IMG/VR virus record: IMGVR_UViG_2541047869_000003 | Span: 1-39,722 of that record | DNA length: 39,722 nucleotides | Origin: a virus | Taxonomy: Duplodnaviria > Heunggongvirae > Uroviricota > Caudoviricetes | Reading direction: 5' to 3' (one strand) | Shown here: positions 1 through 39,722 of the stretch, one piece after another | Layout: every line of letters begins with the position of its first letter | How positions within the stretch are numbered: position 1 is the first letter of the stretch | Position numbers and translations under genes: made by a program | Notes under the pieces: generated by a model | The model's input: only the letters and a program-made list of their open reading frames with translations | Database searches by the model: none | What the model was told of the DNA's origin: nothing

Positions 1-1155
1 ATGCTCACCGTTAAGCAGATTGAAGCAGCTAAGCCGAAAGAAAAACCATACCGCCTACTCGATGGTAATGGCCTGTACCTTTATGTCCCTGTATCAGGGA
101 AAAAGGTATGGCAGCTTCGCTACAAGATTGACGGTAAGGAGAAAGTCCTGACCGTAGGAAAATATCCGCTAATGACTTTGCAGGAGGCAAGGGATAAGGC
201 ATGGACTGCGAGGAAAGACATCTCGGTTGGCATCGATCCGGTAAAGGCGAAAAAGGCTTCGTCTAACAACAATTCCTTTAGTGCGATTTACAAAGAATGG
301 TACGAGCACAAGAAGCAAGTATGGTCAGTAGGGTATGCGACTGAACTTGCCAAAATGTTTGATGACGACATTTTACCCATCATCGGCGGTCTTGAGATTC
401 AGGATATTGAGCCGATGCAACTGCTGGAAGTAATCCGCAGGTTTGAAGATCGCGGTGCAATGGAGCGAGCCAACAAAGCCCGCAGAAGATGCGGCGAAGT
501 TTTCCGTTACGCTATTGTCACCGGAAGGGCTAAATACAACCCGGCACCTGACCTTGCAGACGCCATGAAGAGATACCGCAAGAAGAACTTCCCGTTTCTT
601 CCTGCCGACCAGATCCCGGCATTCAACAAAGCACTGGCAACATTTTCAGGAAGTATCGTATCGCTCATTGCGACCAAAGTTTTACGCTACACAGCCCTCA
701 GAACAAAAGAGCTTCGTTCCATGCTATGGAAGAACGTCGATTTTGAAAACAGGATTATCACCATCGACGCCAATGTGATGAAGGGACGCAAGATTCATGT
801 GGTTCCGATGTCGGACCAGGTTATTGAACTTCTCACTACGCTAAGCTCAATCACTAAACCGGTATCAGAGTTTGTTTTTGCCGGACGCAACGATAAGAAG
901 AAGCCAATCTGCGAGAACGCGGTGCTACTTGTGATCAAACAAATCGGCTATGAGGGTCTGGAAAGCGGTCACGGATTCAGGCATGAATTCAGCACGATTA
1001 TGAACGAGCACGAATGGCCTGCCGACGCCATTGAAGTGCAACTGGCACATGCCAACGGCGGATCTGTGCGTGGGATTTACAACCATGCTCAGTATCTCGA
1101 TAAGCGCAGAGAAATGATGCAGTGGTGGTTGGACTGGATTGATGAAAAGGTGTAG
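1..1155 (+). CDS. int: Tyrosine integrase, P4-type (site-specific recombinase)
   Basis: 384 aa. N-terminal MLTVKQIEAAKPKEKPYRLLDGNGLYLYV arm-binding motif; C-terminal catalytic signature GHGFRHEF...RGIYNHAQY (H-x-x-R and Tyr). Confidence 0.9.
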   Translation: MLTVKQIEAAKPKEKPYRLLDGNGLYLYVPVSGKKVWQLRYKIDGKEKVLTVGKYPLMTLQEARDKAWTARKDISVGIDPVKAKKASSNNNSFSAIYKEWYEHKKQVWSVGYATELAKMFDDDILPIIGGLEIQDIEPMQLLEVIRRFEDRGAMERANKARRRCGEVFRYAIVTGRAKYNPAPDLADAMKRYRKKNFPFLPADQIPAFNKALATFSGSIVSLIATKVLRYTALRTKELRSMLWKNVDFENRIITIDANVMKGRKIHVVPMSDQVIELLTTLSSITKPVSEFVFAGRNDKKKPICENAVLLVIKQIGYEGLESGHGFRHEFSTIMNEHEWPADAIEVQLAHANGGSVRGIYNHAQYLDKRREMMQWWLDWIDEKV

Positions 1156-1314
1156 CAACCAACATTGCTATATCTCAGATAGCACAAAGCCTTGCAATCC
1201 AGTGCAAAGCTTTGTGTGTCTCAGTTTTGCCTCATAGGTAATGAGGCTTTAACTGCGATGCAGTAATCAATACTAAAATTTACTTAAAATTCATAAATAC
1301 ACTAGATAAAAACA
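1156..1314. other. Putative attP and int-downstream regulatory region
   Basis: Non-coding stretch immediately 3' of int, the position of attP in lambda and P22. Contains imperfect palindrome TGCTATATCTCAGATAGCA, direct GCAAAGC repeats and a 7-bp stem hairpin GCCTCAT-aggta-ATGAGGC. Core site not identifiable without the host junction. Confidence 0.3.
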
Positions 1315-1337
1315 ATCCCGCATTTTTTATGCGGGAT
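1315..1337 (-). terminator. Intrinsic terminator downstream of tailspike (end of late operon)
   Basis: 9-bp perfect stem ATCCCGCAT / ATGCGGGAT with T5 loop, followed on the minus strand by TGTTTTTAT. Confidence 0.6.
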
Positions 1338-1355
1338 ATACTGCATTTATTGCAA

Positions 1356-4064
1356 CTACATTGCCATTAATATAAACATAGCCAATTCGTCATAACGAAT
1401 TCCGTAGCATCCTCCTGCTTTTTTTACAAGAATCATATCTCCTGTTTTATATTGAGAATAAATTTTCTCACCTGTATCAGGATCTGTGCTCTCTTCAGTT
1501 ATCACCTCTTCATCCCATACGTCAGGCCATTCATCGTAACACCAAAAAGCATATTGCTCCGGGTTTAAACCATGCTTTCTAAGAATATCCCCTACGGTTT
1601 GAGCGCCAACGCCAAAATGATACCTGGACGACTCAATTCCTTTGTGATTAATTGAGTCATTAAATTTAAATTTATAGATGACTGACTTTATTTCAATAGC
1701 GGCATTACGCTCTGCATTAAGAATATCATATCTTGTTTTAAGAGTTTCATCTGACGTATTGATTGACCCGGTTCCTGCATAGATAACAGAGCATCTGTTT
1801 GATGGCTGTCCAATAGCTTTAACGTTATCATCAACAGGAGCTATTTTATTAGCATCTGCCAACCACCAGTCTGTTCCATCAGCGTGACCGATTCTTACTC
1901 TTATCCCACTTCTAATATTTAAACTTCCAGTATTGCTCTGTAAATTACAATCTCCTGACGTTGGTCCAAGCAGTACAGTTTTACCAACACCACATACTAC
2001 TCTGGCATTTCCTTTTTGTGATACGAGTCTTGACTCACCTCCTGACTGCTCAGGAAGAGATTTATGGTCTATAAATGCATCGCGGGGGTTAAATACACCG
2101 TCTCCAGAATTATATCTTCCTCCTGTATAGTTGTTAAATACAGGACCCCAGTCAACGCCATTGCCTTCAGAGCACCCGACCATTCTAAGCACTCGAGTAT
2201 TCCCTGCTGCATATGGTAATGAGCTTGTTGATTGCCGGGAAGCTATCATACGTGCTCCATAACCAATAGCATTACCACCATTTATAGTTACATATGCTGG
2301 CTGGCTTTCGAAATATGTACTGTAAAAGTTCATATTTCCACAGTCATGTAGATGAATAAGAACATCATCCCATCCCTGAATGGTTCCTGCATGTACCTGT
2401 ACACCGCGAACTGGTTCCCCTGAAACCTCCATACACTCTGATGGCCGGCTGAATGGCTGAGACAGGTATTGCGATGTGGCAAGCAGATGTGTGTGGTGAT
2501 ACAGGCTGGTAATGTAGCAATCGAAAAATTGCGTTCCCGCCATACCAAAGTTATCTATGTCATTTCGCCGTATAGTAGAACCTACTGTTGCCTCAGAAGC
2601 GTTAGACACTCCAGTAAATACTAACTTATCACCGGATACGGATAATCCTGAATAAGTGAAATTCCTGCCTACAGATCTTAAAACCCCGGACGTTTCGAAG
2701 GTGTGGCTTGCTGACCATGGAATTTCGATAGTGCTGGACGTTACCGCTGTAATTCGGAATACATCATGGGCGCGGATCGAAACACCCTTGAATCCCTGGA
2801 ATCTACAGTGATAATAGTTTTCATCCTCGCCCTGAGCGGCCAGCGTGCCAGATACAGGAATGTTCGTTTTTAAAAGTGCCGTCTTGCGCCAGTATCCAAC
2901 CACCTGCAAATTGCGGTATTCATTGCCAAAAGACGCACGTGACCAAATACCTACATCCCACTCATCGCCAAGACCGGTATTTGCAATGTCTTTATAACCA
3001 TCCAGCCCATTGAAATATGGAACAATACGAAAGTTCTCAAGGCGAACACATCCTGTCTCTGGCATCAATATTGCGGCAGAGAATGGTTTAAGCGTGGCTC
3101 TTGTAGCCCCATTAGCATCACCGTTAGTAAAATCCAATAAATCATATGATGACGCAGGTGCCGTTGTTGTATACGGGTCTTCGGAAGATGGATTAGAAAC
3201 CACACCACCACTAACATCCATATTAGAAACACAATCTACAGTATATTTTTTATTTCCTACACCGTACATCAGGAATGTGGTCCCTGTGGTAATATCAGGA
3301 GCAAATGTTGCAGTATATCCTGAGACCCATTTGCCCACACCAAGACAAATTATCCCACCACCAGAAACAGGTGTTAACGTATCCGTTATTACATACGCAT
3401 TATCAGTACCATAAATAACCTTTCCTGTGTTAAGGGCAGCTTGCCACGCGGCCCAGTCTATTGACTGAGATAATGAGTCAACAAAAGGATATAAGGATTT
3501 TGCTTCAGAAATTGAAGAAAACCACTCAGATAATGGATGATATTTCCCATCCCCAATTGCTCCAAATTGTTTTACATTTAAGAAAAGAGCATTGTTTTCA
3601 TGCTGAGTTATAGTTACAGCCCCGGTAAATGGCTGCCTTACCCCAATTAATGCATCACCTTTTGAATCATCATTAATGTATGCTCCTGATTGAGATAACT
3701 GCTCTTTGAAGTCTGGGCCAAACTGATCTGGGTCATACTTCAGCACATTCGGAAAATAGAACTGCTTAGCACCATATGCATCATAAACAGCCATAGAATG
3801 GCCTTGCACGGTAACGAATTTGGAAATCTGTCCGTTATATACCGGATAACCAGCAGCGTTAATGATGATTGGTTGCGATACAGGAACGTGAGAGCCGTCT
3901 TCGTTCTCCACATAAACCTGAATCTGGTTTTCAGGATTTACCGGGTCAGTGCCAATTTTACCGATATAAATTTTACCATTGGCTACGGCTTTAAAAGAAC
4001 GAGCCATAGTGAAGAGTTGCGAAGGCATGCTTACTACAACATTGGCATTTATTGAATCTGTCAT
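1356..4064 (-). CDS. Tailspike: P22 gp9-like N-terminal head-binding domain, divergent receptor-binding body, C-terminal intramolecular chaperone-like domain
   Basis: 902 aa. First ~110 aa ([60 protein letters not shown]...VLKYDPDQ) match the P22 tailspike N-terminus from memory. C-terminus has an SDETLK...[13 protein letters not shown] motif resembling the autoproteolytic chaperone domain of endosialidases and tail fibres. Confidence 0.85.
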
Positions 4065-4122
4065 TTAATTTGCTCCAGATACAAGGAATCGCCGCAGCAT
4101 GGCTACGGTGAATTTTGGGCAT

Positions 4123-4147
4123 AAAAAAAACCAGCCGAAGCTGGGTC
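4123..4147 (-). terminator. Intrinsic terminator downstream of ant
   Basis: On the minus strand: stem CCAGC, loop TTCG, stem GCTGG, followed by T8. Confidence 0.6.
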
Positions 4148-4191
4148 ATTGCGTTGGTTATCTGTCAGTAGTTATGTACTGAAGGAGGTAA

Positions 4192-5133
4192 TTATTTATT
4201 CTTAAGTCTCACCCATGCGGAAAGATTCGTTGGTCCGTCTGGCTCATTAATATCAACATCTCGTGTGTGATTGATTAAAACGTCTCTCGCCATTCCGATA
4301 ACATACGAGAACTCATGACCGTAGTCGTAGCATCTGCCTGAATAGTTCGATTGAATTTGTTTTAGCGCCGGATACAGTTCGCGGAATAATGCCTGTGAGC
4401 GGTTGGCATAATCCCATAACCATACAAGGCTGTTTGCTTCTTTTGCAGAAAGCTCGTTTGCTTTCTTCTCTTGTTTGCCGATGAACTCACCTTCAAGCAC
4501 TACCCTGTGGATGTACTCTACTGCTTGCGGTATCTGAGATGCATCAAGCTCTTCAATACTTTCCACATTGAAACGCTGATGAATCATTGCATAAGCTTCT
4601 GGGTACATTAGATGCTTTTTGCTGACTAGCATATTTACAGCATCACGAAGCGGAGTCCTGTCATCAACAGATGTTTTCTTACGTGCATTTTCTGCCTTTC
4701 CCTTCGTCCAGTAGTCATGCAGCACAGTAAAGCATTCTTCCTGGTACTGAATCAGTTTATCGCGGATGTCAGCACGAACTTTCTCAGGGTTGATGCTGAA
4801 CAGCCATCCATTTAACTTCTTCAAAGGAAGGCAGAGTAGCTTACGAAGCTTCCCATCAGCGGCAATCATGTTCATATGAACACAGTTGAATTTGCTAATC
4901 TGCTTCATGAGTTTTGTTTGCTGCGTTGACCAGCTCATTCCAAGGTTTTCAACAATTGGCTTCATCGCAACATATGCAACTCCGGCAGCCATGGCGGTGA
5001 TAATTTGCTGACCGTTGAATGGTACGTAAGAGGTGTTCACTGCTTCTAAAATTGCTATACTATTCATGTTGGTTTTTCTCCACGGATTTACTGACAACCG
5101 AAGCCCTGACTGTTCCCGCAGTTGGGGCTTCAA
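4192..5133 (-). CDS. ant: Antirepressor Ant
   Basis: 313 aa directly downstream of arc in the P22 immI arrangement; N-terminus [68 protein letters not shown]. Confidence 0.85.
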
Positions 5134-5135
5134 CT

Positions 5136-5297
5136 TTACGCGCCAATGCGCCCTTCCTTCTTAAAGCTGTCCATTACTCTCTGATAAATCTCAGAGTTAA
5201 CAGACCGACCATTCTCTTCCGCCACCTTGCGTACCAAATCCAATACTTCTTTAGGCCACCGCAAATTGAACTGCGGCATCTTGCTCATTCCTTTCAT
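5136..5297 (-). CDS. arc: Arc repressor (ribbon-helix-helix)
   Basis: The last 53 aa of the 123-aa [56 protein letters not shown], are near-identical to P22 Arc as I recall it; the upstream extension of the ORF is not part of the gene. Confidence 0.9.
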
Positions 5298-5312
5298 ATT
5301 CACCTCACAATA

Positions 5313-5331
5313 TAGGTCCACGGTGGACCTA
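5313..5331. promoter_or_regulatory. Mnt operator (Omnt) within the divergent Pant/Pmnt region
   Basis: TAGGTCCACGGTGGACCTA: 9-bp perfectly inverted arms around a central base, matching the P22 mnt operator from memory; lies between arc and mnt. Confidence 0.7.
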
Positions 5332-5337
5332 TTGAGA

Positions 5338-5360
5338 ATATAGTAGACTGCTTCTATCAT
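5338..5360. promoter_or_regulatory. Arc operator (Oarc)
   Basis: Minus-strand reading ATGATAGAAGCAGTCTACTAT differs at about one position from the P22 arc operator as I recall it. Confidence 0.55.
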
Positions 5361-5387
5361 GTCAATACACTGACTTGGAGTAATGGC

Positions 5388-5645
5388 ATGGCTAGAGATG
5401 ATCCGCACTTTAACTTCCGCATGCCTTTGGAAGTGAGAGAAAAATTGAAATTCAGAGCAGAGGCGAATGGGAGATCCATGAACTCCGAGCTGTTGCAAAT
5501 CGTCCAAGATGCTCTATCAAAACCATCTCCTGTAGTTGGTTATCGCAACGAAGCTGAGAAAATTGCTGATGAGCAGTCTGAAATTGTAAAAAAAATGGTA
5601 TTCGATACACTGAAAAGAATTTATGGCAAGAACAATGAAGGTTAG
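5388..5645 (+). CDS. mnt: Mnt repressor (maintenance of lysogeny; represses Pant)
   Basis: 85 aa, MARDDPHFNFRMPLEVREKLKFRAEANGRSMNSELLQIVQDALSKPSP..., near-identical to P22 Mnt from memory; divergent from arc. Confidence 0.9.
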   Translation: MARDDPHFNFRMPLEVREKLKFRAEANGRSMNSELLQIVQDALSKPSPVVGYRNEAEKIADEQSEIVKKMVFDTLKRIYGKNNEG

Positions 5646-6012
5646 CGCCCTAAGGTTAATTCTTATTAGTATGCTTTTGATAATATCTAATGCATCTTTT
5701 GCATCTAGTGCAGAATGCTCTGCAAAGGCAGCAGATGTTTATTATCGCAAGTTACTTACAGGTGATAGAGACCTTATCCTCTCTGGATTGCGCAGTGGAA
5801 CCGATGGGAAAATTAGCCCGGTTGAAATATCAACAATAAACGGATTGATATTTACTTGTGAAAAAGGAATTGAAAATCAGTCATATGATACAAATTTATT
5901 ATGGGAATATAACTATAAAGCTGCAAAGAAAGCTTTAATTGATGATCATTCAGCGAGAGCGTATGCCAGCGCTCATGTTGAGATGTATAATTATGGTAAA
6001 TCAATAAGATAG
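5635..6012 (+). CDS. Hypothetical secreted protein (Sec signal peptide), immediately downstream of mnt
   Basis: Start taken at the internal Met: MKVSALRLILISMLLIISNASFA|SSAE has a positive N-region, hydrophobic core and AxA cleavage site. AT-rich by eye. Overlaps the mnt stop by a few bases. Confidence 0.55.
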   Translation: MKVSALRLILISMLLIISNASFASSAECSAKAADVYYRKLLTGDRDLILSGLRSGTDGKISPVEISTINGLIFTCEKGIENQSYDTNLLWEYNYKAAKKALIDDHSARAYASAHVEMYNYGKSIR

Positions 6013-6029
6013 CCATCCATGGCGCTAGT

Positions 6030-6320
6030 TCACTTTTTACAAGCGATGAGTAAATTCCTTGAGATGGTATTGCCTGCAAACGCCATTTCGGGGTTTGCTG
6101 ATGCTATAAATCCTTTATCTCCAGCTGATGTCAGTACATCATATCCTTTGCTTCCACACAAATCGCCAGCCTTAGTTAGGCACATCCCCCATGATCCCCC
6201 CAGACCTGAGCAATCAATAGTGTATGCTTCTCTACCATCAGGGGCGTATGTTTTAGAAGATGTTGCACAACCAGATAAAAGAAAGACATTAAAACAAGCA
6301 ACCGCAATGAGCCTCTTCAT
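6030..6320 (-). CDS. Hypothetical small lipoprotein
   Basis: MKRLIAVACFNVFLLSGC has a classic lipobox (LSGC); the mature ~78-aa protein is Gly- and Cys-rich. Convergent with the secreted-protein gene. Confidence 0.55.
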   Translation of the reverse strand: MKRLIAVACFNVFLLSGCATSSKTYAPDGREAYTIDCSGLGGSWGMCLTKAGDLCGSKGYDVLTSAGDKGFIASANPEMAFAGNTISRNLLIACKK

Positions 6321-6415
6321 ATCAATTTCCATATTTAAAAAACCGGAAACATCCTAATGACAAAACAACCAAATGTGAAGCACGAGATAAGATCAATCCA
6401 TCCGTGGACGACTAA

Positions 6416-8530
6416 TTACTCCTGTGCCATTCCGCTTAGCGATGCCACAATCCCAGCTCTCGCTAATCGCTGAAACTCTTCGTTTCCGACTGTATCACGT
6501 ATCGCTTTTACAGCGGCCTTATTTGCCATAAATCTGCGTTCCGCCGCCGCTAATGCTTCTTTACTTCCGCCAGCTCTTACTGCTTTCGTGGCTTCCTGAA
6601 CTGCTTTCTCTATCGCATATCGGCCGCTACGCGTGGTGGCAATTTTAGATACAGCACCTTTTAACCCGGCGCCAACTAAAGCACCTGCGGCAGCGCCTGC
6701 AATGCCCCCTCCTGCTCCACCAACAATGGCACCTGATGTTGAGTTGGCAATTGCATTTAACACTGTTGATGTGACGTTGGATAAACCGGCATCCAGATCG
6801 CGTAGTACATTGGCAGTTCTCCCTGTTCTTTCAATATACTGCTGAGGTTTCACTGCTGCTCTTGCAAGAGTGCCATATGCATCAGCAATTCTTCCGAGTT
6901 CTGAGGAATATCTGCTAATGGCTTTTACATTTTGTGGGGTAAGTATCCCTGCGATATGGTTAATTCCTGCTGCATCAGCTTTGCCACCACGTACACCATG
7001 CGAGATAGCATCTTGCAACATTGATGATATAGCAGGAACACGCTCTGATTCTGGCAGCGCGCGGATCATAGAATGGAACCCAGCAGGACCATTAAGACCT
7101 TTAGCTGACGATGATTGAAGGGATTTTACTCCATTCGTAATCAGTGCATCTGTTGCCAAATCACGCCCGAAAACAGACTCTGCACTCTCTTGTGCTGATA
7201 ACCTCGCTTTAGACAGATCATTAGCTTTCTGCCAGTCATCAAGAAATCCGCCGTTTTCCGCCATTGTGCGCATATCATCAGTAATTGCCCGGCGTATTTC
7301 CCCTGCTCTCCTTGCCGCATTTGCCTCTCCGCTACGCTTATATTTTTGCTCCGCATCAGCAAATTTGGCTCTCCATGCTTTCATGCCATCAAATGTTACT
7401 CCACCTTGATTGTTTGCCTGAACAAACTGTTTCATTTCAGGAGTAAGCGGTATGCCAGCAGATCGCTCTGCCTGAATAACGGCATTACCATTTAGCATTC
7501 TTGCTTTTTGATTTGGCATTGTTGACCGCACGTCATCCCATGCCGCGCGCTCGGCATCCTTCATCTGATCAAGATTTTGAAGAATCTTTTGTTTTATAGC
7601 CGCACTTTTTTCTGATGCCGTTCCAGATGCGGCCCCAAATTCATCAAGGTTTCGACTTAACTTTGATGATATTTCGTTAAATGCTGCCTGATGGGCGTCC
7701 TGAACAATTCCTGGTGTTGATGCCAATGCGCCTTCGGCTTGTGCAATTCCACGACTTCCAGATCGCATTCCTGGTGTTAATGCGTTTATATCAATTCCAG
7801 CAGACTCAGCCGCTTTTGCTAAATCTTCGGACACATTAGCGGCCTGACTGGCAATTGACTGACGCCCAGCACCTGACTTTGCCATCCTGGAAACATCATT
7901 AGCAGAATTCAGTGCTGCACCACCAAGAGCCTGTGAAACCCTTGGCGCAATAACGCGCCCGACACCTGAAAGAACGCCTTGAGCACCAATATTGATACCA
8001 CCGTTAATGGCAGCATTTTGTGCAAAGTCGCCCTCCTGATTTGCAGCATCAGCAAGAGAACCTGCAATCATGTTTCCTGCGGAACCGATATCTCCAGCGA
8101 GCTTTGCTGGCGATCCAGCAGCTTTTGCCGCTGTGCCAATTGGCAGGAGATACCCACCAATTGTTTCACCGGCTTGCGCATAAGGGTCTGTCGGTCGATC
8201 GACTGGACGATAGACATCATCCAAAACCTTTGGGCCACCAAGCCCCTGGCTGATTGCATTAATCAGACTTGCGCCACCCTGCAATACGTCAAATGGTATG
8301 TTTACCAGACCACGACCAGCCTGTTCTGCAATTTGCCCTGCGCTTTGACCACCAGTGAGCCAGTCAGTGGATTTTCCTACCAGAGATTGTTCTTCTGTCT
8401 GCGATTGGTTTTGAGTGGATTGATCACCAGAAGACAGCATCTGAGCAATGCGACGTGCTCCTTCTGTATCGCCTGCCGCATCAGCGTTCCTTAATGCTGT
8501 CATCAACTGTTCACGACTATAGGCCATCAC
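6416..8530 (-). CDS. Ejection (DNA injection) protein, P22 gp16-like
   Basis: 704 aa, Ala/Gly-rich, in the gp16 position after the gp7 and gp20 homologues; overlaps the upstream gene by 4 nt. Confidence 0.7.
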
Positions 8531-9798
8531 TGCCCTCCGAGATATTTATTAATCAGGTCATCATCAGAAAGCTGCTGTTGAGACGGTTGTATGTCCTTCC
8601 CGTATTTCTGTTGCATACGTTTCTGAGCCATCTCAGTGGTTTTTATGATTGTTTTGATAGCTGCTCTGGCTGATTTTTCAGACTGATTTGGGGACAAACT
8701 ACCAATAGCATCCATTACCTTTTGCCCCTCGGCATTACTTAAAGCCCCCATCCCTTTCATCTGCTGAATGCCAGATAAGAATCCCTGAGATTTCAGTGTG
8801 TCAACCAGAGTTTCTGTATCAGCAGCCTCTGTTCCTGGAATGAATCTACTCGATAGTGGGTTTAGGTTTGTTCCGAAATATCCCGTGAATCCTGGGCTAT
8901 TAAGAACTTTTGTAGCCGTCTCTATCGTTCTGGAGAGATTATCCATTCCAGAGTTGTACGCATCGGCCTTATCTCGCTTTGCCTGCTCCATAGCTTGCTG
9001 ATTCTGCAATCTCTTGTCCTGCAATTCAGCAAGTTTTAAGGCATTAGTTTCATTTGCGATGAGTCTGTCGTATTTCTTGTCCTCTAATTCCATCCGACGA
9101 AGATTGACATTTTGTTGCGCAATATTGTTGCTTGCCCACCCTCTGGCATTTGTCATGTCATTATTACGGATTGTTTCGTTAATTCTTTGCTGATCCTGCT
9201 GGCGACCAACCATCTTGTCCTGAACATTGAAATAATCATTAGGACCAAGCGCTGACATTCCAAGGTGATCAACAAACTCACCAAATCCTGAAGGATTCTG
9301 CTGATACATCTGAGCAACGTTATTAGGGTCAACACCGACGCGAGTCAGTTCCTTGGCGTTGTTTTGCAGCCATGATTGCATTGCTTCTGGAGACGAGGCA
9401 GCAAGGCGTGCGCCAGCCGCTAAGGTGCCGATAGAGTTGCGCTGGTCTTCGTCAGCCCATTTCATACCAGACTGAATCTTCTCTAATTGACCAGGATATT
9501 TGGTCATCAGATCTCGAACCTGCTGTCGATCACCTGATTGAATAGCAGAAGCATAATCCTTTCTGAATGCTGCCTCTTGCTTCTGCTGATCATATTGCTG
9601 CAATCCTTGCATTGTGCTTGTTATTCCCTGCAGAGCCTGCAGACCGATATTGTTGCGACCAAGCCTGGCATCCTCATTATTCTGACGAATGTAAGCCAGT
9701 GTCTCATTTACATCACTCGCCTTTGGCGCATTCTCATTTTGCGCACCAATTCCAGCCAGAAAACCACCGGAGTTGATGCTCTGTTGCCAAGTTGCCAC
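8527..9798 (-). CDS. Ejection protein, P22 gp20-like
   Basis: 423 aa, Gln-rich, positioned between the gp7-like and gp16-like genes. Confidence 0.7.
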
Positions 9799-9810
9799 TG
9801 TTCACCTCCA

Positions 9811-10467
9811 TCAGTAAAGAAGAGAGCCGAGAGCACCTACACCTGCACCAATTGCTGCTCCCCATGGACCACCGACACTGCCACCAATAGCAGCACCAGA
9901 ACCTATTCCACCAATCAATTTCTGACCTGTAGATGGTCGGTTGGCATTTGCTGCGACTGCTGCTGCCTGCTGTTGATACAACTGACTGGCATTGTTTGCA
10001 TAGGTCTGCCCGGCGTTTGCCTGACCTGTAAGAGCGCCAAGGCCGATATTTGCCAGATTGTTGTAGTTGTTCATCTGACCTGACAGCCAGTTTTGACCGA
10101 GTGTAGGTGCGATTGCTGCCAACTGGTTTCCTGTTGCTGTAGAGCCTAATCCACCAGTTGCCTCTGCTGCTGCCAGACTCTGGTAACGCGCCTGCCCTGC
10201 AAGGTCTTTGTACTGCTGGGAGTTGTAATACTGGTTAAGCGACTGACCTTGCCCCTGAAGAGAGGAAAGATTTTGCAACTCTGATACGTACTGCTGAGCG
10301 AGTGGCGTAAACGGTGCAAGGTTTTGCATATTCGTCTGCCACATTTCGCGCTGCAATTCGATGCCCTTTTCAGTTGCGCGTGCCTGGGCCTTTGAACCGC
10401 CATCACTGCCACCTTTGCAGTAAACAGTTTTGCTGAGGTGCTTATTGGCAATCTGGAAAATTAACAT
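9811..10467 (-). CDS. Ejection protein, P22 gp7-like
   Basis: 218 aa with a Gly/Ala-rich C-terminal hydrophobic segment; position after the gp14-like gene. Confidence 0.65.
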   Translation of the reverse strand: MLIFQIANKHLSKTVYCKGGSDGGSKAQARATEKGIELQREMWQTNMQNLAPFTPLAQQYVSELQNLSSLQGQGQSLNQYYNSQQYKDLAGQARYQSLAAAEATGGLGSTATGNQLAAIAPTLGQNWLSGQMNNYNNLANIGLGALTGQANAGQTYANNASQLYQQQAAAVAANANRPSTGQKLIGGIGSGAAIGGSVGGPWGAAIGAGVGALGSLLY

Positions 10468-10924
10468 TCGTTAACTCCTCGTATTTTGAGCGCGGTAACT
10501 GATAAATCGTGATGCCTACAGGCTTTCCACTGCTGGTATAAGCATCATCAAGGTGACCAACACGGGTAGCGCCAAGCAAACGGATAATTGCCCGTCCGTA
10601 TTTCGTGGTGTCAGGAACCATGGTGATGCTGTTAAGGAATGGTGAGTTTTCGAGAAGCCATTTGCAGAATAATCGATGCCCTTGCAGTGCATATTCACCA
10701 CGGAATCCGGGGTCGTACACCGCATGGCATTCAACAACGCTATGCCAGAAGTTACGCACTTCATGAACGCCAGCCAGCATTAATCCTTCGTAGATGCCGA
10801 GGTATACCGCATCAGGCTTGATGTAGTATTTATCTCCACTGTCTACGATATTTCCCGTGTTTTCTGGATTGTTGAGGAATTCTGCAAGCTTCACCGGATT
10901 ATCGATGAGCTTTATTTCCATCAC
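10442..10924 (-). CDS. gp14-like virion/ejection-associated protein
   Basis: 160 aa in the P22 gene 14 position between the needle and gp7; overlaps flanking genes. Confidence 0.55.
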
Positions 10925-11769
10925 TGCTCCGCAATGATTTTGATGGTTGTGGCAGTAAACGCTGCACCATTAGACTGAATGGTTAACGTACTGCCATTTG
11001 TGGCAAGAAAGCCGTCTTTATCCACGCTGAAGAACGTAGCTAACAAGATGTTATCGGTTGTTGTCGCCGAGTTGCGACTGCTTACCAGTGTGTCAGGAAC
11101 AGAACCGGAAAATGTTAGTTGCATTGACCTGTTTGCGGTTCCACTGGGCCACGTCCCGACAATCGACAACTTGAAGAACAAGGTTTTGTTCTCGTTGAAC
11201 ACAACCATCTTGTTGTTAACGGTGTCGAAGAATGGTGCCAACGAACCGGATGACGGCGTGAGCGTTTTCAGCAGGCTAACAAGGTTGGTCGGCGCTATCG
11301 GGATGGTTACAGATACGCCAGAGTAAACAACCTCTGACTTCTTGCGAGTAGTGGCATACTCCAGAGCATCGATGCGCGTTTCATGGTCTGAAAGCGTGTT
11401 TTGAATGGCGACAACTTCATCCGTCAGGTAATCGATATCGTTTTCTGCTGTCGTTAATCGTGAATCAAGGCCGACTATCGCCGCTTCTGCGTTAGTGATC
11501 CTTGTTTCGTGGTCCTGAATCTTCGCTTCAGCTGATGCCAGTCGAATTTCGTGATCGACAAGAATCACATCCTGCTCATCGTTCCTGACTTGTGCGTCAT
11601 AAGCGCCCTGTCCGGCCTCGTTGGCCTTGTTAGCCACATTACCAACATCAGTACCCTGTGCAATAACGTACAGCAGATACGACTGTGAGAAGATATTACG
11701 CGGAAGGACTGATGTGTCGAGTTGTGTAGCCTGAATGATTACCGGCTCATTGAGATTCGAATCAGCCAT
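10921..11769 (-). CDS. Tail needle (P22 gp26-like trimeric coiled coil) with C-terminal extension
   Basis: N-terminus [43 protein letters not shown]...[19 protein letters not shown] matches gp26 from memory; heptad-repeat region ([30 protein letters not shown]). 282 aa versus ~233 in P22 implies an added distal domain. Confidence 0.85.
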
Positions 11770-13187
11770 TACTCAATCCTTATCTGGCAGCCAGACAGAG
11801 TGACAGGTGACTTCGTGATAACGCGCAATTTGAAGCCAACATTTTTCCTGATGCGCCCTACTCGCTTCCACAAAACGCGTTTGTCGTAAACGAACGGTTC
11901 ATTCTGCTCAATCATCTGCTCACGTCCGTAATTGATTCCGTCAGTGGTTGCAGAGAGGAACAGGCGGTCAGCGTACTGAGCAACACCCGTCGATGATTCC
12001 ACCTCCAGATCAAAGCATCTGGCGTTATCTGCTTTGAAGAGTGGAGTAAACAGCAGGTGTTCTTGCTGTAGCCCATACTGGCTGCTGATATCGAACTGCA
12101 ATTTCCCGGTCACGGACTCCAGCTTATCGCCGCACGTTATCTGATTGCCTTCGTAAATGAAATCAATAGCGCGGTACACATCGTCATACAGGCCTGTTTT
12201 CAGTACACACCATTGCGGACCATTGGCGCTTGAAGATGCGTCGTACACGAGGACGTGACGCGGAAGGTGGATAATCAGCAGCTCATGCGCATCAAATCGC
12301 AGAGACTCCATCACGCCATCAGCCAGTTCATTAGCGGTGTAGGAACGGAGTATTTTCTCGATGCTCGCACTGGCGATTGGTGATACCTGACCAGAGCCGA
12401 TGATGTACACAGACGGCGCACCCGTTGCCGGATTGCTGATGAACGCATACGAATCAGCAAATGGCGTTTTGCAGTAAGTTCCGGCAATGCCTTTCTGCAC
12501 CATCAGTGATGGCTGTGCGACATACAAAGCAGCACCAACGGTAGTTGCACCAGTCAGGGAAAAATATTCAATCGTCGATGAACCAAAGCAGACGATGAAG
12601 TCTCGCCATGTTCCGATGCCGATGATGCCGTCAGGCTGCGATTCTGCGCGATATTGTGCGCTGTAGCGGTCAGGATGCGATTCGTCTTCAGGGTCAGTGA
12701 TAAACCATGAATCAGTGCCGTCTTTTGACCACGCATAACGCCCACGCAAGCGCGTAATGTCGCGGACAGAACCTAACTCATACTGAGTGAATCCGCTATC
12801 TGAAGGCCAGTTTGAGACTGTTTTAACTGTGCCATCATAGCGATACTCGACCAGTTGACCATTAACGCCTACAGCCTGAGAGGTCCGACCATGAGCCATT
12901 GATACGCGACCACTTCCGGCAACGTCACCGACTTCGCTTTCGCCTTTGTAGAGCTTGCCACCACACACGCGATAAACAGCATTCTGCGCCATGTTGTACT
13001 CGACGCCTCGCGATACGCCGTTCACATCAGAACGTTTGGCAATGCCCGGGAATGAGCGAAGATATCCGCTGCTGTTCAGGATTTCTTTGGGTGTAGCCAG
13101 CATATTCACTGGCAGATAGTCGATATAGTCGGCGTTTCGGAAGTCTTTGCCGATACCTTTCATAAGCGGAAGTTGCTGAATCGGCAT
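11769..13187 (-). CDS. Tail hub protein (P22 gp10-like)
   Basis: 472 aa, the same length as P22 gp10, in the syntenic position between gp4 and the needle. Confidence 0.8.
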
Positions 13188-13196
13188 TTATTCACC

Positions 13197-13658
13197 TCAC
13201 ATACTCGGATCTTCTTTCTCGATGTAAAACCGATTCCACGTAAACGCGCTTTTGTTACCACTACCGCGAGGCATGTCATTTCGCCGCTCAAGTGGTGGTA
13301 TTTTGGTTAAAGCGATGCAGATTGTCTGATATGCGCTGTCAGCAGCGGTAAGGAGAGCATCCGACGGCTGAATGACGTTATCCATGCACACTTGCACAGC
13401 GAGTTTCAAAGCGACGCCATCATTTGCCCATGCAGGGATACCTGAATCATCGTCAGGTAACGGCATGATGCCGTTTTCTGTATCAGCAAACTGATACCCA
13501 AGCTCGATACCTTTCGCCTGCCATGCTGCCATCATGTCTTCGAGGTCATTAATGGCATCTTCAATTGCCTGAGGGTCAGCATCTGTCAACGTGGCATTGG
13601 AATACAGCCCGGCTTTTCGTAAAGCCTTAAGAACGAGATCACCCTTCGTTTTCGCCAT
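13197..13658 (-). CDS. Head-to-tail adaptor (P22 gp4-like)
   Basis: 153 aa, immediately downstream of the coat region in P22 order. Confidence 0.7.
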   Translation of the reverse strand: MAKTKGDLVLKALRKAGLYSNATLTDADPQAIEDAINDLEDMMAAWQAKGIELGYQFADTENGIMPLPDDDSGIPAWANDGVALKLAVQVCMDNVIQPSDALLTAADSAYQTICIALTKIPPLERRNDMPRGSGNKSAFTWNRFYIEKEDPSM

Positions 13659-13827
13659 CTTCTTCCGCCTTAGCCACTTTTTGCTTCGTTGCGGTTTCTT
13701 CAGGAGTTTTTACCCAGCCTTTTTTCATGTGAGATTTAACTTCTTCGTCATCAACAATGATGTAATCGACAGCAAACTGACCACAGGTGATCATGTTGCC
13801 CGGCTTATAGAGCATTGTTCGTGCCAT
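13639..13827 (-). CDS. Small hypothetical late protein
   Basis: 62 aa from the internal Met (MARTMLYKPGNMITCGQFAVDYIIVDDEEVKSH...), between the coat and gp4 genes, acidic C-terminus. Confidence 0.35.
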   Translation of the reverse strand: MARTMLYKPGNMITCGQFAVDYIIVDDEEVKSHMKKGWVKTPEETATKQKVAKAEEDGENEG

Positions 13828-13868
13828 TGTCTTCTCCCAATAAAAATGGGGCCGAAGCCCCACCAAAA

Positions 13869-15122
13869 TTACTGCCCGGCAATAACGATGCCCGTATATT
13901 CAGGAACCAGTACAGAGCAACCGTACAGAGTGGTGAAACGCGCAGTGGTTACGCCTTTGATGTGGTCGAAGGCGTAAGACATGATCAGCGTAGCGCCCTG
14001 CTCGGTGGTTGCTGTCATTACCTGTGGACCCTGACCAGTCGGGAACGCCAGTTTGCCGTACATCAGTTCAACAGAACCATCAGCCCAGAACAGGTTAGCC
14101 GGTGCGGCATTTTTGTTGAGAATGGTAATTGCTGCACCATTTGCCGCGTTAGCATCAACGTTTGCATATGGACGGCTGGCGACATCTGCGTTGTCAGGCG
14201 GCAGAATTTTCGGGGAGATAGTTGCTGTCGTTCCGCTTACAGCCAGAACGCGGAATACCTGCGGCTGCCCGGTGGTGTCTTTGGTGATCTGGTGTACAGA
14301 ATTCACGCCAGCAATGGTGAACGCATCGCCAACCTGCAACCCAGATGCAGATACCGTAATAGTCCCCTGTCGGTTATCCACTGGCATATCGTTGGCATCT
14401 TTCGCTTCAACCTTGTGCGCAGGTTTAGCCGCCAGCGTCAGGGAAGTTGCTGTACCCTTCGGAACACGACCAGAAATATCTGTCTTGTAGCTATCAAAGG
14501 ACGCAACAGGAGGGATCTGCGCTTTTTCGTATGCTGTCAGGGTTGCGCCCTGAGCATAGGCACGGTGACCAAGCTCGCCAGCAAGGTCTTTGTAGTTGAA
14601 GGGGTTCCAGAAAGAGCGGCGGTTGATACCCTGTGGTACACCAATCGCCGTCATGGTGGCATCAATACCTGCCGCACAGTTCCACAAATCACGGCCCTGT
14701 GAACCAGTGGTTGAGTCAGCCATTGTGATCACGTTAGTAGCACGCTGCGTGACCATGGAAATCAGGTCAGAGTCAATCTGTGCAGCAAGGCGCATACCTG
14801 CGGCGCGACCAGCTTCAGTTTTATGTTCCGGGTCACGCATTTCACGCGCATCCAGAGTGTACAGAATGTTTTTCGGCTCCTTGAACACAGAAGGAACAAG
14901 GCGCTGAACCAGTGCTGTTGGCGTTTTGCTGCTGAGGTCGAGGCCTTCCTCAATGTTCATGTGGTAATGCTGCGGACGATACAGAACATCACCTGCTCGC
15001 TGCATTGCTGTATCACCGGGACGGAATTTTTTAGCGTTACGGGAAACTACGCAGGCGGCCTCAAAGCCTTCAACGTAGTTTTCGAACATGATTTCAAGGT
15101 CTTTTGCTAATTGGTTAGCCAT
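13869..15122 (-). CDS. Major coat protein (P22 gp5 family)
   Basis: 417 aa; local motifs (FWADGS, RPYANVDANA) resemble P22 coat from memory; follows the scaffold gene. Confidence 0.85.
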   Translation of the reverse strand: MANQLAKDLEIMFENYVEGFEAACVVSRNAKKFRPGDTAMQRAGDVLYRPQHYHMNIEEGLDLSSKTPTALVQRLVPSVFKEPKNILYTLDAREMRDPEHKTEAGRAAGMRLAAQIDSDLISMVTQRATNVITMADSTTGSQGRDLWNCAAGIDATMTAIGVPQGINRRSFWNPFNYKDLAGELGHRAYAQGATLTAYEKAQIPPVASFDSYKTDISGRVPKGTATSLTLAAKPAHKVEAKDANDMPVDNRQGTITVSASGLQVGDAFTIAGVNSVHQITKDTTGQPQVFRVLAVSGTTATISPKILPPDNADVASRPYANVDANAANGAAITILNKNAAPANLFWADGSVELMYGKLAFPTGQGPQVMTATTEQGATLIMSYAFDHIKGVTTARFTTLYGCSVLVPEYTGIVIAGQ

Positions 15123-15140
15123 GCTTAATGCTCCGATAGG

Positions 15141-16034
15141 TTATTTTTTTGCCTTTTTAGCGGCGAAATACGGCGTCCAGTCACCAGTTTCCAGCGCCTT
15201 GGCTTTCAGTTTGTCGAGGTTATTGATTACTGCGCCGTTGCTCCCCTTAACTGTCGGGGTTGTGGCTGCCGTGGTTTTTGCTTTTGGCATGATTCTGGCC
15301 TTAGATTCGATACGTTCCAGCAGACGACCAATTGCTACGGGGTTGGTAGCTTCTGCCAGTTGCTTGCGCAGTTCAGCGTTGCGACCGAGTGCCAGAACAA
15401 CGATTTCCGGCTTCTCTGACTCAAGAAGGATCATGTCCTGAATATGAACAGGAACATCTTCGCGCACAGCCTGCTCTGCATCCTGGTAGCCAGCCACTTT
15501 CAGTGCTTTTACTCTCTGCATGTAATTGGCTGCTTTCTGCTGAAGCGTTGCGGTACGCGCCTCTTCCTCTCGTTTCTGCTCTCGTACTTGCTCCTGGTAT
15601 TTGCCGTTTTCCTCTGCCCACTTAGCCATACGTTGCTGATAGATTTCTTCATCGAAACCGATGTCCTCATCATCCAGTTTTGGCATTCGCGGTGGTTGAG
15701 TGATTACCGGCTGCTGCTCGACGGGTTTCTGAGACTGACGCATCAGCTCTTTCAGCTCGCGGTCTTTCTCTTTAATCGTCTTGCGCAGGTGTTTTACCAG
15801 TCCATGCTCTGCGCTATCTTCGCTGGTTGGCGAATCCAGCTTTTCGTCACCAAAGTAGAATTCCTGTTCTGATTCGTCGTCATCAGTTTCAGTAGCTTCC
15901 TCTGCATCATTGCCAGAGGACTCACTGCCATCTTCTGTTTCGACTTCTTCAGCCAGTTCGACATCATCAGGAATCTGCTCTGACGCATCGGTTTCGATTT
16001 CAACTTCTGGTGTGTTTTCTGCCATCTGGTCCAT
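15141..16034 (-). CDS. Scaffolding protein (P22 gp8-like)
   Basis: 297 aa; highly acidic N-terminus, helical Lys/Glu-rich body, C-terminal KLKAKALE resembling the P22 scaffold coat-binding end. Confidence 0.8.
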   Translation of the reverse strand: MDQMAENTPEVEIETDASEQIPDDVELAEEVETEDGSESSGNDAEEATETDDDESEQEFYFGDEKLDSPTSEDSAEHGLVKHLRKTIKEKDRELKELMRQSQKPVEQQPVITQPPRMPKLDDEDIGFDEEIYQQRMAKWAEENGKYQEQVREQKREEEARTATLQQKAANYMQRVKALKVAGYQDAEQAVREDVPVHIQDMILLESEKPEIVVLALGRNAELRKQLAEATNPVAIGRLLERIESKARIMPKAKTTAATTPTVKGSNGAVINNLDKLKAKALETGDWTPYFAAKKAKK

Positions 16035-16124
16035 TTGTTACCCCTGTTTACTCGATGTTCAGCCCATCGGAAGGCAATAAGGTGCCAGGCCTCATAAAGA
16101 CAGCCATTGCACGTTATGGGTTAA

Positions 16125-18323
16125 TTACTGCTGTGGTTGTTGCTGAGTTGATTTTTGCAGGATGCTGCTGATGTCCATGAGCTGCGCATGGCCCTGCGCC
16201 TGACTTTTCAGGACAAGCTCTGCATCAGCACGGGCATTGTCTCCTTGCTGTTGCTGGAACTGTCCGAGCAGTTTCAGAGCCTCACGGATATCAGATTTCT
16301 GCTGGCTATCGGCAGATGCGAGGATTTTTACAACGTTTGCCGCTGCAACCTGAGCATCCGTCTGTGCCTGGAATGCTTTAACCTGAATGGCTGCCTGTTC
16401 GTTCTGCGCTTTCTGCAATTCAGCCTGACCAGCAAGGAGCTGACCTTGTGCTGCAACCATAGCCGGGTCTGGCTGACTGGCCTGTTGTTGTTTCGCCTGC
16501 TCAACCATCTGCTGTTCTTCTGGTGTTCTCGGCTTGATAACTCCAGAAAGAAGCAACTGATTGCGGTTGTATTCTTTAAGGTCGTCCATCCCTTCGCCGT
16601 CCATATTGTCGAGGATCATCGACGACACAAGGTCGTGCTTCGGCGTTCCTGGTGGGATAAGTGCCAGCATGGAAAGTAACGACTTAACCGTTGCATCGCG
16701 GCGAGTAGCGAACGACTGACCGACATCAACAGTTACTTCATAGTTGCCCTGCGAAAGGTCGTTAAGCGCGATAATCTGCCCTGTCTGATGGTCAACAACT
16801 TCACCAGTCATCAGCGCAACGTCATCACTGCCGTCCTCATTAACGATGCGCATTGGCGTATCGCTGCCATAGACTTCACGAGCCATAGAAAGCCACACAA
16901 CGCCAGCGCGGCGCATGGATTTAGCCATGTTGTCCATGTAGATATAGGACTGCGTGTCCATCCGGTTAAAGATGCTATCAACGGTATCGGTAGCGACGTT
17001 GCTCGGCATGTTCTCAAGCTGCGACGCCCCGGTAATTTGCTGAATAGCCGTTCCGGTGTACTGCAATAGCCCGGCAAGAGCAGGAGGCATTTGTGTCGGA
17101 GGTGTCCAGCCAGCAACCTGAGCCTCTGAAATGACCGTTCCGTTTTTGTCCTTCTTGCTGGTCATGGGAAGAACTGCAGGTCTTTTCTTATTCCTCTCTG
17201 CCCAGTGATTCATTAATGGACCGGGAATGAAATCAACATCCACGATAGGAATTCCATCACCGCCAGCCTGAGTAGCGTTATCTGCAATCATGGAAACCAT
17301 CAGGTTCTCAAGACGCTGTGCATCCATCGCTTTTGCTGCGTGGCCTTCGATTCGCTCCTGATTATCAACAAATGAGCGACGCCCATATACCGGGATGAGA
17401 GGAATATGTTCGCCCGGAATACGCTTCGGTTCTTCCAGCCATTCAGCGCCAGACAGAAGACCGCAATAAACTCTGCGTTTCTTCACTGTCCGCTCACCAA
17501 TCAGTTCGAATGCGCCATCGGTCAGCTCGTCGACAATATCTTTGATTTGCTCTTCATCATAGATTGCCGTTTCTCCGCTAACAGGGTTGCGCCATGCCGT
17601 GAGCTTCACCTTCTCTATGCGAACTTCGTAGTAGCGACCAACATAGATGGCATCTGGCGTTGACCAGTCATATTGAGTGCCAGTGTCATCACGAGAAAGG
17701 CTTGCCGCGATGGAATCAGGGTATTCAGCCTCGAACGCTTTAGGCGTCATGGAGAACATTTCCATAGCCCACATAGCATCAGAGCGGTCATATTGCTTGC
17801 TGTCCTGATCGAAGAAGACGCATGTCGCTGGGTCGTAAACAGGAAGAAGGCTGATGCGTCGCTGCTCGTTACTCGGATCCATTTCATCTTCGTAATCGGC
17901 ACACATGCGGAAACAACCGAATCCGCCCGTTACAGCATCATCAAATGCGTTATCACACGCTTCGCCACCGGATGTTTCCTGATAGTCAGCGCGGAATTTG
18001 CCGTTCATCTTTTCGGCTAACGCTTCCGATGCCTTATCGTCCTTCGGCCTGAATTTAACGCTTATGCGATTCTGTCGATACTCGCCAATGATGCGATCAC
18101 ATTCACGGGCAATCTTATTCAGTTCAAAGCGCGGATAATGCTCAAACCTGCCTTCATCAAATGAGTAACCAGCGTTTGTGCTGCCTTCCCACTGTGCGCC
18201 GGATACCCGGACGAAACGTTGAGCCTCAATAATCTGCTCACGCATATCCTGCGTTGCTGACCAGGCATTATCAAAGTTGCACAGCACCTTGCGATGCCAG
18301 TCAGTCATCTTTTTTTCTGCCAT
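16125..18323 (-). CDS. Portal protein (P22 gp1-like)
   Basis: 732 aa (P22 portal ~725) with a long Gln-rich helical C-terminal barrel segment; follows terminase. Confidence 0.85.
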   Translation of the reverse strand: MAEKKMTDWHRKVLCNFDNAWSATQDMREQIIEAQRFVRVSGAQWEGSTNAGYSFDEGRFEHYPRFELNKIARECDRIIGEYRQNRISVKFRPKDDKASEALAEKMNGKFRADYQETSGGEACDNAFDDAVTGGFGCFRMCADYEDEMDPSNEQRRISLLPVYDPATCVFFDQDSKQYDRSDAMWAMEMFSMTPKAFEAEYPDSIAASLSRDDTGTQYDWSTPDAIYVGRYYEVRIEKVKLTAWRNPVSGETAIYDEEQIKDIVDELTDGAFELIGERTVKKRRVYCGLLSGAEWLEEPKRIPGEHIPLIPVYGRRSFVDNQERIEGHAAKAMDAQRLENLMVSMIADNATQAGGDGIPIVDVDFIPGPLMNHWAERNKKRPAVLPMTSKKDKNGTVISEAQVAGWTPPTQMPPALAGLLQYTGTAIQQITGASQLENMPSNVATDTVDSIFNRMDTQSYIYMDNMAKSMRRAGVVWLSMAREVYGSDTPMRIVNEDGSDDVALMTGEVVDHQTGQIIALNDLSQGNYEVTVDVGQSFATRRDATVKSLLSMLALIPPGTPKHDLVSSMILDNMDGEGMDDLKEYNRNQLLLSGVIKPRTPEEQQMVEQAKQQQASQPDPAMVAAQGQLLAGQAELQKAQNEQAAIQVKAFQAQTDAQVAAANVVKILASADSQQKSDIREALKLLGQFQQQQGDNARADAELVLKSQAQGHAQLMDISSILQKSTQQQPQQ

Positions 18324-18324
18324 A

Positions 18325-19740
18325 TCAACCTACACCACAAGGAATTGAGTAACTGGAATAGTCGGGTTGCGCAGCCGACTCCGGGCAATGCATACACATC
18401 ATCAGCGCATCAGCCAGGTTAGGAGATGGAATACCGAGCTTCTGCTTCATTTCGACCTTAGTCATTAGCTCCAGCTTCCCGTTGTTATTGAATTTGCGCT
18501 GAATCTGCGTAAGTTCTGCAAACAGCTTCTCCAGCATCTTCTCGCCTATTGCTTCTTTGTCGAAACTCAGCATGTCGTCGGGGTCTGCATACTCACCGTG
18601 GACAACCGCCCGATATGTCAGATAAAGCCTGTCAGCCAGCGCGTAATAGAATTGCGCTCGCTTATTGCGGAACACATCACCAATAGTGCGAACGTTGTCG
18701 CCCCGTACGACTTCATCGGCCCATGCTCCGGCCTGATATGGTGCATCTTCATCGAATGGCGATTCGCTGCCCTTGAACATCGTGGCGGTGATTTTCTTGC
18801 CGGAGAACGCTTCCGTTGTCTGTCTGCGTAGCCCGGCACCGACACCATCGCCATCCCACAGGTAGTGGTCAGCGCCGTCTTCAATCGCCAGCGAAGTTGC
18901 CCAGTCAGCACCCTCGTTGATGTCCATCAGCAGGCCTTCGGCAATGCGCTTAACTACCGAACCGTGACGCGATGCGTAACCTTTAGCATCCGGTCCTGTA
19001 TCTGACGGGTCATGCGCAGAGACAACCGCGCCTTTCGCTTTCCATCCGAGTTTCTTGTGCGCATCGGTTGCGGCTTCAAGCCATTCACGTTTGATGATTG
19101 CCATATCACTTGCGCTTACTGGCTCACCAAGCCAGATGTGACGATACAGTGTCGGATTTCTGCGTTTACACTCTTCCATCTCCAGACGGAGAACTTCAGG
19201 AAAGTGCGGGTTGTCGGTGTAGTTCACCGTCAGCAGGCAAATATCATCGGGAGGATTTACAACGAATCGCTGATAGGTATCGTCGAGTATGTTCTTCGGG
19301 TTAAAGCTCACCCATATTTCAGAGAACGGCTTACGGATGGTTGGTATCAGGATATCCCATGATTCCTTCGTTACCGCTTCAGCTTCTTCCACCCAACAGA
19401 TATCAATGCCTTCGAGCGATTTAATCTTCGTCGGGTTGTTTTTGATGCCGTAGAACATGAATTCAGCATTCGTTCCGAGATGACGAATCATTGAACGCTG
19501 AATTTCAAACTCAGCCGAATACCCTTCACGCTCGATGGTATCTTCAAGCAACCGGATTACCGAATCGCTGATACTGTTTTGCAGTTCACGAGCGCAGAGA
19601 ATACGCACAGGCTGCCGACGCGCCGCTTCAACAAGCAGTCTCGCGATTGCCCATGACTTACCGCTACCTCGACCGCCTTTGGCGACTTTGTAGCGATGCG
19701 CCTCAATGAACGGTTCAAAGATAGGATTAATCGAGGTCAT
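18325..19740 (-). CDS. Terminase large subunit
   Basis: 471 aa with a Walker A-like motif (KVAKGGRGSGKSWAIARL) near the N-terminus and a nuclease-type C-terminal half; overlaps the small subunit by 4 nt. Confidence 0.9.
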   Translation of the reverse strand: MTSINPIFEPFIEAHRYKVAKGGRGSGKSWAIARLLVEAARRQPVRILCARELQNSISDSVIRLLEDTIEREGYSAEFEIQRSMIRHLGTNAEFMFYGIKNNPTKIKSLEGIDICWVEEAEAVTKESWDILIPTIRKPFSEIWVSFNPKNILDDTYQRFVVNPPDDICLLTVNYTDNPHFPEVLRLEMEECKRRNPTLYRHIWLGEPVSASDMAIIKREWLEAATDAHKKLGWKAKGAVVSAHDPSDTGPDAKGYASRHGSVVKRIAEGLLMDINEGADWATSLAIEDGADHYLWDGDGVGAGLRRQTTEAFSGKKITATMFKGSESPFDEDAPYQAGAWADEVVRGDNVRTIGDVFRNKRAQFYYALADRLYLTYRAVVHGEYADPDDMLSFDKEAIGEKMLEKLFAELTQIQRKFNNNGKLELMTKVEMKQKLGIPSPNLADALMMCMHCPESAAQPDYSSYSIPCGVG

Positions 19741-20165
19741 TTTCCGAACAGAGTGCTCATCGGTGATGTTTCAATCTGGATTGCGCCGCCGTCTTTGCCG
19801 ACAAGCTCGTTGGTTACCTTGTCGCCATACTTACGGGGATTCATTCGGGCCAGCGCCCATTTGCGGGTATCAACGCGAAGTCTTGCCTTTGCCACCTCAG
19901 CAGCATCTGGAATCGCATTGTCAGCAATTTCGAATATCTCTTCGAAAATAGAATCAGCTCGCGCCTCAGTTGCTTTCGCGTACTTGTCGCGAAAATCCTC
20001 ATGCTTTGCCAACCAGCGGAAAACAGTGGACTTATCCGGCATACCTGGGCGCTTGCATACTTTCAGCAAGCTCTCGCCAGAAGAAAGCAACGAGCAGATA
20101 TCGTCAGCCACCTCCGGCATATAATCAGAGGGGCGACCAGCTTTTGGTTCAGTCGCCATATTCAT
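19737..20165 (-). CDS. Terminase small subunit (Sf6 gp1-type)
   Basis: 142 aa immediately upstream of and overlapping the large subunit; sequence MNMATEPKAGRPSDYMPEVADDICSLLSSGESLLKVCKRPGM recalled as Sf6-like. Confidence 0.8.
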   Translation of the reverse strand: MNMATEPKAGRPSDYMPEVADDICSLLSSGESLLKVCKRPGMPDKSTVFRWLAKHEDFRDKYAKATEARADSIFEEIFEIADNAIPDAAEVAKARLRVDTRKWALARMNPRKYGDKVTNELVGKDGGAIQIETSPMSTLFGK

Positions 20166-20182
20166 CTCACTTAGTTGTTATT

Positions 20183-20362
20183 TCAGGCTGAGAATTCTTT
20201 CGCGCCTTCAATCAGTGACTGCTTCAGCAATTCGAGTGTGCCAATCGCCTCGCATAAACTGATTTCACCATCGTAATCATGGATGGCGCTTTCCAGCCGC
20301 TCGTATAGCTCTTGAGTAATTGGGAATTTCTTCTCCTTACCCAAATTGATTACGCGACTCAC
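20183..20362 (-). CDS. Small hypothetical protein (GTG start, 59 aa)
   Basis: Not in the supplied ORF track (below its size cut-off). Clean reading frame VSRVINLGKEKKFPITQELYERLESAIHDYDGEISLCEAIGTLELLKQSLIEGAKEFSA ending 17 nt upstream of the small terminase ATG. Confidence 0.3.
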   Translation of the reverse strand: MSRVINLGKEKKFPITQELYERLESAIHDYDGEISLCEAIGTLELLKQSLIEGAKEFSA

Positions 20363-20363
20363 A

Positions 20364-20606
20364 TCATGCTCCGGTAGTGAGCAGGTCTAACGCTTCCTTC
20401 GATTTACGCACCGCTTCGATAGTGCGGGTCGTGATATCTGAATTAGCGCCGCCTGACTGGAAGTGAATTTTGAATAGTTCAAGCTTCAGCTCGTCAGTGC
20501 CAATGAATTGAAATGCTTCTTCTGCGGCTGCGTTCTGGTTCATGACCAGCTTGTAAATCTCTAACTGGAATTTCTGTTCTTCAGTCATGGGAATAATCTC
20601 TGCCAT
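20364..20606 (-). CDS. Small hypothetical protein (80 aa)
   Basis: Good Shine-Dalgarno (GGAG) upstream of the ATG; between the KilA-N gene and terminase. Confidence 0.5.
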   Translation of the reverse strand: MAEIIPMTEEQKFQLEIYKLVMNQNAAAEEAFQFIGTDELKLELFKIHFQSGGANSDITTRTIEAVRKSKEALDLLTTGA

Positions 20607-20862
20607 TGTTGGCTCCGTTTATCCGTTAAAAGGGATATCAGTTAAGTTATCCCGTGTAGGGTATAAGCCATTGTCGAGACCACTCATTGAATGGCCTCTG
20701 CAATAACCGATGTCTTTCCATCAGTCCGCCACCACAAAGAATCTTTTTTGCCATAAGGCTGGAGGTTCATCTTTCAGTGGCTGCCAGTGTTATTTCCCCA
20801 CTTTCTGGCTTGGGTTGTTTCGTGGTACTGCCGTAATGCAAAAACTGGATTAACCTGCGAAA

Positions 20863-21393
20863 TCACACCATTCCGGGCAAATACATTTGCACTTCATTTG
20901 CCGCTCTCTCACGTGCAACATGAAGCAATCTTTTTCGCCCACCAACGCCCCACTTAGCCATTTGGCTTGCGCACTGGCTTATCGCTTTGGTTTCAGTATT
21001 GATGATGTGATCGATTCTATTCAGACGGGACATTGCGCCAACGCCGAGACGGACAACCGTTTTGAAAACTTCATAAACTTCGATTTCAAATTCCGGCTTA
21101 ATCCATGCTGCATATCTGATTGCCAGAAGTTCAACACCCCACACACCTGGTTCTGCACCACCTTTGATTATTTTAAGTGGCTGAATTTGTTCCAAAGTGC
21201 TTTTTTGCACTTTGGCCTCCAGTGCTTTTATGAAGCGTTTTATCTGCGCGCTACGCAAAAACTGGCTTGGGCGCTGTTGCTCTGTAGCCTCTCCATTTGC
21301 AACTGCTGCTGCATGGAGATCGTTTAAGTTGTAGCGTCCATCCTCATCAACACGAACGGACACACCATTGACAATAACTGTTGGGTACTTCAT
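20863..21393 (-). CDS. KilA-N domain protein
   Basis: 176 aa; N-terminal half (IVNGVSVRVDEDGRYNLNDLHAAAVANGE...PSQFLRSAQIKRFIKALE) resembles the KilA-N DNA-binding fold; sits between lysis genes and terminase. Confidence 0.65.
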   Translation of the reverse strand: MKYPTVIVNGVSVRVDEDGRYNLNDLHAAAVANGEATEQQRPSQFLRSAQIKRFIKALEAKVQKSTLEQIQPLKIIKGGAEPGVWGVELLAIRYAAWIKPEFEIEVYEVFKTVVRLGVGAMSRLNRIDHIINTETKAISQCASQMAKWGVGGRKRLLHVARERAANEVQMYLPGMV

Positions 21394-21540
21394 CAGTGAT
21401 TACCTTTTAGTGATGAACCTTGTCACACAGGATTCCGGCCCACAGAAAGGCACCGATCACCAAACCGGCATCCTCAAGGGTCATCCTGAAAGGTTCTGTG
21501 TTCATAAGTCGCGCGTGTGAAGCGCGTTTACTGCGGACAT

Positions 21541-21563
21541 AAAAAAGCCCCGCATCGCGAGGC
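21541..21563 (-). terminator. Intrinsic terminator downstream of Rz
   Basis: Minus strand: 7-bp stem GCCTCGC / GCGGGGC (one G-U pair), loop GAT, followed by T6. Confidence 0.5.
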
Positions 21564-21597
21564 TCATTAAATGGACTTTGTGATTTGCAAAAAAAAA

Positions 21598-22047
21598 TTA
21601 TTTCAGGCATTGCGTCCTGATGTACTCCTGCAGGTAGTTAACCTGCGCGGTTATCTTGTCGATTCCACTTCGGAGACGGTAATAATTGAGTTCAGCATCT
21701 GCTGTAAGTCTTGGGATTTCTCCATCGCCCATGCTGCTGGCTCCGGTCGTTGACTTTGCACAGGTGGCGGCGACTTGCAGGCGCTTACGCCCAGCAGAAA
21801 CATCAGCACGGAGGCTTTCGATAGTCGCGTTAGCATCAGCAAGCTCCTTTGTGTATCTGGCGTCGAGTTCTGCTACATCACGTTGACGCTTCTGCATATC
21901 AGCGATGATGGATGTGGCTTTATTGCGCTGCTCTTTGTAGGTCATGGCGTTATCACGGTAATGATTAACAGCCCATGACAGACAGACGATGATGCAGATA
22001 ACCAGAGCGGAGATAATCGCGGTTACTCTACTCATTGTTGCCCCCAC
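21598..22047 (-). CDS. Rz: i-spanin Rz
   Basis: 149 aa; N-terminal transmembrane segment ([20 protein letters not shown]) then coiled-coil periplasmic domain; Rz1 embedded in the +1 frame. Confidence 0.85.
21651..21842 (-). CDS. Rz1: o-spanin Rz1 (embedded lipoprotein)
   Basis: Entirely within Rz in another frame; lipobox LGVSAC followed by a Pro-rich stretch ([16 protein letters not shown]), typical of Rz1. Confidence 0.75.
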
Positions 22048-22529
22048 AAACAGACTTCACGCTCAATCTCACGGCGAGTCATCAGCCCTTTCCATTGCTT
22101 ACCGCCAGCGTATGTCCAGCGCCGTAGCTGATCACATGCGCCTTTGATATCGCCCTGGTTTATTTTGCGAAGAAGCGTCGATGTTCTGAAATTTCCAGCA
22201 CCAACGTTGTAAACGAACGAGTAAAGAGCGCCGCGCGTTGTTTCCGGTATATCGACTTTGATGTACGGGTTAATTTGTCTGGCGACAGTGGCAAGGTCTT
22301 TATTCAGGAGGGCTTTGCATTCTGCTTCGGTATACGTTTTACCGAGCATAATGTCTTTTCCGGTATGCCCGTAACATACAGTCCATACACCAACGATATC
22401 TTTATATGGTATGTAGCTGACGCCTTCCAGACCATCGTTACCACTTGGGCCAGTGATTAACACAGATGCTATAGCAATAGCCCCGCCACCAATAGCCGCA
22501 GCAACGGCTTTTCGTAATGATGGAGGCAT
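22032..22529 (-). CDS. SAR endolysin (T4-lysozyme-like, glycoside hydrolase family 24)
   Basis: 165 aa; Gly/Ala-rich signal-anchor-release segment ([20 protein letters not shown]); E-x8-D-x5-T catalytic spacing; C-terminal [11 protein letters not shown] resembles P1 Lyz and phage 21 R. Confidence 0.85.
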
Positions 22530-22744
22530 TATTCACCTCTCGCAGCCTTTCTTCTGTCTTCTCTGATTTTGAAGTACAGATTTGTCAGATAGGTGAGAAA
22601 GCCCAACACAAGGCTTCCAAGCACCCCAATCGCAGCCCACTGTGATGGACTGACCTGATCCAACCACTGTAAAAACCAGTATCCCGCACTACCAGCGGAT
22701 GTTCCGTAGGCAATGCCAGTTGAGATTTTGTCCATTGATTTCAT
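22529..22744 (-). CDS. Pinholin (phage 21 S21-type class II holin), dual-start
   Basis: 71 aa [71 protein letters not shown]; two TMDs; Met1/Met4 dual start; ATGA overlap with the endolysin. Confidence 0.85.
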
Positions 22745-22861
22745 AGCAACGCCTCCGCCAGTAACGGATTGCGTAGTTCTTATATTGGGAATGGGAAAAA
22801 GAAGGCCGCAGCATAACTATCACTGATTAGTTCAGGATAGCCAGTGACTACGGCTAAGTTA

Positions 22862-22937
22862 TGGTGCTGGTTAACGGACTTGAACCGCCACCCATTCGCT
22901 TACAAGGCGACTGCTCTACCATTGGAGCTAAACCAGC
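22862..22937 (-). tRNA. tRNA, anticodon UGU (Thr) by manual folding
   Basis: 76 nt: 7/7 acceptor stem (GCTGGTT / AACCAGC), 4-bp D stem (GCTC / GAGC), anticodon loop CTTGTAA, T arm GGCGG-TTCAAGT-CCGTT, encoded 3' CCA. Confidence 0.6.
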
Positions 22938-22942
22938 ATGTT

Positions 22943-23017
22943 TGGCGGGACAGCGTGGACTCGAACCACGATAAGAAGGTTAACAGCCTTCCGTAATGAC
23001 CTTTATACGACTGACCC
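22943..23017 (-). tRNA. tRNA, anticodon GUU (Asn) by manual folding; may be degenerate
   Basis: 75 nt: acceptor stem 6/7, 5-bp anticodon stem GAAGG / CCTTC with loop CTGTTAA, T arm CGTGG-TTCGAGT-CCACG, encoded CCA; one mismatch in the D stem. Confidence 0.5.
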
Positions 23018-23020
23018 AAA

Positions 23021-23065
23021 TAAAAAAAAAGCCACCGTTGCAACTTAAGAGTCACTAACGGCAGC
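23021..23065 (-). terminator. tR'-like intrinsic terminator just downstream of Q
   Basis: Minus strand: ~9-bp stem (GCTGCCGTT ... AACGGTGGC, two G-U pairs) followed by T9. This is the lambda tR' position between Q and the late genes. Confidence 0.5.
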
Positions 23066-23076
23066 TTACCTTCTAA

Positions 23077-23601
23077 TTATGGCCAAATGGATAATTGCAT
23101 GTCAAGACTTTTAACAGCAACATGTTTAACTTTCTCAACACGTTTACGAATTTTGAAAGCATTTTGCATTGGTTGGTACAAAACAAATAATGATGCTTTC
23201 AGGATGTCGTCAATTTCATTTCTACAGGTTGCCAGTGAAGGTTTTCTCCATCCCTCGCCACCACGTCCACACATCTTGCGTGGCTTTGCAGTCGCGTGAT
23301 AGTAGGATGCAATTGCTCGCTTAGATGAACCATGAGCGTAGTAGCTGAGGAGGATGCCAAAGGCTTTCTTGTCAATGCACATGACGGAATCGACGACCTG
23401 AGAAATCAACATTCCATCATCATCATTGCACATTGGCCTTGTCATAATTCTTCCCGGCTCTACGCTCTCCATGAACTTCGCTATTACGCTGCTCATGCGC
23501 TTTTCCAAACGACCTGAATAAACCCATGCGCCCCACAGTTCAAGCCAGCCATTCAGCCACTCATGCTGTTCTTTGGTGAGGTTTAGTTCTCTTATGCCCA
23601 C
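23077..23601 (-). CDS. Q: Late-gene antiterminator Q (phage 21/82-type)
   Basis: 174 aa immediately upstream of tR', the tRNAs and the lysis cassette; Cys/His-containing C-terminal region; overlaps the upstream phosphatase gene. Confidence 0.8.
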
Positions 23602-24263
23602 GCGCCTTCTCCCTGTACCTGAATCAATGTGAGATTTCCGCAGAACACTGCCCCAGTATCGATATACATCTGGTTGGCAAATTTGAGTGGTTTCACTGCT
23701 GGCGTATGACCAAAGATAAACGTGTCCGCGCCTTTAATTTCTTTAACGATCCCGTCTTGTGAGTTGCTGATTCGTTCGCGGTTCCAGATTACCTGCTGAT
23801 GATCAACTGGCTTTCCAAATTCGTATTCGTCACAAGGATAATCGGCGTGGCAGATGACATATTTTTTACCTTTGCTCACCAGTTCGATGATTAACGGAAG
23901 TTCTTCTGCTTTATGGGCAAGAGCTTTAGCCAGAATTTCTTTGTCGTAATCGAGATTAAAGAACCAGCCACCGCCATCAAGCAGCCAATGATTAACGTTT
24001 CCACGCTCTGATAAGCCATCAATCATCATTTGCTCATGGTTTCCACGTACAGCTCTGAACCAGGGGAATGTGATTAATTCCAGGCATTCAACGTTCTCTG
24101 CACCACGATCAACCAAATCGCCCACCGAGATAAGCAGGTCTTTTTTGTTGTCGAATCCAATCGTATCCAGTTTGTTCATCAGGTTCGTGTAGCATCCGTG
24201 CAGATCGCCAACTACCCAAATATTTCGGTATTTGCTGCCATCAATTCTTTCGTAGATATTCAT
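23592..24263 (-). CDS. ninI: Ser/Thr protein phosphatase (lambda NinI/ORF221-like, calcineurin-like metallophosphatase)
   Basis: 223 aa with metallophosphatase motifs GDLHG, GDLVDRG, GNHE and a later GH. Confidence 0.9.
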
Positions 24264-24871
24264 GCAGCCTCACTTCTGCTGTTTCGCAGTTTTTTAAGTT
24301 TCTGTTGATACTCCGCCTTGATGGTCCTGCACTCTTCGACAGTCCAGCGATGGCGGTTATGGTTTGATTCGATTTCGTCTACTGCTTCCTGCCCGATGCG
24401 GTTAATCAGTTCGACGCGATACGGAACGAGATTTCCGCTTTTGTGCTGGTTGCACACCACGCATTGCTTGTGAATATTGCGTTCATCAAATCGGAGTTGA
24501 GGCGCCGCAGCAGTTGTCCGGTAATGCCCGGCATCCCACTGAGCAGACGTGAGCGTTCCGCACGAGATACATGGTAAGTCGCGGTCTCTTTCTCTGATGA
24601 AGGCGTTTACGGCTTGTTGGGCTTGTTTAATCCAGTAACTGCGGGGCTTTAAGGCGAGTTTTCGAATCTTAAGTTTATCTTTCTGTTTCTGCTCCTCTCG
24701 TCGTCGTTTCTTCTCTGCTGCCTTTTCCGCTTTTTCGCGTTCTTTGCTTCGTCGTTCGAGTGCTATCTTGGTTCCACACTCTGGAGAGCACCACCACTGA
24801 TTGGCGAATGCAGGGTGAAACCATTCCCGACATTCATCGTTTTTACATCGTCTTCGCGCTGGTTTAGCCAT
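24260..24871 (-). CDS. ninG: NinG (Rap) recombination protein
   Basis: 203 aa; N-terminal Cys cluster ([12 protein letters not shown]...WWCSPEC) and basic Lys/Arg/Glu-rich segment as in lambda NinG. Confidence 0.85.
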
Positions 24872-25046
24872 CGTCTTCTTCCTCGTGCATCGAGCTATTC
24901 GGATCGCTCATCAGTTCTGCGCAGCAGTGCTCACACACGTGAACTTCCAGCACATGCAGCTTCTGACCGCAGTTAGCGCACGTTAAAGCTCGCTCGACGC
25001 TTTCTTTCTGGTATTGAATGGATTGGGATGGGCTAAGCATTAACAA
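24864..25046 (-). CDS. ninF: NinF
   Basis: 60 aa, ...[58 protein letters not shown], near-identical to lambda NinF from memory. Confidence 0.85.
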
Positions 25047-25983
25047 CCTCCATACAAACTTTCACGAATGCCGTTGCTACTTCTGCATTGATTGCGTTTC
25101 CATATCCAATAATTCGCTGATCTTGATTGCGCTTTGCCATTCTTCCCAGTGTGGACTTGCCTCGTCCCAAGCTTTTGGCAATGCCATTAACCATCGGGAA
25201 TGAGCCGGGTCTAACTGGACGATATTTTTCATCTCTACAGTAAAGCCAGTCTGCATCTCTCCAGAAGCCGTTAACCGGTAATGGGTACATAGCTTCACCG
25301 TCCCGGGAAGTTTCAAGCAGATTCTTGGGGTTCCGCTCTTGTCTTTTCCGCTGTAGCAATGCGTTGAACCTGTTGCATCGTTCGCTAAAGGAGTTTGCCA
25401 TCCCGCTAGTCTCACGCATCCAGATAGGTTCTGAATTCCCCTGCGCGTCTCTGGCTGAAAGTTGATATTTGTCGTTGGAGTAGGCCACCCAATACAATCG
25501 CTGCCTGATGTGCGGAGAACCGAAGCCCGCAGCGCAAATATCGGTACCTGCAGAGGTGTAGTTCGCACCTTCCAAGTCAGTTTGTACAAGGTCGAGCCAA
25601 GCGAGGCCGTCTGCGCTTGCAACCTGTTCGCCAATAACGATGCCAGGATTGCATTTTTCAATAAGCCAGAAGAATGCCGGCCATAAGTGCCGCTCGTCAT
25701 CAACCCCTTTTCCTTTGCCTGCCGAGCTGAAAGGTTGGCATGGGCAACTTCCTGTCCAGATACTCTTGTTGTCTGGCCATCCTGCTTTTCTAAGTGCATA
25801 GCTCCAAACTCCGATTCCTGCAAAAAAGTGGTGCTGGGTAAATCCTCGCAAATCACCTGGTGTGACATCTTCAATACTCCTTTCATCTACATAACCGGGG
25901 GCAATTTCTCCAGCGTCAATTAAGTTACGCAGCCATTGCGCTGCATACGGATCTATTTCGTTGTAATACGCAGTCATCGTCAT
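25033..25983 (-). CDS. Orphan DNA (cytosine-5) methyltransferase
   Basis: Start taken at MTMTAYYNE (ATGA overlap with the ninE stop). Motif I variant FFAGIGVWS, motif [18 protein letters not shown] (catalytic PCQ), EQV variant of ENV. No adjacent restriction endonuclease candidate. Confidence 0.8.
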
Positions 25984-26156
25984 TTCCTCGCACGATGTCT
26001 TAGCCACCGGATATCCCACAGGTGAGCCGTGTAGTTGAAGGTTTTTACGTCAGATTCTTTTGGGATTGGCTTGCGTTTATTTCTGGAGCGTTTCGTTGGA
26101 AGGTATTTGCAGTTTTCGCAGATGATGTCGGTGATACTTCGTCGCTGTCGCCTCAT
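25980..26156 (-). CDS. ninE: NinD/NinE-family small protein
   Basis: 58 aa from the internal Met, [58 protein letters not shown], matching a lambda nin-region small protein from memory; starts adjacent to the ninB stop. Confidence 0.6.
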
Positions 26157-26593
26157 GCCGCCCTGTCTCCCCATCTCGCTTTCCACTCCAGAGCCAGTCG
26201 CGCTTCGTCTGACCACTTAACGCCACGCTCTGTACCGAATGCCTGTATAAGCTCTAATAACTCCGCAAATTCGCTTACACGCATCCTGCTGGTTGACTGG
26301 CCTATTACCACAAAGCCATTCCCGGTAAGGTTAGGAACAACGTCCTGCTGCTTTAATGCTGCTGTAAAAACGCACTTCCAGCTTTCTGCATCCAGCCAGC
26401 GACCATGCCATTCAACCTGACGAGAGACGTCACCAAGGCAAGCCCAAAGCTTTCGATTCTGGTCTAAGCTGCGGTTGCGTTCCTGAATGGTTACTACGAT
26501 TGGTTTGGTTGGGTCTGGAAGGATTTGCTGTACTGCGTGAATAGCGTTTTGCTGATGTGCTGGAGATCGAATTTCAAAGGTTAGTTTTTTCAT
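26153..26593 (-). CDS. ninB: NinB (Orf-family recombination mediator)
   Basis: 146 aa, the same length as lambda NinB; first nin gene after the replication genes. Confidence 0.85.
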
Positions 26594-26786
26594 GACTTCC
26601 CTCTCTAACAGATTTCAGGTTATTCCACTCCGTTACCGCACTGCGATAATTCGCGGCCGCCACAGTAGAGTGGTTAGCGCAGTAGATTTGGCACCCGTTC
26701 TCCATGTCGAATATTGTCGGTGATTTTCCGCATTTACATTTTTTGGCACGCGGTGCGTCTGAACACATTCCGTTAACGGTGTCCAT
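26574..26786 (-). CDS. Hypothetical Cys-rich small protein
   Basis: 70 aa with CKCGKSP...GCQIYCANH cysteine spacing; between the helicase and ninB (the lambda ren position). Confidence 0.4.
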   Translation of the reverse strand: MDTVNGMCSDAPRAKKCKCGKSPTIFDMENGCQIYCANHSTVAAANYRSAVTEWNNLKSVREGSHEKTNL

Positions 26787-26867
26787 CAGGATCCCCCTAG
26801 TTCTTAATCCAATAAAAAAGGGCTACTGTGTAAATAGCCCCTGTTATTAGCTCAGTGATGTAGATGG

Positions 26868-28244
26868 TCATACGTCAGCCCCTTGTGCATATCGTCTGCC
26901 ACGCGCAGCAGGTGCATTTGATACTGTGCAAATCTGTCTGGCTTCGTCCTGGTCACATGCAACAAAGTGTCCGTTGCAGAACCGCTGGTAAACCGTACCA
27001 AGCGAGCCAAAACGGTTTTTCGTCACAATGATTTCAGCAAATGGCGCGGCGCTACTGTTCTCGTCATATACCGCTTCCCGATAGAGCATGATGATTGAGT
27101 CTGCGTCCTGTTCAATGCTTCCAGAATCACGCAAATCTGCGTTTGTCGGGCGTTTGTTTGGTCGCTTCTCAACATCGCGCGAAAGCTGACTTAGGGAGAT
27201 AACAGGCGTTTTCAGGTCTTTCGCCATCGCTTTTAGACTTCCGGAGATGTGAGCAATTGCGAGGTCGTTGCGATCTGCTTTCGGCTTCTCAATCAGGCCA
27301 AGATAATCCGCCATGATGAGTGACAGGTTTGGATTTTCCTGTTTGTGCCGTTCTGCGATTGAGCGAATTTCTTCGACCGATAACCGCGAGGCATCGACTA
27401 CCCATACATCCAAATCTGCAAGCTGACTCATGCCGTTAGCAACACGCGCCCAGCCTTCGTCATCCATCGATGCAGGATTTCGCAGTACGCTAACCGACAT
27501 CCTCCCGGCGTTGGCAATGCTTCGCTCTGCAATCTGCAATGCGCTCATTTCCATTGAGAAAATCAATACCCCGCGCCGGACGTCAGAACCAGGAATAACT
27601 CGGCTTGCAACGCCTTCGGCAATCTTCAGCGCCAGTTCTGTTTTCCCCATACCAGGACGAGCAGCGATTATCACCAGGTCTTCCGCGTTCATCCCTCCGG
27701 TGATGGCGTCAAGTTCTTCGATTCCGGTCTTCAGGGTATCTGACTCTTCTCCGTTCCTCAGACGCCTGTCAAGCGTGTCAGTGTAGTCAGTGATGATTTC
27801 CCCTAACCGTACCGGTTTAACCTCGTCACGGGGCTTTCTGATGGCTGAGAGACGCTTTACAAGTTCATCCATCGCCTGACTCGATGCGTCGATGGTTCCG
27901 CTCTGAATTGGTTCACGCATTTCATCCATGATTTCCAGCACCAGACGGCGGTGATAGTTATCCGCGACCATTCCGGCATATCCCTTCAGGTTTGCGGCAC
28001 TCGGGCAGTTTTTGCTGGTCATCAGGATTGACGTGAAATGCTCCTCTCCGCACGCCTCGGCAACCATCAGCGCGTCGATTAGGTTTCTGTTTCTCGCCTG
28101 CTTACGGATAACCTCGAAGGCTTTCCGGTAGAGCGGAATTGAAAACGCTTCCGGCTCCAGCGTTGCCAGAACGTCGCTGGCGGTTGGTGTTAATCCACCA
28201 ATCAGCAGGCCACCGATAACGCTCGCTTCGATATCCTGTTTCAT
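26868..28244 (-). CDS. Replicative DNA helicase (DnaB-like, P22 gene 12 position)
   Basis: 458 aa; Walker [16 protein letters not shown], Walker B-like [10 protein letters not shown], RecA-fold C-terminal domain; overlaps the O-like gene by 4 nt. Confidence 0.9.
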
Positions 28245-29062
28245 GCAATCCCCCTGTCTGCAAACTTCCCTTCCCGAACTCCCGTTAACGAATCTTCCCT
28301 CAGCAGGTAATCAAAATCAGCTGTCCAGCCCGTGTCGTTGTCTCCGAAGTAAAACGGCTTGGCCTGATGCACAAACGCCCTGACATACGCTCTGAAACCG
28401 TCCACGTTTGGCGTTTTCAGTTGCGGGATGATTTTCTTCAGGCGGCGTTTGCGTTTCTCGTTGACCGCAACAGCGTGTGGCAGTCTGTCACCGACTTCGG
28501 TGTTGTAAGCGTTCAGGAAGGATTCGTAGTCGATTCGTTCTGCCTTGCGACGTTCAGGTTTAACCTGCCCATCGCCGCCCCCGTTAGGGGGTAAGGGGGT
28601 ATTTGTATTTATTGTCTTTTGTATATTGTCTTTTGTGTTTAGCTGACTTGGCTTATACCCATTAGCCGACTTGGCTAATGTTTTATTAGCTGTTTTAGCT
28701 AATGTTAAGCTGTCATGGCTAATCCACTGAGAAACCACCTTGTTCACTCCGATTTTCACGCCATCAGCAATGAGGAATTTACGCTCAATAAGCTGGCGCT
28801 TGGCAGCGCAAACATGAGTGTGATGAATACCTGTCATGGCTGCTATCTGCGTGTTTGTGAGTCGATCCATCGGCTTATTGAATCCGTATGTCTTGCGCAT
28901 GATAGCGAGCATCACCTTCAACTGCCGGACGGTTAAATCAGCCATCAGCAGACTGTCGGTAATCTCGTTAGCAACGCGCATGAAACCATCTTCGGTATCT
29001 GCCACGCGATGCTCCACGACCTCCAGTTGAGGCCTGTAATCAGCTAACTTAACGACGCCCAT
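28241..29062 (-). CDS. Replication initiator, lambda O-like (P22 gene 18 position)
   Basis: 273 aa; N-terminal [36 protein letters not shown] matches the lambda O iteron-binding domain motif (RQFKVLLAILRKTYGWNKPMD) from memory; origin iterons lie inside the gene. Confidence 0.85.
28600..28722. repeat. Replication origin: four ~17-bp iterons plus adjacent AT-rich region, inside the O-like gene
   Basis: Iterons at ~28639, 28662, 28686 and 28705: TTAGCTGACTTGGCTTA, TTAGCCGACTTGGCTAA, TTAGCTGTTTTAGCTAA, TTAAGCTGTCATGGCTAA. AT-rich block with tandem ATTGTCTTTTGT x2 at ~28604-28640. Order (iterons then AT-rich in the direction of O transcription) matches lambda ori. Confidence 0.6.
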
Positions 29063-29210
29063 GTTTCACTCCTGCTTTGGCTAGTCTGTAAACACCAACA
29101 AGGCGCTCTGCGAACGCCCTGTTATTTGCTGCGGCTACCACTAATCCCTCAGGTGAATCAGGGTGTCGAATCTCTTCTTTTTCCTGGTATTTCTTACGAC
29201 GTTTTGTCAT
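29049..29210 (-). CDS. Small basic hypothetical protein between cII and the O-like gene
   Basis: 53 aa ([53 protein letters not shown]), not in the supplied ORF track; strong Shine-Dalgarno (AGGAG, 5 nt spacing); stop overlaps the O-like start region. Confidence 0.4.
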   Translation of the reverse strand: MTKRRKKYQEKEEIRHPDSPEGLVVAAANNRAFAERLVGVYRLAKAGVKHGRR

Positions 29211-29242
29211 AATGACTCCTGTGGATTGATCCAGTAATTCCC

Positions 29243-29542
29243 TCAGAATTCCATCTGGATTTGTTCAGAACGCTCGGTCTTGCACACCGGGCGTTTTTTA
29301 TTGGTGAGTCCATCAAGCGCATACTTAAAAGCCCTGCTAATCGGACTGATGTCTGATGCCATTCCGAAAGCACACAAGACCGAAGCAATAAATCTCCAGT
29401 CCGTTCTGCTTATCTTCGATTCATGACAGCCAATCATCTTTGCCAGACCGCGCTGTGTAAGCGTTGACAGGTTGATGAGTAAATCTGTTTCTGCACGATC
29501 AACGTCGCGCTGTGATAGTTTGCTGTAACTTGTTTGTTCCAT
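29243..29542 (-). CDS. cII: CII-family transcriptional activator (P22 c1 equivalent)
   Basis: 99 aa; HTH region and C-terminus ...LTNKKRPVCKTERSEQIQMEF matching the lambda CII tail (TNKKRPAATERSEQIQMEF) from memory. Confidence 0.9.
   Translation of the reverse strand: MEQTSYSKLSQRDVDRAETDLLINLSTLTQRGLAKMIGCHESKISRTDWRFIASVLCAFGMASDISPISRAFKYALDGLTNKKRPVCKTERSEQIQMEF
29271..29299 (+). terminator. oop-like antisense RNA terminator inside the 3' end of cII
   Basis: Plus strand (antisense to cII): stem CGCTCGG / CCGGGCG (one G-U), 9-nt loop, then T6. Same placement as the lambda oop terminator. Confidence 0.4.
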
Positions 29543-29606
29543 TTCTTAAGATTTCCATAGGTAAATAATCACTAACACTCATCTTTCGATGAGTGCTTAA
29601 TTAGTT

Positions 29607-29641
29607 ACCGCGTTGTCGGCGGTGCAGATTGATAAAGAGCG
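29607..29641 (-). promoter_or_regulatory. nutR (boxA + boxB) downstream of cro
   Basis: Minus strand: boxA CGCTCTTTATC followed by hairpin ACCGC-CGACAAC-GCGGT with a GACAA loop like the nutL boxB; starts ~8 nt after the cro stop. Confidence 0.5.
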
Positions 29642-29648
29642 GTGTTAC

Positions 29649-29876
29649 TTATGCAGCCAGAAGGTTCTTTTTGCTTATTTCAAGCATTTCGCTTGCTTGA
29701 TATTTGCCACCAGAAATCTCTTCGATTTTTGATGCGTATTTAGTTTTCCCAAAAAACTCAGTCTTAGGGAGGAAGCCGTTTTTGAGCCACTTATAGACAG
29801 CCCTTTCGCTAACTCCACAAGCCTTCGCAACTTCAGGGATGCCGACACCTTTAATCGGCTCATCAAGATTTTGCAT
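29649..29876 (-). CDS. cro: Cro-like repressor (HTH)
   Basis: 75 aa, divergent from the repressor gene; HTH segment GIPEVAKACGVSERAVYKWLKNG. Confidence 0.75.
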   Translation of the reverse strand: MQNLDEPIKGVGIPEVAKACGVSERAVYKWLKNGFLPKTEFFGKTKYASKIEEISGGKYQASEMLEISKKNLLAA

Positions 29877-29954
29877 AGGAATATCCTTTTTCGTACTTTC
29901 AGTACGTATTATGGTTGAACTGAAAGTTTTTGCAAGTGCTTTAGTATCGTACTC
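29877..29954. promoter_or_regulatory. OR operator cluster with divergent PR and PRM
   Basis: 78-bp cro-cI intergenic region with related inverted repeats CGTACtttcaGTACG (29892-29906), TGAACtgaaaGTTTT (29916-29930) and CGTACtcatgGTTCA (29948-29962, overlapping the cI ATG); half-site about CGTAC/GTTCG. Confidence 0.55.
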
Positions 29955-30662
29955 ATGGTTCAGAATGAAAAAGTGCGCAAAGAATTCGCCCAGCGGCTAG
30001 CGCAAGCCTGTAAAGAAGCTGGTCTTGATGAACATGGTAGGGGGATGGCCATAGCCCGTGCCCTTTCTCTTTCGTCCAAAGGCGTTAGCAAATGGTTTAA
30101 TGCTGAGTCTTTACCGCGTCAGGAAAAAATGAATGCGCTTGCGAAATTTCTAAACGTTGATGTTGTTTGGCTTCAGCACGGCACTTCGTTAAATGGAGCG
30201 AATGATGAAGATACTCTTTCATTTGTTGGCAAATTAAAAAAAGGGTTAGTGCGCGTGGTTGGTGAGGCAATTCTTGGTGTTGATGGTGCCATCGAGATGA
30301 CCGAAGAGCGCGATGGGTGGCTCAAAATTTATAGCGATGATCCAGATGCCTTTGGTCTTCGTGTGAAAGGAGACAGCATGTGGCCCAGAATAAAATCAGG
30401 AGAATATGTACTCATTGAGCCTAACACCAAAGTATTCCCGGGTGATGAGGTGTTTGTCAGAACCATCGAAGGACACAACATGATCAAGATTCTTGGCTAT
30501 GACAGAGATGGAGAATACCAGTTTACAAGCATCAACCAAGACCACAGACCAATAACGTTGCCTTATCATCAAGTAGCAAAGGTGGAGTATGTGGCTGGTA
30601 TTCTGAAGCAGTCCCGCCATCTGGATGACATCGAGGCAAGGGAGTGGCTGAAAAGTTCGTGA
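29955..30662 (+). CDS. cI: Prophage repressor, CI/C2-type (HTH plus LexA-like S24 autopeptidase domain)
   Basis: 235 aa; N-terminal HTH; C-terminal domain with Ala-Gly cleavage region and GDSMWP catalytic Ser motif plus downstream Lys. Confidence 0.9.
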   Translation: MVQNEKVRKEFAQRLAQACKEAGLDEHGRGMAIARALSLSSKGVSKWFNAESLPRQEKMNALAKFLNVDVVWLQHGTSLNGANDEDTLSFVGKLKKGLVRVVGEAILGVDGAIEMTEERDGWLKIYSDDPDAFGLRVKGDSMWPRIKSGEYVLIEPNTKVFPGDEVFVRTIEGHNMIKILGYDRDGEYQFTSINQDHRPITLPYHQVAKVEYVAGILKQSRHLDDIEAREWLKSS

Positions 30663-30719
30663 CTTCATCGTCACATAGCTGGTAACCAATGGCCTGAAGA
30701 GACGTTTGGATGATGAAAG

Positions 30720-30745
30720 GTCGCACAGAAGTGCGGCCTTTTTTA
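30720..30745 (+). terminator. Intrinsic terminator after the repressor gene
   Basis: 8-bp stem GGTCGCAC / GTGCGGCC (one G-U), AGAA loop, T6 tail. Confidence 0.7.
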
Positions 30746-30773
30746 TTGGTAGTGATCCACACATTGTGCTAAC

Positions 30774-30958
30774 GCATTAATTAGCATTAATATTTAGCTT
30801 AATCACAGAATAGCTAAAAATATTTTAGCGATAAATATATACATATCAATGAGATAAATAAAAATGATGCATTTTGTAGCTAATTGATGATTTAGCTACC
30901 ATTGCCCTGCTTATTTGAAATAAGCTATCATCACCATAACCAAGCATATGGGGGATTT
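30774..30958 (+). promoter_or_regulatory. AT-rich putative promoter/regulatory region of the cI-N cassette gene
   Basis: Perfect 8-bp inverted repeat GTAGCTAA-N8-TTAGCTAC (30876-30899), tandem GCATTAAT-like repeats (30774-30810), imperfect palindrome ATAGCTAAAAATATTTTAGCGAT; candidate sigma-70 elements TTGCCC-18-TATCAT (about 30902-30931); Shine-Dalgarno GGGGGA before the ATG. Confidence 0.4.
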
Positions 30959-31894
30959 ATGGATACTAAAAAACGAGCTCAAAAAGCAGCAGCAATGTCA
31001 GCAATCGTTAGATCAGCTCCAAAGCCAACTCACACAGGATTAATGGCGACAGGTGTTTCTTGTGCTGTTTTGCCTGATGGTCGCAGAGTGGTTTCAATGC
31101 AAGGTGCAAATGGATTGGCAGAAACATTCGGTGTATCTGTTGGCTCAAAAATGCCAAGATGGGTACCAAATGGGAAGCCAGGTCAATTACCATATGTTCT
31201 CCAAGCAAATGAGCTTCAGCCATATATTTCTGATGAACTAAGAGAAGCGCTAGCAGAACCAATTGTATATAAAAATACATCAGGTGCAGGTGTCGCTTAT
31301 GGCATTGACGTTACTATGCTACCAGCGCTTTGCGAGGCATGGACAGATGCTGAGAGGGATGGAGCCCTACGACAAAAGCATCACTTGAATACAGCTGCAA
31401 AAGCCAAAGCGCTCTATAAAGCTCTAGCTAGAGTTGGCGCCGTTGCGCTCGTTGATGAAGCGACTGGATACCAAAAAGAACGAGAGCGCGATGAACTGGC
31501 AAAACTCCTTGAGCAATTCATCGCTAAAGAAATGCGACCATGGGTAAGCACATATCCGCCAGAATTCTTTGAGGAGTTATGTAGACTCAGAGGAGTCCCA
31601 TTCAAAGCAAACATGCGGAGACCGCAATACTTTGGTCATCTTGTGAATAACATAACTTATGACCGCATGGCACCAGAGCTAAGAAATGCGCTAAAGGAAG
31701 AAAGAGCAAAAGCAAAAAAGGCAGGTGCAAAAATGCATCAGTTTCTATCAGAGGGAACTGGATATGGTCTTCTTCAAAAGAGACTTACAGGGGTAACAAC
31801 ACTCATGCAAGCAAGCGATACTTATGAAGATTTCATCCAATTGCTTGATAAGGTACACCCTCTACTAACCGTAGAAGATATTGACGCAGAATAA
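30959..31894 (+). CDS. Uncharacterized 311-aa protein in the cI-N accessory slot (lambda rexAB position)
   Basis: Start taken at MDTKKRAQ (good Shine-Dalgarno), not at the upstream in-frame Met of the ORF track. Lower GC by eye and AGA/TTA codons; flanked by intrinsic terminators. No confident family assignment from memory (possibly P63C-like, unverified). Confidence 0.6.
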   Translation: MDTKKRAQKAAAMSAIVRSAPKPTHTGLMATGVSCAVLPDGRRVVSMQGANGLAETFGVSVGSKMPRWVPNGKPGQLPYVLQANELQPYISDELREALAEPIVYKNTSGAGVAYGIDVTMLPALCEAWTDAERDGALRQKHHLNTAAKAKALYKALARVGAVALVDEATGYQKERERDELAKLLEQFIAKEMRPWVSTYPPEFFEELCRLRGVPFKANMRRPQYFGHLVNNITYDRMAPELRNALKEERAKAKKAGAKMHQFLSEGTGYGLLQKRLTGVTTLMQASDTYEDFIQLLDKVHPLLTVEDIDAE

Positions 31895-31903
31895 CTTTAT
31901 TGC

Positions 31904-31929
31904 CCCGGCCTCAGCGCCGGGTTTTCTTT
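31904..31929 (+). terminator. Intrinsic terminator after the cassette gene
   Basis: Stem CCCGGC / GCCGGG, 6-nt loop, followed by TTTTCTTT. Confidence 0.7.
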
Positions 31930-32096
31930 GCCTCACGATCGCCCTCCCATATTTAATAGCCGCAAATGTGGTAAACCGCGAACCAACTCACCAGCAATAA
32001 CCACTCCAACTACAGACCAATCTGCAGCATTTACAAAAATAAATTTCCTTATATATCAAAATCATATCTCGCAGCATTAATAAATCACAAAAATTT

Positions 32097-32135
32097 CGTA
32101 CCAATAGTTCTTGATAATGTCGAACTATTGGTTCA
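32097..32135. promoter_or_regulatory. OL operators overlapping putative PL
   Basis: CGTACcaataGTTCT (32097-32111) and CGAACtattgGTTCA (32121-32135) share half-sites with the OR sites; the two contain an 11-bp perfect inverted repeat ACCAATAGTTC / GAACTATTGGT. Candidate PL: TTGATA-17-CATTAT. Confidence 0.45.
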
Positions 32136-32185
32136 TTATTGTCACATCAGCAGGACGCTGGAAGCCAAACGGAAAAGATTGGCAG

Positions 32186-32219
32186 GCTCTTTAACTTCGA
32201 TGGGGCGCTGACAAAGCGC
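32186..32219 (+). promoter_or_regulatory. nutL (boxA + boxB)
   Basis: boxA GCTCTTTAA (32186-32194) then boxB hairpin GCGCT-GACAA-AGCGC (32205-32219), matching the P22-type boxB with GACAA loop as I recall it; ~120 nt upstream of N. Confidence 0.65.
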
Positions 32220-32338
32220 AAACAGATACCAAACGAGATGGGTTTGGCGGTGATGTGAATTGCAGCTGCAACGACAGCAACCAGAAGATCAGCATCTGGC
32301 GCATCACCACCAAAGCCATTTCACATGAGGGAAACATC

Positions 32339-32647
32339 ATGACGGTAATCGTGTACGGAAAATCAACATTCGCAGGAAATGCCAAAACTCGCCGTCATGA
32401 GCGGCGCAGAAAACTGGCTATCGAGCGTGATTCCATCTGCAACATCATCGATTCGATCTTCGGAACAGACAGCGAGGAACCAGTTCAGAAAGGCACGAGA
32501 AAGCGTTTAAGCCTTTCTGAAAAAGCAATATCACTCGGCAACATTCGTAACCAAAATACCGACGAATGCAGTGGAAGTATTTGCCTGCCAAACGTAGCCA
32601 TTTACGCGGCAGGCTACCGGAAATCCAAACAACTGACAGCGAGGTAA
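32339..32647 (+). CDS. N: Antiterminator N (P22 gene 24-type)
   Basis: 102 aa from the internal Met; arginine-rich RNA-binding motif GNAKTRRHERRRKLAIER near the N-terminus; Shine-Dalgarno GAGGGA. Confidence 0.85.
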   Translation: MTVIVYGKSTFAGNAKTRRHERRRKLAIERDSICNIIDSIFGTDSEEPVQKGTRKRLSLSEKAISLGNIRNQNTDECSGSICLPNVAIYAAGYRKSKQLTAR

Positions 32648-32668
32648 CGATCCCCCGCCGTCGAGGAA

Positions 32669-33208
32669 CTAAATTAGCTCATCAGCTTTACCAGCAAAGC
32701 GCATATAACACTCATGGAACCAGACGTCAGGTATAACAAATTTCTCTTTACCTGACGCGCTGTAAGTCACACCTGAGCGATGGAGAAGACCTTTTCTCAT
32801 AAGAGATAAAGCGACCGGATCGCCGTGCTTAAGTACGATTTTGTTATTTGCCATAACAGCAAATGCTAAAACCTCTTTTTCCTGAATACTCAGAGAATTG
32901 AACAGGCGCTCAGTCTCCACAATTACTTTAGCCTCATCTCTCTTACTGAGATATTTTTTATATCTGTCTGAAGATGCCAGAAATATAAACTCCATCACCC
33001 TGTTCAGAACATAACTGATACACAAAAGCATTGCGTAATACATCCAGTGATCTGGAAGTATTTCAGGATTCCTTATATCTACCCACTCTTTAATTGATGC
33101 TGGGGTGATTATTATCAAGGCAATTAAAATAATAAGCATATGAATTAACTGTTGTAGCGTAAGACCACGCAGGAAGAAACGTAATAGTTCCTGCCACCAG
33201 TTACTCAT
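32669..33208 (-). CDS. sieB: Superinfection exclusion protein B (SieB-like membrane protein)
   Basis: 179 aa; N-terminal transmembrane helices (LIHMLIILIALIIITP, YYAMLLCISYVL); next to N, opposite orientation to PL transcription, as for sieB in P22 and lambda. Confidence 0.7.
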   Translation of the reverse strand: MSNWWQELLRFFLRGLTLQQLIHMLIILIALIIITPASIKEWVDIRNPEILPDHWMYYAMLLCISYVLNRVMEFIFLASSDRYKKYLSKRDEAKVIVETERLFNSLSIQEKEVLAFAVMANNKIVLKHGDPVALSLMRKGLLHRSGVTYSASGKEKFVIPDVWFHECYMRFAGKADELI

Positions 33209-33417
33209 CGGTGAATCTCCATCATTCTCTCTGTAGGGGTGAATAGAGTTTATCCGATTTCTCGCTGTAGGGGTACACGAGAACCACCGAGCCTGATGTG
33301 GTTAAAAGACAGGCACAATCTTTACTACCGCAAGCCACGCAGTGAAATGGGTGTGACTTGTGTTGGTCGCCAGAAAATGAAATTAGGCAGCAAACCACTT
33401 ATTTGAGAGGAATTAAT

Positions 33418-34041
33418 ATGTCATCAATCCGCTTAACTACGAGAATGAAAGAGGAAATCGCTCGTAACGCTTTAATTAAGTCTGGGGTTTTCACTGAACT
33501 TGAAGAAGTAACAAAGTTAAAGAACCAGCTTGCACTTGACGCCAGAGTTATTGCGTTTGGCGGTAAAAAGAAAACTGAGGAAGTGGATCAGTTATCATCC
33601 AAGTTGGTAGCTATAAGTGAAGAACTTGAAAAGATGGGATGTTCATTTTACTCATACGATGTTCGTTCTACTTCAATTTATCTGACTGTATCTGGCAGAA
33701 GGGTTGGATGGCATTCATATGGGAAAGACGGCAACGGCGAAGATATATTGCTCCCTACTCCAACCAAATATAAATGCATGTTTGACGCAGAACACGAAAT
33801 AACAAAAAGGTTTGATGAAATCTGCGCATTGCAACAAAACCTTGAAGCCTTGAAAAAGGATATCGAATCAAATGTATGGGCTGCTTTGAACTCAGTCACA
33901 ACAGTTAAGCGACTTATTGAAGTTTGGCCTGAAAGCAAAGAATTGCTACCAAAAGAAGCAGATAAAGCAAGTACAGCACTTCCTGCTTTACGGGTAGAAG
34001 ATTTGAATAAGATGATTGGACTTCCTTCCGAGGCCGCATAG
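33418..34041 (+). CDS. Hypothetical protein (207 aa) between sieB and cIII
   Basis: Start taken at MSSIRLTTRMKEEIARNA; AT-rich; no family recognised. Confidence 0.5.
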   Translation: MSSIRLTTRMKEEIARNALIKSGVFTELEEVTKLKNQLALDARVIAFGGKKKTEEVDQLSSKLVAISEELEKMGCSFYSYDVRSTSIYLTVSGRRVGWHSYGKDGNGEDILLPTPTKYKCMFDAEHEITKRFDEICALQQNLEALKKDIESNVWAALNSVTTVKRLIEVWPESKELLPKEADKASTALPALRVEDLNKMIGLPSEAA

Positions 34042-34265
34042 TCGACCTTTATTTTTGGCACTAACAACAGAATAAACACTGCACTGTGTATTCATTCCAA
34101 CGAGTGAATACGCGGAGCAATGTCGCTCGTAACCAAACAGGAGCCGACTTGTTCTGATTATTGGAAATCTTCTTTGCCCTCCAGTGTGAGGGCCTTTTTA
34201 TATGCATACCAATAACGCTTCACTCGAGGCGTTTTCGTTATGCAATCAAACAGAAGGAGCATCCT

Positions 34266-34436
34266 ATGCAACAGTTCGCTATTGCAGGGGCGGCATCGGT
34301 TCGCCCTTTCAACCCGATTTTATCGGTACAGCATTCACGAAAAAATATTTTAACCGGAGCAGACTTTAAACAACCAAGAATGAAAAGCTTGCTCGAAAAG
34401 CTTTGGGATATTTTGAAACAACAAGGCCGTCCATGA
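34266..34436 (+). CDS. cIII: CIII-like protein (FtsH inhibitor)
   Basis: 56 aa MQQFAIAGAASVRPF...SLLEKLWDILKQQGRP resembles lambda CIII (MQYAIAG...SLLERI...ILNQPG) from memory; Shine-Dalgarno AGGAG. Confidence 0.6.
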   Translation: MQQFAIAGAASVRPFNPILSVQHSRKNILTGADFKQPRMKSLLEKLWDILKQQGRP

Positions 34437-34517
34437 GTTTTACAGATAACTGGTCAGACGAAGAATTCATTCGTCAGATGAACAAAATGCTCAATCAGAA
34501 CAAAGAACAGGAGAAAG

Positions 34518-34829
34518 ATGATGATTCTGACTCTGAATGATAAGCGTGAAATATCGCAAATAATCGCAAGTTTTACTGATGAAGATTACGAACGAATCAA
34601 CAGTGAAGTTGATCGCCTCTGCAAACGTTGCGACCCAATAAGCGAAATGCTTCGCTCATATAAACCAGATGAACACACTAAGGACGCTATCGACTGGCTG
34701 GAAGATGATGACTGTGACTATCAGGAAAAAGCCGCTGAATGGTTCTGGGATGCAATAACCAAAAGAGTTAAGGCTGAATATGCCTTCGCAATATTCAAAC
34801 GCAGACACATTTTTGGAGAAGCAGCATGA
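34518..34829 (+). CDS. Hypothetical acidic protein (103 aa) translationally coupled to recT
   Basis: ATGA overlap with the recT start; Asp/Glu-rich with a CKRCDP motif. Confidence 0.45.
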   Translation: MMILTLNDKREISQIIASFTDEDYERINSEVDRLCKRCDPISEMLRSYKPDEHTKDAIDWLEDDDCDYQEKAAEWFWDAITKRVKAEYAFAIFKRRHIFGEAA

Positions 34830-35728
34830 GCAATATCGTTGAATTCGTTAAACAGCAAGAGCAGTTATTCTGCGGAGCATTGACTGAACAGACGGTGACA
34901 TGGGCTAAGGAAAGCCAGTTTGCAATTCAGTATTTCCAGAAAAATGATTACCTGGCTAAAACGGCACTGGCAAATCCAACCAGCGCACAGAACGCCATCA
35001 TCAATGTTGCGGCGATCGGAATCACCTTAAACCCGGCCAGCAAACTTGCTTATCTAGTTCCGCGCGACGGCATGGTTTGCCTTGATATCAGCTATATGGG
35101 ATTACTTCACCTTGCACAGTCGACAGGATCAATTAAGTGGGGGCAATGTAAACTGGTGTACTCAAACGACACCTATGAATCAAACGGCCTTGATTCAGCG
35201 CCAACCCACAAATACAACGCATTTGGTGAGCGAGGCTCTATTGTTGGTGGTTATTGCACGGTTAAAACAGCAGATGGTGACTACCTGACTGAAGAAATGA
35301 GTCTGGCAGAAATTAAAGCTGTGGAAGCAACGAGCAAGGCAAAGAATGGACCGTGGAAGACATTCTGGGAAGAGATGGCGCGTAAAACAATAGTTAAACG
35401 CGCCAGCAAATACTGGCCTAAAGCACAGCGACTGGATAATGCCATTCACCTGCTTAACGAAGATGAGGGTATGCATCAGGAACCGGTTATGCCGCACAAA
35501 TCAGAGGAAGATATCCGCGAAGATGAACGGAAACGCCAGCAGGAAATAATGGAAAAAGCACAACTTCTTTGTGATGAAATGGCTCAGGCTGAAAACATGG
35601 ATGATTTGAAGAGATATTTTGCAGAAGCATATCGCCTGACATCTGGAATGAAATTGCAGCAGAACGTACAAGCCATTTACGCAGAATGCAAAGCGAAACT
35701 GGAGGTTACCAGTGAGCAAACTGTATGA
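34826..35728 (+). CDS. recT: RecT-family single-strand annealing protein
   Basis: 300 aa; GPWKTFWEEMARKTIVKRASKYWP matches the RecT motif (GPWVTHWEEMAKKTAIRRLFKYLP) from memory. Confidence 0.85.
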   Translation: MSNIVEFVKQQEQLFCGALTEQTVTWAKESQFAIQYFQKNDYLAKTALANPTSAQNAIINVAAIGITLNPASKLAYLVPRDGMVCLDISYMGLLHLAQSTGSIKWGQCKLVYSNDTYESNGLDSAPTHKYNAFGERGSIVGGYCTVKTADGDYLTEEMSLAEIKAVEATSKAKNGPWKTFWEEMARKTIVKRASKYWPKAQRLDNAIHLLNEDEGMHQEPVMPHKSEEDIREDERKRQQEIMEKAQLLCDEMAQAENMDDLKRYFAEAYRLTSGMKLQQNVQAIYAECKAKLEVTSEQTV

Positions 35729-36194
35729 AATTTCCAATGAATACGCAAAATTGATGGATTCAGATTTAGAACCAGAGATGATTGCTGACACAATAGAAGG
35801 CATGGAAGGAGAATTTACCGATAAAATAGAGCAACTTCTTTCCGTCATTAAAAATGAATCTGGTTATGCCGAACGCCTCAAGGAAGAGGCAAAGTCACTG
35901 AATGAGCGAGCCACAGTAATTCAAAATAAGATTGACAGCATTATGGCGTATATAGCGTCATCGCTTGAAATGGTTGGCAAGAAAAAGATTCGAGCAGGTA
36001 TTCACCAGGTAACAATCCGCAAACCGTCAGAAATTGTAGAAATCATCGACTCAAGCGCCCTTCCTCCTGAATACGTTGAGTTTGAAACGACAATTAAAGC
36101 CGACAAACTGGCAATCAAACACCAACTAAAAGCAGGAATAAATATCCCCGGTGCTCAACTCAAAGTTGGGAAACCTTCACTTCTTATCAAATAA
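35712..36194 (+). CDS. Siphovirus Gp157-like protein (recombinase-associated)
   Basis: 160 aa, overlaps the recT 3' end by 17 nt; N-terminal MSKLYEISNEYAKLMDSDLEPEMIADTIEGMEGEFTDKIEQLL resembles the Gp157 family as I recall it. Confidence 0.55.
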   Translation: MSKLYEISNEYAKLMDSDLEPEMIADTIEGMEGEFTDKIEQLLSVIKNESGYAERLKEEAKSLNERATVIQNKIDSIMAYIASSLEMVGKKKIRAGIHQVTIRKPSEIVEIIDSSALPPEYVEFETTIKADKLAIKHQLKAGINIPGAQLKVGKPSLLIK

Positions 36195-36205
36195 CGGTAT
36201 CGCCT

Positions 36206-36520
36206 ATGAAAAAGACTCCATGGGAGAAATGGGAAGTCGATTTCTTGCGCGAAGTGGCGGCGACAATGCCAGTTGAAGTTATCGCTGAAAAACTGGAAAG
36301 GACTGAAAAAGCAGTAATGGCGAAAGCAACAAGGATTGGAGCTGACATTGTTAGCCGACTTCGTGGAAGACGCTGGACAAGAGCCGAAGTATCACTTTTC
36401 GGTAAGTTCTCCGCAGAAGAAATAGCAATTGCAACCTGCCGCTCAATTTATTCAGTAAGAGCTATGCGATACAAGCTAAAAAAACTCGATGAAGAAAGAG
36501 CAGGCATACGAATAAATTAA
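36206..36520 (+). CDS. Hypothetical protein with internal duplication (two HTH-like half-repeats)
   Basis: 104 aa; residues ~5-45 and ~55-95 look like related repeats (W..W.......EVAA...[15 protein letters not shown] versus RWTRAEV...[17 protein letters not shown]). Confidence 0.45.
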
Positions 36521-36700
36521 CAAAGAGGAATTAACCATGAGAGGACTTGCATACAATCCCGGCATTCTTCCGGCAGAAATGATTATTCGCCAACGCGTAA
36601 AGCCAATGCCATCGAGAGAGGAATTGCTTAAAAGAAATTCTTTTCCATCAGTGAATCAAAACAAATATCTGAATGCGATGTGGCGCAAAGGAGGCAACCA

Positions 36701-37414
36701 GTGAGCAAGATTGACTATCAGACACTGCGTGAGGCGGCAGAGCGTGCAATTCCGGCAATGGAACGCCTGTTAATGTTGCCAGTTGATGATGATCTGATAA
36801 GCGAACAGGAACTTAAAGATTACGGCGTGGATATTGATGCGCTCAACGCCTTCAAATTTCTGACCGGACCAGAAACCGTGCTGGCGCCGCTGGATGAACG
36901 GGAAAGAAACCAGCAATACATCAAATCCCGCGACCAGGAGAACGAGGAAATTGCGCTAACGGTAGGGAAGCTGCGCGTTGAGCTTGAAGCAGCAAAATCA
37001 AAACTCAACGAGCAGCGTGAGTATTACGAGGGCGTTATCTCGGATGGAAGTAAGCACATAGCAGAACTGGAAAAACAATGCGCCGAATGGGAGCGAAAAG
37101 CATTAAGCAACTTTGAAGAGTGTGCTGCGATGGCTGAACGTATCGAGGAGTTGGAGCAGGCCAACACAGGACAGGACGCCAATATAAACAGCCAACAGGA
37201 ACGCGTGACTCAATCAGCTAATCGGCACGTATATCACTACAACGCAGTAGGCGATGTTGGCGGAATCGCCATGTCCGGGATTGCGCAGTTACCTTTCAGA
37301 ATCAAATCGCAATCCGACCTTGAAGAGTTTAAAAGCGCACTTAGCAAGGTTTGTGGTTTCCATGCAAACGCAATTACATCTCTTTCATATCTTGGGCGTG
37401 AGGAAGAAGAATAA
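36701..37414 (+). CDS. Hypothetical coiled-coil protein (possibly Ead/Ea22-like)
   Basis: Start placed at the second GTG, which has an AGGAGG Shine-Dalgarno; central heptad-rich region ([18 protein letters not shown]...[14 protein letters not shown]...RIEELEQAN). Confidence 0.45.
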
Positions 37415-37418
37415 AGCG

Positions 37419-37610
37419 ATGAAAAACCGTAAAGCAAAGATGCTTATTTCCCGTGTATACAGACGTTGCTATCCCAGCCAGTGGTTGAGAGTTAGCAATC
37501 GCCGTGTGGTGTTGTACTTATATTCTGGAATTGCCAGAGAGGGAGTCAAAGATAAGCGCAGCGCGGCGCAAAACCGCTGGAAAAACCACTTGCGTATCAA
37601 AGGAGAGTGA
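37419..37610 (+). CDS. Small basic hypothetical protein
   Basis: 63 aa MKNRKAKMLISRVYRRCYPSQWLRV...; stop adjacent to the next start. Confidence 0.3.
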   Translation: MKNRKAKMLISRVYRRCYPSQWLRVSNRRVVLYLYSGIAREGVKDKRSAAQNRWKNHLRIKGE

Positions 37611-37611
37611 T

Positions 37612-37809
37612 ATGGATAAAAACACCACTGCTTACTGGAATCTGTCACTTGATACCGAATGCCCAAAATGCGGTCACAATTTCGATCTGCTTTGTGATGC
37701 TGATTTCTGGGAGTTTTCTGGAGCTAAACAGGCATGTGAAGAAATAAAAGGTTACGAAACATGCTGTCCAGAATGTAACCATGAATTTAAAACAGATTTC
37801 GTGTATTGA
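37612..37809 (+). CDS. Small zinc-ribbon protein
   Basis: 65 aa with CPKCG...CCPECN cysteine pairs. Confidence 0.4.
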   Translation: MDKNTTAYWNLSLDTECPKCGHNFDLLCDADFWEFSGAKQACEEIKGYETCCPECNHEFKTDFVY

Positions 37810-37819
37810 GGCATAACAA

Positions 37820-38683
37820 ATGACCACTATTACCAGAGAACAGGCACAGAAAATTATTGAAGCAGCCGATGAGGTTATTAGTGCGCTGGCCGGAACTAAT
37901 GAGGATGTTAACCCTGATAGCAATGACATGCTACGTCTGTGGGATGACCTGAATGACCGTCACGCGCCCCCTGAAGTTGTGCGTGAGCTGGCACGAATTG
38001 CACTGGCATCACTGGGAGCAGAACCAGTTGCTTATATTTTCAAACATCCGGCCGGAAAATTATTCTGGGCTTTGACGGATGAAAGCAATAAAGATCAATC
38101 GGACGTTATTCCTGTTTATGCTGCCTCACCTGCACCGATAGCGTCGGAGGCCATTGAAAACGCTATTGAATACATCCGCAGTATCGCTTTTCACATCGAT
38201 GAAGACGATTACCACGGCAAACATATTGCGTATTTCATGCGACAAGCATTGGCCTGGCTGGAAGGGCATTCATGCAGCGACGAAAGACTGGGTAAAGCCG
38301 AGAATCAACCAGTACGCGGCAACCAGGCTGCCGAATCCAATCGCGGTAATGAGTGGACTGGCAATCCTGATATTGATAACGCCATCATCATGCTCGACCG
38401 CATAGATACGGCGGAAAGTTGCGATGATGACCGTATTGAGGCCGTTAAGGCTGTGTTGCGTAGACTGGCTGGCAACTCTCCGGTAATTCCGGATGGTTGG
38501 ATAAGCTGTAGTGAGCGAATGCCCCCTCAAGATGATTGGATTTTAATTTATTCAAAGCACGGCGAGTATATGGCAGGACAGGTGCAAGGGGAATACGTGG
38601 AGTTGAGCGACGGCACTTTATCGTGGTTAGGGAACGTCTTGTTCTGGATGACGTTGCCAGAACCTCCGAAGGGGGCGAAATGA
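37820..38683 (+). CDS. Hypothetical protein with DUF551-like C-terminal domain
   Basis: 287 aa; C-terminus WISCSERMPPQDDWILIYSKHGEYMAG...LSWLGNVLFWMTLPEPPK is typical of the prophage DUF551 family from memory. Confidence 0.5.
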   Translation: MTTITREQAQKIIEAADEVISALAGTNEDVNPDSNDMLRLWDDLNDRHAPPEVVRELARIALASLGAEPVAYIFKHPAGKLFWALTDESNKDQSDVIPVYAASPAPIASEAIENAIEYIRSIAFHIDEDDYHGKHIAYFMRQALAWLEGHSCSDERLGKAENQPVRGNQAAESNRGNEWTGNPDIDNAIIMLDRIDTAESCDDDRIEAVKAVLRRLAGNSPVIPDGWISCSERMPPQDDWILIYSKHGEYMAGQVQGEYVELSDGTLSWLGNVLFWMTLPEPPKGAK

Positions 38684-38940
38684 TGGATGTAAAAGAGAAG
38701 GTTTTGCAGGTGATGCGTTCCCGGGCTGCCCTGCAAGATAAAGCTCTCGGCGGGGAATATCCATTCACGATAGCAACCTGGAATCTGCGGTTGGCAATGG
38801 AGAAGGAATTTCCTGATGAAGAATGGCGTTCGGCAGATTTGCGCAAAATTCTTATGGAGCTGGCTAAAGACGGAGCAGTATCCAAAGATACCTATGCCAG
38901 CCGGATTGGTCAGGCGGTATGGAGACTGGAGGTGCGGTAA
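38680..38940 (+). CDS. Hypothetical protein (86 aa)
   Basis: ATGA overlap with the preceding stop; MMDVKEKVLQVMRSRAALQDKALGGEYPFTIATWNLRL.... Confidence 0.45.
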   Translation: MMDVKEKVLQVMRSRAALQDKALGGEYPFTIATWNLRLAMEKEFPDEEWRSADLRKILMELAKDGAVSKDTYASRIGQAVWRLEVR

Positions 38941-39224
38941 TGGCTAACCTGCAACTTGCCGTCAAAGGTGAATACTTCGATGCCATGATTCGTGGAGAGA
39001 AAACGGAAGAGTATCGCCTGTGTAATGACTACTGGAATAAGCGAATTATGTTCCGGGAGTATGACCGCCTGATTATCACAAAGGGATATCCGAAGCGCGA
39101 CGATTCCAGCCGAAGAATTGACGTCCCGTATGACGGATATGAAATCAAGACAATCACACATCCGCACTTCGGCGATAAACCGGTAAAGGTGTTCGCGATA
39201 AAGGTGAATATCGGCAATGGATAA
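38940..39224 (+). CDS. Hypothetical protein (94 aa)
   Basis: Start MANLQLAVKGEYFDAMIRGEKTEEYR overlaps the preceding stop (TAATG). Confidence 0.45.
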   Translation: MANLQLAVKGEYFDAMIRGEKTEEYRLCNDYWNKRIMFREYDRLIITKGYPKRDDSSRRIDVPYDGYEIKTITHPHFGDKPVKVFAIKVNIGNG

Positions 39225-39260
39225 CAATCCTCGCACTCGCGGGGATTTCTTTTATCTGAA

Positions 39261-39284
39261 CTCGCTACGGCGAGTTTTGTTTTA
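39261..39284 (+). terminator. Putative intrinsic terminator
   Basis: Stem CTCGC / GCGAG with TACG loop, followed by TTTTGTTTT. Confidence 0.45.
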
Positions 39285-39296
39285 TGGAGATGATAA

Positions 39297-39464
39297 ATGC
39301 ACTTCCGAGTCACAGGTGAATGGAATGGAGAGCCATTCAACAGAGTTATCGAAGCGGAGAACATCAATGACTGCTATGACCACTGGATGATATGGGCGCA
39401 GATAGCACATGCAGACGTAACCAATATTCGAATTGAAGAACTGAAAGAACACCAAGCCGCCTGA
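39297..39464 (+). CDS. Small hypothetical protein (55 aa)
   Basis: MHFRVTGEWNGEPFNRVIEAENINDCYDHWMIWAQIAHADVTNIRIEELKEHQAA; not in the supplied ORF track; flanked by terminator-like hairpins. Confidence 0.3.
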   Translation: MHFRVTGEWNGEPFNRVIEAENINDCYDHWMIWAQIAHADVTNIRIEELKEHQAA

Positions 39465-39476
39465 TGGCGGCTTTTT
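39456..39476 (+). terminator. Intrinsic terminator
   Basis: Stem GCCGCC / GGCGGC, TGAT loop, T5 tail; overlaps the stop of the small ORF. Confidence 0.6.
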
Positions 39477-39521
39477 ATTGCCTGATTTGCAGGTTCGATT
39501 CCCTATTCGGAGATAGCACTC

Positions 39522-39722
39522 ATGCAACACGAACTACAGCCTGATTCACTGGTTGATTTGAAATTCATCATGGCCGATACTGGCTTCGGTAAAACCTTCA
39601 TCTATGACCGGATTAAGTCCGGAGACCTGCCTAAAGCCAAAGTTATCCACGGGCGAGCAAGATGGTTATATCGTGACCATTGTGAATTCAAAAATAAACT
39701 CTTAAGCCGCGCCAATGGGTAA
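39522..39722 (+). CDS. xis: AlpA-family excisionase / DNA-binding regulator
   Basis: 66 aa with winged-helix motif ...DTGFGKTFIYDRIKSGDLPKAKVIHGRARWLYRDHCEF; directly precedes int across the window junction, the usual pairing with P4-type integrases. Confidence 0.7.
   Translation: MQHELQPDSLVDLKFIMADTGFGKTFIYDRIKSGDLPKAKVIHGRARWLYRDHCEFKNKLLSRANG

Follow-up and report, generated by a model that had tools for sequence, protein, structure and literature searches.

The window, a 39,722-nt stretch of DNA from a Caudoviricetes phage, carries a conserved recombination cassette at 34433–36704, which is larger than the three-gene core (34518–36194) described in the original prediction. The cassette has five to six translationally linked genes, in the order Arf-like peptide, an acidic protein of 103 aa (here called X), RecT, a Gp157-type protein, an Abc1-like HTH protein and a DUF2737-type protein. 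The arrangement is already known, both as the HK140-type Rec module of PMC12315714 and as the 'recT-gam-abc1' segment of Gally (PMC9928086). Because the type is catalogued and the RecT-Gp157 arrangement is frequent in E. coli prophages, the module as such adds nothing new. The results on X and on a domain swap in RecT could be of use to phage recombination researchers and builders of recombineering tools. We propose tentatively that X founds a further Gam-slot family of inhibitors of RecBCD or another host nuclease, unrelated in sequence to the known ones, found in lambdoid phages of Enterobacterales, interchangeable with Gam and GamL, and uncounted in the published survey as far as its available text goes; Gp157 would be a RecT-docking end-binder that takes the place of the exonuclease where a module has no nuclease of its own. 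We regard this combined proposal as possible, short of probable. The full explanation of the locus, which we hold with modest confidence to be the correct one, is an HK140-type PL cassette in which RecT is the annealase, Gp157 a RecT-docking end-capper, resection is left to the host, X is a Gam analogue, and the Abc1-like and Arf-like proteins are helpers.

The cassette and its relatives

The three ORFs of the core were confirmed on the + strand, with the coordinates and overlaps originally given, and by homology all three are genes, chance ORFs being excluded. All 80 viral loci in which X is at least 96% identical retain the whole cassette, and the DNA is 93–98% identical to that of Kapi1, HK140, mEpX1, Gally and many E. 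coli prophages. With HK140 the identity is 93.3% over shared genes, and the order is the same: X, RecT, Gp157, D5-like/Abc1-like. The HK140 Rec module is described in PMC12315714 (Genome Res 2025) as an SAP-4 RecT plus MuGam, with neither nuclease nor SSB, and the window conforms to that description in gene content and order. In Gally, recT-gam-abc1 was named and deleted (PMC9928086; PLoS Pathog 2023), and one arm of the deletion primer is identical to window positions 34780–34829. The deletion phage still made virions and lysogenised (PMC9928086), so the module is non-essential under those conditions, a point against our explanation. We found no substantive difference between the window and the HK140 and Gally modules, which have the same genes in the same order and likewise no phage nuclease or SSB; the published descriptions, so far as their available text extends, leave X and the 35-aa Arf-like peptide uncounted as module genes.

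Directly upstream of the cassette lies cIII (34266–34436, + strand; phrog_550, 'CIII anti-termination', 1e-22). Two terminator-like hairpins precede cIII at 34176–34233, and the next is found only at 39226. The three genes are best read as the core of an early-left recombination cassette of HK140 type, expressed from PL under N antitermination. In operon logic and order it resembles the λ Red operon, cIII-kil-gam-bet-exo: X has the position of gam, and relatives have cIII-kil-X-RecT-YqaJ. The two systems differ in that Bet and RecT belong to distinct annealase families, in that the window has no Exo, and in that X and Gam have in common only a 19-residue motif.

No RecE-like or λ Exo-like exonuclease had been noticed at the outset, and a family scan of the window's non-structural ORFs bore this out: there were no matches to the YqaJ, λ Exo, RecE or DUF3799 families, and none of the scanned ORFs belongs to a nuclease or SSB family. 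A hidden exonuclease among the scanned ORFs was accordingly rejected. The only other recombination-related genes in the window are ninB (26153–26593, − strand) and ninG (24260–24871, − strand). Resection would be the work of host nucleases. The window contains no Chi site, against 1.1 expected from shuffled sequences, a deficit that is not significant on its own; absence of Chi has been reported for phages whose Rec modules carry a RecBCD inhibitor.

RecT and the Gp157-type protein

The RecT gene (34826–35728, + strand) specifies a 300-aa single-strand annealing protein of SAP-4 type. As the original prediction had it, the protein belongs to the RecT family: residues 31–214 match PF03837 (2.5e-33; 115.7 bits, cut-off 24), and there are matches to TIGR00616 (76.8 bits, cut-off 52.65) and phrog_148 (4.4e-92). 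Its annealing domain comprises about residues 1–215, and the C-terminal domain, about residues 216–300 (nt 35471–35728), is of a 'Gp157-linked' type. RecT would anneal single strands at DNA ends and replication forks.

The last ~85 residues of these RecTs come in two unrelated types, according to whether Gp157 or Exo is encoded downstream. Gp157-linked and Exo-linked RecTs are 55% identical in the N-terminal domain and 12% in the C-terminal domain, and within each partner group the C-terminal domains are about 51–54% identical. A known relative is φ80, with its GamL-Rec-Exo module. There too a ~100-aa acidic protein lies directly upstream of recT in the PL operon, and the φ80 Rec annealing domain is 57% identical to that of the window's RecT, over residues 4–217 only; in φ80, however, a λ-type Exo gene follows recT in place of Gp157, the C-terminal domain of the RecT is unrelated (16% identity), and the upstream protein is GamL (PF28165), which has no detectable similarity to X. 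It is known that λ Exo docks on Red-β. The difference in RecT's C-terminal domain according to the downstream partner suggests, from sequence comparison, that Gp157 docks on that domain, as λ Exo does on Red-β. The pattern is confounded by phylogeny, since all Gp157-linked RecTs form one clade. One locus (L007) has a RecT with a Gp157-clade N-terminal domain (74% identity) and an Exo-type C-terminal domain; the gene downstream of it lies outside the view. The swap offers a handle on nuclease-less Rec modules and on the choice of accessory genes for a given RecT.

The gene for the 160-aa Gp157-type protein (35712–36194, + strand) starts with GTG, preceded at 6 nt by GGAGG, and overlaps recT by 17 nt. 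Its product was predicted to be Gp157-like, and the match to PF05565 (Sipho_Gp157) is full-length: residues 3–160 align with profile positions 1–162 of 162 (1e-36; 126.8 bits, cut-off 28.6). All 20 of 20 aligned homologues match the same family. Such proteins are called 'MuGam' type in the lambdoid literature, and the window's protein matches phrog_253, 'Mu Gam-like end protection' (3.3e-54). The relation to Mu Gam itself is marginal. Against PF07352 (Phage Mu Gam) the protein scores 18.1 bits, below the cut-off of 28.3 (E = 0.0026), and only 5 of the 20 homologues match that profile at E ≤ 0.05; hhalign with the Mu Gam family gives 118 collinear columns at E = 0.007 and a probability of 5%. 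Searches of PDB sequences with the protein and its profile gave chance-level matches only. The AF2 model (pLDDT 81) has a long helix and a C-terminal β domain.

Mu Gam binds DNA ends and blocks RecBCD. In Mu, a phrog_323 HTH protein, gp9, adjoins Gam, as the Abc1-like gene adjoins Gp157 here; the Mu gene order is reversed, and no annealase is adjacent. We regard Gp157 as a candidate partner of RecT that binds DNA ends. Like Mu Gam, it would bind and cap double-strand ends, shield them from RecBCD, and pass them on to RecT.

A quite different role, that of a phage-resistance or exclusion factor with no part in recombination, seems very improbable. The Sipho_Gp157 family takes its name from orf157 of an S. 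thermophilus phage, its Pfam description suggests resistance or exclusion, and one Staphylococcus phage record labels a homologue 'putative bacteriophage resistance factor'. Against this, Gp157 genes in Firmicutes and Proteobacteria alike adjoin annealases, exonucleases and SSB, the one in the window is expressed with the lytic PL operon and is not a lysogenic moron, and Gp157, like all the other module genes, gave nothing in PADLOC.

Genes flanking the core

The original prediction held that the RecT set stands where P22 has Erf and the Abc proteins. The position does match that of erf and abc in a P22-like genome; on the other hand, an Abc1-like gene and an Arf-like peptide are present, which flank the core outside 34518–36194, so replacement of the P22 Abc set is incomplete. 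The window and P22 (arf-erf-abc1-abc2) further share a small acidic SDEEFI peptide upstream, a basic phrog_323 HTH protein downstream, and the lack of a phage exonuclease. They differ in that RecT takes the place of Erf, that X and Gp157 have no P22 counterpart, and that Abc2 (PF11043/phrog_656) had no match among the PL-operon ORFs scanned, 33418 to 39224.

The Arf-like peptide (34433–34540, + strand; 35 aa, pI 4.1) is so called from its position and its N-terminal SDEEFI motif. Its gene runs 23 nt into that of X and was seen in all 80 of the closely related viral loci. The peptide matches phrog_17766 (3.5e-14) and phrog_2123 ('recombinase', HK022 p38-like; 5.3e-10), and did not match phrog_2445, the P22 Arf family. 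BLASTP aligned it with P22 Arf at E = 0.01 over the SDEEFI motif only, position and acidity being the other common features.

The Abc1-like protein (36206–36520, + strand; 104 aa) is basic (pI 10.0) and has two Myb/HTH-like repeats. Like P22 Abc1 and Mu gp9 it belongs to phrog_323, which it matches at 2.8e-20 and P22 Abc1 at 1.3e-23, over partly different profile segments. By hhalign it aligns better with Mu gp9 (E = 3.5e-5, probability 72%) than with P22 Abc1 (E = 8e-4, probability 24%), which is similar in size and pI; BLASTP against P22 Abc1, Abc2 and Arf found nothing significant. The Gally counterpart is labelled 'Abc1'. As in P22, the Abc1-like and Arf-like proteins would be helpers and not essential. 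The cassette ends with a conserved gene for a 55-aa DUF2737-type protein (36537–36704, + strand; phrog_1117, 2.1e-37); in 77 of the 80 related viral loci this gene comes after the Abc1-like one.

The acidic leader protein X

X (34518–34829, + strand) was described originally as an acidic 103-aa protein translationally coupled to RecT, and so it is: its pI is 4.73 (family median 4.65), and its stop overlaps the recT start in an ATGA that GGAG precedes at 8 nt. Since homologues have MILTLND at the N terminus, translation probably begins at the second ATG, at 34521, giving 102 aa. X matches phrog_3486, whose function is not annotated, at 1.2e-58, and has no match in Pfam or NCBIfam. It is all-helical; the AF2 model (pLDDT 73) has five helices and was built from only 5 sequences, so that the fold comparison rests on that model.

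Structure comparison with known RecBCD inhibitors (Gam, Abc2) had been proposed at the outset, and the fold searches matched none. With the model of X the best Foldseek match in the PDB had E = 1.4; UvsY and EsxB-type helical hairpins appeared at chance level only, and no Gam chain was among the PDB matches. PDB sequence searches with X and its profile likewise gave chance-level matches only. BLASTP against P22 Abc1, Abc2 and Arf found nothing significant (Abc2, E = 2.9). For λ Gam (PF06064) there was no Pfam match, and hhalign aligned only a 19-column motif, DDDxxxQExxAE, at E = 0.011 and a probability of 3.8%, which we take as a lead and not as evidence. For φ80 GamL (PF28165), 0 of 37 members of the X family matched at E ≤ 1, reciprocal HMM scores were at most 5 bits and hhalign gave E = 0.009–0.19, indicating no homology. 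X as a homologue of λ Gam, GamL or Abc2 was therefore set aside, no sequence relation having been detected.

X occupies the λ gam slot and heads the Rec module in every context read, whatever gene comes next: it leads RecT-YqaJ/Exo, ExoVIII-RecT, DUF3799-phrog_11517, phrog_21613-YqaJ and RecT-Gp157 modules. Homologues from 93% down to 25% identity head modules starting with ExoVIII/DUF3799, with RecT and then Exo, or with uncharacterised proteins. The suggestion that X is a partner of RecT in particular did not survive this comparison. In 14 of 14 diverse loci the stop of X overlaps the ATG of the next gene, with a Shine-Dalgarno sequence (SD) within the last X codons, and the order cIII-(kil)-X-SSAP/nuclease parallels λ cIII-kil-gam-bet-exo.

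These contexts bear on the idea that X and Gp157 are dedicated RecT accessory factors, loaders or mediators comparable to Arf of P22 or to the 'h' proteins from RecET operons of Burkholderia, which act on RecT or ssDNA and not on host nucleases. The tight translational coupling to recT and the co-variation of RecT's C-terminal domain with Gp157 fit such a role, small hypothetical proteins of RecET operons raise recombineering efficiency in the native host (PMC8313284), and P22 Arf and Abc1 aid recombination by a mechanism not established. But the gene coupled to X in SEN22 (X 93% identical), and to the distant homologues of X, is one for ExoVIII/DUF3799 or an uncharacterised protein and not recT, so X cannot be specific to one annealase; moreover, X alternates with GamL, a RecBCD blocker according to PMC12315714. 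We judge dedicated accessory factors to be an unlikely explanation.

The likeness of X to GamL is in size, charge and company. GamL has 93 aa and a pI of 4.70, X ~100 aa and a pI of ~4.7. Each immediately precedes an SAP-4 RecT, and each combines with RecT-Gp157, GamL-RecT-Gp157 modules being extant, and with RecT-Exo. X thus has the same slot and the same partners as GamL, a likeness of working and not of family membership. X is absent from all 80 loci seeded with GamL, and GamL from all 80 seeded with X; since X is at least 96% identical throughout the latter set, those closely related loci do not amount to 80 independent observations. No Pfam match to Gam, GamL, Abc2 or MuGam was recorded near X-RecT-Exo modules.

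X might instead be a PL-operon gene for host takeover or anti-defence, such as a regulator or a DNA mimic that counters restriction or some other immune system, and merely adjoin the Rec module. It is small, acidic and helical, lacks a recognisable domain, occurs only in lambdoid phages of Enterobacterales, and has cIII, kil, ral and sieB-type takeover genes around it. A chance neighbour would not be expected from the overlap of its stop with the start of the first Rec gene in all 14 divergent loci, nor from the fact that every context read places X at a Rec module; PADLOC gave no match for X, and X and GamL never share one slot in the two sets of 80 loci. A takeover gene of this kind is, in our estimation, improbable.

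That X is a Gam-analogous RecBCD inhibitor is the best inference from these analogies of slot and partners, and it stands without homology support. X would correspond in function to λ Gam and φ80 GamL, as an acidic helical protein able to neutralise RecBCD or some other nuclease of the host. The original idea of an anti-RecBCD function for both small proteins is a reasonable hypothesis. If inhibition by X is real, some lambdoid Rec modules scored as having no anti-RecBCD gene, or one of MuGam type only, would need to be re-scored. X beside a MuGam-type protein in the window would mean two anti-RecBCD functions in one module, which counts against inhibition by X.

The RecT cassette

The window is an entire P22-like (Lederbergvirus-like) genome whose nearest phages are CUS-3 and Kapi1; integrase is encoded at 1-1155 and xis from 39522 to the end, and P22-type ant, arc, portal and lysis genes are present. 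The leftward early operon runs cI-like repressor, P63C protein, N, sieB (on the opposite strand), Nmad5, cIII, the RecT cassette, ea genes and xis. Terminator-like hairpins lie ahead of cIII, and none was found between 34266 and 39226. The 330-aa P63C-domain protein (PF10546; phrog_2384; 30902-31894, +), between the cI-like repressor and N, is placed likewise in comparison locus L182 and in Erwinia phage Midgardsormr38. In the sieB-cIII interval of the PL operon, a full-length Nmad5 protein ('nucleotide modification associated domain 5', PF18757, 3.8e-71; 33418-34041, +) is encoded by a variable insert that only some related loci have. The nin region encodes NinB and NinG; with NinF and Q, these are the companions of a C-5 cytosine DNA methyltransferase (PF00145; 25033-26019, -) and a calcineurin-like phosphoesterase (23592-24263, -).

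ORF calls and Pfam, NCBIfam and PHROG profile matches bore out the three genes of the original prediction. The first encodes the 103-aa protein X (34518-34829, +), which falls in phrog_3486 (function unknown) and is acidic, as had been claimed (pI 4.73); its true start is probably 34521, since homologues begin MILTLND. RecT, 300 aa, follows (34826-35728, +; PF03837 2.5e-33; TIGR00616 above cut-off; phrog_148 4.4e-92), and then a 160-aa protein (35712-36194, +) assigned to the Sipho_Gp157 family by a full-length match (PF05565 1e-36; phrog_253, 'Mu Gam-like end protection', 3.3e-54). The predicted tight coupling is also seen: the end of X and the start of recT share ATGA, with GGAG upstream, and recT overlaps the Gp157 gene by 17 nt, with GGAGG ahead of a GTG start. 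That no exonuclease accompanies them holds as well, as the scanned non-structural ORFs of the window gave no match to YqaJ, lambda Exo, RecE or DUF3799, nor to SSB.

The interpretation, of RecT with two coupled partners as candidates for an anti-RecBCD or accessory role, was partly right, but the module is an ordinary, previously published arrangement. The 3.3-kb region is 93-98% identical to Kapi1, Gally, HK140, mEpX1 and others, and these phages share its gene order. Among 5,426 complete E. coli genomes, 2,370 match some part of it, 50 of them nearly all. A survey published in 2025 and covering 325 lambdoid phages lists Gam, GamL, Abc2 and MuGam as anti-RecBCD types, and describes HK140 as having a type 4 SAP (a RecT-type annealase class) and MuGam, its label for the Gp157-type protein, without phage SSB or phage nuclease; of its 246 Rec modules, 84 are without a nuclease (PMC12315714). 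In Gally, recT-gam-abc1 was called 'the recombination module' and deleted, and the deletion prophage still produced virions able to lysogenise (PMC9928086). Since the primer used for the deletion has a homology arm that matches window 34780-34829 exactly, X stayed in place. What remains of interest is the unrecognised Gam-slot family of X, together with the pattern of RecT C-terminal domains and partners.

X heads recombination modules

X had no match in Pfam, NCBIfam, PADLOC or PDB sequences, and the structural comparison suggested for it came back empty: its AF2 model (five helices, pLDDT 73) has no PDB neighbour. The family is small (27 clusters at 90% identity). An exhaustive search at E<=1e-3 gave 54 representatives, about 35 of them full length (~100 aa), with identity down to 25%; the records read give Escherichia, Salmonella, Serratia, Cronobacter and Erwinia as hosts. 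Acidity is shared by all 37 members of the alignment (median pI 4.65).

In every one of the varied contexts read, X was the first gene of the recombination module. X-RecT-Gp157 occurs in Serratia and the window's group, and X-RecT-YqaJ/Exo in L008, L010, L181, L182, ENT47670 and Midgardsormr38. X precedes ExoVIII-RecT in phiEt88, ExoVIII/DUF3799-phrog_11517 in L184 and Salmonella phage SEN22 (whose X is 93% identical to the window's), DUF3799 at the contig end in L009, phrog_21613-YqaJ in L011 and L012, and Y8K6-RecT-Gp157 in L013. The genes upstream of X are those found upstream of lambda gam, cIII or kil. At all 14 of the diverse loci compared, the X stop codon and the ATG that follows overlap by 1 or 4 nt. 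X thus goes with Rec modules, not with RecT. GGAG or GAGG falls within the E-[A/V]-A codons conserved at the C-terminal end of X (window 34815-34829 and 13 other loci), so this protein 'motif' is, at least partly, a Shine-Dalgarno imprint for the next gene, a signal of translational coupling.

The basic phrog_11517 proteins of ~185 aa (L016:5130-5699, from SEN22, and L184:4639-5193) adjoin DUF3799/ExoVIII nucleases, and the basic 167-aa phrog_21613 protein (L011:723-1226) adjoins a YqaJ nuclease. Neither kind matched Pfam or NCBIfam; standing at the expected annealase position, they are possible single-strand annealing proteins that have gone unrecognised. Phage_P22_Y8K6 (PF27050, a new Pfam family) recurs in X operons (L013:4306-4629, L181:2418-2909, L184:1718-1972); in L013 one such gene separates X from RecT as an insert and has stop/start overlaps at both sides.

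X compared with GamL and Gam

Phage phi80 has the order gamL-rec-exo; its GamL is a 93-aa protein of pI 4.70, annotated in its record as 'toxic without Mog', and its Rec is 57% identical to the window RecT across the annealing domain. GamL (PF28165)-RecT-Gp157 modules were found in Klebsiella and other prophages, and thus RecT occurs with X or GamL ahead of it and Gp157 or Exo after it in all four pairings. X and GamL were never together among 160 viral loci, 80 of them seeded with GamL and 80 with X, the latter being close relatives and not 80 independent observations. No homology between X and GamL could be detected (hhalign E=0.009-0.19; HMM scores <=5 bits; Pfam GamL matches in 0 of 37 X members). 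With lambda Gam, X has only a 19-residue acidic motif in common (E=0.011), which we take as a lead and not as evidence. In the best-supported reading X, by its slot, is a functional analogue of Gam and most likely a RecBCD inhibitor, and to this we give slightly less than an even chance. The MuGam-type protein that accompanies X leaves room for it, because GamL also occurs with Gp157, and GamL and MuGam are together in HK639 (PMC12315714). Chi (GCTGGTGG) is absent from both strands of the whole 39.7-kb window, against 1.1 expected from shuffles, which is not significant alone; the zero agrees with the Chi avoidance published for phages whose Rec module includes a RecBCD inhibitor.

As a working model, X would neutralise RecBCD, Gp157 would cap ends and recruit RecT, host nucleases would carry out resection, and the Abc1-like and Arf-like proteins would assist, as in P22.

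Gp157 and the RecT C-terminal domain

The Gp157 family is found in 623 phage records (tblastn), mostly of Firmicutes and Vibrio, and its genes regularly adjoin annealases, SSB or exonucleases. The window protein's AF2 model (pLDDT 81, pTM 0.45) shows a short helix and another of ~68 residues, with a beta domain at the C-terminal end. The 'MuGam-like' label, asserted by PHROGs and two papers (PMC12315714, PMC9928086), was weak in our tests. Against PF07352 (Mu Gam) the protein scored 18.1 bits, below the 28.3 cut-off, while 5 of 20 homologues matched; hhalign with Mu Gam was weak (E=0.045). A 52-sequence Mu Gam profile gave E=0.007 over 118 collinear columns at a probability of only 5%, compared with E=0.07-0.49 and <=37 columns for controls.

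Among eleven SAP-4-type RecTs, Gp157-linked and Exo-linked proteins are 49-66% identical in the annealing domain (~residues 1-215) and just 8-17% in the last ~85 residues, where identity within groups is 42-83% (Gp157-linked) and 33-100% (Exo-linked). This grouping is independent of whether X or GamL lies upstream. In the RecT of L007 (L007:387-1265), the N-terminal domain goes with the Gp157 clade at 74-75% identity but the C-terminal domain is of the Exo type, apparently through a domain swap with a recombination breakpoint between the two; the contig ends before the gene downstream of recT. The Red-beta C-terminal domain binds lambda Exo. By analogy Gp157 probably docks on the RecT C-terminal domain; the pattern behind this is confounded by phylogeny, because all Gp157-linked RecTs form a single clade.

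The wider cassette

Cassette conservation was scored in 80 IMG/VR loci with X at least 96% identical: a 35-aa peptide, X, RecT and Gp157 were in all 80, and a 104-aa protein and DUF2737 in nearly all. The acidic 35-aa peptide (34433-34540) shares acidity and the SDEEFI motif with P22 Arf, although their PHROGs differ. The 104-aa HTH protein (36206-36520; pI 10.0; two W-x2-E HTH repeats) matches phrog_323, as do P22 Abc1 (pI 10.3) and Mu gp9. By hhalign, its support is moderate with Mu gp9 (E=3.5e-5, probability 72%) and weak with Abc1 (E=8e-4, probability 24%); BLASTP against Abc1 gave nothing. The predicted substitution of the P22 set stands for Erf, which gives way to RecT, and for Abc2, which is absent from the scanned PL-operon ORFs; Arf-like and Abc1-like genes remain, and the replacement is therefore only partial. 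Mu gp9 lies directly upstream of Mu gam (L015:2483-3326), and the 104-aa ORF here lies next to Gp157 (35712-36520). In Mu, P22, SEN22 and the window phage alike, such an HTH protein has Gam/Gp157-type and annealase genes as neighbours.
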